From: Candidatus Moanibacter sp.
GTDB lineage: Bacteria > Verrucomicrobiota > Verrucomicrobiia > Opitutales > UBA2987
Direction of reading: 5' to 3'
NCBI GenBank assembly: GCA_965215885.1
Contig: CBDCEW010000100.1
Location: 139,569-203,568 of the forward strand
DNA: 64,000 bases
Made by a program: the position numbers and the translations under genes. Below, one piece after another: positions 1 to 64,000 of the stretch. Positions within the stretch are counted from its first letter, which is position 1. The number at the start of each line of letters is the position of its first letter. The notes beneath the pieces are model-generated. The model searched no databases. It saw only the letters and a list, made by a program, of their open reading frames with translations, and had not been told where the DNA came from.

Positions 1-923
1 ATATGTTGGCTGTAGCTTGAGAGGTCGCCCGAATCTTCTTTGGCGGAGCGTTTCAATGTATCTTTAGTGTGGAGATCGAGGCCGGATTGAACATGCCCGC
101 GCAGGGCAATGAGTTTTCTATAGTACTTGATGAACTTTCTGGGAACGCGATCTATTTCCCCAGCTCGAGTGTTCCGTTTGGCGTCGGGATTGAAGCCGAG
201 GATGTCGGTTATGGAAGCGGCCCCAAGCCGCCGGTGTGCTGTTGGAACGGCTTCTTTGACGACCTGCTTTGATGTCTGCTTAGAGGGTGTTCCAGTCTCG
301 TCGGATTTCCCTTTCTTCTTTGCTCTCGACTCTCTCTTTTTCAGTTCTTTCGAGCGGGATCTCAGGACATCACGCACATCTTCGAGAGAGAAAACGATGG
401 GGGTATGTTTCTTGGAGGGTAATTTGAAGACGGCTGGAGTATGCTTTGGCCTCTTGACATGTGCGCTAAACATCTGTGTGTCCCTTTCCTTCTTGGGAGC
501 ACCTTTCTTAGTCTTCCTTTTCTGGGCGCTTAGGTTCGGCTTCATTCCCGATTTTCCGGTCCGGGTCTTCTTCGTTGCAGTCTTCTTTGCCGCACTCTTT
601 ATCGTTTTCTTCACGGCGGTCGTCACAGCCGGCTTCCGCTTCGTGCGGGTGGTGGCAGGTTTCGATTTCGCGGCCACATGATTTATGGCCTTTGGGACGG
701 GCTTCTTCGGAGAAAGAGTTTTTCTTTTAACCGTTTTCCTATTCACTTCCCTTTTCGCCGCCGTCTTTTTGGCGGCAACTTTGGTTTTCTTTGCAGTCAC
801 TACGCCCTTCTTGGAAGTGCCATGAACGGTGGTTTTACTTTTCCCCCCGGGAGTCTTTTTCGCGACACGCTTTCTCTTATTCGATGAGTTGGAAGTTCCT
901 GGCTTTTTTTTCGTAGGCATCAT
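1..923 (-). CDS. TraR/DksA-family regulator with long Lys/Ala/Thr-rich N-terminal extension (3' end outside window)
   Basis: Not in the ORF track because it runs off the edge. Manual translation from ATG 923: MMPTKKKPG...AAKKTAAKR...LDLHTKDTLKRSAKEDSGDLSSYSQH(M). The 'GDLSSYSQHM' segment precedes the DksA coiled-coil tip motif. Confidence 0.75.
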   Translation of the reverse strand, partial: MMPTKKKPGTSNSSNKRKRVAKKTPGGKSKTTVHGTSKKGVVTAKKTKVAAKKTAAKREVNRKTVKRKTLSPKKPVPKAINHVAAKSKPATTRTKRKPAVTTAVKKTIKSAAKKTATKKTRTGKSGMKPNLSAQKRKTKKGAPKKERDTQMFSAHVKRPKHTPAVFKLPSKKHTPIVFSLEDVRDVLRSRSKELKKRESRAKKKGKSDETGTPSKQTSKQVVKEAVPTAHRRLGAASITDILGFNPDAKRNTRAGEIDRVPRKFIKYYRKLIALRGHVQSGLDLHTKDTLKRSAKEDSGDLSSYSQH

Positions 924-947
924 TACGTACGGTTTAGGTTGAGACGA

Positions 948-3743
948 TCAATGATTGAGCAACGGGCAAGGAATGCGAGGGCAGAAGCCATCGGCTCGTC
1001 CGTCACTGGTTTCTTCGGGCACCCATCGCCAGCACCGGGGACAGCGAAGTCCTTCACACTTTTGTGCTGATACCTCGATACCATGATTGGCGGAGTTGTC
1101 GGTGTTGAGGGAGACTTGAGAAACTATGAAGAGTTCCGGCAAAATGGCCGCGTGCTTCACGAGAAGTTGAAAGAGCTCATCTGTGTCGTTGCCCACCAGG
1201 TTGACCGCCGCCTCCAGAGACTGACCAATAGTCTTCTCCTGCCTCAGTCTCTCGAGCTCATCGTTTACCCTGCCGCGCACCTTTAGAAGGCGGTCAATTT
1301 GCGAGCAGGTCCCTGAATCAAACCATTCCTCGCGCGCTTCCGGGAAAGGTTGCAAATGGATCGAACCGTCGCCACAGGCCCGGTTTGACCGTGCATAGGA
1401 ATACGCTTCGTCGGTAGTAAAAACAATCACTGGGGCAAGCAGACCGACGAGCGTCTCAAAGCAATGGCTGATGACGGTTTGCGCGGACCGCCGCTCCATC
1501 GAATCTTCCTGAAAAGTATAAAGTCGGTCCTTTAGAATATCGTGATAAATTGCCGAGAGAGTGACGGTGCAATATCGGTTAACGATCTGGTAGACCCGCT
1601 GGAATTCGTAACTCTCATAGGCCATTCTCGTTTCCACAACCACTTCCGCCGTCTTGTGAAGCGCCCATGTATCGATGGGAAACAGTTCACTGAGCGACAC
1701 CGAGTCCTTCTTTGCATCGAATCCGGAAAGGTTACCGAGTTGGAATCGCAGAGTGTTGCGTATAGTACGGTAAGTCTCGACTACGTGCGAGATGATCTCT
1801 TCCGATACCCGGACGTCGTTGCGGTAATCGACACTCGCCACCCAGAGCCGGAGAATGTCACTACCCATTTTCTCGATTAGTTCGAGAGGTGAGACTGAAT
1901 TGCCAGACGACTTGCTCATCGCTTTACCCTGCCCATCGAGGAGAAAACCGTGTGTCAGGACGGCTTTGAAAGGAGCGCGGTGGCGAGTGCCGATGGAGGT
2001 GAGGAGGGCGCTCTGGAACCAACCCCGATGTTGGTCGCTCCCTTCAAGATAGAGATCAGCGGGAGAGGAGAGTCGGGAATCCTGTTCGAGGCTCGCTACG
2101 TGGCTGGCCCCGGAGTCAAACCAGACATCGAGAATATCGTTCTCTTTGGAAAAGTCCTCTCCGTTGCACTCCCCAGTTGATTCGTAAACGAAGTCGTCCG
2201 GTAGAAATTTTTCGACCGGATCCCGAAACCAGCAGTCCGTCCCCTCTTTACTGACAGATTCTATAAATGCATCAATAATGCCTACATCGAGAATGGATTC
2301 TCCGGTTTTATTCGATCGGATGGAGGGAATGGGTACGCCCCATGAACGCTGTCGGGAAAGGCACCAATCCGGGCGATTTTCCACCATATTTCGGATGCGT
2401 TCGTACCCCCAGCGGGGAATCCATTGAACCGCGTTGTCAATTGCGTCGAGGGCCTTTTCACGAATGTCGCCTTCGCCCAACTCCATGAACCATTGTTCGG
2501 TGGCGCGAAAAATCACCGGTTCTTTGCTCCGCCAGCTGAACGGATAGTCGTGGATCACCTTGCCGGATGCAAGGAGGAGGCCTTTGTTACGAAGCAGATC
2601 GACAATCGTTGGATTGGCGTCGAAGACAAAGACACCCTCCATGGCGGGGAATTCTCGTGTAAAGCAACCCTTTTCATCGACCGGTACGACTACTGGAAGA
2701 CCGTAGCGGCGCCCGATATCGAAATCTTCGCAACCGTGCCCGGGGGCCGTATGAACACAGCCGGTTCCCTGTTCGAGGGTAACGTGGTCACCGAGCATAA
2801 CAAGGCTCGTTCGGTCGTCGAAAATGGGATGGGAACATTGCGCTTTTTCCAGTTCCTGCGCCTTAAATCGAACCGCAATCCGACCTGATTCGATGCCGCA
2901 AGAATCCATGAATGCTTCAGCCAGATCCTCGGCTACAATCGAAGTCCGGCTGTCGTGCTGAAGGGCGACGTAGTTGTGGGTGGGATGAAGAGAGATGCCC
3001 AGATTGGCGGGCAGGGTCCAGGGGGTGGTCGTCCAGATGACAATGGATACATTGTCGAGGCCTTTTAGAGAGGGATATTCTTCCGAATGAAGTAGCGGAA
3101 AACTGACAATTATGGAATCGGATGTGCGGGGATGATATTCAATCTCGGCTTCGGCAAGAGCGGTACGAAAGAGAGGATCCCAGTGGACGACCTTGAAACC
3201 TTTCCGGACGAGCCCTCTTTTTACGAGGTCGCGAAAACATCTCAGAATGCCCGCCTCATATTCGGCATCGAAGGTCCGGTAGGGCGCGTCCCACTCCCCC
3301 AGGATTCCCAGGCGCTTGAATTGCTCACGTTGAATGCCGATATATTTTGAAGCGTAGTTGTGGCAGGATTTACGAATCTCGACCGGCGCCATCTCGTGTA
3401 TTTTGGGGCCGATTTCCTTTAGCACCTGCTGCTCGATGGGTAGCCCGTGACAGTCCCAACCTGGCACATAGGGGGTGCGGAAACCACACATCGACTTGTA
3501 GCGGAGGACAATGTCTTTGAGAATCTTGTTTAAAGCGTGCCCCATATGAATGTCGCCGTTAGCGTAAGGGGGGCCGTCGTGTAAAATGAAAGTCCTGCCT
3601 TTTTCGCTTTTCTGTTGAATCCTGTCGTAGAGGCCTATCGATTCCCAGTGAGCGAGTCTTTTCGGTTCACGCTTTACCGAGTTTGCCCGCATCGGAAAGT
3701 CGGTTTCCGGGAGGTTCAGGGTCTCTTTATAATTCTGGGCCAT
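948..3743 (-). CDS. ileS: Isoleucine--tRNA ligase
   Basis: LHDGPPYANGDIHMGH (HIGH), GWDCHGLP, AMSKS (KMSKS-like), C-terminal CPRCW Zn finger. Start placed at MAQNYKETLNLP. Confidence 0.97.
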   Translation of the reverse strand: MAQNYKETLNLPETDFPMRANSVKREPKRLAHWESIGLYDRIQQKSEKGRTFILHDGPPYANGDIHMGHALNKILKDIVLRYKSMCGFRTPYVPGWDCHGLPIEQQVLKEIGPKIHEMAPVEIRKSCHNYASKYIGIQREQFKRLGILGEWDAPYRTFDAEYEAGILRCFRDLVKRGLVRKGFKVVHWDPLFRTALAEAEIEYHPRTSDSIIVSFPLLHSEEYPSLKGLDNVSIVIWTTTPWTLPANLGISLHPTHNYVALQHDSRTSIVAEDLAEAFMDSCGIESGRIAVRFKAQELEKAQCSHPIFDDRTSLVMLGDHVTLEQGTGCVHTAPGHGCEDFDIGRRYGLPVVVPVDEKGCFTREFPAMEGVFVFDANPTIVDLLRNKGLLLASGKVIHDYPFSWRSKEPVIFRATEQWFMELGEGDIREKALDAIDNAVQWIPRWGYERIRNMVENRPDWCLSRQRSWGVPIPSIRSNKTGESILDVGIIDAFIESVSKEGTDCWFRDPVEKFLPDDFVYESTGECNGEDFSKENDILDVWFDSGASHVASLEQDSRLSSPADLYLEGSDQHRGWFQSALLTSIGTRHRAPFKAVLTHGFLLDGQGKAMSKSSGNSVSPLELIEKMGSDILRLWVASVDYRNDVRVSEEIISHVVETYRTIRNTLRFQLGNLSGFDAKKDSVSLSELFPIDTWALHKTAEVVVETRMAYESYEFQRVYQIVNRYCTVTLSAIYHDILKDRLYTFQEDSMERRSAQTVISHCFETLVGLLAPVIVFTTDEAYSYARSNRACGDGSIHLQPFPEAREEWFDSGTCSQIDRLLKVRGRVNDELERLRQEKTIGQSLEAAVNLVGNDTDELFQLLVKHAAILPELFIVSQVSLNTDNSANHGIEVSAQKCEGLRCPRCWRWVPEETSDGRADGFCPRIPCPLLNH

Positions 3744-3893
3744 TTTCAGCGCCTTCGGAAATAAAAGCGCCGAAACAATGGAAACTTCATTATCCAAGTC
3801 AAGCTAAGACCTTCCAGGTTGACTCCCCATCAGGATACGGGGATACCATGTGCGAGGATGTTTAAGAGGTTAATTCCGACAGATTCCTAGGCC

Positions 3894-4916
3894 GTGGCAG
3901 AACTCCTAAGCCAATTTATGGAAGGGCAGTCGCTACTCGTCCTGCTACTTCTGATCGCCTTCCTTATCTATATCCTGGGAAGGGGAGCGGAAATGCTGGT
4001 GGAAGAAGCGGCGTCGCTCTCCAGGAGTTGGGGTGTGCCCGAGGTGCTGATTGGGGCGACGATCGTGAGCTTGGGTACTACACTGCCGGAGGCGGCCGTT
4101 TCGGTGCTTGCAGCGATACAGGGTAATCCTGATCTTGCCTTGGGAAATGCGGTTGGTTCGATTATCTGCGACACGGGCCTGATTCTCGGAATTGCAGCGG
4201 TAATATCGCCCCTTCCTCTAAGGAAGAGTATAGTGAATCGACAGGGGTGGATACAATTTGGCGCGGGAATACTGCTCGTCCTGTCCAGTATGCCCTATTC
4301 CTCTATGCGGGAGATTACCGTAAGTGGCGGGAATTTACCGCAGTATATGGGCTTCGTCTTTCTTCTTCTGCTGATTGTCTATATCTCGATTTCCATCGGT
4401 TGGGCGAGGAGCGATTCAGGCCCGGAAGCAGGTAGAGAGAGAGCTGAATCTAAGAGGGGGAAAAGGCCCTCGCTTGTCCTGGTCAAACTGATCGTTGGGA
4501 TTACTCTTGTCGTCGTATCTTCCACGATACTCATTCCGGCGGTGGAAGAGACGGCGGTTCGGCTTCATGTTCCGGACAGCATCATAGCTGCAACCCTGGT
4601 CGCTTTTGGGACTTCCCTGCCGGAGCTGGTTACTGCTATGACTGCTTTGCGAAAGGGGCACGGGGAACTGGCGCTGGGAAACGTAATCGGAGCGGATATC
4701 CTGAATGTGCTATTTGTCGCCGGTGCGGCGGCTTCAGTGACGCGCGGTGGATTGGAGGCGACGCCGGAATTCTTCACCTTTCTCTTTCCGACCATGTTGT
4801 TTATACTGGTTGTCTTTAGAATGGGAATATTTTTCTCCAAGGATAAGTTGGGGCGTCCTTTCGGCGCTATCCTGCTCGTGAGTTACGTTTGTTATTTGTT
4901 ATTAAGCGTTTTTTGA
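3894..4916 (+). CDS. Calcium/sodium antiporter (YrbG/CaCA family)
   Basis: Two alpha repeats, GTTLPE and GTSLPE, each followed by ALGN; multiple TM helices. Confidence 0.92.
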   Translation: MAELLSQFMEGQSLLVLLLLIAFLIYILGRGAEMLVEEAASLSRSWGVPEVLIGATIVSLGTTLPEAAVSVLAAIQGNPDLALGNAVGSIICDTGLILGIAAVISPLPLRKSIVNRQGWIQFGAGILLVLSSMPYSSMREITVSGGNLPQYMGFVFLLLLIVYISISIGWARSDSGPEAGRERAESKRGKRPSLVLVKLIVGITLVVVSSTILIPAVEETAVRLHVPDSIIAATLVAFGTSLPELVTAMTALRKGHGELALGNVIGADILNVLFVAGAAASVTRGGLEATPEFFTFLFPTMLFILVVFRMGIFFSKDKLGRPFGAILLVSYVCYLLLSVF

Positions 4917-5033
4917 GAAATTTAACTTGGAAATACTCCGTCCCGGCACAAGACCGGGGCAGCCAGTAATCGAAGGCATGATGCTAAACACTTACATGCC
5001 GGGACGGACCGCTGACTTGAAACTATTGTTATT

Positions 5034-6605
5034 ATGTCCGACAGGCAGGTAGCGCTCATAATTCGGGACGGCTGGGGTGAGAACCACAATGCCGAGCACG
5101 ATTCGTTTAATGCCGTCAAGAATGCGCGCACGCCGGTTTCGGATAGGATTGGGAAAGCCTACCCGCGCACTGAAATCATGGCATGTGGGCTGGATGTGGG
5201 ATTACCGCAGGGTATCGTGGGAAATAGTGAGGTGGGGCATCAGAATATCGGAGCGGGCAGGATAGTAGACCAGGAGATCGTTCGTATCAGCCGGGCGTTT
5301 GCTAAGAGTGAGGTTCGTGCGAGTCCGGTAGTGGGCGTCTGTCTGGCGAGACTCAGGGAAACCGAAGGGAGCCTACATTTAATGGGATTGGCGTCGGATG
5401 CGGGAGTTCATTCCATTCTGGAACATTTATACGGCCTGCTGAGGATCGCTCGAGCCGATTCGGTTCGGAAAGTCCTCATCCATATTTTTACCGATGGTCG
5501 CGATACAACACCCCAAAGCGGAATGGGGTATGTCCGGCAAATCGAAGAACAATGCCGTGAGATCGGCGTTGGGCGCATCGCCACCGTGTGCGGCAGGTAT
5601 TGGAGTATGGATCGGGACCGGCGTTGGGATCGGATCGAAAAGGCCTACGCGTGTCTGACCGGAAGGAAGGCAGCAGCAGTCGCTTCGAGCGGTGAGGCGG
5701 CGGTGCGTCACTACTATGATAACCCCATTGGGGGGTCCCTTCGCGGCGACGAGTTCGTCCTCCCCACTTGGGTTGTTGACCAGGATGATAAGCCGATAGG
5801 AACGGTAAAAGACGGGGATTCGGTGGTTTTCTTTAACTTTCGCGGTGACCGACCCAGGGAGCTGACACGTGCGTTTATGGAACCGGCATTCGATAAATTC
5901 GAGCGAGGGAGAAAACTCGACATTTTCTTCGCCACCCTGACAGAGTACGAAAAGGGACTGTGCCCCAATATTATCTTTCCGAAGCGTCCTCGCATGCCGA
6001 ATATTCTCGGTATGTATCTAAGCGATCTCGGAATAAGACAATTTCGCTGTGCTGAAACAGAGAAGTACCCCCACGTCACCTTTTTCTTTAATGACTATCG
6101 GGAAGAGCCCTTTTCGGGAGAAGATCGAAGGCTCATACCGAGCCCGAAAGAGGTGGCGACTTATGACCAGAAACCAGAAATGTCGGCTCGTGGAGTTTGT
6201 AAAGCGACGGTAGATGCGATTTTACAGGAACGGTACGGCCTCGTTGTGGTCAATTTTGCCAATCCCGACATGGTGGGACATACCGGTTCGTTTGAAGCCG
6301 CCGTCCAGGCTTGCGAAACGACCGACGATTGCCTGGGTGATATTCTTCTGGCCCTTGAAAAAGTGGGAGGTTGCGCCATCGTCACTTCCGATCATGGCAA
6401 TTCAGATCAGATGTGGGATCCCGTCACCAATGGTCCGCATACTGCGCATACCCTCAACCCGGTCGAGCTGGTTATTGCGGGCGAAGGCAGTGAATCGCTT
6501 AGGCTTGTGGATCGAGGTTGTCTCGCCGATATCGCGCCCACGCTTCTCCGGTTGATGGCTATTGAGAAACCGGACGAGATGACGGGTGAGTGTCTGATTG
6601 TGTAG
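5034..6605 (+). CDS. gpmI: 2,3-bisphosphoglycerate-independent phosphoglycerate mutase
   Basis: [38 protein letters not shown] motifs. Confidence 0.97.
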
Positions 6606-6625
6606 GGGGATCGAAAGAGTTCGGG

Positions 6626-7085
6626 GCAAGGTTTGCGACGAGGTTTGAACAAAGGTGATCAGTGCCTTTCCTTTGATTTTCTCTTCCATTTACGCGGGAC
6701 CACCCGAAAGGGAAACCTTGTCGCGAACCTTGTCGAATCCATTCTGACCGGCTCATGGCAGGCCGTGATCTCCCGTGGAACTTGCTCTTCCCGAATTTCG
6801 ACTACGATTAGGACGACGAATTTCGATTAAAATCCGATTTAAATTCCACTCGAAGGTCGTCGTCATAATCGTAGTCGTTGGTCGGAAGTTTGGGCAGTGT
6901 CCCCGTCGTTGCCGACGCGGCTACCAGACTTGCTCTTTGTCGTAAGCTTCGTCGTAAACTTTGTCGAATTTCGACTACGATTATGACCACGATTAAGATT
7001 GGGGGGATTTCCACTCGCAAGTCGTAGTCGTAATCGTCGTCGTCGGGCGTATACTGGTTCCCGACTTTCGATTACGATTAATATC
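6626..7085. repeat. Cluster of REP-like short repeats (AACCTTGTCGCGAACCTTGTCG and (G)ACTACGATTA types) between convergent genes
   Basis: aaccttgtcgcgaaccttgtcg near 6715, with related copies near 8541 (inverted) and 52001-52045. Several cgactacgatta/cgattacgatta units in both orientations at 6797-7082. Confidence 0.6.
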
Positions 7086-7123
7086 ACGAATTTAGATTGG
7101 AGGTGGGGGAATCGATAGGATAA

Positions 7124-8494
7124 TCAGAAGCCTGGTGAGCCCGGGATACTGGCGCCTATACCAGGGAAACCTGAGCCGGCGTTGGCCTGAAGGCGCTTCA
7201 TCATTTTTGATCCCTTGGCGCCTTTCATCTTTCTCATCATTTTGCGCATCTGGGAAAACTGCTTTATGAGAGTATTGACATCGCGTACCTGGACACCGGC
7301 GCCTGAGGCGACGCGAAAACGCCGGCTACCATTGAGGATACGTGGATTTTGGCGTTCCCGAGGAGTCATGGAGAGAATAATTGCTTCAGTATGCTTTATT
7401 TGGTTCTCTTCTTTTTCGCCGATATCGATTCCATTCATACCAGGTAGCATCTCCATGAGAGAACCAAGTGGACCCATTTTTTTGACCTGCTGCATTTGGG
7501 CGAGAAAGTCTTCAAGAGTAAATTCGGCCTTGCGCATTTTCTCCGCCATACGCTCAGCTTCATCCTGATCGATAGTCTCCTGGGCCTTCTCGACAAGTGA
7601 AACAACATCGCCCATCCCGAGGATTCTCGACGCGATGCGGGCGGGATGAAACATCTCGTAGTCAGCGGTCTTTTCGCCGGTCCCGATAAACTTGATCGGG
7701 ACATTGGTGATCGCTTTCATGGAGAGAGCCGCGCCTCCTCTTGCGTCGCCATCGAGTTTTGTGAGAATAGTGCCGGTGAGATTCACCGCTTCATGGAAGG
7801 ACTTGGCGATATTCACTGCCTCCTGGCCGAGAGCGCTGTCGGCCACCAACAGCACCTCGTCTGGAACTACGGTCTTCTTCAGAATCCTTATTTCTTCTAT
7901 GAGTTCATCATCGACGTGAAGACGTCCCGCGGTATCAAAAATAATGGCATCGGCCCCCTGTTTCCTGGCTTCCTTTAGAGCGTTCTTCGCGATCGTGGAT
8001 ACTTTGCTTTGTGATCTCTCCGCATAGGAGAGCAATGCCTCCTCACGGGCCAGAGTTTCAAGCTGGTCGATTGCGGCGGGACGGTAGACGTCGCAAGCGA
8101 CGAGGAGCGGAGAATATCCTTTTTTGTGTAGAAACCTGCCCATTTTCGCCGCGCAGGTTGTCTTCCCCGAACCGTGGAGACCGACCAGCATAATGCGGAG
8201 CGGGCGCTTATCGATCAGATTGCTACTACCTTCGCCGAGAAGTTTTACGAGTTCGTCGTGAATGATCTTTACGACCATCTGACCCGGCGAGACCGACTTC
8301 GTTACGTCCTTGCCTACACATTCACGTTTGACGTTCTCAATGAACTCACGGGCAACACGGAAATGAACGTCGGCGGATAATAGGGCGGTTCTAATTTCTT
8401 TGAAGGCTTCCGCCATATTCTCTTCGCTCAATCTTCCTACTCCGCGAAGGTTGCGCAGCGCTTTGCCGAGACGTTCTGATAGTGCTTCAAGCAT
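7124..8494 (-). CDS. ffh: Signal recognition particle protein
   Basis: [31 protein letters not shown], Met-rich M domain. Confidence 0.97.
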
Positions 8495-8616
8495 AATCCG
8501 GGATTTCGCAGTACCCTAACGCAGCGTAGCCGCAACCAATCGACAAGGTTCGCGACGAGGTTGGCTCCTCTGGATTCCGCCAAAGTGGACTGTCGGACTC
8601 TAAGTCCGTCAGATTC

Positions 8617-9231
8617 CTAGCCACGGGCGGCGGCGTAGTTTGCCTCAGCCTGCTCCCAGTTGACAACGTTCCAAAAGGCGGCGATGTAATCGGGACGACG
8701 ATTTTGATAGTTCAGGTAATAGGCATGTTCCCAGACATCGAGTCCTATCACTGGACTGCCGGAACCGTCCATGAGTGGGCTATCCTGATTCGGTGTTGAG
8801 GTGACGGCGAGGGAACCATCGGACTTTACGATGAGCCAGGCCCAACCGCTCCCGAATCGAGTGGTGCCGGCAGTGGCAAACGCTTCTTTGAAAGCGTCGA
8901 AGCCCCCTAACTGAGCGTCAATTGCGGAGCCCAGGGATCCGGAGGGCGCGCCGCCGCCGGAACCGAGCACTTTCCAAAAAAATGAGTGATTGGCGTGTCC
9001 TCCGCCATTGTTGCGAACAGCCGTACGGATGCTTTCAGGAACGGCGTCAAGATTGGAGATTAGTTCATTGACGTCCTCAGGGGCATCGTGGTTAGCACCG
9101 GAAAGCGCATTATTGACGTTAGTAATATAGGTGTTGTGATGCTTTGAATGATGAATTTCCATGGTTCGCGCATCGATGTGCGGTTCCAGAGCATCGTAAG
9201 CGTAGTCTAAATTTGGAAGTTCGTATGCCAT
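8617..9231 (-). CDS. sodA: Superoxide dismutase, Mn-type signature
   Basis: [26 protein letters not shown]. Confidence 0.93.
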
Positions 9232-9587
9232 TATTTTATTCCCGGTTTAAGATTAATTGTTGATTCTGATGGAAATTGACTCCCCTGTTTATGAAATGTC
9301 CAAGCTAGGAATCTGTCGGACTAAGTATCAAAAAGGGGATTTCCCCGTCCGTCAACCCCTCCGGCACGAATCAGGCAGGTTTTATTGAGAATTCAATGGA
9401 ATCGAGTACCCGATTAGAGGAACGCGGGAGTGTTTCTACGTATTGGCGGGGTAATTTTGACGGAGAGCACGATTATTAACCACGTCAGCAGATCGAACAG
9501 GTTCCACGTTCATCCATCGTGACCTATCGAGAACGAGGACGACCTGCGAGCGCACGTCCAGCCAACAATAATCGTAGTCCTACCAAC

Positions 9588-10091
9588 CTAATCAGAACCA
9601 ATGCGGCGTCTGTGGGAAAAGAACGTCTGGATCAAATCGCGGCATTCCTCCTCAAGGATTCCCGATGTAACAGTGGTGTGATTGCGGAGAGCAGGGAGCT
9701 GATTGATATCAGTGGCGCCACCAAGGCAGCCCATATCCGGATCGGGCAGGGCATATATGACTCGCGACATGCGTGCCATGATAACTGCTCCTGAACACAT
9801 GGGGCACGGCTCTTTAGTGACATAGAGATTTGCTCCGGTGAGACGCCAGTCCCCTAAATAGCGGCTGGCCTGCGTGATAGCGAGGATTTCCGCGTGGGCC
9901 GTCGGATCTCCCGTGGATTCTATGCGATTATGCTCGGAACCGATTACCCGGCCGTCATATTCTATAACCGCTCCCACTGGAACTTCCTCTTCCATCCACC
10001 CGTCGATGGCTTCATTATAGGCCAGTCGCATGAAGAATGTATCGTCTTTTCGCAGCTGTGACGGAAATACCTTCTGAAATGGGCAGTGCAA
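9588..10091 (-). CDS. tadA: tRNA adenosine(34) deaminase (start codon uncertain)
   Basis: EVPVGAV, AHAE, EPCPMC motifs. Confidence 0.88.
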   Translation of the reverse strand: MHCPFQKVFPSQLRKDDTFFMRLAYNEAIDGWMEEEVPVGAVIEYDGRVIGSEHNRIESTGDPTAHAEILAITQASRYLGDWRLTGANLYVTKEPCPMCSGAVIMARMSRVIYALPDPDMGCLGGATDINQLPALRNHTTVTSGILEEECRDLIQTFFSHRRRIGSD

Positions 10092-10296
10092 CGGCGCACA
10101 GTAATTCTTCGAGTAATGAAAAAAGCGAGTAGAAAAGTCTACTGCGGCAAGATTGTTATTGAACAATCGAAAATGAGGGGCAACGGTAGTTTCCGAATGT
10201 TTGAGCGAGAGCTTAGGTAGGAGATATAGGGAGCAGATTTAACTCTCATGAGAGCCGGCTCAAATGTCCCGTTAAGAGCGAGTATATTACAGATGT

Positions 10297-10572
10297 ATGC
10301 CAAACAATGATGCAGTAGAGATTGAAGGGAAGATTGTAACTGTGCTTCCTGGGACGATGTTTCGCGTGGAACTTGAGAACGGTCATCAGGTTCTCGCCCA
10401 CATTTCAGGAAAGCTGCGAAAACATTTTATCAAGATCACGGTAGGCGATACTGTAAAAATGGAGATGAGCCCTTACGACCTCGATAAAGCGCGGATTACC
10501 TATCGATTGAGGAATGCGCGGGCGAATCGCAATGTTCCCATCCGGAGTTACGGGCCTCGCCGTCGGCGATGA
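10297..10572 (+). CDS. infA: Translation initiation factor IF-1 with Arg-rich C-terminal tail
   Basis: [20 protein letters not shown]. Confidence 0.96.
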
Positions 10573-10683
10573 GGCACTGGTATTGTATCCGGAGCCGGCC
10601 CACCCGCGAGATTTACTCCTGATGGCCGGCAGAGCATTCCGTACCGGGTACGCGTTTAGCGTGATGGCAAATGCCTTAGTTCG

Positions 10684-11754
10684 ATGTTGGTCAGAAATCG
10701 GCACAAGCGACTCTATTTGGGCGGACTGGTGCTATTATTGCTTATCCTTGCGATTTGCTCTTTTGCAGTCGGCCCGGTTCGGATAAGTTTCCTTCAGATA
10801 ACGGCGCTTGTGGGATCGCGATTGGGTTTGCTAACGGGAGGGGTCGATTTCTCCCCCTATAACGAAGAGACGCTCTGGTCCATTTTGTGGTCAATCCGGT
10901 TGCCTCGAGTTTTGCTCAGCCTGTTTGTAGGTGCGGCTCTCGCGGTAGCCGGTGCCGGCATGCAGGGGCTCTTCCGAAATCCTTTGGCCGATCCCTCCTT
11001 GATCGGCGTATCCGCGGGGGCGGCTGTGGGCGCAGTCTTTATTATTGTTTTTCGTGACAGCATTGCGGGATGGTCGCTACGATGGTTAGGGGCATTCGCG
11101 GTACCAGTCTTTGCCTTTATTGGAGGTGTCGCTACCACCTATCTGGTGTATCAAATTTCTAAGGTAGAGGGGAGGACGGTTGTGGCAACGATGCTGCTCA
11201 CCGGTATCGCTATCAACGCCCTGGCAGCGGCAATAATCGGATTTATCCTTATCACTTCGAATAATGACGAACTGCGAGAATTCACTTTCTGGTCACTGGG
11301 GAGTTTAGGTGGCGCCACTTGGAAGAGTCTAGCCGCGGTTGCTCCCTTCCTCCTCATCCCGCTGAGTGTCTACCCCTTTTTCTGGCGGGCGCTGAACGCC
11401 TTTCTCCTCGGCGAAGCGGAAGCCTTTCATTTGGGAGTCGATACGCAGCGGACGAAAGGCGCGCTCGTCTTTCTCAGCGCGGCGATGGTGGGCGCGACCG
11501 TTGCGATTTGCGGGATCATCGGTTTCGTCGGATTGGTTATTCCCCATATCGTGAGGATATGTATCGGCCCCGACCATCGTTTCCTTATTCCGGGGAGTGC
11601 GCTTCTCGGTGCGGTCCTCCTTCTGGGGACGGATCTAATCTCGCGTCTGGCGATGGCACCGGGTGAACTGCCGATTGGGATTGTGACGGCGCTGTTAGGG
11701 GCTCCCTTTTTTCTTGGATTAGTATACTACTCCCGGGCGCGAATCTGGAGTTGA
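10684..11754 (+). CDS. Heme/iron-siderophore ABC permease (FecCD/HmuU family)
   Basis: IRLPR, FRNPLADP, GEAEAFHLGV, IGFVGLVIPH, ELPIG. Confidence 0.92.
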   Translation: MLVRNRHKRLYLGGLVLLLLILAICSFAVGPVRISFLQITALVGSRLGLLTGGVDFSPYNEETLWSILWSIRLPRVLLSLFVGAALAVAGAGMQGLFRNPLADPSLIGVSAGAAVGAVFIIVFRDSIAGWSLRWLGAFAVPVFAFIGGVATTYLVYQISKVEGRTVVATMLLTGIAINALAAAIIGFILITSNNDELREFTFWSLGSLGGATWKSLAAVAPFLLIPLSVYPFFWRALNAFLLGEAEAFHLGVDTQRTKGALVFLSAAMVGATVAICGIIGFVGLVIPHIVRICIGPDHRFLIPGSALLGAVLLLGTDLISRLAMAPGELPIGIVTALLGAPFFLGLVYYSRARIWS

Positions 11755-11774
11755 GTACAGAATTGAGCGGGTAA

Positions 11775-12560
11775 ATGCTGGAAGCCGAAGAGATTGTATT
11801 CCGCAGAGGCAGACGGACGATTCTGGACAGGGTTTCGGTTCGGATCGAAACCGGAAAAGTGACGGCGTTGGTGGGGCCGAATGCGGCCGGAAAATCGACA
11901 TTGCTCAAAATGCTCACGGGAGAGTGGAGACCTTTGGAGGGTTCTATAACCCTGGAGGGACGCGCACTCAACGAGTGGACGGCGAGGGAGCTTTCGCGGA
12001 TCCGGGCGGTGCTTCCGCAAGAATCGGAGCTTAATTTTCCATTCCGCGCCATTGATGTGGTATTACTCGGCCGATTGCCCTACTCGCATCGCACTGAAAC
12101 GGGGCGGAATTATCAGATCGCGAATGCCGCTCTCGAGAGTGTGAATATGTTGGATCAGCGGGATTCTCTCTACACTACGTTGTCGGGCGGGGAAAAACAG
12201 CGTGTCCAGACTGCCCGTGTTCTTGCCCAGATTTCGGGAGACGAGAATGGTCCCTCCAGCTATCTGATGCTTGACGAACCGACCAGCAGCCTCGATCTCT
12301 CCCACCAGTTCAAGATACTTCGCTCCGCTGTTGAGTTTGCCAGCAATGGCTCGGCTGTTTTCGTCATCCTTCATGATTTAAATCACGCTTTGCGCTACTC
12401 GGATTCGGTTCTCGTTATGGATGGCGGCAGGATCGTTGTGGAAGGGCCTCCCCCGGAAGTTCTGAAACCGCAACTCGTCGAGAGGGTATTCAATGTGAAG
12501 GCGCGAATCATTGAGGATCCTTTGTCCGGCCGCCCCTCGATCGTGACCGATCCTGTCTGA
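11775..12560 (+). CDS. Heme ABC transporter ATP-binding protein (HmuV-like)
   Basis: GPNAAGKST, LSGGEKQRV, ARVLAQ, LDEPTSSLD, LHDLN. Confidence 0.9.
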   Translation: MLEAEEIVFRRGRRTILDRVSVRIETGKVTALVGPNAAGKSTLLKMLTGEWRPLEGSITLEGRALNEWTARELSRIRAVLPQESELNFPFRAIDVVLLGRLPYSHRTETGRNYQIANAALESVNMLDQRDSLYTTLSGGEKQRVQTARVLAQISGDENGPSSYLMLDEPTSSLDLSHQFKILRSAVEFASNGSAVFVILHDLNHALRYSDSVLVMDGGRIVVEGPPPEVLKPQLVERVFNVKARIIEDPLSGRPSIVTDPV

Positions 12561-12605
12561 AAGATAGCCGTTCGAAAGTTTCTCGCGGATTCTTGAACTC
12601 GAATA

Positions 12606-12633
12606 TTGACATGAGGCGGTTTTCCAGTAATAT
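12606..12633 (+). promoter_or_regulatory. Sigma70-like promoter
   Basis: TTGACA (12606-12611), 16 nt spacer, TAATAT (12628-12633). Confidence 0.55.
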
Positions 12634-12639
12634 GCGATA

Positions 12640-12765
12640 GTAGTTCTCAAAGAAGCTTTACACACTATAGAATTTGTTCATAACAATTTGTTAACTTTCT
12701 GTCCCCCGACAGAATCAGGTAGTAGTAGTAGTAATAAAAGCCGCCAACTTCGGTTGGCGGTTTTT
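12640..12765 (+). ncRNA. Candidate small RNA (~125 nt)
   Basis: Lies between a consensus promoter and an intrinsic terminator, with internal hairpins and a (GTA)5 tract. No convincing ORF. Confidence 0.4.
12736..12765 (+). terminator. Intrinsic terminator, possibly bidirectional
   Basis: aaaa-GCCGCCAAC-ttcg-GTTGGCGGT-tttt. Confidence 0.8.
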
Positions 12766-12775
12766 GTTTGCAACG

Positions 12776-13231
12776 GTGAGAGCGGTCATACAGCGAGTCA
12801 GTAAGGCATCGGTAGCAATCGACGGCGAAGTTACAGAGTCAATTGGTAAGGGGTTCCTAGTCTATCTCGGTATCGATTCAGAAGATACGCGGGAGGATGT
12901 GAAGTGGCTGAGCGGGAAAATTCCTCAAATTCGTGTTTTTCCCGACAGTGCCGGATTAATGAACCGCTCTCTACTCGACTGCGGCGGTGAAGTCCTGGTA
13001 ATTAGTCAATTCACTCTATTTGGAAGTCTGAGAAAGGGAACTCGCCCTTCCTTCAACCGCGCTGCATCACCGGAAGTAGCTGTTCCAATTTACGAAGCCT
13101 TCCTACTATCGCTTGAGGAGCAACTTGGAAAATCCGTTGCAAAGGGCGAATTCGGCGCTCTCATGAGAATTGAATCGATAAATGAAGGACCGGTTACGTT
13201 GTTCATTGATTCCAAGAACAGGAAACTGTAG
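12776..13231 (+). CDS. dtd: D-aminoacyl-tRNA deacylase
   Basis: MRAVIQRV, SQFTL, NEGPVT. GTG start at 12776. Confidence 0.95.
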   Translation: MRAVIQRVSKASVAIDGEVTESIGKGFLVYLGIDSEDTREDVKWLSGKIPQIRVFPDSAGLMNRSLLDCGGEVLVISQFTLFGSLRKGTRPSFNRAASPEVAVPIYEAFLLSLEEQLGKSVAKGEFGALMRIESINEGPVTLFIDSKNRKL

Positions 13232-13257
13232 CCCACTTTTCTCACCAGACATAGAGA

Positions 13258-13794
13258 ATGAAAGGTAAAGTCTTGGGCGAAGGCTTTTTTGATCGGCCTA
13301 CATTGACGGTGGCGCGCGAGTTGATTGGAAAGAGACTCTGTCGTAGAATTGACGGGCGCTGTGTGAAAATTCCCATTATGGAGGTTGAGGCCTATGATGG
13401 AGTTAAGGATAAGGCATCGCACGCCCACCGCGGTATTACGAAACGGAACGCAGTGATGTTCGGTCCGGCCGGCTACTGGTATGTCTACCTTTGCTATGGC
13501 ATTCACTGGCTTCTCAATATCGTGACCGGCCCTCGAGAATATCCGGCGGCAATACTCATAAGAGGCGCGGGGGAGTATAGAGGTCCCGGACGATTAACTA
13601 AGGCATTGGAGATCGATAAGAGTCATGACCGTTTGTGCGCCAAACCGCATAGCGGTCTATGGGTGGAAGAGGGTGGCCTAAGGTTACTTTCGTCAGCAAT
13701 TGTGCGGAAGCCACGGATTGGGGTGGACTATGCTGGACTCCAATGGAGCCGTAAGCCATACCGGTTTTCGATTACTCGCGGACATATTTGTTGA
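13258..13794 (+). CDS. mpg: DNA-3-methyladenine glycosylase (MPG/AAG family)
   Basis: EVEAY, YVYLCYGIH, GPGRL, PRIGV. Confidence 0.92.
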   Translation: MKGKVLGEGFFDRPTLTVARELIGKRLCRRIDGRCVKIPIMEVEAYDGVKDKASHAHRGITKRNAVMFGPAGYWYVYLCYGIHWLLNIVTGPREYPAAILIRGAGEYRGPGRLTKALEIDKSHDRLCAKPHSGLWVEEGGLRLLSSAIVRKPRIGVDYAGLQWSRKPYRFSITRGHIC

Positions 13795-14122
13795 AGAGCG
13801 CGGCATAGTCTTCCCGCACCGGGCTGAAGACATCAAGGACCGTCGCCGGACCATCCACGGGTTTGGCGGAGTGGGGAGTGAGGGACGGAATTATGAACAT
13901 CTCCCCCGGTTCGCATATACGCGTGTCTTCACCGATGGTCAGCTCCATCTTCCCTTTCAGAAGCATTCCGGCCTGCTCATGCGGATGCTTGTGGAGAGGA
14001 ATGACGGAACCCTCGTCCAATTCGAGGTAGGACAGCATGACATGTTTGCCATACGGTGTGCGCGCCCTTGCCCCCGGCGCCAGTTCTATCGGTTCGTAGT
14101 CGTCAATATTGATGAATGGCAT
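13772..14122 (-). CDS. Cupin domain protein
   Basis: HKHPHEQ, PH, DVFSPVREDY. Confidence 0.88.
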   Translation of the reverse strand: MPFINIDDYEPIELAPGARARTPYGKHVMLSYLELDEGSVIPLHKHPHEQAGMLLKGKMELTIGEDTRICEPGEMFIIPSLTPHSAKPVDGPATVLDVFSPVREDYAALFNKYVRE

Positions 14123-14181
14123 AGCATTCTCTTTCAAATTAGTGATAATCTCAAATTAGGAATCTGTCGGACTTTTGGCAC

Positions 14182-15009
14182 ATGATGAATGACAAGAACG
14201 CAAATCTCGAAGACGCTTCAATCCCGATACCTCTACAGGAATATCTGTTCGATCTTCAAGGTTATCTGAATCTTCACAAGGCCTTGACGGTTGAAGAGGT
14301 TGGGAGAATCAATCTCGAAATCGATACCGTGCCTCGTTTGCAGCGAGGAGAATGGCACCGCAATGTTCGCCGCCGCGACCAGCGCGAAGATCTAGGCGTC
14401 AATCTCCAGCAGGTGCTCGAACTAGGCGGTCCGTTCGAAGAGCTGATTGACCATCAGTCTTGGATCGATCTCGTTTTGCGCTTCGTGGGCGGAGACGACG
14501 GACTCCAACTCGCTGAGAATTTTGTAAATTTGAGGGGGCCGGGTGAGGCCATAGGATTACATTCCGGGGCCCACAAGAGGCGCATTCGTACGTGCTATCG
14601 CTATCACAACAGCCAGTTTCGTTGTGGCCAGATCAATATCCTGGTCGCGCTCACCGACATCGGTCCCGGTGACGGCGCAACCATGGTAATCCCGGGAAGC
14701 CACAAATCAAATATCATACACCCCCGGTTGGAGGAACCCCAGCAACTTTCAGGTTCCGTCGATGAAGTGGAGGGTGCGATTGAAGTTTACCTCGAAGCTG
14801 GAGACGCCCTCTTATTCGTTGATTGTCTCGCCCACGGTTCCGCCAGGCGCGTGAATGAAGGGGAGAGGCGCATCTTAATCTATCGTTACGGTCCACAATG
14901 GGGTAATTACTTCTCAGGCTATCAACCATCGGAGGAATTGTTAAACCGATTGAACGTGCGACGGAGAACGATCGTTCAGCCAGTACCCCCGATCCGACCT
15001 CCGAATTGA
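14182..15009 (+). CDS. PhyH-like Fe(II)/2-oxoglutarate-dependent oxygenase
   Basis: FDLQGY, GLHSG, DGATMVIPGSHK, GDALLF, HGS...R. Confidence 0.85.
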   Translation: MMNDKNANLEDASIPIPLQEYLFDLQGYLNLHKALTVEEVGRINLEIDTVPRLQRGEWHRNVRRRDQREDLGVNLQQVLELGGPFEELIDHQSWIDLVLRFVGGDDGLQLAENFVNLRGPGEAIGLHSGAHKRRIRTCYRYHNSQFRCGQINILVALTDIGPGDGATMVIPGSHKSNIIHPRLEEPQQLSGSVDEVEGAIEVYLEAGDALLFVDCLAHGSARRVNEGERRILIYRYGPQWGNYFSGYQPSEELLNRLNVRRRTIVQPVPPIRPPN

Positions 15010-15013
15010 CGGA

Positions 15014-16042
15014 TCAAAAGTTCCCATCTCGTTGTTCGAACTTGGTCGGCTTGTTCCAGATCTTCCCCTTCTCAAGCAGCCAATGGGCGGTCCAGGAGGC
15101 CATATCATCGATACTTACTCGAGGCCGGCCGAACAGTCTATGCGCTTTTTCAGCGTTATTGAGCCATGCTGTATCCGCTTCCTGACCGGTGTAGACAGGT
15201 GCCTTTTCGAATATCTTCCCGAATTTCGAAGCGAGTTTGCGCACGGAGAGAGTATCCGGACCCGTCACATTAATAATAGACGGCGGAGATCCGGCATTAT
15301 CCAGAGATTGGATGGAGTGCGCGATCGCGTCGCTCTGCCAGATGAGATTCACATATCCCATCGTCACGTCGACGGGTTCACCGGCCAGAACCTTTGTCGC
15401 GATATCGACTAATACACCATAATGAAATTCAACGGAGTAATTCAGCCGAATAATTGAACAATCAGTGCCGAATCTTCTCGAGGCGTGGACAAACTGTTCC
15501 TCACGATGAAGACACGAGCGCGCATAAGCTCCAACAGGCTCAGGAGGATCCGTTTCCTTTGACCCTCCCGATTCGATCGGCACGAAGGGATACACGCAGC
15601 CGGTGGAAAACGCCACAATACGGGCATCCTTGAATTTTTCCGCCACCAGCTTCGGCGCCTGAACGTTCATCCGGTCAAGTGATTCGGGCGAAGACGAGGA
15701 GCCGAACTTTTTCCCAGCCAGAAAGAAAAGGACGGCACAATCGGGTAGAGCCTCGACCTCTTCCGGGATGCTCAAATCACACTTCACAGTCGCAATGTCG
15801 CAGTCCTCGAAATCCTCGCGAGAGTGCAAACTCTGAAACCTCGATACCGCCACGACCGAATTCGATTTATTGAGTTGCCGCAGTGCATTGCTCACCGTCA
15901 TCGCCAGGTGCTTCCCAATCTTACCGCCCGCGCCCAGAATGCAAATTTCTCCTTTCACGTCTCTGAGTGCGTTCAAAACTCCCGCACCCGGTTGACTCAA
16001 GAAAGCGTCAACCTCCTTTTCCGTGTAAGGTAGTGTGATCAT
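15014..16042 (-). CDS. NAD-dependent epimerase/dehydratase family protein
   Basis: GAGGKIG, KFG, FSTGCVYP, RLNYS. Confidence 0.85.
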   Translation of the reverse strand: MITLPYTEKEVDAFLSQPGAGVLNALRDVKGEICILGAGGKIGKHLAMTVSNALRQLNKSNSVVAVSRFQSLHSREDFEDCDIATVKCDLSIPEEVEALPDCAVLFFLAGKKFGSSSSPESLDRMNVQAPKLVAEKFKDARIVAFSTGCVYPFVPIESGGSKETDPPEPVGAYARSCLHREEQFVHASRRFGTDCSIIRLNYSVEFHYGVLVDIATKVLAGEPVDVTMGYVNLIWQSDAIAHSIQSLDNAGSPPSIINVTGPDTLSVRKLASKFGKIFEKAPVYTGQEADTAWLNNAEKAHRLFGRPRVSIDDMASWTAHWLLEKGKIWNKPTKFEQRDGNF

Positions 16043-16157
16043 ATTTGTGAGAATTTTCTTTCCGCTCCGCGCGGAGCAAGCGCACTGTATAGCTACCTGG
16101 GGTTGGAAATGGTTTCAAGCCTTAGAAGGTTCGTATTTGGCGCGATTGCTTATGTTC

Positions 16158-16298
16158 CTAAACATCTTGCACCTTTTCCAACTGCTCCTCCAGAGCCGGA
16201 ATCAATTTCCGGGGTAGCGGCACCGTCCGGTCTTTGCGGCCCTTCCCGTTGTGGACGGTCGATATCGCCTCGTCGAGGTTCAGGTAATGGCACTCTCC
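16158..16298 (-). pseudogene. Fragment of a tyrosine recombinase resembling an integron integrase
   Basis: Manual translation: GECHYLNLDEAISTVHNGKGRKDRTVPLPRKLIPALEEQLEKVQDV*. Contains the GKGxKDR motif. Confidence 0.6.
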
Positions 16299-16525
16299 GA
16301 CTGCTGCACTGCCTTGGCCTGCATCAACTTCCGCGTCTTAGGTCTAAGGGAAAATCCAAGAAACTCTACTATCCTGATTTTAGGAGGGAACTCAAGTTAG
16401 TAAACCGGACCAGCACTTACCAATTTCATTGACAGCATGTTCCGGCTCCGGGAATAGTGCAGAAACTGCTCAATCACTTGTTAGGCTGACATGGAAGATC
16501 TACTAAATGGGATGAGAGGAAGACT

Positions 16526-17593
16526 ATGAAAGGCGTTGTCTATCTGGGTGAGAGCGAAGTTGAGGTTCGGGATTTTCCTCAGCCAGAACCGGGTTCAGGG
16601 CAAGTAGTCGTTGAGATGAAGGTTGCCGGTCTTTGCGGCAGCGACTTGCACAAATATCACAGCAGCCGCATATGGGCTCAGGAACGAAAAGGGATGATCT
16701 CTGGACATGAGCCTACTGGTGTTGTTGCCGAAGTGGGGCCAGATATTGACTATCCTTCCGTCGGGGATCGGGTCTGCGTTTATCACCGGGTAGGATGTGG
16801 GCGTTGCATGGATTGTCGTTCGGGTAATGCCGCATTTTGTGATGATGTGAGAGGGGCTTTTGGCCGAACGCAGGATGGTTCTCATGCTGACTATATGCTC
16901 ACGGATGCTCGTTATTGCCTTCCCTTACGCGATGAACTTTCTTTTGCCGTGGCCACGCAGCTTTCGTGTACGGCCGGCACATCATTCTCTGCGTTGCGCA
17001 AAATCCCGGCGCACTCGGGAGATACGCTTGTGGTCTTTGGTCTGGGGCCAGTTGGTCTGTCTGGATTGTTGCTGGGGATGGGGATGGGGTATCGCGGGAT
17101 TGGCGTAGATATTCACCCTTATCGGATTGAACTTGCAAAGAAGGTGGGAAAGGGGGTGGTCATCAACGCCTTGGAAAATGACCCTGTTGAGGCGATTAGA
17201 GATTTAACCGGGGGCAAAGGTGTTGGGGGTGTCCTGGAGTGTTCGGGAAGCCCGGTTGCTCGAAGGCAGGCCGCATCCGTTGCCACTCGTGGCGCCACGG
17301 TTGTGTATGTCGGCGTTGGGGAATCAGATCTGGCAGTCGATTTTGGCGATGTTTTTGAGAAAGACCTCACAATTAGGAGTAATGCGGTTTTTTCCATTGC
17401 TTCCTATTACGATGCGGTCGAATTCTTGCTCAAACACCCTGTCCCTCTGGACGACATCGTTACCCAACGTTTCACTATTGACCAAGCAGTTGAAGCCTTC
17501 TCGCTCTTTGACACAGGGGAGACAGGTAAGGTGATTTTTGAGTGGGATGATGAGGGGAGGGCCGAGATGACACCCGATGGTATTATTAAATGA
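16526..17593 (+). CDS. Zinc-binding alcohol dehydrogenase (MDR family)
   Basis: CGSDLH, GHE, CGRCMDC...C, GLGPVG. Confidence 0.92.
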   Translation: MKGVVYLGESEVEVRDFPQPEPGSGQVVVEMKVAGLCGSDLHKYHSSRIWAQERKGMISGHEPTGVVAEVGPDIDYPSVGDRVCVYHRVGCGRCMDCRSGNAAFCDDVRGAFGRTQDGSHADYMLTDARYCLPLRDELSFAVATQLSCTAGTSFSALRKIPAHSGDTLVVFGLGPVGLSGLLLGMGMGYRGIGVDIHPYRIELAKKVGKGVVINALENDPVEAIRDLTGGKGVGGVLECSGSPVARRQAASVATRGATVVYVGVGESDLAVDFGDVFEKDLTIRSNAVFSIASYYDAVEFLLKHPVPLDDIVTQRFTIDQAVEAFSLFDTGETGKVIFEWDDEGRAEMTPDGIIK

Positions 17594-17913
17594 AAGGAAA
17601 TTGCTTTTTTGCGACTAAGCCGCTGAGGTGGGGGGTTTAAAGCTCCATACCGACGGCAAAACCGTTCAGACGGAACGCAGCAGAACAAAGCTCTGCACCA
17701 GACCGCTGCACCAACATTCCTGATTCTCCTCCGCAAGCAACCTCCGCTTGCTATCGAGGTCAAGAGTTTGCCACGATCCAGCAGAAAGTTGGTGATCGCC
17801 AAATTAGCCAGAAACAAGGAAGCAAAGGTTGGGATCTAATGCCTGAGTTTCCCGTCGACGCTCCAAAGGCCTGCAAGTTCAGAACCCCCATGCTCTCGGG
17901 CCGAACGCTAGCG

Positions 17914-18948
17914 TTAGCCATCGGTTATTGTGCTATTATTATCGATCGCACGGCAGAATAGAGCCCAGTCGATATTTCCGCCCGATAGAATTAACCCCAC
18001 TTTCCTTCCCTGCATCTTGTCTTTTTCTTTCAGGAGGGCAGCGAGGGGACATGAACCCGCACCTTCAGCTATGTTGTGAGTGTCGGTAAAATAGTATCCA
18101 ATAGCGTCTAGAATTTCCTGCTCATTGAGCGTCACAATTCGCGAGACCCCTTTTAGAATACATTCGAATGCTTGTTGATTAGGAATACGTACCGCCACTC
18201 CATCCGCTAATGTATCAGCAGAGGTAGTTTCTCTGAGTTGAACATCCTCAAACGAAAGGGCGTAGGCTGGAGCATTTTCTGAAACAACGCCGACAACTTC
18301 AGTCTTAAGATTCAAGGCATTTCTGGCGGCGATCATACCACATATCCCGGAACCCATACCGATCGGCACATAAACCGTATGCAGATCGGGAACGGTTTTG
18401 AGCAACTCAACGCTATAGGTACTAACTCCTTGAACCAACAGAGGATTAAACGATGGAAACAAATGGTGTCCACGTTCTTCAGCGAGCCTTTGAGCATAGA
18501 TAAGAGCTTCATTAAAGTCCCGTCCGTGTTCAATGAGTTTAGCACCGTAGGCCTGCATGGCTCGGTTTTTCTCGTGACTATTTCCGTGCGGAACCACGAC
18601 AGTTGCTCGTAGCTTATGCCTGCGTGCGGCAAGAGCGACGCTTTGGCCATGATTCCCTCGGGTTGCGGCGATGACTCCATGTATATTTTTATTATTCTTA
18701 ATTAGATTTTCGGTATACCAGACCCCACCTCTGACCTTAAATGCTCCCGTAGGTAAATGATTCTCATGTTTAACCCACACTTCACATCCGCATCTTTTGT
18801 TCAGAAGCGGCCACGAAATCTGAGGAGTTGCACTCAGATATTTGTAGATAACCGATGCCGCTGACTCAATGTCAGCTATTGAGAAATCTAGTCCCGGCAA
18901 GCCGGGATCGGACTTTATGCCTCTTTCGAGAGAGTTATCCAGTTTCAT
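17914..18948 (-). CDS. PLP-dependent threonine/serine dehydratase family protein
   Basis: KHENHLPTGAFKVRGG, ATRGNHG, PIGMGSG, LSGGN. Confidence 0.92.
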   Translation of the reverse strand: MKLDNSLERGIKSDPGLPGLDFSIADIESAASVIYKYLSATPQISWPLLNKRCGCEVWVKHENHLPTGAFKVRGGVWYTENLIKNNKNIHGVIAATRGNHGQSVALAARRHKLRATVVVPHGNSHEKNRAMQAYGAKLIEHGRDFNEALIYAQRLAEERGHHLFPSFNPLLVQGVSTYSVELLKTVPDLHTVYVPIGMGSGICGMIAARNALNLKTEVVGVVSENAPAYALSFEDVQLRETTSADTLADGVAVRIPNQQAFECILKGVSRIVTLNEQEILDAIGYYFTDTHNIAEGAGSCPLAALLKEKDKMQGRKVGLILSGGNIDWALFCRAIDNNSTITDG

Positions 18949-19284
18949 TCCGACAGGCTGCTAGAGACAAGAAAATGAACCTGAGATTTGCGGGAAAGTG
19001 AACGAATTGTTGCAGAGCAGGTTCGCTATGGGCCATTTTGACACGATCAACCCGCGAGCCACAATCTTTCATCATCAGATTCGTATTCGAGGACGGAATA
19101 GATATGTCAATATCTCTCAAATCTCAGTTTCATTTTCTTCCAAGGAATCTGTCGGTCTCATCTGAGTCGGAGTGTCGATCTGTCACCGTGAAATCTACAC
19201 CACGGAGAAGCTAGGAATGCTAAGTCCGACAGAAAACTGAGGTAGTCCGTCAAGGGATTTTTTGAGTTTTTTCTCATGTTGTGT

Positions 19285-20595
19285 TTACAAGGCGTTGGCA
19301 TTTGCTTGCTGAAGTCTTTTCCACACCGGTGAACCGGTGCGTTGGAGCGATTGGAGATACTTTTGCTCATCGTAGCGTTCGCTATTTTGCCAACAGCGAA
19401 ACAGAATGCGGGTCCACTTGAGAGCGAGGGCACGAAGAATGGTTTGGCGGGGTTTGCCCTGTTCTTTTTTGATCTGGTAAAAGGCCTTTGCCCAGGCACA
19501 GTTTCGGATCGAATGTTCGGCAAATTCAACGAAACTTTGCCGCACGAAGGTAGGAGCCGCCCACCGCCAGTTGACCATTCGTTTCGGTTGTCCGGTTCTT
19601 TTGTCCTGCCCGCTGTTGATCGTGACCGGAGCGGATCCATTCCACTGGGTCATGTTCTGGGCCGTTTCGAAGTGCGAACGATCGGTCCCGAACGCGCACA
19701 GCAACCGGGGACTCATGACCTCGCCGGCTCCGGGAATGCCACTGAACACGGCTGCATCGGGATGGCTTCTGAATAGCTCCCTGATACGCTTCTCATACGC
19801 TTTGATCTGCGGGCACAGGGTCAAAAGCTGTCCGGCCAACGTCTGTGCTTTTCTGCTGGATGCTTCAATGATGGCTGCATCTTCGGTCAAGGCTCGTGCG
19901 TTACCGATCAATTCGAGACGCTCCTGGATTTTGGCGTCACTGCGACAGTTGTGCTTATAGAAGAACTTTCGCAAGACACCCTCCGATGCTCTGTGCAGCT
20001 TCTTGAGGGTCGGCCAACGCAATATAAAGTGCAGGCACAGGCCACTGCCTAGATCATCGAACAATTTCAAGACCAAAGGGTTATATTGCTTCAGACAACT
20101 GCCCAACTGCTGTTCGAGGCTGGTAGCCTGATCGACGAATCCACGGCGGTCCTCGCACAACAGGTTCAGCTCCCGTGTTTGGGCCGTGTCAGGTATGAAA
20201 CATTTGGTAAAAAGCTCGGGATGTTTGAGGAAAAACTCCGCGTGTATTTGCGCATCGACCGGGTCGCTCTTGGCCCCTGATGGATACAGCGCCCGGCGAT
20301 AATCCTTCGCCCTGGCCGCATGCACTGGATAGATATCGACAAACTCCAAGCCCATCAGAAAGTTGATCAACCCTCCTCGCTTCTGGTCCACCACCATGGC
20401 CATGCGCTTGCCCACGCTGGCATACTTTTCTCTCATCTCTACGGCAAATTCGTGCAAGCTGACCGCATCCTGCGCCACCTGTCGATGGGTCCCTTTTCCC
20501 GTTTCGCTCTCTATGATCCACAGATCGTTTTTCTGATCCGCCCAATCAATTCCTATCACCACACTATATCGATTTGTTTTTTCCCTTTTCTGCAT
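19285..20595 (-). CDS. IS110-family recombinase/transposase
   Basis: RuvC-like GIDWA, VVDQ and KSDPVDA; C-terminal IPGAG and APVTINSG. Confidence 0.95.
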   Translation of the reverse strand: MQKREKTNRYSVVIGIDWADQKNDLWIIESETGKGTHRQVAQDAVSLHEFAVEMREKYASVGKRMAMVVDQKRGGLINFLMGLEFVDIYPVHAARAKDYRRALYPSGAKSDPVDAQIHAEFFLKHPELFTKCFIPDTAQTRELNLLCEDRRGFVDQATSLEQQLGSCLKQYNPLVLKLFDDLGSGLCLHFILRWPTLKKLHRASEGVLRKFFYKHNCRSDAKIQERLELIGNARALTEDAAIIEASSRKAQTLAGQLLTLCPQIKAYEKRIRELFRSHPDAAVFSGIPGAGEVMSPRLLCAFGTDRSHFETAQNMTQWNGSAPVTINSGQDKRTGQPKRMVNWRWAAPTFVRQSFVEFAEHSIRNCAWAKAFYQIKKEQGKPRQTILRALALKWTRILFRCWQNSERYDEQKYLQSLQRTGSPVWKRLQQANANAL

Positions 20596-20607
20596 CCCTT
20601 TGTTCCT

Positions 20608-22275
20608 TTAGTTTGTCTTTTTGCTTTTTTCAAAGGCACTGGATGTCCAGGCGAAGTCCTTATAGTTGGATCCTGTTATGAGGATGTAAACTGAGTGTTC
20701 GTTTTCGGTCATCCAGGCAGGCCGTCCACTCGAAATTCTGTCGGAAGTCCTCTTCGGACTGATTCCTAAGTTCGTAGTGGACGGCTGCCTTTGAATATTT
20801 TCACCCTTAGCCAAACAAACTCTTTGACCCATCGCCAACCACTGATCGGCCAAGTTATTCACAAAGGGGCCTCGCCGAGTTTTTCCTGCGGCTCCACTCG
20901 GCCCCTTGGATGAATAACCTGGAGCTACTATAAGATTCCTAGCGCGATGAACGTGTCCAGCGTCGTTGCGGTCGAGGGTGAAGGTCTCGAACCAGACTGT
21001 GCCTTTCGGCCGCGAGACTAGATTGATGAGAATCTCTTTTTGCTGAAATCCGCGGATGGCGAAGACAGTGTGTCCGATCTGCAGAGGAGAGGCGGGCCGG
21101 GCTCTCGACGCGTTCCGATCGGCAGGTTTTTGGGGATCCCCGTCGTAGGCGACGACAATTGCCTTTTCCGCATCAAACACCCCGCGGTTTCGCACCCTTG
21201 CTTTCAGAGTCTTGCGAGATCTTCGATTCTTGAAACGGACTGTCGAGGGGAGCAGCTTCACATCGCGGCACAATTGTGAATCCTTGAGAGTTACGGCGCG
21301 GCGGGCGTCGAGGATCCCAAAACCGAGATTCGGTTCCCACCCGTAAGGGTCGTAGACGAGACCGGATACGGGCCGAGTCGTATTGCGGAGAACCTGGCGT
21401 AGTTGTTCATTTTCGAGATGTGGAAAACGCGACCATACAAGCGCCCCGACTCCGCCCGCAAACCCGGACGCCATGCAGCCTCCAGTGAAATTTATGAAAT
21501 TCTGATCGCCTCCGTATCCGCGAATCTGATCGCTGAGGCGTCCCGAGGAGCGTTCTCCGCCCGGCGCCCCGGCTTCGACGTAGTCGCAATCGGGACAGAT
21601 ATCGGCGGGCCAGCCCTTCCGGTTTGTCGAGCCCACAGTGAAGACAGCATCGAATCCGGCTTGAAAGGTCACGACGCGCCGGCCACGGTTGTCCCCGCTG
21701 CTCTTGAAAATGAGGCATCCATGAGCAAAGGCGTAATCCATCGCCTCCCGTAGCCCGGGATTGTCCCATGGGTAGCTGAAATCCGTCCCCTGGTAGAAGA
21801 GGGGGATGCCGTTAGCCCGTTCGCCGCTTATGTAGCCGTGAGGCGTTACAAGGATCTTTGCGCCGTGGTCTACGGCGTATCGGATACCCCGTTCCCAGCT
21901 CTCGGGGTTCCCGTAGCCGACGCGCACCATCATGATGGGGCACTCCGGCGCGAGGTGGGCCACTTCGCCGCCCACAAACCCGTGGTGTCCCCGAAAATAC
22001 TCGCTGCTTTCCTCACGCACGCCCCGGTATTCAAGGCTGGCGTCGTCATCGACGAAATCCCATCCATGCCGTCTGCTTCGCTTGTTCTTCGGGTCGATCC
22101 ACAGATGCGGTTCAAGATCGCTGTGGGTCCGGTAGCCGATATCGATTACAGCTACGATCAGGTTCTTGCTGCCCCGTGTGGTCTCGTGCGCCCTTTGCAC
22201 CCCCAGTTGCCGCAGCGCCCAACCGTAGAGGGCAGGACCGCGACGAGGCGAAGTACCTGAGGAGCGAGGACTCAT
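20608..22275 (-). CDS. S8 (subtilase)-fold protein with atypical active site; 3' end interrupted by IS110 and reading through into it
   Basis: VAVIDIG, GWDFVDDD, HHGFVGG, AVDHGAKI, SSGDN, FTGGCMAS, GFGILDA. Residues after 'RARNL' are encoded by IS110 DNA. Start is uncertain. Confidence 0.75.
   Translation of the reverse strand: MSPRSSGTSPRRGPALYGWALRQLGVQRAHETTRGSKNLIVAVIDIGYRTHSDLEPHLWIDPKNKRSRRHGWDFVDDDASLEYRGVREESSEYFRGHHGFVGGEVAHLAPECPIMMVRVGYGNPESWERGIRYAVDHGAKILVTPHGYISGERANGIPLFYQGTDFSYPWDNPGLREAMDYAFAHGCLIFKSSGDNRGRRVVTFQAGFDAVFTVGSTNRKGWPADICPDCDYVEAGAPGGERSSGRLSDQIRGYGGDQNFINFTGGCMASGFAGGVGALVWSRFPHLENEQLRQVLRNTTRPVSGLVYDPYGWEPNLGFGILDARRAVTLKDSQLCRDVKLLPSTVRFKNRRSRKTLKARVRNRGVFDAEKAIVVAYDGDPQKPADRNASRARPASPLQIGHTVFAIRGFQQKEILINLVSRPKGTVWFETFTLDRNDAGHVHRARNLIVAPGYSSKGPSGAAGKTRRGPFVNNLADQWLAMGQRVCLAKGENIQRQPSTTNLGISPKRTSDRISSGRPAWMTENEHSVYILITGSNYKDFAWTSSAFEKSKKTN
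20641..20922 (-). ncRNA. Bridge RNA of the IS110 element (5' hairpin, target-binding loop, donor-binding loop)
   Basis: 5' stem at 20850-20922. Target loop at 20715-20790 with guides UAGGAAUC and UCCGACAGA. Donor loop at 20641-20714 with guides CUCAGUUU and ACUAUAAG. Confidence 0.85.
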
Positions 22276-22322
22276 ATTCGTTGACGGATTAAATCTTATC
22301 TTCGCATTGATTGGACACGCAA

Positions 22323-23450
22323 CTACGCGGAAACTCTGAAGCGCGAGGCGAGCCACGGTGCGAGGTCCAGCGGGCAATTTCCGGTACGAATCCATTCCGC
22401 GAGGTGAGGCCCCAGGGCGACCGAGTATTTAAACCCTTTGCCGCTCCACCCACAGTCGATGAAGAGATTTTCCAGCCCCTCGACAAAACCCAACAGGGGC
22501 TTCATGTCGGGAGTCTCGTCGTAGCAGGTGGCGTAACCGCCCTGGAATACCCCCCTGCGCATATTCGGCAGGTGATATCGGATCGATTCAGAACACCGGT
22601 CGACCATCCAGTTTGGGCAGGTCGACTCGGTTGGGTCGGGGTCGACAGGTATCCGCGGTTTACGGTCATCGCAAAGAACCCTGATGTTGGAAGCGTGCCA
22701 GGGTACGAAGCCACCGATCCCGTCGACCCATACTACCGGCGGCCGTTCGAAGAACCCTGGGGGTCGACGGTAGAAGGACACCCCCACGCGAACGTTTTCA
22801 ATGGGTAACTGGATGCCCGCCATGGCCGCCACTTTGAGGCTCCACGGACCACAGGCGAGGACCACTTTCCCAGGTGAAATCGAACCGGTGGCGGTATCTA
22901 CGGAGGTAATTTCCCCCTTTTCTACGTGGAAGCGTTCCGCCGGCGAAAACTCCCTTAATTCCGCGCCGTATTCCCGTGCCGCCCGGGCATAAGAGTGCAC
23001 CGTCTGAAAGGCATCGACACAACCCGTTCTGGGAAAGAAAGCCGCCGCTTCGACGCCGTCGGTGTTAAACTCCGGATAGACATCGTGGATCTCTTTTCCC
23101 TCTAAAACTCGAACCGTGGACCCGTTCCGTCTGGCGGCGGCCGCGTACTTCTCTGTGGTGGCCAGATCATTGCGGGCGACGAGCAGGCCATGATTGAAAA
23201 AACCGCAACTTCCTCCGACCTCCTCTTCAAAGTTTTCGTATGCCTCCAAGGCACTGACCGCAAGGCGGCTGATGGTGTCGGTTTCAGCCGCTTGCTGTCC
23301 GCACATCGCTCCTGAGAATGCGGTCGTACCCGAGGCGAGGGCTCTGCGTTCGCAGAGCACGACCTTGCCCTCCTTCCTTCGGGCGAGGTGGTAGGTGATC
23401 GTAATACCCACGATCCCTCCTCCGATAACTAAATAGTCGGTTGATTCCAT
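22323..23450 (-). CDS. FAD-dependent oxidoreductase (DAO/sarcosine oxidase-like)
   Basis: IGGGIVG, GTT, ETPD, GWSGKGFK. Confidence 0.9.
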   Translation of the reverse strand: MESTDYLVIGGGIVGITITYHLARRKEGKVVLCERRALASGTTAFSGAMCGQQAAETDTISRLAVSALEAYENFEEEVGGSCGFFNHGLLVARNDLATTEKYAAAARRNGSTVRVLEGKEIHDVYPEFNTDGVEAAAFFPRTGCVDAFQTVHSYARAAREYGAELREFSPAERFHVEKGEITSVDTATGSISPGKVVLACGPWSLKVAAMAGIQLPIENVRVGVSFYRRPPGFFERPPVVWVDGIGGFVPWHASNIRVLCDDRKPRIPVDPDPTESTCPNWMVDRCSESIRYHLPNMRRGVFQGGYATCYDETPDMKPLLGFVEGLENLFIDCGWSGKGFKYSVALGPHLAEWIRTGNCPLDLAPWLASRFRVSA

Positions 23451-23515
23451 TGGTCCCTGTCAGCGCAAAAAACCTCTACGGATGGCCGCATAAGCGGATT
23501 TGTATCGAACTCCCG

Positions 23516-25105
23516 TTACTCCTTAAACCAGATGGGGCTGCTCCATGCCCGGTGTCCGTCTTCCTGTGTTACCTTCGCCAGATACCATTGAATGTCATCG
23601 CTGCCCTCCGAGGTGTCCTTGAACTCGACCTCCATCGTCGTTCCATTGCCCGGGTGTGAGGCTACAGTTTTCCCTCTCCGGATCAGCTCGATCCGCGCTA
23701 TGTCGTGCGAGCCCTCCGCGCAAACCTCGAATACCCGCTCGGCCTTCACCGGGAGGATGGTTCCCATCATGCTCCCGTTTGATTCGAATCTGAGCGCGAT
23801 TCGGGCGCCCGTCGTGCCGAAAACGCGGCGAGCGAGGATCGCTTCGTGGAGCGCTTCGAGGGAAAGCTCGGGCGCGAGCACGCCGGTCTGACCGGCAGGA
23901 AATGGACATCCCGGTTCCGGGTCGGGGTTGCCGGGCATGGAGTCATGGGTGTCGCTCCCGGACACGATGCCGAGGATATGCCCCTTGTTGAGGAGATCGA
24001 AAATCCTCGCTTCCTCCTTCAGCGCTCCCCGCTGTTTCTGCCAGATCTCCGCGAGAATCTCGCGGTGAAAGTCCAGCGTGTGGAAGTGCCCGCTGACGAT
24101 TCCATTATACCGCTGGACGGTTTCATAATACTGGTCGAGGTTCTCGCAATGAATGGTATCATTGTTGAAACGGCGAAGGAACCGGGGATCGAGCGCGGGC
24201 GGCCGGTCTTCACAGAATATCGGCGGAACCTGCTCAGGTTTTACAAAGAAGTGGGCGTTACGGTGGGCGCCGTTGGGGACTGTTCCCGCCTCCACGCCGG
24301 TGATCGCGATAAACTTGCCCGGCTCCGTCCAGTGTGCCGCGGCTCGTTTAACTCCATCCCAGACATTGTCGACACAAACGTTATAACTGAAAAGCATAGC
24401 TGCGGCGAAGTCGTAGTGAGCTTCGTCCCGGGCGTAACGGTAAAAGTCGTCCAGCGGCCGTTGGTTGAATGCCATACCGTGTAAATCATCCCAAAAAATG
24501 CCTGGTGTCCGCCGCGTGTTTTCCGGGGATGGTCGGGGCAGGACTCCCTCCACCGAGATTTCCTGTGTGAAGACGGTTTCGGGGATCGTGTCATCATCGA
24601 CGCTGCGGTGGAATGCACGGTAGGACTTGTAATGGGTGGGTTCAAAACGCCATCCGCCCGGTTCGCTCTCCACCAACCAGAAGCTGAATGAATGTATCGG
24701 ATGGGTGGGAAGCTCCCAACCGGCGAAATCGGACCCGAGCCGGACGACCACCGTTTCGCCGTCCGCCAGTCCCTCTTCAAAGATAATTTCGCAGACATAG
24801 AGGAATTCGACTACCTTCGGATATAGATCGAGCGTTCGCGCCTTGTAAGTCTCGCACCTCACGGCCCTGTTTGCCGACGTCGTGGCCGAAACGTAGTTCG
24901 GCTCTAGTTCGTCCGTGCATTGGGGAAATCCCGCGTGCTGGCGAATATCGCAGCAAAGCCACACCCGCGAATCCGCTGGCAGCTCCCGGTTTGGTTCATA
25001 TTGAAATTCAAGCGACGCAGTCTCTCTATAGCGATGCGAGGATTCGCTCAGAAGCAGGAACGATGCCGGCGATTGAATCGGCGTTACTTCTGATTTAATC
25101 ATCAA
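23516..25105 (-). CDS. DUF3604/PHP-like metallo-hydrolase domain protein
   Basis: FWDDLHG, GSDTHDS, VFGTTGARI, C-terminal AWSSPIWF. Confidence 0.7.
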   Translation of the reverse strand: MMIKSEVTPIQSPASFLLLSESSHRYRETASLEFQYEPNRELPADSRVWLCCDIRQHAGFPQCTDELEPNYVSATTSANRAVRCETYKARTLDLYPKVVEFLYVCEIIFEEGLADGETVVVRLGSDFAGWELPTHPIHSFSFWLVESEPGGWRFEPTHYKSYRAFHRSVDDDTIPETVFTQEISVEGVLPRPSPENTRRTPGIFWDDLHGMAFNQRPLDDFYRYARDEAHYDFAAAMLFSYNVCVDNVWDGVKRAAAHWTEPGKFIAITGVEAGTVPNGAHRNAHFFVKPEQVPPIFCEDRPPALDPRFLRRFNNDTIHCENLDQYYETVQRYNGIVSGHFHTLDFHREILAEIWQKQRGALKEEARIFDLLNKGHILGIVSGSDTHDSMPGNPDPEPGCPFPAGQTGVLAPELSLEALHEAILARRVFGTTGARIALRFESNGSMMGTILPVKAERVFEVCAEGSHDIARIELIRRGKTVASHPGNGTTMEVEFKDTSEGSDDIQWYLAKVTQEDGHRAWSSPIWFKE

Positions 25106-26126
25106 TTAATACAGTGATTCCCTTGTCAGCTGATTTCTGGGTGAGACAAGCGATGCGATTTGCTCGAATTGAAGCGGCATCGGGAACCAGCGGTGAGGCG
25201 GATGCGTCATGCAGGGACTCGAGCCAGTCTTTAACGACTGACCGGTTGGCGGGAAGCTCAGCCAACGGGAAATCTTCGACCGTGTTTCCCTCTTTCTGCA
25301 GGCGGATATACTTTCCCAGACGAAACTCAATCTGGCCCTCCGTCCCTACCACATCGAGTCGGTAGTCATTGCGGCACCCATCCGGAAGCACCCGGTTATA
25401 CTGTATGAATGCGGTCCCACCGTTTTCCAGTTGAAAGAGGGCGCCCCCACTGTCGATCAGCTCGGGCATTTCCGGGCGCGACCTGTTGGCCTGATATGCG
25501 GTTACCTGCGTGAGCCGCAGCCCGGTGGCCCACTCCACCGCGTCGATGGAATGAATCGCCAGATCGAGGATCGGTCCCCCTGAGAGGCGTTGGTCGAGAA
25601 ACCACGGCGGCCGCGCGCCCGGTTTCAATTCAACCGACATCTTCGCCTGACACTGTATGGGCTCTCCGATCGCGCCCGAGCGGACAAGGTCTCTCACCTT
25701 GCGATACTGCGGATTGCCGCGGAGGGTCAGAAGCATGAGCAATCGCCGCGCATGGGACTGCCCATGGCGCTCGATCTCATCGAGTTCGGCGAGGTTGATG
25801 GCGGCGGGTTTATCCGCGATGACGTGACAACCGCGACGGAAAGCCTGTAAGATCGCGGCCGCTTTTTGATCATTCTCATTCGCCACGACCACGATGTGCG
25901 GTTCGCAGGCTTCCAGCATTTCTTCCGCGTCGGTGTAGATCTCGGTTTGGAATAGTTCCTCAGCCCATCCGATCTGCTCTTCGCGCACGGAGGCTCCATT
26001 GATCTCGACCATCTCGCCGCATAGAGAAGTGATCTCCTTTATGTGGGTCTCGCCGCCGATAATGGAAACCGTCCATTTTCGGGGATCTGCACCACCCGAT
26101 GCGGATACCGGATTATTCGACTGCAT
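25095..26126 (-). CDS. Gfo/Idh/MocA oxidoreductase
   Basis: HVIADKP, GGPILDLAIHSID. Confidence 0.88.
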   Translation of the reverse strand: MQSNNPVSASGGADPRKWTVSIIGGETHIKEITSLCGEMVEINGASVREEQIGWAEELFQTEIYTDAEEMLEACEPHIVVVANENDQKAAAILQAFRRGCHVIADKPAAINLAELDEIERHGQSHARRLLMLLTLRGNPQYRKVRDLVRSGAIGEPIQCQAKMSVELKPGARPPWFLDQRLSGGPILDLAIHSIDAVEWATGLRLTQVTAYQANRSRPEMPELIDSGGALFQLENGGTAFIQYNRVLPDGCRNDYRLDVVGTEGQIEFRLGKYIRLQKEGNTVEDFPLAELPANRSVVKDWLESLHDASASPLVPDAASIRANRIACLTQKSADKGITVLIDD

Positions 26127-26183
26127 ATACCCCTATAGCGTTCACAACAGAGGACATATACCTTTTCGAACAGGCTCTAAATA

Positions 26184-28100
26184 GACCTTATCCGAAAAGC
26201 TACTGATTGGCCGCAAAGAGGCGCAAAAGGCGCAAGAAAAACTTGAGAAAAATCATTTTTTGGCTTGATAAAAAGTGTCGCAACATGCTAGTGTTTAACA
26301 ACTTAAGATTAAGAAAGGAGTTAAACATGCCAACATGTGCGACAGAGGAGAACAAAAGCGATAAGACGCCCCTTAGCAACCTCATTCTGCCGGTTCCAGA
26401 CACGGATTTCCGTGATTTTCTGGATGAAGTTGAAGAATTGGCCGGGTTCGCGGCGCAAATCATCGAGGCGATCGAGAAGGATCTGGACGCCCATGCGCGT
26501 GAGAAGAAGAAACTTCGATTGGAAGATCGCAGGTTCTTTGAAGGGCGCACAGCGGAGCTGCCGGAGCTGGACATCGAGGAGGAGAATATTCTGGCTGCTG
26601 AATTGAATCTTGGGGCAGGCCGGCCGCGGATGCCGGCTTATGCGGTATACGTGTTCGTGATGCTTCGAGGGTTTCTGGGTTCGTTGACCACGAAACCGGC
26701 ACGGCGGTTTGTGCGCGAGTCGATGAGCTTGTACGGATTTTTGCAGAGCGGGGGACTGAGAATGCCGGCGGTGACGACGATTCTGGAGAACGTGAACCTG
26801 GTCAGCCATACGACCCGCGAGTTGATCTTTGATAAACAGATTGGGTTTATCCTCCAGGAGCAATGGGACGATTTCGGGAAGCTGACGATCGACAGCACCT
26901 CGGTGAAAGCAAACAGCTGCTGGCCCACCGATGGGAAGATTCTGAGCGGTCTTTTGATGCGGGCCAATCGTTTGGGTCAGAAGTTGCATGTCTTCGGGCT
27001 GGAGGATTTTCGCAAGGGATGGGTTGGGCGTTGGCTGGAGGAAATGGACAAGCTGGAGTTTCAGATTTGTCTGGCCGCGGGCAAACCGAAGTCGAAGGGC
27101 AAGCTGAAGAAACACTACCGGCGGTTGCTCAAGCGGGGCCGCAAGGCGGCCGACTCACTAACGGGGGAACTGAGCCATCTTGAAGAGGGCCTGTCGATGG
27201 ATTCACTGCCTCCCACTCGCCGGGAGCTTCTGGAGCGGGCATTGAGCCAGATCAGGGGCGATATTGCCGACGCCAAGCGGGTTGTTGAGTATGCTCATGA
27301 TCGGGTGTTTCACGAAAAGAAGCTACCGTCCACACAGAAGGTCCTGAGCCTCTCGGACGGATCGGCGGCCTACATCAAGAAGGGCAGCCGCAATCCAGTG
27401 ATCGGGTACAAGCCACAACTGGTTCGCAGCGAAAACGGTTTTGTCACCAGCCTGATCGTACCGCAAGGCAACGCGGCAGACTCCATTGAGCTGGCGCCGG
27501 CCATCGGCGATTCGATCAAGCGCACCGGTGTCATTGCTGAACTGGTCAGCACCGATGACGGATATGCTTCGGCGAAGGGACGCAAGGAGGTGCTGAGCAT
27601 GGGGGTAAAGCAGATCAGTATCAGTGGGGCGAAGGGCAAGAAGTTGACCACCCCCGAGGACTGGGAGAGCGAGGCGTATCGCGAGGCACGCCGCGATCGC
27701 TCCGCAGTGGAGTCGCTGATGTTCACGATTAAAGATGGATTTGCCTTTGGCGAACTCGGCCGCCGCGGCATCGATGCGGTAGGCGATGAACTGCTCGAGA
27801 AGGTTCTGGCCTACAACTTCTGCCGCATCATACTGATGAAGAAACGCCGAGGGGAGGAACTGGAACAGGCAGCCTGAATCTGACCGCTTTGAAGCTCAGA
27901 GAAAAAAGCACCACGGGATGAGTATGCCTCCAGACAGCGGCAAATATACGTATTGTGCAGCAAGCCACGCCGATGGCCGCTCAATACCTGCTCATCGGCA
28001 GCGCCGGCAGCCTAAAACCCGAAACCTGCCAGCCATAGGCTGGTCCGCCCGTGGCGGAGAACCTTAAACCGCCCGCTCGAAAGGCTTTTCGAATGGGGTC
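26184..28100 (+). mobile_element. DDE insertion sequence, copy 1 (IS5/ISNCY-like, family uncertain)
   Basis: IRs GACCTTATCCGAAAAGC and GCTTTTCGAATGGGGTC. 6-bp direct repeat TAAATA at 26178-26183 and 28101-28106. Confidence 0.92.
26327..27877 (+). CDS. DDE transposase
   Basis: AAGGAG RBS before ATG 26327; IDSTSVKANSCWPTD, STDDGY, RSAVES. Confidence 0.9.
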   Translation: MPTCATEENKSDKTPLSNLILPVPDTDFRDFLDEVEELAGFAAQIIEAIEKDLDAHAREKKKLRLEDRRFFEGRTAELPELDIEEENILAAELNLGAGRPRMPAYAVYVFVMLRGFLGSLTTKPARRFVRESMSLYGFLQSGGLRMPAVTTILENVNLVSHTTRELIFDKQIGFILQEQWDDFGKLTIDSTSVKANSCWPTDGKILSGLLMRANRLGQKLHVFGLEDFRKGWVGRWLEEMDKLEFQICLAAGKPKSKGKLKKHYRRLLKRGRKAADSLTGELSHLEEGLSMDSLPPTRRELLERALSQIRGDIADAKRVVEYAHDRVFHEKKLPSTQKVLSLSDGSAAYIKKGSRNPVIGYKPQLVRSENGFVTSLIVPQGNAADSIELAPAIGDSIKRTGVIAELVSTDDGYASAKGRKEVLSMGVKQISISGAKGKKLTTPEDWESEAYREARRDRSAVESLMFTIKDGFAFGELGRRGIDAVGDELLEKVLAYNFCRIILMKKRRGEELEQAA

Positions 28101-28116
28101 TAAATAGGTTACCCTA

Positions 28117-30319
28117 TTACCACCGGGAGGAAACCGTAAATTTGACGCGCCGTCTTTCAACAAGAAAGTTGTTTGTTGCGCTGAACATTTCGCCCCATAG
28201 GGTCTCGTCAGTCAAATTGGCGACATTGACCTGGAACTTGTAGCGGCCCTTCGTGTAGCTGGCAAAGATATCGAAATCCCAGGTGCTGGGCTGGAATACA
28301 AGAGTGCCGTCCGGTGCACGGGCACGGTTTGAGGGGGATGTGCCCTGAAATTTACCGCCGCCACCGAAGGTGAATCCTTGCATTGAACCTTCCTCAAATG
28401 TGTATTTGGCAAATACACTGAATGTCTCCTGAGGAGCGCTGGGCGGCAGGCTGCCGTCCTGATTAACGATGTCTCCATTATAGTAATTGGCTATGGCAGA
28501 GAATCCTCTGTTCGCATAAATCAGAGACATATCGAAACCCGAACCGACATTGTTCTGGTCCTGAACGTCAAACCCGAAGTTGTCCGGATCCTTGCGTTTC
28601 AGACCTGTAATGTTCAGACTGTAGTAGGAAATCGTGCCCGAAAAGCCATTAAATAAATCAAGTTTAACACCACCTTCGGTGCTTTCGGCGCGCGTGGGAC
28701 CGAATAGATTGCCCGCAAAATCCGCGCCGGATGCCGGCCGGAACGATTCGTTGAATCCGGCGAAAAAAGACAGGTTGGTAAACTCACTGAATGGCTTGAA
28801 GACGACGCCCCAGCGCCCTGTCCATAAGGCGGAAGTGCCACCTGGAGAGTTTCTTTGGGGGTTACTCGGATCGTAGAAAGCTGTGACCGGGTCAATGCCG
28901 CCGGAAGCCGGATCTGCTCCCTGCCAACGCATAAACCGCGAGGTGTGTGTGTAATTATAGCGGACACCGCCTGTGATAGCGAACCGTCCATCCCAGAATG
29001 ACAGGCTTTCCTGTGCGTAAATGCCGGTAAAAGCGTTAGCTTGGGATTGAAAGCGGAAGAACCGCCAGAAATCCTCAAACACCGCGCCGGGCTCCTGCTC
29101 GGGATAAGTGGGCGCTTTAAAATCGAAATCAGCATTGCTTAATGGTAAAACGAACAAGAAATCCTGACTGGTTTGATTGTATTCTCCACCTATGCTGGTT
29201 CGTGACTGTATGTTGTCACCCAAATCAAATTTATAGACGATATCGCCCTGCACAGCTTCAAGGGTATTCCAATGGGTCTGGGTTTGATGCGACCGAGTCA
29301 CATTCCAGGTAAGACCGCCTACAGGGGAGTCCTCTAAATTGGACGTGTTGCCCACGGCACGTTGCGTGGGGCGCTTGCTTCTCTGTACGAGAAAAGCGCT
29401 CCGAAAGGCAAGGTTGTCCGTTATTGCGGATGTAAAGTTGGCGTATATGTCATGGCTGATTATGGAACGATGGGGGCGCGAATTTGGCCCGTTCCATGTA
29501 ACGTCTTCAATAATCTTTACCTGGGGATACACATCCGGGTCGAGGAACTGTGATGTGTCACCAAATTTGCGATCGAGATAGCGGTAACGGACGACGAGAT
29601 TAGAGCGATCACCTATATCAAAGGAAAATGCGGGAGAAAGGACGATCTGATCATCCTTTGCAATATCCCCGAAACGGGTTCTGTCAGCATCCCGCAGTTC
29701 CCCGATGAAGCGGTACTGAATTCCCTTCCTTTCACCCAGTGGGCCGCTGACATCGAACGCGCCGCCGTACCAATTGTCGGTTCCGATCTCGAATTTAATC
29801 TGGCCTTGAAACTCGCGTGAAGGCGTCTTCAAAACCCGGTTTACCGTGCCGCCGTTTTCCGATGCACCACCGTAGAGGATAGAAGCAGGCCCTTTGATGA
29901 TTTCCAAGCGCTCGACCATAATATCCGGAGTGATCGTCTTGTTAAAACTCTCAAATCCGTCCACGGAGGTAAATGTCGTGCGAAAACCCCTGATATAAAA
30001 ATCATCCGTCCAGACTGACTTGTTTGACGTCCCTGCCGAGGCGTATTGTACCGCAGTGGCAGAATTAACCGGAGAAAGATCGTCAAGAAAATCGCGCGTG
30101 GCGATGTTGATATGCTGCGGCACATCGGTAAGCAACTGTGCGGAACGCAGGCCGGATACTGTCTGCGAAGAAACCCATCCCTTGACGGCGTCTTCGGACA
30201 CTTCGAATTCGGACAAGGTTACGATGTTCTCTTCGGAAGGCTCCTCTGCCTCCTGTGCTTGTGAGGATAATTCCGCTCGCCAATAAGCAAGGTAGAATGC
30301 CAAATGATAACATTTTCAT
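28117..30319 (-). pseudogene. TonB-dependent receptor with a frameshift between signal peptide and mature domain (pseudogene or sequencing error)
   Basis: ATG 30319 gives MKMLSFGILPCLLASG..., out of frame with SSQAQEAEE...VTLSEFEV...IRGF...ERLEIIKGPASILYG. C-terminal W. Confidence 0.75.
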
Positions 30320-30716
30320 AGAGTAAACCTTAGTTTGAGGATTATATTTCGATTGGCGAATTGCTCCGCCAAGAAAAAACGGAAAGGATAACAATTTCGC
30401 CTTTCCCGCGAAAAAAGGGGGTGTAAGATAACTTTGTCAAGGATGATTCCGAAGAGACGAATTTTGGCCGCTCTTTGCGGCGGAGAGCCCTGCCGCGACG
30501 ACGTCGAGGTGTCCCTCAATCACCGTCGGGCGGGCGGAGAAAACCGGAGGGAGCGTACCATCGAGACACCCTCGGGCGCGCTCCACGGCGTCAAGCGAGG
30601 TTTGATTGTGAAGGAGGGTTCAGGTTCGGGACCGGAATCTGATAAGAAAAGATCGATAAGAGAATAAGACCTCCGCCCATTAAGTGTTATCGTTTCCTGC
30701 CATGGAAGGGAATGCC

Positions 30717-32168
30717 ATGAACGTTGTATTCATACTGAGCGATGCCCATAAGAGCGAATACTGCGGATGCTATGGACACAAGACGGTGCGGACGCCGAAT
30801 ATCGATCGACTGGCGAACGAGGGAGCGCGTTTCACCAGGGCCTATTGCGTGAGCCCGATTTGTTCGCCGACGCGAAGCGCGATCTACACCGGGCGGTTTG
30901 TGCATGAAATTGGGATCTGGGACAACACTGTGGGTTACGACGGCGTTCCTGAAGGGTGGGGGCATATTTTCGAGAAGAATGGGGTGCATTTTACGAGTGT
31001 CGGCAAGCTCGACTTCAAGCGAGGTGCGCCCCACGGAATCAGCGAAGCGATTTTGCCTTCTTATAGGGACAATCTCGACGTCCATGCGCTCTACCGGGAA
31101 GCGGAGATATTGCCCCGGCGCGATTTGCTCCGGAAACATAAGGGGACCGGGCCGGATGATACTCTCCAAAACTATGCAGATGACGATAAAGTCGCGGCCG
31201 CGGCTGTTCGCTGGTTGAAGGAGGGGCGTCCCCGAGACAGGCCCTGGGTATTGTACGTCAACTTCAACGACATGCACCGGCCCTGGAAGCCGCCGCAAGA
31301 AATCTGGAACGCTTATGCACGCGAGGTGAATCTGGATGAAAGGGATGAGCGATTTCGGGAGGACCGAAGCAACCTTCATCCCTATAACAGAGACTACGCC
31401 GGCCACCATAATGATGGACTATTCGACGAGGAAGATTTGCGTAAAATGATGATTGGGTACCTCGGAACCGTGGAAATCTTGGACGGAAACGTCGGAAAAG
31501 TGCTCGCCGCCCTGGACGCAGAAAACCTTCGTGATGAGGTCCTCGTAGTTTATGGCACGGATCACGGTTATTCCCTGGGCGAGCATGGGCATTTCGAACA
31601 TGGATCGATCTACGAGGAATCGCTACGCGTTCCTCTGGTTTTCGCCGGGCCCGGTATTGAGGGGAACCAGGTCATATCGGAAGTTGTTTCGATGTTGGAC
31701 GTATTCCCGACGGTCTGCGATGCGACGGGCCACCAGAATCCGGAAGAAATGCGGGGGCGATCGCTGTTGGGCTTGCTTCGAGGGGAACGTGAAGAGGACC
31801 GGGGGGCGGTGGCTTTTTGCGAATACCATGCCTCCGGATATCCGAGCAGCATGTTCGCGGTTTGCGCTGACGAATTTAAGTATGTCCGGTGTGTCGGCGC
31901 CCGGCCCATGCTGTTCAATCTGAAAAAAGACCGGCACGAAATGCAGGATCTGGCAGCACATCAGCCCGAGAACAGAAAGGTTAACGCGAAAATGCAAGAA
32001 CTCGAGAATCTGCTCGCCGCCGTCTGTTCGCCGGAACTTGTGGATGCCCGGGCGAAGGCCGACCAACGGGCGAGGAAGGAGGAGTTGCGCCGCAGCGGGC
32101 GGCTATTCAAGGAACTTGCCAAGCGAAGATATGAGATGAATACGAAGAGACTGGTTTATGCCGAATAA
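30717..32168 (+). CDS. Sulfatase (choline-sulfatase-like, Cys-type)
   Basis: CSPTRS (CxPxR), TPNIDRLA, TDHG. Confidence 0.9.
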   Translation: MNVVFILSDAHKSEYCGCYGHKTVRTPNIDRLANEGARFTRAYCVSPICSPTRSAIYTGRFVHEIGIWDNTVGYDGVPEGWGHIFEKNGVHFTSVGKLDFKRGAPHGISEAILPSYRDNLDVHALYREAEILPRRDLLRKHKGTGPDDTLQNYADDDKVAAAAVRWLKEGRPRDRPWVLYVNFNDMHRPWKPPQEIWNAYAREVNLDERDERFREDRSNLHPYNRDYAGHHNDGLFDEEDLRKMMIGYLGTVEILDGNVGKVLAALDAENLRDEVLVVYGTDHGYSLGEHGHFEHGSIYEESLRVPLVFAGPGIEGNQVISEVVSMLDVFPTVCDATGHQNPEEMRGRSLLGLLRGEREEDRGAVAFCEYHASGYPSSMFAVCADEFKYVRCVGARPMLFNLKKDRHEMQDLAAHQPENRKVNAKMQELENLLAAVCSPELVDARAKADQRARKEELRRSGRLFKELAKRRYEMNTKRLVYAE

Positions 32169-32443
32169 GGGCAACCGGCGGCCACACAATTCATGGTGAG
32201 AGCCCCGGGGCAATTACTCTTTCGATAGTGCTTTTCAATATTCCCTCCGAGTGACGGGAAACAAACGCATCCGTGGGATCGTAAACGCCTTACCTTTTCC
32301 CGCCATCGGGTGCAACAATGGGGGGAATACGGCTGTACTATTTGCCTGCGGCGGGCGTTTAGCCGGGCGAGGAGAGCGGCCCAGTAGGTCTTCATGCAGG
32401 TGAATTTTCATGTCGTAGATCAGGACGGTAGGGTGTCCCAAAT

Positions 32444-33586
32444 TTATCGTGCGGAGTAAGGGTCGGCCGCGTCGCGCAATCCGTCCCCGAGAAAATTAAA
32501 CGCCAGTACCGTCACGATTATCATGACGACTGGCATCAAGTGCCAGGGATAGCTGGCCACGACCTCGAGGTTCAGGCAATCCTGCAGAAGGACGCCCCAG
32601 CTGACGATCGGCGGCCGCAACCCTAGACCGAGAAAGCTCAGGGTGGTCTCGCCAAGGATCATCGCGGGTACGCTGAGGGTCAGGGAGACGATGATGTGGC
32701 TGGTGAATCCGGGGAGTAGATGGCGAAACAGCACCCGGCCGTGCCCGGCCCCAATCAAGCGCGCCGCGACGGCGTAGTCTTCTTCCCTCAGGGAAAGTAT
32801 CTTCCCGCGCACAACCCTCGCCAGGCCAGTCCAGTTCAAAAGGCTGAGGACCACTGTAATCGCGAAATACACGCGCAGCGCGGACCATTCGCCCGGAACA
32901 ACCGCGCCCAGCGCGAGCCACAACGGGAGATGCGGGAAGGAGTTGACGATCTCGATAAAACGCTGGATCACGAGGTCTGTCCTTCCGCCGAGATACCCTG
33001 AGATGCCGCCGATCGTGATTCCGAGGAAAAACGTGATGGCGATGGAAAAGAGCCCGATCGAAAGACTGATGCGGGAACCGTAAATCAAACGGCTGAAAAT
33101 ATCCCTGCCGTATCGGTCGGCTCCCAGCAGGTAATACGGAGCGGGAGTTTGGGCGTTGCCCGGGTCCGCGGTTCGCCGGGCGCCGAAAAAATGCCGCTCC
33201 ATGGGAATCAGCCCCCACAGACGGTAGGGTTCTCCGCGAACGAAAAATCCGAGCGAGGTCAATCTGGCCATGTCCGTCCGGTAGAATTTCCGAAGGGTCA
33301 CCCGGTCCGTTTCCTGTTCCAAAGCTGCCACATGGATCCCGTTGGCAAGGTCGAAGGCTGGGAACTGGGGAGGGCAGTAGGAGAAGCTCAGGTGTTTCCA
33401 GGTTTTCGGATAGGGTGCGAAGAACTCCGCAAAAGCGGCCACAAGGTAGAGCACCAGTATTAGAAAGAGGGAGATATGAGCTAATAAATGGCGCGCGAAG
33501 CGGATGCGGATGAGCTGCCATTGGGAGAGGGTAGCTTTTTCTAAAGCACCGGAATCCACTTCGATCCTTCCGGCTTCGATCATCAT
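32444..33586 (-). CDS. Peptide/nickel ABC permease (DppC/OppC), no partner genes nearby
   Basis: LGADRYGRDIFSR, EEDYAVAARLIGA, LSFLGLG, GDGLRDAADPY. Confidence 0.9.
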   Translation of the reverse strand: MMIEAGRIEVDSGALEKATLSQWQLIRIRFARHLLAHISLFLILVLYLVAAFAEFFAPYPKTWKHLSFSYCPPQFPAFDLANGIHVAALEQETDRVTLRKFYRTDMARLTSLGFFVRGEPYRLWGLIPMERHFFGARRTADPGNAQTPAPYYLLGADRYGRDIFSRLIYGSRISLSIGLFSIAITFFLGITIGGISGYLGGRTDLVIQRFIEIVNSFPHLPLWLALGAVVPGEWSALRVYFAITVVLSLLNWTGLARVVRGKILSLREEDYAVAARLIGAGHGRVLFRHLLPGFTSHIIVSLTLSVPAMILGETTLSFLGLGLRPPIVSWGVLLQDCLNLEVVASYPWHLMPVVMIIVTVLAFNFLGDGLRDAADPYSAR

Positions 33587-34054
33587 TTTCCAATAATCGG
33601 CTCAGGTTTTCCGCTTTCCAGGTTTCGGGCGGCCTGGACTATCATCAGTGTGGCCATCAAACCATCCATGGGGTTCGTTATCCGTTCAGGTTGCTTGAGA
33701 CAATTAATTGGACTGATTATTCTTCCGGGCTATCGTGGGAAGCCGGAACAAGAAAGACAACGATGAACCTCGAAGATGTCGAAAATGGTCTCGCCATTGG
33801 ATAACCGCAAAGTATTGATCGACCCCAGAAAACCCGAACACGATGTAATCTTCGCTACGTCAATTGATGGCATAAAGATGTCAAAGGTAATGGAAAAGGC
33901 GGAGTCGGAAATGGCTCGGTGGTTTGTGGCTTATTGACACTCTTGGAGCGCAATTGAGCTTACCACTTTGAGCAGTCACGAAAACTGATACCGATATCAG
34001 AAAGGCATAATAAAGGTTGAAAGCGTCACTGAATCGTGGTTAATTAGGCGGAAA

Positions 34055-34152
34055 TCGACGGGGAGTCTCACGCTTGGGGCTGAGAGCGGGAAGTGATCGT
34101 TCCCGATACCCTTTGAACCTGATCCGGATCATGCCGGCGGAGGGAAAGTCTC
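34055..34152 (+). promoter_or_regulatory. TPP riboswitch
   Basis: GGGGAG...CTGAGA...ACCCTTTGAACCTGATCCGGATCATGCCGGCGGAGGGAA matches the THI-box consensus. Confidence 0.93.
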
Positions 34153-34160
34153 GTGTTTTC

Positions 34161-36578
34161 ATGGTTATCCGCTCCTTCTGCCGGAGCGATCCGAAACCGG
34201 AGTCTACCACGAATACGAGAACGACCATCACCGACAGACGCGCGCTCCGCCTCTTAATGGCATACTTGCTCCTCGTCCATTGCGGAGAGCCCCTATTTGG
34301 TGATGAACCGATATCGGTTGAGATCACTGAACTTCAGGAATACGTCGTTAAAGGAGTCTCCGAGGAAAAGACGGTAAACCCCCTGGCAGGACCTGTCGGA
34401 TCCGTTTACGGAACCGATCAAAACATCCTCGGGATCCCGCGTGGTGTCAGTGTAATCACGCAAGCGCTAATCGAAGAGAGGAATGTTGATACTTTGGATG
34501 AAATCATCCCATTTACGCCGAGCGCGTTCGCGCCCAACAGCTATGGAAATGCCACCACGCCTACCATCCGCGGTGATGTTGCTGAGAATTATGTTAACGG
34601 GCAGCGTCGTAGCGGCAACGAATATGGAATCGATCTCAGCTTTAACGCGATTGAGTCGATCGACATTGTCCGCGGGCCCGGATCGGTCGTTTACGGCCCC
34701 GGTTTCGACAGCGGAGGATATGTCAATTTCGTTACCAAGCGTCCCAGCTTCGACGAAAAGACAACGACCGTGAAGATGCGTTTAGGAACGTGGATCCCGG
34801 GCGGGGATTCGTTCATCGACGGATTCGTCCGCATCGACCACAACCATCCCCTGATCCAGGACCGGCTCGCCCTCCGCCTGAGCTATGAGGGTCAGGAGAG
34901 TGAGACGCTCTACACCGCCAACGGCGGCCGCGAGGATTACCAGGATATCTATCTGGCGCTGAGCTGGAAGCCGAGCGAACGATTCTTGCTCGACTTTAAT
35001 GCACAGTATGTCTGGCAGGTGGCACCGCAGCACCTGGGCGCCAACCGCCCCTATGACGGGCTCACCCACGACGGTCTTTACCTCAATGGTGAAGCGATCG
35101 ATTTCAATGACGTCGCGGGTGATGGCTTTTCGCTTCGCACCACGGTAACCGGGACAACGCCGATCGAGAATGAGGACACGCTCCTTTCCCGCGGTGATTT
35201 CAGCAACGCTAATATCGTCTACGGCCAGCTCATTGCCCGTTGGCACGGGGATACGGATACAACGTTTATCAACCGAACGTTCGTTGAACACATCAACCGC
35301 CGTCGGCATCATGAATTTTCATATACGGAGTATGTCACCCAGTTCACCTTTGAAAATCGCACCGAATTGAACGCTTCACCGGATTGGTTTAATCGACGCC
35401 ACGAAATCGTCGGCGGGTTTACCGTCCGATACGAGGATCGGGAAGCCCACATGAATTACTTTAATTACTACCCGTTTACTTACGACATCACCGCAAACCG
35501 GAGCTTTCCGGCGGCGGCCCTTTTCGGACTCTTCGGCCAGCCGGGACCGGGAAATCGGTTGTTTTTCGGCGCCGAGGAGGGTATTCCCGAGACCACCGAT
35601 TCAAAAGTCTGGAATCCGGCCCTGTTCTGGCAGCACGAGATCGGATTAGGAGACAGTATTACGTTGCTTTACGGATTTCGCGGGAATGCCTATTTTGCCG
35701 ACGTCACCGACCCGCTCCCTCCCGCCGGCGGCACATCCCCATGGAATGATACGCACGATTTCTACAGCGCCGACTATAACATCAGCCTCAGCTTCCGGCC
35801 GGTCGAGACGTTGGCGCTTTACGGGACATTCAATCGGACCCACGCTCTCGACGGTAGTACCGGCGGTGGTGCTATCATGCTTTCGCTTTCCGATGGTAAG
35901 CTCGAGAAAGACGACTTCCGCGTCCGCAGCGAGCTCTGGGAAGTCGGCGTGCGCTTAAGTCTCCTCGGTAATCGACTTTACAGTTCCCTGACGGCCTTTC
36001 GTCAGGAGCGTTTCCGCTCGGAATTGGGCGGAGGTCGCAGCGGCATTCTTGTCCGCGGCGCCGAGCTGGAGGCGGTTTTTCAACCCGATGAGCGATTCTA
36101 TCTCCTCGCCAATCTTACCTATACGCAGGGTAATTATCTCAACGCATCGCCTTTCACTCTGGGTGGAGCGGATCTGAACAGCCTCTACGACGTAACGGTC
36201 GCACGGCCGGAAAGGTCCAATCTGATTGGACCGGACGGGCAGGTCGTTCCCGGAGATTATCGCATCACAGGGCTCTCGCGTTGGGTTTTCAAAGGTGGAA
36301 TGAGCTACCATCGGAAAAACGGATTGGGGTTCAATCTGTGGGGCGATGTGCGCTCTCCTCAGAATGGGAATATCCTAGCACAGTACACTATACCGACTCA
36401 GTTTACCTTGAACGCATCCATTATCTATCGCAGGCCGGGATGGGAAGCGACCGTAAGCTTTCTCAATTTCACCAACGAAACCAACTGGATTCATAACGGC
36501 GACGACTTCGGCAGCGTAGCTTTCATAGGGCGTGAACTGCCGTTTCGTGTGGACCTGCACCTGAAGTATTATTTCTGA
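34161..36578 (+). CDS. TonB-dependent receptor, probably for thiamine or a precursor
   Basis: Plug domain IRG...ESIDIVRGPGSVVYG, terminal F; directly downstream of the TPP riboswitch. Start at ATG 34161 or 34258. Confidence 0.88.
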   Translation: MVIRSFCRSDPKPESTTNTRTTITDRRALRLLMAYLLLVHCGEPLFGDEPISVEITELQEYVVKGVSEEKTVNPLAGPVGSVYGTDQNILGIPRGVSVITQALIEERNVDTLDEIIPFTPSAFAPNSYGNATTPTIRGDVAENYVNGQRRSGNEYGIDLSFNAIESIDIVRGPGSVVYGPGFDSGGYVNFVTKRPSFDEKTTTVKMRLGTWIPGGDSFIDGFVRIDHNHPLIQDRLALRLSYEGQESETLYTANGGREDYQDIYLALSWKPSERFLLDFNAQYVWQVAPQHLGANRPYDGLTHDGLYLNGEAIDFNDVAGDGFSLRTTVTGTTPIENEDTLLSRGDFSNANIVYGQLIARWHGDTDTTFINRTFVEHINRRRHHEFSYTEYVTQFTFENRTELNASPDWFNRRHEIVGGFTVRYEDREAHMNYFNYYPFTYDITANRSFPAAALFGLFGQPGPGNRLFFGAEEGIPETTDSKVWNPALFWQHEIGLGDSITLLYGFRGNAYFADVTDPLPPAGGTSPWNDTHDFYSADYNISLSFRPVETLALYGTFNRTHALDGSTGGGAIMLSLSDGKLEKDDFRVRSELWEVGVRLSLLGNRLYSSLTAFRQERFRSELGGGRSGILVRGAELEAVFQPDERFYLLANLTYTQGNYLNASPFTLGGADLNSLYDVTVARPERSNLIGPDGQVVPGDYRITGLSRWVFKGGMSYHRKNGLGFNLWGDVRSPQNGNILAQYTIPTQFTLNASIIYRRPGWEATVSFLNFTNETNWIHNGDDFGSVAFIGRELPFRVDLHLKYYF

Positions 36579-36587
36579 GATTAACTA

Positions 36588-38505
36588 GACCCCATTCGAA
36601 AAGCCTTTCGAGCGGACGGTTTCAGGTTTTCCGCCACAGGCGGACCAGCCTATGGCTGGCAGGCGTCGGGATTCAGGCTGCCGACGCTGCCGATGAGCAG
36701 GTATAGAGCGGCCATCGGCGTGGCTTGCTGCACAATACGCATATTTGCCGCTGTTTGGAGGCATACTCATCCCGTGGTGCTTTTTTCTCCGAGCTGCAAA
36801 GCGGTCAGATTCAGGCCGCCTGTTCCAGTTCCTCCCGTCGTCGTTTCTTCATCAGTATGATGCGGCAGAAGTTGTAGGCCAGAACCTTCTCGAGCAGTTC
36901 ATCGCCTACCGCATCGATGCCGCGGCGGCCGAGTTCGCCAAAGGCAAATCCATCTTTAATCGTGAACATCAGCGACTCCACTGCGGAGCGATTGCGGCGT
37001 GCCTCGCGATACGCCTCGCTCTCCCGGTCCTCGGGGGTGGTCAACTTCTTGCCCTTCGCCCCACTGATACTGATCTGCTTTACCCCCATGCCCAGCACCT
37101 CCTTGCGCCCCTTCGCCGAAGCATATCCGTCATCGGTGCTGATCAGTTCAGCAATGACACCGGTGCGCTTGATCGAATCGCCGATGGCCGGCGCCAGCTC
37201 AATGGAGTCTGCCGCATTGCCTTGCGGTACGATCAGGCTGGTGACAAAACCGTTTTCGCTGCGAACCAGTTGTGGCTTGTACCCGATGACTGGATTGCGG
37301 CTGCCCTTCTTGATGTAGGCCGCCGATCCGTCCGACAGGCTCAGGACCTTCTGCGTGGACGGTAGCTTCTTTTCGTGAAACACCCGATCATGAGCATACT
37401 CAACAACCCGCTTGGCGTCGGCAATATCGCGCCTGATCTGGCTCAATACCCGCTTCAGAAGCTCCCGGCGAGTGGGAGGCAGTGAATCCATCGACAGGCC
37501 CTCTTCAAGATGGCTCAGTTCCCCCGTTAGTGAGTCGGCCGCCTTGCGGCCCCGCTTGAGCAACCGCCGGTAGTGTTTCTTCAGCTTGCCCTTCGACTTC
37601 GGTTTGCCCGCGGCCAGACAAATCTGAAACTCCAGCTTGTCCATCTCCTGCAGCCAACGCCCAACCCATCCCTTGCGAAAATCCTCCAGCCCGAATATAT
37701 GCAACTTCTGACCCAAACGATTGGCCCGCATCAAAAGACCGGTCAGAATCCTCCCATCGGTGGGCCAGCAGCTATTTGCTTTCACCGAGGTGCTGTCGAT
37801 CGTCAGCTTCCCGAAATCGTCCCATTGCTCCTGGAGGATAAACCCAATCTGTTTATCAAAGATCAGCTCGCGGGTCCTATGGCTGACCAGGTTCACGTTC
37901 TCCAGAATCGTCGTCACCGCCGGCATCCTCAGTCCCCGCCTCTGAAGAAATCCGTACAAGCTCATCGACTCGCGCAGAAACCGCCGTGCCGGTTTCGTGG
38001 TCAACGAACCGAGAAACCCACGAATCATCACGAACACGTATACCGCATAAGCCGGCATCCGCGGCCGGCCTACCGCAAGATTCAATTCAGCAGCCAGAAT
38101 ATTCTCCTCCTCGATGTCCAGCTCCGGCAGGTCCGCTGTGCGCCCTTCAAAGAACCTTCGATCTTCCAATCGAAGTTTCTTCTTCTCACGCGCATGGGCG
38201 TCCAGATCCTTCTCGATCGCCTCGATGATTTGCGCCGCGAACCCGGCCAATTCTTCAACTTCATCCAGAAAATCACGAAAATCCGTGTCTGGAACCGGCA
38301 GAATGAGGTTGCTAAGGGGCGTCTTGTCGCTTTTGTTCTCCTCTGTCGCACATGTTGGCATGTTTAACTCATTTCTTAATCTTAAGTTGTTAAACACTAG
38401 TATGTTACGATACTTTTTATCAAGCCGAAAAACTGATTTTTCTCAAGTTTTTCTTGCGCCTTTTGCGCCTCTTTGCGGCCAATCAGTAGCTTTTCGGATA
38501 AGGTC
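36588..38505 (-). mobile_element. DDE insertion sequence, copy 2 (diverged isoform)
   Basis: Same IRs as copy 1. Direct repeat TAACTA at 36582-36587 and 38506-38511. Confidence 0.92.
36811..38361 (-). CDS. DDE transposase
   Basis: Near-identical protein to 26327-27877. Confidence 0.9.
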   Translation of the reverse strand: MPTCATEENKSDKTPLSNLILPVPDTDFRDFLDEVEELAGFAAQIIEAIEKDLDAHAREKKKLRLEDRRFFEGRTADLPELDIEEENILAAELNLAVGRPRMPAYAVYVFVMIRGFLGSLTTKPARRFLRESMSLYGFLQRRGLRMPAVTTILENVNLVSHRTRELIFDKQIGFILQEQWDDFGKLTIDSTSVKANSCWPTDGRILTGLLMRANRLGQKLHIFGLEDFRKGWVGRWLQEMDKLEFQICLAAGKPKSKGKLKKHYRRLLKRGRKAADSLTGELSHLEEGLSMDSLPPTRRELLKRVLSQIRRDIADAKRVVEYAHDRVFHEKKLPSTQKVLSLSDGSAAYIKKGSRNPVIGYKPQLVRSENGFVTSLIVPQGNAADSIELAPAIGDSIKRTGVIAELISTDDGYASAKGRKEVLGMGVKQISISGAKGKKLTTPEDRESEAYREARRNRSAVESLMFTIKDGFAFGELGRRGIDAVGDELLEKVLAYNFCRIILMKKRRREELEQAA

Positions 38506-38529
38506 TAACTAGCGAATGGGCAAGATGGA

Positions 38530-39549
38530 TCATTCCAAAATCAATTCGTGAATATTCTCGTCGGCGGCTCTTTGAATCATCAACGCCAGACGAGAGGCCG
38601 TCAGCACTGATGTTGTATTGAGATCGTCGGTTCTTGATTCGCCCCGGATATCCGCTAGAAAAGCTTCGAGATAGGTTCCTTCCATCCGTTCAGGCAACGG
38701 CAATTCGTTGATCTTCTCATCATCCTTGAGGAGCAGAGACATACCCTTGCTGTTCTGGGAAGTCTCCAGAATGCCCTTCTCACCAAAGTATGTCATTCGC
38801 CAATAATAGGGAGACTCATAGGCCATCCCATCGACTGCGAAGTATGAAACGTCGCCGAGCACGCCGGCGCCGTTTTCCATCGTGAGCAGCATTTGACCGG
38901 CGTCCTCGAAGTGCGGATATTCCTTTGCGAATGCGTTCCAGCAACGCGCCGCGTTGACCCTGTCGAAATTCAACCCCGTTACCCAGGGAATGGTGTCCGC
39001 TGCATGGATAACGATGTCGTTGATTGTACCCCCATGAAGACCGGGTTCAAAATACCAGCCCGGACGAGTCCCAAGTAGCAGTGGATGTTGCCCGTTGAAA
39101 TGAATTGCATGAATCTCTCCCAATTCTCCATCCAGAATCAGTCTTCTCGTGCCGATTGTGCTGGGCAAATCTCTCCTTGTCAGCATACATCCCACACTCA
39201 GTTCATTGTCAGTGGCCAGACGTTCAATCTCTTCCAATTCGGCCAGACTGGTACAGATTGGCTTATCCGATAGGACATGTTTTCCCGCTTTCAGCGCGGA
39301 AATCGCCCTTCCTCCACGCAACCCGAATGCATCCCCTATGGCAACGACGTCACAATCCGCCGATTCGAGTAGTGCATCGCAGCTATCGTGAGTGAATCTC
39401 ACGCCGTTTCGTTCGGCATGTTTTCTGGCTTCGGGCTCTTCTTCCCATGAAGCGCACACCACTGTTTCCTCATGCTTCATGCACAATTCATAAAGTGAGA
39501 GAATGTGAAAATGGCGAAATCCGAGAAATCCGAATTTGATCTTATTCAT
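38530..39549 (-). CDS. Gfo/Idh/MocA oxidoreductase
   Basis: GKHVLSDKP, HGGTINDIVIH. Confidence 0.88.
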   Translation of the reverse strand: MNKIKFGFLGFRHFHILSLYELCMKHEETVVCASWEEEPEARKHAERNGVRFTHDSCDALLESADCDVVAIGDAFGLRGGRAISALKAGKHVLSDKPICTSLAELEEIERLATDNELSVGCMLTRRDLPSTIGTRRLILDGELGEIHAIHFNGQHPLLLGTRPGWYFEPGLHGGTINDIVIHAADTIPWVTGLNFDRVNAARCWNAFAKEYPHFEDAGQMLLTMENGAGVLGDVSYFAVDGMAYESPYYWRMTYFGEKGILETSQNSKGMSLLLKDDEKINELPLPERMEGTYLEAFLADIRGESRTDDLNTTSVLTASRLALMIQRAADENIHELILE

Positions 39550-39607
39550 TATATGAACCTGTTAGCTGGAGCTCCCACATACATCATCGTTTTTACGAAT
39601 TCGAGTA

Positions 39608-41080
39608 CTAGGACTGGAACAAAATTGGCGAGGTCCAGGCGATTTGTCCGTTTTTCTGCTGCGCCTTGACGATATAGGAGTCGCGTTCACCGGGATGGGC
39701 GTCCTTCCATTGTTTGCGAAAACGCAAGCATCCTTTATTGAGAGCCCGACCCAATCGAATTTTGGGCGATGAGAATCTGTCCAGCGGCATTCCCCATATG
39801 TCGTCCACGATCAGTTGTTCGAGAGTTCCTCTTACAATACACCCACCTGATTCGCTGTCCGTCGCGGCTTTGGCTTGGCATTTGATTGTGGTGTCTCCTG
39901 ACCCCTTGAATTCGATGATCATCCCATTGACGGGACGGGGATTTTGACGGCTCGTGTGCGACGTTACGCGCACTCGGCGATCCGATTCCTGAGCAAAACT
40001 GTTATATAGCTCCGAAGAGGCGGCGCCTCCCCCGAAGCAGGGTGAGATCTTTTCGATTTCACCTTCCTTCACATCCACTAACAGCTCCCAGTTCGTAATC
40101 TCGGAACTTCCCAACCTGTCCCATCCCCATTCGAGTCGGGTAAGATAGCCTTCTTCGGCCAATCTATCCGTGCGGATATCGCCCGGCCACATCGCGACTG
40201 TAAGTCCGTTCTTTATTATTTGGACGTGTTCGAGCGGAGCGAGTGGTTTAACATCAATCTCAAGGATTCGAGGATCGCCGGCGCTCAGAATATCTCCCAT
40301 TGTCGCTCCAAGTGAAGAGACTGATAATTCGATTCTATCACCAGTGACTGCGTAGGTATTTCTCTTGTGAAGGGCCTCGATCACGGACTCTCGTGTAAGA
40401 CGTTCCGCCAGCACCGCGGTGAGTCCTTGTCCATAGTGGCCGGGATAGCCGTCATGATTGTCCGTCCCCGCGGTGAATCCGAAATGAAGACCCTTCCGAA
40501 GCTGTTCCAAGACTGTCTGTGAGATGGTGCTTCCGCCCATGGAATGCCCCAGCATGGGGTAGGAGGTTTCGCCTTCCAGGGAGTTTCCGTGTTCGCTGAA
40601 AATCTCGACAAGGGGCGAGAATTCAGCGGTGAACTCTTGCGAGTTCAGACCTCTCCAACCTTGGCGATAGGCGACATGGTGAGGTATCAAGATAGCTTCG
40701 TTATCTGAAGCGAATTTCCTCAGCGCCTCTATATCATCCGCGGGATACAGAGCGCCGTCGTCGCCGGGAAAGAGGACGACGTAGTCACCCCACGTAACGG
40801 AGTGCCATTCGAAGGCGATAAAGGGTACAAACTCGCCCGGGATATAGTGATCATTGGCAAATCGCTTCAGTTCATGAAATCGCTCTCTTACCCGCGCGAA
40901 TCCCTTTTCATGATATGCAATCAATTGGGCGTCTCGTCCGGGAGGATCGGGCCAGTGCCCATGGGCACTCAATGCGTAGATATCGAGCGTGTTGGTTGCT
41001 ATCTCATAGGAGCGTTCCAAAGAGCCTTTACCATATCCGATCTCGTTGTGGTTGTGGATATCTGCCCAGTAGATTTTCAC
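39608..41080 (-). CDS. DUF3604/PHP-like metallo-hydrolase domain protein
   Basis: YWADIHNH, IPHH, VEIFSEHG, GTDNHDG, YAVTGDRI, AWTSPI. Confidence 0.75.
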   Translation of the reverse strand: MKIYWADIHNHNEIGYGKGSLERSYEIATNTLDIYALSAHGHWPDPPGRDAQLIAYHEKGFARVRERFHELKRFANDHYIPGEFVPFIAFEWHSVTWGDYVVLFPGDDGALYPADDIEALRKFASDNEAILIPHHVAYRQGWRGLNSQEFTAEFSPLVEIFSEHGNSLEGETSYPMLGHSMGGSTISQTVLEQLRKGLHFGFTAGTDNHDGYPGHYGQGLTAVLAERLTRESVIEALHKRNTYAVTGDRIELSVSSLGATMGDILSAGDPRILEIDVKPLAPLEHVQIIKNGLTVAMWPGDIRTDRLAEEGYLTRLEWGWDRLGSSEITNWELLVDVKEGEIEKISPCFGGGAASSELYNSFAQESDRRVRVTSHTSRQNPRPVNGMIIEFKGSGDTTIKCQAKAATDSESGGCIVRGTLEQLIVDDIWGMPLDRFSSPKIRLGRALNKGCLRFRKQWKDAHPGERDSYIVKAQQKNGQIAWTSPILFQS

Positions 41081-41192
41081 CTTGATCTATATGCTGTTCA
41101 GGTTTGGATGAAGAGAAGACTGGAACGTTCACAGACGGCAGCGGCAAATACAAAATGATCGATCTTTCACAAAACCCGGAATCTGACAGCAT

Positions 41193-42554
41193 ATGAATCG
41201 CGGTGAGACAATGACAGGTACGGAATCAGACCGATCTGACCTCGCTATAAACGGTGGACCAAGAGGCGTTCAATCTGACCCAGGTAATCTCTTTAAATGG
41301 CCGATTATTACGCAGGAGGATGAAGAAGCGGTTCTCGGTGTGCTGAGAGGAGGGGCGGCCATCTCGCGCTGGGACATCAGCGCGAAGTTTGAAGAGGAGT
41401 TTTCTCAATGGCAGGGATGCGAATTTGCCATTACTTTCCCGAACGGGACGTCCGCGATTCTCGCCGGTTTGTTCGGTTTGAAGATCGGAGTGGGAGATGA
41501 GGTTATCTGTCCGAGCATAACGTATTGGGCGAGCGCCCTGCCTTGTTTTTCACTCGGCGCCACACCTGTCTTCGCGGATATCGATTCCCAAACTCTCTGC
41601 CTCAACCCTGAGGATTTTGAGTCTCGAATAACCGATAACACGAAAGCAGTAGTGGTGGTCCACTATAGCGGGTATCCAGCGGAGATGGATGCGATCATGG
41701 AGATCGCAGAGAGGAGGGAAATTTCGGTGCTTGAAGATGTGTCTCATGTTCAAGGTGGGATTTACAAAGGGAGTCGTACGGGGTCATTCGGTCGCGTTTC
41801 GGCGGCTTCGCTGATGTCGGGTAAATCACTCGTGGCAGGCGAGGGTGGGGTCGCATGGACCGACGACCAGGAAGTCTATGACCGTATGGTTGCCTGGGGC
41901 CACTACACCCGTTTCACGCCGGAGATTAAGACCGAGTATCTCAGGAAATATGCGGGTTTGCCTATGGGAGGCATCAAAGGGCGTCTCAATCAGATGTCCT
42001 CCGCCTTGGGGCGCGTGCAGTTGAGGCACTATGATGAACGTTGCGAAGTGCTACGGAGATCAATAAATCACTTTTGGGATTTGCTCGAAGACGTTCCGGG
42101 CGTGAAACCACACCGTGTAGAGAGAGATTCGGGCAGCAACATGGCGGGATGGTACTCGCCCAAAGGACACTATTGCCCGGAAGAACTGGGAGGTCTCTCC
42201 ATTACCGGATTTTCCAATGCGGTCTCTGCCGAGGGTTTTGAAATAAGGCCGGGATGCAATTTGCCTCTTCATTTGCATCCGATTTTTTCCGAGGCTGATA
42301 TTTACGGTCACGGGGCACCTACCCGCAACGCGCATTCGAAGCGGGAGATCCGGCAGCCGAGAGGATCTCTTCCTAAGAGCGAAGCTGTGTCAGCACGAGT
42401 CTTCGGCTTCGAACGATTTACTCAGTATCGGCCTGAATTGATCCAAGAATACGCCGGAGCGATACGCAAGGTCTCACGGAACCATGGTGAGCTGCTTGGA
42501 GACGATCCAGGGAATCCTCCGGGTTACGGGGAGTGGAGTTCGTCCTCGCGATAA
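41193..42554 (+). CDS. DegT/DnrJ/EryC1/StrS aminotransferase
   Basis: LAINGG, GDEVI, EDVSH, SLMSGKSLVAGEGG. Confidence 0.9.
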   Translation: MNRGETMTGTESDRSDLAINGGPRGVQSDPGNLFKWPIITQEDEEAVLGVLRGGAAISRWDISAKFEEEFSQWQGCEFAITFPNGTSAILAGLFGLKIGVGDEVICPSITYWASALPCFSLGATPVFADIDSQTLCLNPEDFESRITDNTKAVVVVHYSGYPAEMDAIMEIAERREISVLEDVSHVQGGIYKGSRTGSFGRVSAASLMSGKSLVAGEGGVAWTDDQEVYDRMVAWGHYTRFTPEIKTEYLRKYAGLPMGGIKGRLNQMSSALGRVQLRHYDERCEVLRRSINHFWDLLEDVPGVKPHRVERDSGSNMAGWYSPKGHYCPEELGGLSITGFSNAVSAEGFEIRPGCNLPLHLHPIFSEADIYGHGAPTRNAHSKREIRQPRGSLPKSEAVSARVFGFERFTQYRPELIQEYAGAIRKVSRNHGELLGDDPGNPPGYGEWSSSSR

Positions 42555-42627
42555 TGAGAATCAAGCAAAACGATTGCCTGATATGGATTCCCTAACGAAG
42601 ATTTGAACAAATCAAATAACGACTATC

Positions 42628-42858
42628 GATCACGATTATGATCACGACGGGAAGATCGAAACGGTATTCCTCTACCATCGTGCTTCTCAATCGTGATCTT
42701 CAGTCGATTTTCTCTTCTTTCGAATTTGGATGACGATTATGATCACGACAGAAGATCGAACGAGTTCTCTCCTCTCCCATCGTGCCTCTCAATCGTGATC
42801 TCCCGTCGATTTTTCCTTCTTTCGAAATTAGATCACGATTATGATCACGACGGGAGAC
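42628..42858. repeat. Tandem ~101-bp imperfect repeat (about 2.3 units) of a dispersed GATTACGA-type family
   Basis: ACGATTATGATCACGAC recurs at ~42632, ~42733 and ~42835. Related units at 57329-57410 and, inverted, at ~61520-61600. Confidence 0.75.
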
Positions 42859-42885
42859 GAACCGGTGTTCGTGCACAGGGCCCTT

Positions 42886-43647
42886 TTACTGGGCTAGGAA
42901 ACCTCCGTCCACCGCCATGGCATGTCCGGTCACAAACGAAGCGGCATCAGAGCAGAGCCACAGGACGGTCGCGGCGATTTCTTCAGGGGTGCCGAGTCTG
43001 CCTAATGGGTACCGTTGAATGACTCCATCCCGCCTTCGGGGATCGCTCATATACTCTTCAATCAGGGGCGTCTCGGTGTGACCTGGACAGACAGCGTTTA
43101 CCCTTATGCCATACTGAGCATATTCGAGAGCAGCGGCTTTAGTCAGGCCCACAACACCGTGTTTGCTGGCGACATAGGGGCTGATCCCGTGTCCCGCTCC
43201 GACCATGCCATGAGTTGAAGCGGTATTTACGATCGCGCCTTTCCCCTGAACGCGCATTTGCCGAAGTTCGAATTTCATACACAGGAATACACCCTTTAGA
43301 TTGGTGCTGAGGACCCGTTCCCACTCATCAATCGAACAGTCTGCGACGGGAGCATTTTCGCGTGCGAGAATACCGGCATTGTTAAAAGCAAAGTCGAGTC
43401 GGTGGTAGACCGAGACGACCTTTTCAATCATTGATTTAACTTCCTGTGATCGCGACACGTCAGCTTTCAGAAAGATGGCCTCGCCACCATTCTCCCTGAT
43501 CATCCCCACAGTTTTTTCCCCACCGGAAATCGCGATATCTACGGCAGCGACCTTCGCGCCCGCTTTGGCAAAGGCCAGGGCCGCAGCCCTGCCGATCCCC
43601 GAACTTCCGCCTGTTATAAGAGCGACCTTGCCTTCGAACCCATCCAT
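42886..43647 (-). CDS. SDR family oxidoreductase
   Basis: TGGSSGIG, NNAG, YVASKHG. Confidence 0.93.
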   Translation of the reverse strand: MDGFEGKVALITGGSSGIGRAAALAFAKAGAKVAAVDIAISGGEKTVGMIRENGGEAIFLKADVSRSQEVKSMIEKVVSVYHRLDFAFNNAGILARENAPVADCSIDEWERVLSTNLKGVFLCMKFELRQMRVQGKGAIVNTASTHGMVGAGHGISPYVASKHGVVGLTKAAALEYAQYGIRVNAVCPGHTETPLIEEYMSDPRRRDGVIQRYPLGRLGTPEEIAATVLWLCSDAASFVTGHAMAVDGGFLAQ

Positions 43648-44079
43648 TCAAGCAAATCGATTGTCTCTCATGGACCACCTGGATGGTTCCAGTGCCTTAT
43701 TGAGGTATGTAGGCATGAATTGAAGCGTACTTAATACTGAGAGAATGAAGATGATCATTTTTGTTTTCGGGTAGTCGCTCGAAATTATGAAAATCCCAAT
43801 TAGCTCAGCAGCCTCGGGAAGGGTAGCGCCTATTATAAACAGAATCAACAATGTCTGAATCGATTTTGCTTTTGGTATGAATAGCCATCGTATGCAGGTA
43901 GAAATCAGGATGTGTCCAAAGGCGAGCGAGGGAAAAACGATATTGACGGGCTCTTCAGAATCTTTGCCTTCCAGAATACCTCCACCCAGGGCAAACTGGT
44001 AGGCAATAATCGCTGACAACAACGCGAGCCACATTATCCAGAAAACGATGACTTGCTGTTTTGGATTAGTCTCATTCAT
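43648..44079 (-). CDS. Hypothetical 4-TM membrane protein, AT-rich, possibly a former integron cassette
   Basis: Four hydrophobic segments; an attC-like CTCAATAAGGCACTGGAACC near the 3' end. Confidence 0.6.
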   Translation of the reverse strand: MNETNPKQQVIVFWIMWLALLSAIIAYQFALGGGILEGKDSEEPVNIVFPSLAFGHILISTCIRWLFIPKAKSIQTLLILFIIGATLPEAAELIGIFIISSDYPKTKMIIFILSVLSTLQFMPTYLNKALEPSRWSMRDNRFA

Positions 44080-44247
44080 TTCTCATAAACGTTGATTCAT
44101 TCTCAACCGCAAAGCATAGTTTTTTGTAGATATCCTGTGCCCCTGGAAGAGGAATGGCAAGGTTCCAAGAATGCTGCCCGACAACGACGGACCCGACCTC
44201 TCATCCGCTTCGAATAGCGTAGGAACGGTACTGCGATTGTGTGTTCA

Positions 44248-45447
44248 TCAAATCGCGTAGTAATTTGCATAAAAGCGTTTACTCTCTACTCTGATCCAAT
44301 CCATATCCGCTGTTCGTTCGCCAAATCGCGAAGGTGAAAACATCTGCACACTATCTTCCGTCTGTCCGATGGTTACGTATTCTGTGAGCCACTTTCCGAT
44401 CGCCGCGGAACCGGCAATCCCGAGGGCCGCGCAACCTGAGGCGAAAAAGAGATTGGAAACCGCTGGATGGGGGCCGATCACATAAGCTCCGTCCGGTGCG
44501 AATGTCGTTATTCCCTGATGTCTTTCCGAAATGGGCAGTCCCTGCAGGTCCGGAAAGATCGGAGACAGCCGCCTCGTCGCTTCAGCCATTGTTTCGATTG
44601 GCGGTTGGACGTGGTCCGTAGCGAATTCACTCGGGTACAGATTCAGGTTGACTGTTTTCGGTGAAGATTCGAAGAAGCCATAGAGATAGCCTCCCAGTTC
44701 TCGACGTAAATAGCAACTGAGGTCAGTGACGCGGACGACTGGAAAGTGTTCAGGAATCGTTTTTGAAGGTCTCGTCACGACCCTCTGGTGACGAATCGGT
44801 TGTACGGGTAGAGTGCATCCGCACTCTTTTGCAAGAAGCGCGCTCCAGGGCCCGGCGGTAACAACAACCCGACTTGCATCAAACCGCTTGCCTTGGATTT
44901 CGACACCCTGAACTTCATCGCCGACCGTTAATATGTCCGTGACTCGCGCATTCGACACAATATTTACACCGAGATCCGTTGCCGCCGCAGCGTAAGCCTG
45001 TGCGCAGATGGAGGGGTCGAGGTAACCATCTCCCGGGACAAAGTAACCACCCTTAAGCAGAGTAAGATTGATGGATGGGGCGAGTTTCCGGATCTCAGTA
45101 TCCGTCAGAAAGTTAGCCTCGATGCCTTCGCTACATGCCTTTGCAACCTGCTCCTCATAGGATCTCATTCGCTCGTCACTGAGGGCAAGCATGAGGCTAC
45201 CTGAGCGGTGGAGTCCGGGATCGTGACCAGTTTCCTCTTTAAAGGCAGACAGTAGATCGAGTGCATAGCGAACGGCTCGCAACATAGTCGGATCGCTTCG
45301 AATTTGACCGATGAGGCCTGCCGCACGAGGGGTGGTTTCGCTCGCGATCTTTGAGTTTCTCTCAAAAACGAAAATTTCCTTCAGACCAGATCTTGCGAGG
45401 TGGTAGGCCGTGGACAACCCCCAGATTCCACCTCCCACGATTGCGCA
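44248..45447 (-). pseudogene. FAD-dependent oxidoreductase (GcvT/dimethylglycine dehydrogenase N-domain-like), start lost
   Basis: AIVGGGIWG directly abuts an unrelated gene fragment; ETTPRAAG and FAPDG motifs. Confidence 0.75.
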
Positions 45448-45862
45448 TACCTGGCAGGCGCTGGAGATATTGAAGGTGTCGCGGATCGATCACGGGATGA
45501 ACTCCGTCCAGGATCCCTGGCTCGTTCGTGAGATCAATCGCCGAGACATAGCTCTTACTGTTTGTCCGCTCGCCTACAAGTGTGGCCACAGTGGCATGTA
45601 TGAACATGTCATTCAGCAAATGATGGAGAAGGACATGCGGGTGACGCTCAATTCGGATGATCCCGCATATATGAATGGATATATCGGGGACGTATTCAAT
45701 GCTGTGCAGGCGGCGCTGGACCTGAACCCTACGCAGATCTACAAGCTCTGCCGTAACGCTTTTGAGGCTGCCTTTCTCTCCGACTCGAAAAAAAGAGAGT
45801 ATATATCCAAGCTGGATGAGGTGTCGCGCGAATGGGAAAATGAGTGTAAGATCCCAAGTTAG
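45448..45862 (+). pseudogene. 3' fragment of an adenosine/adenine deaminase
   Basis: WQALEILKVSRIDHG, TVCP, TLNSDDPAY. The N-terminal HxH region is absent. Confidence 0.8.
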
Positions 45863-46204
45863 AGCAAAGCTCTTGTATTCCATCTGCTAAGCGGGACCTC
45901 ATTATCTTCGATCCCCCCCCCCCCCCCCCCCCCCCCCCACGGCTCTTAATGATAATTCGCTATTATTTTTAACTTGGTAATTTCCGGTAGCTTGCTACGG
46001 GGTGCTGACTTGACTGTATTGTCATCGTGCGCGGAGCGCCCGATCCACCAGTAGCAAGGATGCTAGTGGTGGAACGGCCCCTCCGGGGACGTTCGTATCA
46101 ACTTCGAGTAAAGCATAGGCAAGTTCTGCACAAATGGCGAAAGAGTTAGATACCCCGTCCGCGGCAAGCCGGGACGGGGAGTGTTCATTGAAAATTAAAA
46201 ATAA

Positions 46205-47685
46205 GGGTCTACAGCAGAATCTGTGGGTGGGTAACGTCGCTTACAAGAGGAAATAGAGTCGGTGAGCACAAGGAGAAGTCAGGGCGCTGCCCTGAATCCC
46301 GCTCCTCCACAGCCGGAGGGGCTGGTCGGTGTTTTCTTTGCATATGGGATTGAAAGGTTGAAGCACCGGGCCGTTCCGAGGATGAAAGTAGTACCGAAAA
46401 TACATCCTGAACACGGAGGACCCAGTGCTCATCAAAACGCTACTGAATCGGTGCTATTGGCTCAAGAGCTTTGTTTACGCAAAGGCGAGTATGGAAATGG
46501 TGAAATCGGTGGAGGCGATTGTGGTGCAGATTGAGCCGCGCAAGAATAGTCGGGTGTGCTGTTCGGGGTGTGGCCGGACGGCCAGCGGCTACGACCACAT
46601 GAGCGAGGCGAGGCATTTTGAATTTGTGCCCTTGTGGGGGATGAAGGTGTATTTTCGTTACCGCATGCGGCGGGTCAATTGCCGGCGGTGCGGGGTGAAG
46701 GTCGAAGAGGTGCCCTGGGCCAAGGGCAAGAGTCATCTGAGTTGGCCAATGCAATGGTTTCTGGCCCAGTGGGCGAGGCGCTTGAGCTGGGAAGAGACGG
46801 CAAGGGTTTTTCGCATTTGGCGCAACGTCTTCGAGTCGGTCGAGGCGATGGTGCGTTGGGGGCTCAAACGGCGCGATATGAGCGGGATTGAGGCGATCGG
46901 AGTCGATGAGGTGCAGTATCATCGAGGCCATCACTGTCTCACCGTGGTCTACCAGCTTGACGAGGGGCGGCGTCGGCTATTGGGCGTATTCAATAAGCGC
47001 AACGTAAAATCGCTCTTGCGTTTTTTCTGGGAATTGGGAGCGCAAAAGAGCAGCCAGATCCTCTACGTCTGCTCGGATCTGTGGAAGCCTTACCTCAAAG
47101 TGATCAAGAAAAAGGCACCCCAGGCGCTGCACATCCTCGATCGCTTCCACTTGGTAGCCAACCTGAACAAGGCCCTCAATGAGATTCGTGCTGCGGAAGC
47201 CAGGCGATTGCAACGGGACGGCTACATCAACGTGCTGGTCAAAAGCAAATACTGTTTCTTCGAAAAATCCGCAAAATCTCACCCCCACCCAACAGATTCG
47301 CCTCAAGGAGGTGCTCCAATACGATCTGAAGAGCGTGCGGGCCTATCTACTAAAGGAGAGCTTTCAGCTCTTGTGGCATTATAAAAGTCCCTACTGGGCC
47401 CAATGGTATCTGAAAAAATGGTGCACGCGCGCCATGCGTTCGCGCCTCAAACCGATCAAAAGGTTCGTGCGCTCGGTGCGCAACCACGAGCCGCTCATCC
47501 TCAACTGGTTTCGGGCCAAAAAGGCCTTTTCCTGCGGCATTGTGGAGGGCTTTAACCGCAATATAAATCTCACTATCAGAAAAGCATACGGCTTTAAGAG
47601 CTTCGAAGTGCTTAAGATCGCCCTATTTCATACCATGGGCGACTTGCCTGAACCCGAAATAACCCACAGATTCTGCTGACGAGGC
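46205..47685 (+). mobile_element. ISL3-family insertion sequence
   Basis: IRs GGGTCTACAGCAGAATCTGTGGGT and ACCCACAGATTCTGCTGACGAGGC. 8-bp TSD AAAAATAA at 46197-46204 and 47686-47693. Confidence 0.9.
46425..47679 (+). pseudogene. ISL3 transposase with one frameshift near 47260
   Basis: CxxC zinc finger, IGVDE, LDRFHL; second frame carries VEGFN and KAYGF. Removing one base gives YCFLKNPQNLT. Confidence 0.88.
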
Positions 47686-47852
47686 AAAAATAAGGATCGA
47701 GCGACAGAAGAGAGCGGGAGACGCACGGCGATATCGCCGTGGCTACGGCGGAACGCATTGGTGCGGTTTGAGGGCGACCCTGAGGAGGGACAACCCACCC
47801 CAATCCCCTCCCAGGAGGGGTGCCTGTTCAGCCTCTTTCCCTTCCATTGCTG

Positions 47853-48042
47853 GCTGCCCCGGTCTTGTGCCGGGGTGTCGCGCGTTTCTTGCTACACATC
47901 GGATGCTTCCCCGACGCTCGCCCCCCGCGCCTTCTCGCCCCAGCGCGGCCGCGCTGGGGCGAGAAGGCGCGGGGGGCGTGAGGTGCCATTGGCTTATTGT
48001 AGCTTTAGATCGTGCGACACCCCGGCACAAGACCGGGGCAGC
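47853..48042. repeat. MITE/REPIN-like unit: 29-bp perfect inverted repeats enclosing a 60-bp perfect palindrome
   Basis: GCTGCCCCGGTCTTGTGCCGGGGTGTCGC (47853-47881) and its complement (48014-48042); palindrome at 47919-47978. A single arm also occurs at ~4942-4963. Confidence 0.8.
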
Positions 48043-48212
48043 TTCAAATCACGTTAAACACGTACCAGGAGGGGATCTTATCCTGTCGGTATTAAGTCAT
48101 GAAATTCCCCTCCCTCGGAGGGGTAAGGGGTGGGTTCTTTCCAAGCCATCATGGGCCTCAATCCGTTTTAAATTGACCGCGGCTTCAGATCTGGTGCTAT
48201 CGTATTACTCTT

Positions 48213-49154
48213 ATGAGATTATCACATTTTTCTGATAATTCACGGTCCTGTTTTAGTCCAATTCTAGTATTTCTCCTGATTTTCACCTCAGAAAGGGAAG
48301 TTAGGGGAGAAGAGGATGGCGGAGGCGAGAAGCGGAACGTCCTCGCTGTAATCGGAGGTTCAACCATCGACCGGCGTCGCGAAGGGAGATATTTCATCGA
48401 CGGTGTAGCCGAGATTGAGAATGAGTTTACTGTCGAAACAGCGGCTGGAACCAGTCCCCAAATTCTCAAAGTTAAGTATCAAGGGATCTGGTTTTACTAT
48501 GTAAAGTATCACGGGTATCCCGGTGTCGAGGCCCAACGATTCACGAGTGGGAAGAACTTTGTCACAATGTTTGCGGCATTCCACAAACTGGGAGTAACCC
48601 ACATAATTGGGGGTGCGACAAGTGGGGGAATCCATGCGACCTACCGAAATGGCGATCTCGTAATTGCGGACGATATACTGAATTTCAACTTTGAGCGACC
48701 TTCCAGTATCTTGGCGGCGGCCGACATCGAGAGGCCGGGTGTGCGTGCTCGCTACAACCCGCCGTTCTGCCCGGACATTCGCAAGATCGTCTATGAACTG
48801 GCTTCCAAATCCTACGAGGGGCGTGTTCATCCGCGAGGTACAATCGTTCAAGACGATTCGAGTCGTTACGAAACTCCGGCTGAAATCCGTTTTTATCGGA
48901 GCGCGGGCGGCGACATCGTCACTCACAACGTCGTAACCGAAGCCATTTATGCCAGACAATTGGGTATGCATTTTGCAGTCATCAATTCCATTTCTAATCC
49001 GGCAGAGGGAGTGGGGAGTTTTACGCTTCATGAAGAGATGGGGGTAGGCGACAGGATTGCGGAAGGAGCAATACCAGTAGTGCTTCAAGCGTTACTTATT
49101 CTAAGCGACCACGAGCCGAAGTGCGGGATAAATTGTACGGGTGAGAGATACTGA
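48213..49154 (+). CDS. MTAP/purine nucleoside phosphorylase-like protein with N-terminal signal-like segment (paralog 1)
   Basis: AVIGGS, PPFCP, RYETPAEI, EAIYARQLG, SNPAEG. Confidence 0.8.
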   Translation: MRLSHFSDNSRSCFSPILVFLLIFTSEREVRGEEDGGGEKRNVLAVIGGSTIDRRREGRYFIDGVAEIENEFTVETAAGTSPQILKVKYQGIWFYYVKYHGYPGVEAQRFTSGKNFVTMFAAFHKLGVTHIIGGATSGGIHATYRNGDLVIADDILNFNFERPSSILAAADIERPGVRARYNPPFCPDIRKIVYELASKSYEGRVHPRGTIVQDDSSRYETPAEIRFYRSAGGDIVTHNVVTEAIYARQLGMHFAVINSISNPAEGVGSFTLHEEMGVGDRIAEGAIPVVLQALLILSDHEPKCGINCTGERY

Positions 49155-50054
49155 ATGCATCTGCGTCGTTTCTTAACAGTCTATTTATTCTTTGGAGTGG
49201 TCATTATGAGTGCGGAAGAGATGAACAAAAATGCAATAAAGCTTGCGGTTGTCGGAGGTTCGACGATCGACAGGTGGGGACGATTTTTCGCGGAAGGTCG
49301 CGGCGATGTTGAGGTGGAGCGCAAATTCACGGTTGAGACAAATGCGGGCACGAGTCCGGAATTTTACCAGTTGCGCCACAAGGACGTCTCTTTCTACTAC
49401 GTGAAGTTTCATGGCTATTCCGATGAAGACACGAGCGACCGGCTCAGTGGGTCAAATTTTGTCCTCGTGTTTGCCGCTTTGCACCAACTCGGAGTGACAC
49501 ACGTAATCGGAGGAGCGACCGGTGGTGGCATCCAGCCCACCTACCGAAACGGCGATCTCGTAATCGCCGACGACCTCCTGAATTTCAATTTCGAGCGACC
49601 TTCAAGCATCCTGGATGCGGCCGGCATTGAAAGGCCGGGTGTACGCGCACGATACAATCCGCCATTTTGCCCGGATATTCGAAAGATCCTCTATGAACTC
49701 GCTACGAAGAGCTATGAGGGTAGGGTGCATCCCATTGGGACCGTTGTTCAATCGCAGCCAAACCGCTACGAAACTCCCGCTGAAATTCGGTTTTATCGAA
49801 GTATCGGCGGCGATTTCGTAACCCATAACGTCGCGACCGAGGCGATATACGCCAGGCAGTTGGGTATACATTTTGCAGTAATCAATTCCGTCTCAAACCC
49901 GGCCGAGGGGGTTCGACCGTTTACGGTCGATGAAGAGTTGGATGTCGGAAAGAAGATAGCAGCAGGAGCGATTCCCGTCGTTCTCGAAACACTCGTTCGT
50001 TTGAACAACCATGAACCCCAGTGTGGGATTAACTGCACGGGGGAGCAGTATTGA
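49155..50054 (+). CDS. MTAP/purine nucleoside phosphorylase-like protein with N-terminal signal-like segment (paralog 2)
   Basis: Same motifs as paralog 1; tandem duplicate whose ATG directly follows the upstream TGA. Confidence 0.8.
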   Translation: MHLRRFLTVYLFFGVVIMSAEEMNKNAIKLAVVGGSTIDRWGRFFAEGRGDVEVERKFTVETNAGTSPEFYQLRHKDVSFYYVKFHGYSDEDTSDRLSGSNFVLVFAALHQLGVTHVIGGATGGGIQPTYRNGDLVIADDLLNFNFERPSSILDAAGIERPGVRARYNPPFCPDIRKILYELATKSYEGRVHPIGTVVQSQPNRYETPAEIRFYRSIGGDFVTHNVATEAIYARQLGIHFAVINSVSNPAEGVRPFTVDEELDVGKKIAAGAIPVVLETLVRLNNHEPQCGINCTGEQY

Positions 50055-50096
50055 GGGGAGAGTGGTTGGCAAGTGTGCAGTAAACAGCTACACTAA

Positions 50097-51206
50097 TCAC
50101 AGTATCCGCTTCAAAGCATCAAACAGGCGGTCGACACTTTCTCGGGCTGAATTGCCACCCATGAGACCGACCCGCCACACTTTTCCCGCAAGCTGACCGA
50201 GACCTGCGCCGATTTCGATACCATATTCGTTAAGCAGCAGCGATCGTGTGGCAGCGTCGTCAACACCTTCAGGTATCGTGAAGGTTGTTAATGCGTTTAA
50301 TCGATCGGCTTCAGGCACGAGAGGTTCCAGCCCGAGTTCAGCAAATCTTTCAATCAGGTACTGAGCCGTGGCCCTATGCCGTTCCCAACGCGCCTCCAAA
50401 CCCTCTTCAAGGACTTCAGTGAGGCCCTGGTGCAGCCCAAAAATCATGCTGATGGGCGCCGTATGATGGTAGACACGCGCCGTCGCGTCCGTGAGATACT
50501 TTTGAAGTTCACGCAAGTTAAAGTAGAAGCTGGGTATATTGGATTTGCGGTTTGCAAGGACCTCTATGGCGCGAGGAGATATTGTAACCGGGGCCAGGCC
50601 AGGGGGGCAGGCAAGTCCTTTTTGACTGCATGAGAACACAAGATCAGCCCCCCAATTGTCGATTTCTACCGGGCAAGTGGCAAGCGTGGTGACGCAATCG
50701 ACACAGAGGAGGCCTCCGTTTTCGTGGACCACCTGTGAAACTCCCTCCATATTCTGGTAAACGCCGGTAGAAGTCTCCCCGTTGACTATTCCGACAACTT
50801 TGGGATTAATTTTTCCGATTTTTTGAAAGAATTCCTCTCTTTCGATGGAAGTCCCCCAGGCATATTCGTAGCGAGTAGTCTCCGCCCCGATTCGCTCAGC
50901 AATACTCGCGAGGCGATCACCGAAAAAGCCGCCAACTGCGATCACGGCTTTGTCTCTAGGTTCGAGCATATTCACCAGGAGGAGTTCCATTCCGGATGTA
51001 CCTGTACCGGAGACGGGGAATGTAATTGAATTTTCCGTTCGGAAAACTTCCCGGAGCATCGATTGGCACGAATCCAGAATCTCGATAAACTCCGGATCCA
51101 TATGTCCTAACATCGGTCGCCCTAGAGCCTCCAGAACTCCCGCTGAAGGATTACTGGGTCCGGGACCAAGTAACAGTTTTTCTCTTACTGGTCGAGCGGT
51201 CGTCAT
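50097..51206 (-). CDS. Alanine--glyoxylate/PucG-like class V aminotransferase
   Basis: LLLGPGPS, SGTG, ETSTGV, SQKGLACPPG, YHHTAP. Confidence 0.92.
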   Translation of the reverse strand: MTTARPVREKLLLGPGPSNPSAGVLEALGRPMLGHMDPEFIEILDSCQSMLREVFRTENSITFPVSGTGTSGMELLLVNMLEPRDKAVIAVGGFFGDRLASIAERIGAETTRYEYAWGTSIEREEFFQKIGKINPKVVGIVNGETSTGVYQNMEGVSQVVHENGGLLCVDCVTTLATCPVEIDNWGADLVFSCSQKGLACPPGLAPVTISPRAIEVLANRKSNIPSFYFNLRELQKYLTDATARVYHHTAPISMIFGLHQGLTEVLEEGLEARWERHRATAQYLIERFAELGLEPLVPEADRLNALTTFTIPEGVDDAATRSLLLNEYGIEIGAGLGQLAGKVWRVGLMGGNSARESVDRLFDALKRIL

Positions 51207-51338
51207 TTCCCCTATTATTTGAATCAACTCTTTTCCGAATGGAATGAAACGGTGGCAAATTAACCGGGGCGAGAGTAATTACAAGAAAAGAGTATGTTTG
51301 TCGTTGGCATTTCTTTCAGGCTCGTTTTTGGTATCGGC

Positions 51339-51809
51339 ATGAAACATTCAGTGAAGGGATATGGGTGGAAGGTGAAGCGGTTATGCGTGACGCTGGTCTT
51401 GATTACAGGTCTATTCTATTGGATTAATGCGGGGACTGGTAGGGCTACTTCGACTGATGAAATCGCACAGTCTGGAGCTAATCCCGTTCGATATGTAAAG
51501 ACTGAACTCTACTACGGCGCAGGCTTGAGAGAGGGTAGAGGCGACTACGAAACTCTATGGAATGATTACCTCGACAATGACGTTACTCCCCGATTCAGAG
51601 AGGGATTGACGCTCTTGGAAGCCACCGGCCAATGGCGGGTGAAGGAAGGCAAAAAGCCGAGGCGCAATCGCTCGAAGATCCTGATTCTGATTCACGAAGC
51701 TTCGCCGGATAGATTTGATATGATCGAGGAAGTTCGGGAGATCTGGAAGAAGAAATCAGGGCACCGATCCGTGCTTAAGGTAACAATTCCTGCTGAGGTG
51801 AGCTACTGA
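51339..51809 (+). CDS. DUF3574-like exported protein
   Basis: TELYYG, VTPRFREGLT, GQWR, SVLKV; N-terminal TM/signal segment. Confidence 0.75.
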   Translation: MKHSVKGYGWKVKRLCVTLVLITGLFYWINAGTGRATSTDEIAQSGANPVRYVKTELYYGAGLREGRGDYETLWNDYLDNDVTPRFREGLTLLEATGQWRVKEGKKPRRNRSKILILIHEASPDRFDMIEEVREIWKKKSGHRSVLKVTIPAEVSY

Positions 51810-52155
51810 TTCAAGACAATGAATGCCTAGCGCAGGGTAGCCGCAATCAAATTGATCGAAAGAGAGGAACCGCAGATGAATCCCGGCAAGCCGGGACGAA
51901 TGAAGAAGAATTGACCACGGATTCGAGAAAACCGCGGATGAGGGAATAGTGATAGGAATCTTCATGTTCGAATGTCGGAAGCAATTTCGGTTTCCCTGGA
52001 AACCCTGTCGCGATCCCGCTGAGCGGGACGATCGAACCTTGTCGATCGCAACACTTTGAATACCAGACTCTTATAAATCACCAAAAGAATCGGCGTGGTT
52101 TGCTGCAAAACGTGTTCAAAAAACTAAGTTCTGACGGATAGTGATATAAAGTATC

Positions 52156-53531
52156 ATGTCTTTGGATACGATTAGAATGCGTCCCTTCGCCGAAGCATAT
52201 CCGTCATCGGTGCTGCCGCTCTACGAAACGACTGCGGCTGGAAAGGCTCCGGATGAGGGATTTTCAATTGAAGACGTGAATTACGCCAAAGATCCTGTTG
52301 GATACCATCTCAGAGCATTTCGTGAATTCGGGCCAATCTATCGGATTCAATTTCAAAATCGAATGTGGGTTGCTATCGGGGGATTGGAGGCGAATGATTT
52401 TGCCTGGCGAAATCCGGACCTGTGGAATTATCGGAAGGCCATGGCAGGATTCGGAGAGGAGCTGGGACACGCCCATGTCACTACTCTCGATGGTCCGCCG
52501 CATCGGTTGAAGAGGCGTTCTCTAAAGCCTGGATTTGGTGCGGATGCAGTCACTCGTCATCTGCCCGAGATGGCAAGGACGGTGGCCGAACGATTCCACC
52601 AGATGAAAAATAGGGAAATCGATCTTTACGATTTCTGTACTCAAACTGTACTCAAACTATTATTTTGGCCTCGAGCAGAACAATGGTGGAGACGGAACTT
52701 ACTGATGAGATGCTTTGTCTGATGGCGAGATTTGAGGAGATGTTCATGTATGGAGTGAATCAGGGTGAATTCCGGCATGCATATTTCGCCAGATCTGACT
52801 ATTTGAGTGTCAAGATTCCAGTATTCGAGCATCTTGAAAAAGTGATAGGGGAGCACGAATGCGATGAGCAGATTGATGATAACCTTGCACGGCTTATTCG
52901 CGACAGGCCAAAGGAGGCGGAGCTTTACTCCCTGGAAGAGAAACTCTTTGATACATATCTCCTTCTCATTGCGGGCGCAGAAAATACGACGAAGCTCATT
53001 AATTGGGCGATGCTGTATGTCTATTCTAATCCCGATTGGTTGGAGGAGTTGCGGGAGGAACTTAAGGATTGGAAGCCGGAATCGTTTCGTTCCGGAATGC
53101 GCGATTTTCCAAAACTCAAAGCAACCATCATGGAGGTGGAGAGACTGCAGCCGGGTGCCCTTTCTCTGACGCGGGTTACTGCAGATGTTATCGAATTATT
53201 CGGGTACCGGATTCCTGCAGATACGCTCGTTTTTCATAACCATACTCTCTGTCACTTTCTCGAAGAGATTTATGAAGAACCCTTTGCTTTTAAACCTCAG
53301 CGTTGGCTCGACGGCAAGTATTCAAAAAAGGCGCATGGAACATTCGGCGGAGGTACTCACTTCTGTTTGGGCACGAATGTGACACGCGTGCACGCGCCGG
53401 TAGTATTGACAAACCTCGTTAGAAATTTCGACCTGGATTTGAGATTCCAGCCTGACTTTCGGCATGTCGTTGACTTGGGAGGCGCCTTTCATCGGGTTCC
53501 GCTTCCGGCGAGCATTGTTCCTTTATCATGA
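52156..53531 (+). pseudogene. Cytochrome P450 frameshifted by an 11-bp tandem duplication
   Basis: LDGPPH, IAGAENT, EVER, FGGGTHFCLG. (CTGTACTCAAA)x2 at 52635-52656. Confidence 0.88.
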
Positions 53532-55396
53532 ATAACTGGACACCACCAAATTCGCCGGTAAGAGGTGCATCTCCCCCCACTTCTGAGGAGATTTTCAAAT
53601 TGCGCTCCGTTGCGGGAGGCGGAGCGACGGGTGATATCGCCCTGAGAAACGGTCGCGTCGTGTTCGTCCACTCAGGTGAAGTCCGCCAGGCCGACTTGAT
53701 AATCAGTGGGCGCCATATTGCTGCGGTTGTTGATCCTGGCCGGCTGGAAGCGAGTGAAGAGATCGACGTAGAGGGGAAATACATCGCTCCCACGTTTATC
53801 GATTCTCATTTGCATATCGAATACACCATGATGACGCCCGCGGAATTGGCGCGTCTCGTGATACCGAAGGGTACGACGGCTGTTTTTACCGATCCTGACT
53901 GCGTGGCCAATGTCCTCGGAGAGGAAGGGATCGATTATATGCGTGAGACGACTACTCCTCTGCGAATTTTCCAGCAGGTGACCTCCGATGTGCCCCGCCG
54001 TGGCACTTTGAACGTCACAAAGCACCGAATATCACAAGAGGAGATATTGCGGCGGTTGGGCGAGCCGGATACGGTCAGTCTGGGTGAATCGAATCCGTTT
54101 ATGCTCGATCCCGAAATCGCGGAGGCCATGGCAACTGCGATCGGCAACGGGAAGATCATCACCGGACACGCGGGACGTCTTGCGGGAGAACCGTTGTGGG
54201 GCTATATCGCCGGTGGAGTGGGCAACGATCACAACGCTGCCAATCTCGATGAGGCTCTGGAATTAGTGCGGCATGGGATGATTGTTACGATTATGTCCGG
54301 GTCTCTCGCCAACAATGTCAGGGCAATTCTCGGCGAGCCGGAGAAATTGGGATTGGTGGTCAATCATCTCGCCTTCTGTGCGGACGATGTTCACGTGGAA
54401 GATCTCGCCGATAAGGGGCATATCGATCGCCATGTGCGCGAGGCCGTTTCCCTGGGGATGGATCCCGCTACTTCTATTCGGATGGGATCACTCAATGCCG
54501 CCGCTCACTTCCGTGTGGACCACCTCGTAGGCTCCATCACTCCCTCCAGATTGGCCGATTTTCAGATCCTATCCGATCTTGAGAGTTTCGAGCCGGAATC
54601 GGTCTGGGCAAACGGTCATGAAGTGGCGCGCGATGGAAAAGCTCTCTTCGAAAATACGGATGAGGTCCCGCATTGGGCACTCGAATCGATGTCTCTGGGC
54701 GAAATCGATCTTAAGGCCTTTGCGGTGGCTGCGGCGGATCCCTCGGCGGGATTGTGCTGGGTGCAGGCCATGGAGATGTATAATGACTACTTCAAGCGCG
54801 CTTTTCATATACAGCTGCCCGTCGTGGATGGATTTGTTCAAACGGATCCTGATCTCGATATCGCAAAATTCGCCGTGGTTGACCGGCACCACGGCTCCGG
54901 TAAAGTGGGAATCGGCTTCGTTCACGGTTTCGGTCTCCGGTCCGGGGCGATCGCGGCGGCACATAATTGCGACAGTGGCAGCGCGATCGCCGTTGCCACT
55001 TCCGACGAAGATCTGGGCCACGTCCTCAGGGTTCTGCAGGAAGAACGAGGCGGCTTTGTCTGCGTCGACAGGGGTGAGGTTAGAGCGCTTGTGCAGCTGC
55101 CGGTAGGCGGGCTGATGGGCGACGTTCCCTGGGAAATGACCTATGAGCAGAGTAAGAGGATTCATGCCGTTGTGAAGGAACTCGGTTGTCCGATAGCTAA
55201 TCCATTCATGATCCTCCCCTTTGTCGGCATGGCGTTTCTCCCCGACCTCGGAGTGACTGAAAACGGTCTTGTTGACGTCTATAAAGCCGCATTGACCGAT
55301 CTCGTCTTGAAGGAAGAGGATGGAAAAGTCGCAACGCAAGTTGAAAAGAGTGAACGACGCACCCGCGAACAGATGCTGGAAGCGTTACAGGCGTGA
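53528..55396 (+). CDS. Adenine deaminase family amidohydrolase
   Basis: IDSHLHIE, PKGTT, GH, CADD, VDRHHG. ATGA overlap with the P450. Confidence 0.88.
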   Translation: MNNWTPPNSPVRGASPPTSEEIFKLRSVAGGGATGDIALRNGRVVFVHSGEVRQADLIISGRHIAAVVDPGRLEASEEIDVEGKYIAPTFIDSHLHIEYTMMTPAELARLVIPKGTTAVFTDPDCVANVLGEEGIDYMRETTTPLRIFQQVTSDVPRRGTLNVTKHRISQEEILRRLGEPDTVSLGESNPFMLDPEIAEAMATAIGNGKIITGHAGRLAGEPLWGYIAGGVGNDHNAANLDEALELVRHGMIVTIMSGSLANNVRAILGEPEKLGLVVNHLAFCADDVHVEDLADKGHIDRHVREAVSLGMDPATSIRMGSLNAAAHFRVDHLVGSITPSRLADFQILSDLESFEPESVWANGHEVARDGKALFENTDEVPHWALESMSLGEIDLKAFAVAAADPSAGLCWVQAMEMYNDYFKRAFHIQLPVVDGFVQTDPDLDIAKFAVVDRHHGSGKVGIGFVHGFGLRSGAIAAAHNCDSGSAIAVATSDEDLGHVLRVLQEERGGFVCVDRGEVRALVQLPVGGLMGDVPWEMTYEQSKRIHAVVKELGCPIANPFMILPFVGMAFLPDLGVTENGLVDVYKAALTDLVLKEEDGKVATQVEKSERRTREQMLEALQA

Positions 55397-56382
55397 GCGA
55401 TCTCAGTGAAATCGATGTTCGAAAATTGCCCAAAGTGGAACTCCATGTCCATCTCGAGGGGACGCTGCCGGCGCATCGTTTGGCGGAGTTGGCTGAACTT
55501 GCGGGTGTATCGCTCCCACGCCCGGTCGATGAACTCTTCACCTTCACGAGTTTCGACGAATTTCTCGAATTCCTGACCTGGTCGGTGGGCCTCGTCCGCA
55601 CTCCCGATCTCGCTGCCCAGGCGGCCTACGACTTCGCCGCTTTCGCTTCCGAAAGCAGTATCATCTATGCCGAGGTCATCGTGAATCCGACACACTGGGA
55701 GCAGTGGAGCGTCGAGCCGCTGGTGGAGGCTCTGGCAGACGGATTTGATCGGGCGGAGGAAGACGGTTTCGCGGATTGTCGTTTACTTCTCTCATTTCTA
55801 CGTCAGCAATCAGCCGAAGATGCGTTCAAACTGGTGGATTTTATGGGCAAAAGTAGACCAGCCCGCGTCGTCGGCCTTTCCGTGGACGGTAATGAATCCG
55901 CCGCTGGTCGAACCGGCCCGCGTTTCGCTCCCGCTTATCGTAAGGCCCGCGATTACGGTTACGGATTAGCCGCCCATGCCGGCGAGACCTCCGGTCCGGA
56001 AGGCGTCCTCGACGCCTTGGAACTCCTGCGGGTGGATCGGATTGACCACGGGGTTCGTTCGGTGGAGGATCCGAAGGTATTGCAGCGTGTCGTCGATGCC
56101 GGTGTAGCGCTCAATGTCTGCATCGGCAGTAATTGTGTAATCCTCTATCCCTCGCCCCAGGATCACCCGATTTCGGATTTGGTCGCCGCTGGGGCGAATG
56201 TTACGATTAATACCGACGACCCCGCTTATCTAGGTGTGGATCTCACTGACGAATACCGACTTGCTGCCAGCCTCTGTGGGTGGAGCGAAGACAATCTCCT
56301 CGATATAACACGACGAGCCATCGATGCCGCCTTCTGTGGAGAAGATCGCAAGAGGGAACTCTATAGTCTCATCCGGATTTAG
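55393..56382 (+). CDS. add: Adenosine deaminase
   Basis: LPKVELHVHLEG, HAGE, RIDHG, NTDDP. GTGA overlap with the upstream gene. Confidence 0.9.
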   Translation: MSDLSEIDVRKLPKVELHVHLEGTLPAHRLAELAELAGVSLPRPVDELFTFTSFDEFLEFLTWSVGLVRTPDLAAQAAYDFAAFASESSIIYAEVIVNPTHWEQWSVEPLVEALADGFDRAEEDGFADCRLLLSFLRQQSAEDAFKLVDFMGKSRPARVVGLSVDGNESAAGRTGPRFAPAYRKARDYGYGLAAHAGETSGPEGVLDALELLRVDRIDHGVRSVEDPKVLQRVVDAGVALNVCIGSNCVILYPSPQDHPISDLVAAGANVTINTDDPAYLGVDLTDEYRLAASLCGWSEDNLLDITRRAIDAAFCGEDRKRELYSLIRI

Positions 56383-56985
56383 GGTGGATCCCGATTACGG
56401 TTCTTAGGGAATTTTTGGCCCCCCCGCGTCCCGCTGAGCGCATTGGCGTCAACTTTAGACGCCAGACATTGAACCACAGGCACTAAACCAATTGACAGAA
56501 CGTCTAATGTGGCGAGTCCGAATTCGGGTTTCTCGCATTCGGAAATCCCCCGGCCTCGCGCCGGGGATTCTTAGGTTCCCGGCTACAATGCCTGGGCCCT
56601 CCCTTGGGAGATCCTCCGGGCTTGACCCGGAGAGCCTCAGGTTTCCCGCTCGTTCGCTTCCTGTTTTCCATAGGCTTTGCCATCGGTTGAAGTTCCTAAG
56701 CAACTCATGCTCAATAAGATGTGCTTGACTCGATGGTAGTAGCGAAGAAACCTAACCATCCCCGGCGCGAGGCCGGGGGATTCCTTGATGTACTCTGTTA
56801 TCATTCAACTAACTGATTATTAGCATATTATGAAAGTTAGGTTGACGCGTATGCGCTGAGCGGGACCGGAGGGAGCACAGGCCGGGGGGGAGTCGGGCGG
56901 GAAGGAGCTCAAGCAACCTGGATGGTGAATCTAACCCGTGCATTCTGAAGAAAATGACCAGGTTCGATAACAATGGCCGATTCAC

Positions 56986-57020
56986 TTGACTTCCTGTAAA
57001 TTTTGCATATATGTGCAATT
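56986..57020 (+). promoter_or_regulatory. Promoter with overlapping palindrome (probable ArsR autoregulatory operator)
   Basis: TTGACT at 56986; imperfect palindrome TTGCATAT/ATGTGCAA at 57003-57018, immediately before the ATG. Confidence 0.55.
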
Positions 57021-57323
57021 ATGCAAAGGAATCTGGAAGAAAGCTGTGACTGTAGTTTATTTCGAGCCTTAGGTGAACCGAATCGGGTGCGATTGCTCTC
57101 GTTCTTGTCGGCGAGCGGTGAGGCGCGGACGATGGGAGAGGTGGCGGAGTGCTGTTCGGTGGACCTCTCGGTTGTATCGCGGCACCTTGGAGTTTTGCGT
57201 AATGCAGGGGTGGTAAATTCCCGGAAAGAGGGACGGAAAGTGTTCTTCGAATTGGACCGAAAGCATCTTGTGGCAGCGCTTCGAGGGATGGCGGACTGCC
57301 TGGAGTCGGGATGTGAGTGTTAG
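57021..57323 (+). CDS. ArsR/SmtB-family metalloregulator
   Basis: FRALGEPNR, ECCSVDLSVVSRHL, GR; Cys residues at both termini. Confidence 0.9.
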   Translation: MQRNLEESCDCSLFRALGEPNRVRLLSFLSASGEARTMGEVAECCSVDLSVVSRHLGVLRNAGVVNSRKEGRKVFFELDRKHLVAALRGMADCLESGCEC

Positions 57324-57491
57324 GAACTGCTTCTCAATCGGGATTTCCAGTCGATCTCTTATTCTTTCGATTTTAGATTACGATTATGATTACGACAGAA
57401 GATCGAATCAGAACACTCCCTCCCTTTCCTAAACCCGAAAAGACCCAGAGAATCTGCTGACTGTTTTGAAGAAAGGAAAGGAGGTGATAAT

Positions 57492-57611
57492 ATGTCTGAA
57501 GAAGAAAAAGAGTGTCGATGTGAATGCTGTTGTTGCTTTGACGCGGAGAGCGTCTCCGCGTTTGCCGAGCTTTTGAGGAAGCTGGCAGATGCCTTGGAGA
57601 AGAAGCAGTAG
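57492..57611 (+). CDS. 39-aa Cys-rich small protein
   Basis: AAGGAGGT RBS; MSEEEKECRCECCCCFDAESVSAFAELLRKLADALEKKQ*. Followed by a hairpin and T-tract. Below the ORF-track length cutoff. Confidence 0.7.
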   Translation: MSEEEKECRCECCCCFDAESVSAFAELLRKLADALEKKQ

Positions 57612-57630
57612 CAGTCCCGTATTCAAGATT

Positions 57631-57655
57631 GGGGTGGGTGCACACACCCCTTTTT
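57631..57655 (+). terminator. Probable intrinsic terminator
   Basis: GGGGTG...CACCCC followed by TTTTT. Confidence 0.55.
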
Positions 57656-57878
57656 AATTCCAGTTGCGAAATGGTTTAGTTCGGTACACTCGTTCTCGTC
57701 CTCGTAATCGTGCTCGTGATTCGGCTCAGTGGTTTCGATTTACGAGAACGATTACGATTACGAGGACGATAGGTTGGATGTCGAGTCGCAGGTCGTTATC
57801 ATAACCGTAGTAGAATGTCGCTTTATGGAGTACCAGAGTTAAAGAGGTGCAGAGTCGAAAAGTGTAATGGAGTTGCGG

Positions 57879-59856
57879 ACTAGTCCTAAAATAAGTGCGT
57901 TTAATAGGTTGAACAGGAAAGCTTCGTTATTCCTAACGTTATTAGCCATGCTGGGGTACTGTTTTGCCGACCGCCACCCTTGGGACTGGTTTCGATGTTT
58001 TGCTTTTTTTGAGTCATACCGTTCTGTTTTAACGTTAACTGTCCCCTTTTTTGGATACGCCGACAGTCCTTCCGTTCGGCTTGAAATCGCGGTTACTTGG
58101 CCTGCTACCCAGGCGACATAGATCCGATGTCCCAGGTGCTGAGCAATCTCCCATCCACTACGTTCCGGCCGAAAAGGATAAACAATTGAGGCGGAGGGAT
58201 CGGAGCGATTCACCGGGGTGAAGATGACTGGCGTGGTGGAAGAGCCGAAGAGCTCCAGTTCTCAACGATCTCCACCTGCCGTATCAGGCGAGTTGATCAT
58301 GAGCTCAAATAGCCATACCACGCCTTCAGGGATCCGGCTCAAGACTGAATTGCGCCGCATAGGCCGAGGTTTTTCAAAAGATCATGCCTTACGGGCAGCG
58401 CAGAGGATAACCCCGTTTTTGACGACTCAGTGGAACTTCTCCCGATCGCAGCGTTGATTCGCAAAGGCGCGATCTGAAAAATTGAGGAAGGGATCCCGGA
58501 TACGCATTTGGGGTATGGAAAAAGTAGGCAAAAGGATCTCATGGAGGAGGCACTACTTCGATTTGCACGGGACTGATGCGCTTACGAGAGGGAAGTCCGA
58601 AAGGGGGTTTTGCACTAAGCTATGGGCCGATCTGGTCCAACTCGGCCACACTTTCTGCCTCCAGACCTTGTTTTCAAATACCAGGGAAGTGCTTACATGG
58701 TGAACGATCCGGGCAATGAGACTAGCACATCGAGGGCGCTTTAGCTGGATCGATTCGGTCGCTATTTCATGCTTGGGCATGCGCTCCAGTTCGCTTGCGA
58801 GGCCGTCTCTCTGAACTTTCGTTGACAGTCCCAAAACTTTCGATGCGCATGGGATTCCGAAGATAGGAATCGGGATTCCTATCTTCGGAATGGATGCGCA
58901 TCCCGAAGTGGTGGGACTGTCAACGAAAAGTCCGTAGTTCGCAGAGAGATTTTCGGCCTGGATGCGAACTGCAGCAAGTTCCACCGCCCATGAATCCACT
59001 TTAGCGATCCCGAATCGAGAGTCTATTGCGCCGTCGATTCACCAGGTAGGCATCTTCACCAGAAGGGTATTTGAAAACAAGGTGCACGAGGCAGCGTGTG
59101 GCAGTTGGACAGATCCCCATAGCAAGTGCAAAACCCCCTATCGCACTTCCCTGGTGCGTAAGAACTATCGTCCCGTGCAAAAGGGCGATGAACGTGCTCC
59201 TCCATGAGATCCGCCTACTTTTTCCACATCACAAATCGTATCCGGGATCCCTTCCATAAGGAGCAGATGGTCGCCTTTGCGAATCAACGCTGCGATCAGG
59301 AGAAGTCTCCACTGAGTCAACTCAAAAACGGGGTAATCCGATGCGCTGCCCTGGCATTCTTTTGAAAAACCTCGTCCTATGCGGCGCAATTCGACAGTCT
59401 TCGAGCCTGGATCCCTCCCAATAAGGCGTGGTAGGATGTTGAGCACATGATCACTCTCAATACGGCAGGTGGGGTTGGAGCATCTGAAGCTCTGAGTTTC
59501 GGCGCTTCCTTCAACGCCATCATCTTCACCCAGGTGAATCGCTCCGAATCCCTCCGAACTTGTTTATCGGCTCGTTCGGCTGTCTCGAGTGGATGTTTAT
59601 CAGCACCTGGGAGCATCCGGTTATGGCCTGGGTAGCAGGCCAGTAACCGCGAACGCACAGCCATGCGGAAGGACTGTCGGCGTATCCCAAAAAGGGGACA
59701 GAACTAACTTAAAACAGAACGGATATGACTCAAAAAAAGCAAAACTCGAAACAGCCCAAGGGTGGCGGCGGCAAAACTACCGCCAGCATGGCAAATAACG
59801 TTAGGAATAACGAAGTTTCCTGTTCAACCTTTAAACGCGCTTATTTTAGGACTAGT
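57879..59856. mobile_element. ~2 kb imperfect palindrome of two indel-ridden IS1380-like 5' halves
   Basis: ACTAGT-CCTAAAATAAG at both ends, inverted; centre near 58872. Merging the two arms gives HLPY.ESDHVLNI and ELRR.DEVF, recalled from IS1380-family transposases. Confidence 0.6.
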
Positions 59857-59939
59857 GATGTCCGATTTTCGACTACGATTATGACGACGATCCCCTCCTT
59901 CGGAGGGGTTAGGGGTGGGTTCTTTCTATGCCAAACGGG

Positions 59940-61421
59940 TTACTCCCAAAAATTCGGTGTCTGAGCGACGGGCCAGGAGGGACCTTCCGTTCGCACTTCT
60001 CGATGAAGTTTCACCAGCATTTCGGCCATTACGCCCAATCGTTGGGACTCTTTCCCTGCCAGATTTTTCGTCTCACCGATGTCCTCTTGTAGATTGTATA
60101 GTTCAAACCCGTTGATTTCGGCGTTTCGGATAGTTTCCATGTGACCCTCCGCTATGGGCCATTTGCGTAAATTTTCTGGCTGATCAATGAGGCCGAGAAT
60201 TTTCCAGGGGCCGATTCGCAGTGCGGTTCGGGCCTTGCCCAGGGCGTTGAAGTAATACCAGAAGAGCGGTGTCTCTCGCTGAACAGGCTCTCCCTCGAAA
60301 ATCGGGACAAAATTTGCGCCGTCGATGGGGCGGTCGGAGGGAACCGGTATACCGGCCAACTCACAGAGGCTCGGCAGCACATCCACACCGCTGATCGGTT
60401 CATTCGACGTACCACCGGCACCAATTCTCCCGGTCCAGCGAAGGATTCCGGGAACGCGAATTCCTCCCTCGTAGAGGTAGAGCTTCTCTTCCCGCAAGGG
60501 TCCTGCCGAACCGTATGACCGCCAGGCTTGGGGATGCCTGCCGAGATCTTCCGGGCCGTTATCGGAGGTGAAGAAGACGAGCGTATCGTCACCAAGTCCC
60601 ATACTGTCGATCCGGTCCACGAGGCGTCCGACCGCCTGGTCCAAATTGGTCACGTTGGCCCGGTAAAGGGCTTCGCCTATGGTAGGAACGACGGGATAGA
60701 GGTCCACCATATGAGGGGGCGACTTTATGGGTTCGTGTGTTTCATTGTAGCAGATATACATGAAAAAGGGCTTGTTCTCATCGCGCTCGTGCTTGAGCCA
60801 GTAGACAGCTTCATCCGTTACGATGTCGCAGGAATAACCGTCGAGTTTTCCGAGGCGCAGGCCGTTGCGCACGAAATCGATGGGGTCGCGCATGGATGGC
60901 TTGTGATAGGAGGGGTTAGCCATCCAGTAGGCGAAACCGTGCTCATCCGGTTTCGGTTCGTGGGGAGAGTTGAACCGGCTGTTGAGGTGCCACTTCCCCG
61001 CCATAAAGGTTTCGTATCCCGCACCCTGCAGGAGTTTCGCTACCGTCACCTCTTTCAGGGTTAGGTGCATCTCGCAGTAGGGATTGATATGGCCGTAGAT
61101 ACCGCAACGGTTGGCATTTCGACCGGTAAGCAGCGAAGTGCGAGCGGGCGCACAAACTGGGGAGGCAGCGTAGCAGTCGGTCAACCGTAATCCCTGAGCG
61201 GCCCACCGGTCGAGATTCGGCGAGTGGGTTATGGTATTTCCGTAGCAGCCGAGGTCGCCGTAGCCGAGGTCGTCAACGAGAATCACTACGAAATTAGGTC
61301 TCTTTCGGCGAAACTGGGACTTGGCTAAGAGAGAACTCTGCGAGAGCGCTGCCCCCACCGAACCGGCTGCTAAACCGAACAGGAATTTTCGCCTGTCGAG
61401 AGAGTCAGATGCTGGTTTCAT
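59940..61421 (-). CDS. Arylsulfatase-family enzyme with Tat signal peptide
   Basis: DRRKFL, DDLGYGD, CAPART, GKWHL, SDNG, YEGGIRVP. Confidence 0.92.
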   Translation of the reverse strand: MKPASDSLDRRKFLFGLAAGSVGAALSQSSLLAKSQFRRKRPNFVVILVDDLGYGDLGCYGNTITHSPNLDRWAAQGLRLTDCYAASPVCAPARTSLLTGRNANRCGIYGHINPYCEMHLTLKEVTVAKLLQGAGYETFMAGKWHLNSRFNSPHEPKPDEHGFAYWMANPSYHKPSMRDPIDFVRNGLRLGKLDGYSCDIVTDEAVYWLKHERDENKPFFMYICYNETHEPIKSPPHMVDLYPVVPTIGEALYRANVTNLDQAVGRLVDRIDSMGLGDDTLVFFTSDNGPEDLGRHPQAWRSYGSAGPLREEKLYLYEGGIRVPGILRWTGRIGAGGTSNEPISGVDVLPSLCELAGIPVPSDRPIDGANFVPIFEGEPVQRETPLFWYYFNALGKARTALRIGPWKILGLIDQPENLRKWPIAEGHMETIRNAEINGFELYNLQEDIGETKNLAGKESQRLGVMAEMLVKLHREVRTEGPSWPVAQTPNFWE

Positions 61422-61668
61422 GGCATTTCAAAGTATTTTTTGTTGAGGAAGGTCCTCTGTGTTTCCGGGGAGTTGGATGCTATGAGAGATAGACAGTCAA
61501 ATTCGAGAGATTTGGGTTAAATCGTGGTCTGAAATCGGAAGAAAAGAAGATCGACTGGAGATTACGATTAAGAGTCACGATGGGAGAGGGGGGCAATCTA
61601 TTCGATCTTTAGGCTCAGATTGTAGTCGTTCGAGGACGAGCACGAGAACGAGGACGATAGGTTGGATA

Positions 61669-63252
61669 TCACGAATCACTGATTGGTTTCGTGAGGTAGG
61701 GAGTGAGAAAGGCGATGGCGGCGAGGATGAGGTAGGCGAGAGTGACTTTAGAGAACTGGAGACCGAGAGTTCCGGTAACGTCAGCCTGGACAATTTCGTA
61801 GGCGTGAGTGAAGCCGATAGCAGAGAGGAAGGCGCCGGCCAGGAACCATCCGGCAGCGTAATTGAACTTCCTTTCAATGATGAAGACGGTGGCTGCGGCC
61901 AGGACCATACAGGAGTAGATATACCCCTGCTCGAGGGCGAAGAGGCCCGAGGAGAAAAAACCCGCTTTTTCCATGAAATCCTCATTCAGAGTCTGGGGAA
62001 AGGGATTTTCCGCTGTTCCGTAGCCGGTAGCGAGAAGGGTTCTTTTTACAATTAGCGAGGTGAAGGCGGCCATCGCGGGAATGAGCCCGATGAGGACGGC
62101 AGCGGTATGGCGACGCGGAACCGCCTCAAAAGCCTGCGCCGCCATGACGAGGCCTATCCAGATGACTAGCGCCATTCCGGCCTCGATCGGAATGATGTAA
62201 ATTACAAGACCTATCGTTCCGGTAAAGCAGATGAGGGCAATGGAGATGGCATTGAGGGTGGAATAACCGGCGCGTGAGCCAATCGCTTTCCACCCCGGAT
62301 GTCCCGGATAGATAGTTGTAGCGAAAGGGGAGCCGAAAAGGGCCGAACCCATGGAAGAGAGTCCGTTGAAGACGAGGGATGGCAAAGTGCGGTAGCGATC
62401 TCCGGCCGCCTCGGCCGACTCGACGTTCTGGACGGACAATACGACACTGAAGAATCCTATGGGAATGATAATAGGGAGATACTCGATCATGTAGGAAAAG
62501 GAGTTGAGAAGTTCGCCTATGACGGGAATAGGTGGATTAAAGCCAATGTTTTCGACCGACAGTTCTCCGACAGGGACAACATTCGAGCCTTCAATGAAAT
62601 GCATGATCCACGCCAGAGTCGTTCCGATTATGAGGACGATGAGGCCGCCGGGGATTCCCAGGCGCGGGCGCATACGGCCGAAGTAGAGAACCATGGCGAC
62701 TCCAAGCGTAGTCAGTCCGATAATGGGGTAGGCGTAGCTGCGAAACATGTAGTCCAGGGAAAGAAAGGCGAAGCTGATTCCGGCCAGAACGGTGAGAAGA
62801 GCGGCGCGAGGAGTTACCCTTCGCAGGTAATCGGCGACGAAGCCTCCCAATAGCTCAATGAGACCCGATATGAAGCATGCGATCAGTCCCGCTCGCCATC
62901 CCACAAGACTGGCCTCTTCGGGGGAGAGTCCCGCTGCTTCCGCTTTGAGTTTAGCCGGAAACATGACCAGGAAGACGAATGCAATAAACATGACCAGACT
63001 AATGCCGAAGGGCATGGCGCAGACATCGTCCCTGCCTTCGCGGGCAGCAAGCTGATGAGCCTGATAAGAGTAGAAGAGGTTTCCTATGAGGAGGGCGACA
63101 GCCGATGCCGGCAGCACGCGACTGAAGAAGAGATCAACCGGAAAGAAGAGGGGAAACCCGAGACACATGTTGCTCATGAGGATGAGCATGAGCAGGTTGT
63201 CCAGAAAGAGGGCAACGAATCCGTCGATGTCGCCTTTGACGAAGAGTTTCAT
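61669..63252 (-). CDS. NCS2/AzgA-like nucleobase permease
   Basis: GDIDGF, ESAEAAGD, TTIYPGHPGWKAIG; many TM helices. Confidence 0.82.
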   Translation of the reverse strand: MKLFVKGDIDGFVALFLDNLLMLILMSNMCLGFPLFFPVDLFFSRVLPASAVALLIGNLFYSYQAHQLAAREGRDDVCAMPFGISLVMFIAFVFLVMFPAKLKAEAAGLSPEEASLVGWRAGLIACFISGLIELLGGFVADYLRRVTPRAALLTVLAGISFAFLSLDYMFRSYAYPIIGLTTLGVAMVLYFGRMRPRLGIPGGLIVLIIGTTLAWIMHFIEGSNVVPVGELSVENIGFNPPIPVIGELLNSFSYMIEYLPIIIPIGFFSVVLSVQNVESAEAAGDRYRTLPSLVFNGLSSMGSALFGSPFATTIYPGHPGWKAIGSRAGYSTLNAISIALICFTGTIGLVIYIIPIEAGMALVIWIGLVMAAQAFEAVPRRHTAAVLIGLIPAMAAFTSLIVKRTLLATGYGTAENPFPQTLNEDFMEKAGFFSSGLFALEQGYIYSCMVLAAATVFIIERKFNYAAGWFLAGAFLSAIGFTHAYEIVQADVTGTLGLQFSKVTLAYLILAAIAFLTPYLTKPISDS

Positions 63253-63365
63253 GGTCGGGTAATTGGGGTCAAGAAGGCCCTAGCGCAACGTAGCTGCATC
63301 CAAAGAAAAGAAGAGAACCGGTCTGCCGTACGGCAGACCACTGGAGTTTGGCCTTTTACTAGATA

Positions 63366-64000
63366 GACCTTATCCGAAAAGCTACTGATTGGCCGCAAAG
63401 AGGCGCAAAAGGCGCAAGAAAAACTTGAGAAAAATCATTTTTTGGCTTGATAAAAAGTGTCGCAACATGCTAGTGTTTAACAACCTAAGATTAAGAAAGG
63501 AGTTAAACATGCCAACATGTGCGACAGAGGAGAACAAAAGCGATAAGACGCCCCTTAGCAACCTCATTCTGCCGGTTCCAGACACGGATTTCCGTGATTT
63601 TCTGGATGAAGTTGAAGAATTGGCCGGGTTCGCGGCGCAAATCATCGAGGCGATCGAGAAGGATCTGGACGCCCATGCGCGTGAGAAGAAGAAACTTCGA
63701 TTGGAAGATCGCAGGTTCTTTGAAGGGCGCACAGCGGAGCTGCCGGAGCTGGACATCGAGGAGGAGAATATTCTGGCTGCTGAATTGAATCTTGGGGCAG
63801 GCCGGCCGCGGATGCCGGCTTATGCGGTATACGTGTTCGTGATGATTCGAGGGTTTCTGGGTTCGTTGACCACGAAACCGGCACGGCGGTTTGTGCGCGA
63901 GTCGATGAGCTTGTACGGATTTTTGCAGAGCGGGGGACTGAGAATGCCGGCGGTGACGACGATTCTGGAGAACGTGAACCTGGTCAGCCATACGACCCGC
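63366..64000 (+). mobile_element. DDE insertion sequence, copy 3 (runs off the window; transposase ATG at 63509)
   Basis: Near-identical to 26184 onward; left flank TAGATA. Confidence 0.92.

Follow-up and report, generated by a model that had tools for sequence, protein, structure and literature searches.

Bridge recombinases are under development as programmable tools for DNA insertion. To our knowledge, structural studies cover only a few orthologues close to IS621, namely IS621 itself, IS622 and ISCro4. IS621 of E. coli (PDB 8WT6-8WT9), IS622 and ISCro4 (9T56) are also the closest known systems to the element described here. In the available part of PMC11208158, the catalytic residues of IS621 are numbered D11/E60/D102/D105/S241, the concept of handshake guides is set out, and pairing of the target-loop handshake base with its own target position 7 is given as inhibitory. 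The accessible text of PMC11208160 reports that IS621 tolerates a mismatch at donor position 7. ISPpu9 and ISPpu10 of Pseudomonas putida, together with other REP-targeting members of the IS110 family, insert at a single position within a multicopy extragenic palindrome, as the available portions of PMC12288879 and 10.64898/2026.03.19.712850 describe them, and the ISPpu10 abstract from the same sources claims that the hairpin structure of the target matters too.

We consider it highly likely that positions 19231-20932 of the window (the whole 64,000-nt stretch of DNA that was analysed) hold an insertion sequence of the IS110 group that is active and operates in the manner of IS621. A sequence-only reading of this DNA had proposed an intact RNA-guided recombinase of a separate clade and a bridge RNA programmed against a dispersed host repeat; the sequences and coordinates that it gave are all present on the minus strand.

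Element boundaries and insertion record

The IS110-family element is 1.7 kb long and consists of the following parts.

19231..20932, minus strand: whole element, including the right CT core copy (10 full genomic copies have these boundaries)
20932-20596, minus strand: left end (337 nt), followed by the gene and then by the right end (19284-19231, 54 nt)
19285..20595, minus strand: recombinase gene, 436 aa (Pfam DEDD_Tnp_IS110 and Transposase_20; fold match)
20935..20941, minus strand: left target half TAGGAAT, target positions 1-7 (flank)
20933..20934, minus strand: left CT core copy (CT at both junctions in 10/10 copies)
20927..20932, minus strand: left-end start TATAGT, the right donor half and predicted -10 hexamer of a junction promoter (complementary to the right donor guide)
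19248..19253, minus strand: TTGACG in the right end, -35 hexamer of the predicted junction promoter
19233..19241, minus strand: left donor half CTCAGTTTT at the right end
19231..19232, minus strand: right CT core copy (from junction comparison of the copies)
19225..19230, minus strand: right target half GTCGGA (flank)
19142..19156, plus strand: opposite inverted end of the ~100-bp host repeat unit hit by the insertion

The element's own genome contains 10 full, essentially identical copies (~100% identity over 1.7 kb), which are spread over 9 contigs with 10 different flanks and all keep the 436-aa frame open. The element is a recently active IS110-family jumping gene. Nine of the 10 natural insertions are on target, with flanks of the form (T/C)AGGAATCT ... 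CT GTCGG(A/T); among these, the left flank is TAGGAAT in six and CAGGAAT in three, and the right flank is GTCGGA in seven and GTCGGT in two. The remaining insertion, the C84 copy, occupies a donor-like site. Donor-donor recombination would be expected to give such a placement, and the case recalls the reaction of this kind described for both IS621 and IS622. The core had first been read as TCT. However, the base preceding CT at the left junction is target-derived, being A in the C84 copy and G in locus L117 of a sister genome (G007, recombinase 79% identical), whereas the right junction keeps T before CT in both of these cases; the core is therefore CT. The downstream flank of one copy occurs twice on contig C84, beside a partial copy at the start of that contig, which looks like an assembly overlap.

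The target site, AGGAATCT|GTCGG, is the end of a MITE/REP-like host repeat. The 13-mer core of the site is found at 256 places in the 6.36-Mb genome, and these are arranged as inverted pairs with a spacing of mostly 94 bp, the target being the inverted end of repeat units of ~100 bp and ~38 bp. Within the window, the rebuilt site TAGGAATCTGTCGGA (at most 2 mismatches) was found 6 times against 0.13 expected. The host repeat itself forms a hairpin, and the target loop read as DNA, TAGGAATCAGTCCGA (20768-20754), resembles the repeat with 2 mismatches; an origin of the loop by capture of the host hairpin is speculative. IS621 likewise targets a repetitive palindromic host sequence, and ISPpu9 and ISPpu10 share the habit of inserting at one position of a multicopy palindrome, although in another host phylum and another repeat (here the ends of ~100-bp and ~38-bp units). 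The sole Rfam 15 match in 18800-21400 (E <= 1), to MIR2275 with 23 bits and E 0.36, falls at 18972-19136 within the palindromic host repeat and was taken as a chance match.

Recombinase

The protein scores 64.5 bits against Pfam PF01548 (cut-off 29) and 38 bits against PF02371 (cut-off 21.3). In a profile alignment to IS621 (E 2.4e-15) the catalytic positions are aligned, and the predicted catalytic residues D17, D70, D111, D114 and S328 fall in the IS621 columns GID, IEA, KTDTVDA and ESG. The second of these residues is D, whereas IS621 and 28/32 aligned relatives have E. IS621 and ISCro4 are the best fold matches (E 3.5e-12, target-normalised TM ~0.6), so the fold is that of IS621 in spite of an identity of only 16-17%. 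This low identity, a phmmer E-value of ~1e-4 against IS621 and a length of 436 aa, compared with 326-341 aa in the IS621 group, agree with the placement in a separate clade. The protein also misses the NCBIfam NF033542 equivalog cut-off (119.2 bits vs 140), which is a curated naming threshold and not a mechanistic one; the shortfall is a sign of the clade's divergence. Between the RuvC and Tnp parts, a run of about 90 profile positions is aligned to no more than ~13 residues of IS621, and a helical bundle is predicted there by the protein model. The ~430-aa clade numbers 1588 homologues at E <= 1e-3.

Bridge RNA structure

For the 340-nt stretch upstream of the gene, the folding energy is -123 kcal/mol, whereas 100 shuffled versions give -91.9 +/- 5.3 (z -5.9, none as good), and the predicted fold contains a 5' hairpin and both loop modules.

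20851..20921, minus strand: 5' stem-loop (in both MFE and centroid folds)
20629..20794, minus strand: bridge RNA core, an outer stem around the target-binding and donor-binding modules (covariance model R1)
20790-20715, minus strand: target loop module
20714-20641, minus strand: donor loop module
20787..20793, minus strand: outer closing stem, 5' strand CAAAGGC (helix 1 of alignment A3; MFE fold)
20631..20637, minus strand: outer closing stem, 3' strand GCCUUUG (helix 1 of A3; MFE fold)
20746..20760, minus strand: target loop terminal hairpin AGUCC GAAGA GGACU (helix 4 of A3)
20670..20685, minus strand: donor loop terminal hairpin AUCCU CAUAAC AGGAU (fold; helix 8 of A3)

As in IS621, the RNA lies in the left end and its parts follow the order 5' stem-loop, target loop, donor loop; the RNA-bearing left end is longer here, at 337 nt. 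Covariance model R1 scores the RNA core at 122.4 bits (E 4.3e-28) and has exactly 10 matches in the genome, one per copy of the element. Of 80 distant relatives (35-46% identical), 71 likewise have an R1 match directly upstream of the gene, and most relatives show a 5' hairpin of different sequence at the equivalent place. With the raw MAFFT alignment A2 as input, RNAalifold predicted the outer stem and the target module and missed the donor module, because the two closest sequences are out of register there; the donor helices were therefore written into the covariance model by hand. In alignment A3, which was fitted to that model, both-side compensatory changes occur in 41/46 stem pairs, and 90.2% of cells are paired, compared with 70.0% when shuffled and 33-43% when slid. 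Both sides change in 7/7 pairs of the outer stem (92% of cells paired), in 4/5 pairs of the target hairpin, where G007 has a compensated AGUCG/CGACU, and in 6/6 pairs of the donor hairpin. The two modules lie where the sequence-only reading had drawn them; its AGGC/GCCU base of the target stem, however, more likely belongs to the outer stem over both loops, a closure that sets this RNA apart from that of IS621. The structured RNA predicted 5' of the recombinase gene, with its two internal-loop modules, is by its sequence features an IS621-type bridge RNA. No bridge-RNA family is among the Rfam 15 matches in 18800-21400 (E <= 1).

Guides and predicted handshake bases

20761..20768, minus strand: left target guide (LTG) UAGGAAUC, equal to the top strand of target positions 1-8
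20738..20745, minus strand: right target guide (RTG) UCCGACAG, complementary to top strand CT-GTCGGA
20736..20737, minus strand: predicted target-loop handshake guide AA, complementary to donor positions 6-7 (TT)
20686..20695, minus strand: left donor guide (LDG) CUCAGUUU plus AC, the first 8 nt equal to the right end
20659..20666, minus strand: right donor guide (RDG) ACUAUAAG, complementary to CT-TATAGT
20657..20658, minus strand: predicted donor-loop handshake guide GA, of which G wobbles with target position 7 (T)

In the target loop, UAGGAAUC (20768-20761) has the sequence of the top strand at 20941-20934 (left flank plus C), and the reverse complement of (T)CT-GTCGGA is found in UCCGACAG with the following A (20745-20737). 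In the donor loop, CUCAGUUU (20695-20688) repeats the right end (19240-19233 together with the preceding C), and ACUAUAAG (20666-20659) reverse-complements CT-TATAGT at 20934-20927. This copy therefore has four guides that each match target or donor at 8/8 positions and in the right order. A blind search for four ordered 8-mers matching the flanks and ends returned exactly one solution here, with 0 mismatches, and solutions in 13/80 relatives against 0/71 usable reverse-complemented control loci. The A of the LDG faces the T beside the core, a mismatch at donor position 7, in 10/10 copies; all 10 nt of the LDG match the donor-like site of the C84 copy. The arrangement follows IS621 in that the 5' strand of the target loop reads like the top strand over left target and core, each loop's 3' side is complementary to the top strand, the CT core is part of both sides, each left half spans 7 nt and putative handshake guides are present.

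The A after the RTG is conserved across the clade. Among 29 elements, the first base of the target-loop handshake pairs with donor position 7 in 26 and with its own target position 7 in only 7. This A is therefore read as a handshake guide aimed at the donor and not extra target specificity, and the predicted RTG is 8 nt long (6 + core) instead of the 9 nt first proposed, while the proposed target of ~15 bp holds as 7 + CT + 6. By comparison, IS621 has an 11-bp target and, in the accessible text of PMC11208160, a right target guide of 4 bp against 8 bp (CT + 6) here. The donor-loop handshake base pairs with target position 7 by Watson-Crick pairing in 23/29 elements and as G-T in 4 more; in G007 it is A opposite T. 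Because position 7 is T in the donor as well as in the target of the present element, the first A of the target-loop handshake fits both, its own target position 7 included, and the donor-loop G only wobbles; the handshake pattern is ambiguous here although clear in the clade.

Covariation of guides and insertion sites

Guides were compared with flanks in 27 distinct guide pairs, 34 of the 71 RNA matches being left out since their guide lengths differed or their boundaries were not found. Cognate pairs matched at 5.00/7 plus 4.85/6 positions, compared with 2.21 plus 1.78 in 702 non-cognate pairs. The total was 271/351 against 113.7 +/- 12 when permuted, and 0/20000 permutations reached 271, the related elements in this comparison not being independent of one another. 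Donor guides are conserved among relatives while target guides track their own flanks; the RDG is kept in most, and TATAGT or a near variant forms the left-end hexamer throughout the clade. In G007, the LTG is UAGGAGGC in 18/18 loci and the flanks are CTAGGAGTCT in 15 and CTAGGAGGCT in one, with two unparsed; position 6 has therefore changed jointly in guide and target. The covariation of guides with insertion sites, which the sequence-only reading had named as a check, supports its central proposal of an RNA-guided recombinase. Its other elements, an IS621-type layout and programming against a dispersed repeat, agree with the fold and the four mismatch-free guides, and with the guide matches, the 9/10 flanks and the 256 sites, respectively.

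Junction promoter and transcription data

Joining of the right and left ends would give TTGACG, 17 nt and TATAGT, and TTGACN stands 16-18 nt from the left-end hexamer in the junctions of 31/40 distinct relatives. A sigma-70-like site was not found in the integrated locus, nor was a terminator found after the donor loop or between the RNA and the gene. A promoter rebuilt on the circle junction is a further likeness to IS621, here by sequence only. Metatranscriptome contigs from four runs (X1-X4) of one study cover the element, with separate contigs over 20635-20940; such contigs cannot give strand, ends or level, and carry-over of DNA is possible. In three of the four runs the contig that spans the RNA region by itself stops at 20635-20646, with a word depth above that of neighbouring gene contigs, which was not counted as evidence for a discrete RNA because the contigs come from one study. 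The missing metatranscriptome cover at 20948-21050 carries no meaning. The joint of the circle junction was not seen in the contigs of X1-X4 or in the genome assembly (0 matches).

Discussion

In the cycle that we propose, the element would excise as a circle, on which the joined right and left ends would form a sigma-70 promoter (TTGACG, a 17-nt spacer with the donor site, TATAGT). This promoter would transcribe the left end into the bridge RNA, which is probably the leader of the recombinase mRNA, and the RNA would fold into the 5' hairpin and the outer stem closing over two internal-loop modules. The target loop would pair with both strands of TAGGAAT-CT-GTCGGA through LTG UAGGAAUC and RTG UCCGACAG, this 15-bp site being the inverted end of the abundant MITE/REP-like repeat. 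The donor loop would pair with both strands of the circle junction CTCAGTTTT-CT-TATAGT through LDG CUCAGUUU and RDG ACUAUAAG, and the bases after each 3' guide would act as handshake guides for the opposite DNA. A recombinase tetramer (436 aa; D17/D70/D111/D114 plus S328) may then exchange strands at the CT core. In this scheme we infer the transcription and ends of the RNA, the circular intermediate and the RNA dependence of recombination.

It could be argued that the left end does no more than give the recombinase mRNA a structured 5' leader, acting in translation or stability, that the protein alone chooses the site, and that the matches reflect a captured, degenerate copy of the host repeat and sub-terminal repeats of the element's own ends. 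The resemblance of the target loop to the host repeat with 2 mismatches, the hairpin of the repeat itself and the RNA and gene without a terminator between them would all suit such a leader. However, loop strands match their own flanks across 27 guide families with unrelated targets, the stems covary while loop lengths are kept, the handshake positions follow the opposite DNA, and IS621 has the same layout, experimentally proven in the accessible text of PMC11208160; we regard the leader explanation as very improbable. An IS1111-type (seekRNA) element in place of an IS110-group (IS621-type) one has a negligible chance of being correct. The two groups share a superfamily and Pfam domains, and the IS1111 group, too, has an RNA-guided DEDD recombinase with guides for target and donor. 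Yet here a left end of 337 nt, 5' of the gene, carries the RNA, the right end measures just 54 nt and the donor guides lie in a simple internal loop, whereas the IS1111 RNA, by the available portion of PMC11208160, is 3' of the gene in a long right end with long sub-terminal inverted repeats, neither of which is seen here.

The bridge RNA might also be genuine and the element no longer mobile in this genome, its 10 copies being the trace of a past burst or partly of assembly duplication. This would accord with the catalytic change from E to D, with the doubled C84 flank near a partial copy and with a circle junction found in neither the assembly nor the metatranscriptome contigs. Against it, the 10 copies lie on 9 contigs, each with a flank of its own, and show ~100% identity along their 1.7 kb, the 436-aa frames are open in all of them, G007 holds at least 18 intact copies with the same D variant, and circles are rare and would escape assembly. 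Loss of mobility is thus very improbable, and the reading of an active, IS621-like element is preferred.

The mechanism is already known, and an element from a distant branch of the family leaves mechanistic knowledge unchanged. What it offers is a distant orthologue whose rules (guide lengths, CT core, handshake positions, junction promoter) are legible from natural data, so that it would be a sensible choice for bench work. A single genome gives a record of ten natural insertion events, one of them a donor-donor event, and the element is a useful data point on IS110 elements that live off abundant host repeats.

Three relatives (L033, L034, L078) have two tandem target loops; a literature search for bridge RNAs with two target loops, over a limited set of papers and phrases, gave only unrelated papers, and the available part of the preprint 10.1101/2024.06.21.599552 contains nothing bearing on this clade. 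A bolder proposal, which we think rather unlikely, is that the ~430-aa clade is a structurally distinct, experimentally untouched bridge class, marked by the outer stem uniting both loops into a three-way unit, the 15-bp target and 8-bp right guide, the ~80-aa helical module between RuvC and Tnp and a D-D-D-D sub-branch. Under the same proposal, the 9/10 record (one 13-nt site, 1 donor-like, no near-cognate) would reflect an intrinsically higher fidelity than that of IS621, and the three relatives would carry natural multi-target bridge RNAs.

A sample of 401 same-class genomes held homologues in 7 other genomes at 37-42% identity and no further close relatives, so comparison within the sub-branch is with G007 alone. 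A scan of metagenome contigs with the single protein gave one locus, 42% identical.

The element and its recombinase

The IS110-group element on the minus strand of the window (19231-20932) very probably constitutes a functional bridge RNA system, and the sequence-level defining features of such a system were all found, handshake pairing being legible in its clade. Its RNA is predicted in the left non-coding end, in contrast to IS1111, for which the cited account places it in the right end (PMC11208160). As the same account gives predicted bridge RNAs of "diverse structures" for 85.7% of catalogued IS110 elements, the element is regarded as a known kind of system in a distant clade, known here from sequence alone. 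The bridge-RNA mechanism is itself already known, and what would be new is this distant-clade instance.

Main parts of the element
20941-20921, minus strand: left junction, reading ...GCTAGGAATCT/TATAGTAGCTCC...
20595-19285, minus strand: recombinase ORF of 436 aa between both junctions, with Pfam DEDD_Tnp_IS110 and Transposase_20
19242-19219, minus strand: right junction, reading ...CCTCAGTTTTCT/GTCGGACTTAGC...

Both Pfam domains exceed their cut-offs; against the NCBIfam model "IS110 family RNA-guided transposase", with a cut-off of 140, the protein reaches 119 bits. Profile alignment of IS621 to the clade (E 2.4e-15) places D17, D70, D111, D114 and S328 on the IS621 catalytic columns. Of 32 aligned relatives, 28 have E in the D70 column, and D is found in the four members of the element's own sub-branch, of which two genomes carry many intact copies. 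The AlphaFold model (mean pLDDT 89.7) has IS621 (8WT9/8WT6; E 3.5e-12, target-normalised TM 0.60-0.62, identity 16-17%) and ISCro4 as best fold matches, followed by Nop5 and TIGR-Tas proteins. Unlike in IS621, about 90 clade profile positions, modeled as a helical bundle, lie between the two aligned parts opposite about 13 IS621 residues. Homologues number 1588 at E <= 1e-3, mostly of 418-440 aa and 42-48% identity.

A predicted, conserved structured RNA in the left end

Parts of the left-end RNA
~20921-20851, minus strand: 5' hairpin, seen in the fold
20790-20715, minus strand: target loop module
20714-20641, minus strand: donor loop module

The strings quoted in the sequence-only reading, including those of both loop modules, occur exactly at the window positions assigned to them, and the predicted fold contains the hairpin and the two modules that it had described. 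The folding energy of the 340-nt left end is -123 kcal/mol, compared with -91.9 +/- 5.3 for 100 shuffles (z -5.9). Relatives were drawn from a scan with one genome per species, which yielded 80 loci of 35-46% identity from Acidobacteriota, Verrucomicrobiota, Cyanobacteria, Myxococcota and others. A covariance model (R1; 167 positions, 46 pairs) was built with a structure partly from RNAalifold and partly hand-written, using a seed alignment (A2) of 12 sequences: 10 solved relatives, the element itself and its sister. R1 gave 77 matches at E <= 0.01 in 82 sources, and 71 of the 80 relatives have at least one match immediately 5' of the gene. It scored 122 bits in the window (20629-20794), and its matches in the element's own genome are precisely the 10 element copies. 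In the resulting alignment, which is fitted to R1 so that pairing figures are favoured, 90.2% of paired cells can pair (70.0% when shuffled, 33-43% with partners slid 1-3 columns) and 41 of 46 pairs are changed on both sides. Given the effect size and the slide controls, there is little doubt that the left end specifies a conserved structured RNA. An outer stem absent from the earlier drawing (20793-20787 with 20637-20631) encloses both loop modules, and all 7 of its pairs covary.

Copies and insertion sites

Besides fragments, 10 essentially identical full copies are present in the genome (6.36 Mb in 105 contigs, 90% complete). In nine of them the left flank is T (6 copies) or C (3 copies) at position 1, followed by AGGAATCT, and the right flank is CT-GTCGG followed by A (7 copies) or T (2 copies) at position 15; the 13 nt between are without variation. 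The genome contains 256 occurrences of this 13-mer, AGGAATCTGTCGG, and 124 of the complete 15-mer. Sites matching a 12-mer with at most one mismatch number 504 and mostly form inverted pairs (97 pairs at 60-99 bp, mostly 94 bp, and 17 at 33 bp), which identifies the target as the inverted end of a MITE/REP-like repeat family; its description as a dispersed host repeat was correct. The family is abundant, with inverted ends TAGGAATCTGTCGGAC (~504 genome-wide) and units mostly of ~100 bp, some being 38-bp perfect palindromes.

Repeat ends in the window
3875-3889
8605-8619
9306-9320
14157-14171
19142-19156

A Peptidase_S8 (subtilase) ORF (20608-22395, minus strand) crosses a repeat end and extends into the element's left end by 325 nt; the insertion thus replaced the final codons of the annotated frame; without it, the frame would still have extended into the repeat unit. 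Elsewhere in the genome, a short stretch with 77% identity to the 5' hairpin region (C6:7714-7799) and a ~200-bp recombinase gene fragment (C99:54428-54638) are remnants of the same element or a related one.

Guides correspond to element ends and flanks

A blind search looked for four 8-mers with the required order and spacing: one identical to the left flank, one complementary to the right flank, one identical to the right end and one complementary to the left end. It gave one solution, with 0 mismatches, at the element's own locus, solutions in 13 of 80 relatives and 0 in the 71 reverse-complemented control loci that could be used. The donor guides (CUCAGAUG.., ACUAUAAG) and the element ends (..CTCAGATGT-CT, TATAGT..) are near-constant throughout the clade, and the target guides are widely variable. 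Of 71 four-guide R1 matches, 37 could be used to compare guides with flanks and gave 27 distinct guide pairs; the other 34 were dropped on account of a guide length other than 8/9, an end that was not found or too short a contig. Outside the core, cognate guides match at 5.00 of 7 positions on the left and 4.85 of 6 on the right, compared with 2.21 and 1.78 in non-cognate combinations (n=702). The summed score of 271/351 (permuted, 113.7 +/- 12) was reached in 0 of 20000 permutations, which is not a formal probability because related elements are non-independent. Guide/insertion-site covariation in homologues, proposed earlier as a check, was thereby borne out; as read from sequence, guides correspond to their own flanks even in families with unrelated sequences.

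The core and the handshake guides

~C84:54652-56355, minus strand, outside the window: tenth element copy, in a unique, coding-looking stretch

The rebuilt site of this copy, ACCTCAGTTT-aCT-TATgGg, is similar to the element's own joined ends and unlike the target. Since IS621 and IS622 are described as inserting into donor-like sites through complexes with two donor loops (preprint 10.1101/2025.05.14.653916; 10.64898/2026.08.31.748434), it looks like a natural donor-donor insertion. Its downstream flank recurs at the contig start beside a partial element copy, probably through assembly overlap. Its junctions (left ...TTTACT/TATAGT, right ...TTTTCT/TATGGG) differ before CT, and so that base is target-derived on the left and donor-derived on the right; a locus of the sister genome G007 (L117, GGAGGCT/TATAGT) has the same pattern, with the pre-CT base from the target. 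The core is thus CT, as in IS621, and not TCT as first read.

For IS621, each 3' guide is described as having handshake bases, 3' of its core-pairing part, that pair with the opposite DNA at positions 6-7 once strands have been exchanged; pairing with the cognate DNA is described as locking the complex (PMC11208158). Among 29 distinct clade elements, the base 3' of the right target guide, an A, pairs with donor position 7 (the base before the core) in 26 and with position 7 of the cognate target in only 7. For the base 3' of the right donor guide, 23 elements show pairing with target position 7, covarying C-G and A-T cases included, and 4 more have G-T; in 5, it forms a Watson-Crick pair with the cognate donor. 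These counts make A20737 a handshake guide and the right target guide 8 nt (CT + 6), rather than the 9 nt first proposed; the ~15-bp target proposed with it holds (7 + 2 + 6 = 15 bp), compared with a natural 11 bp in IS621. Longer right guides are already noted for some IS110 orthologues (PMC11208160). With T at position 7 of both donor and target, the A fits either DNA and the donor-loop G merely wobbles, so the handshake logic has no clean reading in the element itself.

G007 belongs to a different genus of the same family, and its recombinase is 79% identical. The left target guide is UAGGAGGC in 18/18 loci, with left flanks CTAGGAGTCT (15), CTAGGAGGCT (1) and unparsed (2), and right flanks GTCGGAC (17) and GTTGGAC (1). 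Position 6 has changed from A to G in both guide and target, and the stem of the target hairpin shows a compensatory change (AGUCC/GGACU to AGUCG/CGACU). Guide position 7 is G, and 15 of the 16 targets that could be parsed have T opposite it; a mismatch beside the core seems to be tolerated on the target side. The donor-loop handshake base is changed from G to A, pairing with target T7.

Predicted junction promoter and metatranscriptome contigs

When the right end is joined to the left, TTGACG (19253-19248) is followed after exactly 17 nt by TATAGT (20932-20927), from which we infer junction promoter activity; TTGACN occurs at 16-18 nt in 31 of 40 distinct junctions of relatives. A search of the integrated locus found 0 sigma-70-like sites, which fits the circle-junction promoter described for IS110 elements (PMC11208160). 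TATAGT would be so conserved because it doubles as right donor half and -10 box. Between 43 and 83% of the element's sampled words are present in four metatranscriptome runs of one study, whose contigs span the gene and left end, carry no strand, end or level information, and include no circle joint.

Relatives with altered layouts

Second complete target-loop modules, upstream of the normal module, in Acidobacteriota relatives
L078:867-958
L033:841-995
L034:863-927

The extra module has left guide GCAGAGCC or GCGGAGCC, as against GCGTTGCC, and a nearly identical right guide. These RNAs may be natural two-target bridge RNAs, for which a limited phrase search found no paper. The flanks of some related elements (L041, L034) better fit the alternative left guide.

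Weaker R1 matches were seen in six cyanobacterial and other relatives (L027, L029, L071, L088, L089, L095), with left ends TATGGG.., right ends CTCAGGGC.., longer left guides of 9-10 nt and a core apparently other than CT. They look like a sub-branch in which the rules for donor and core have changed.
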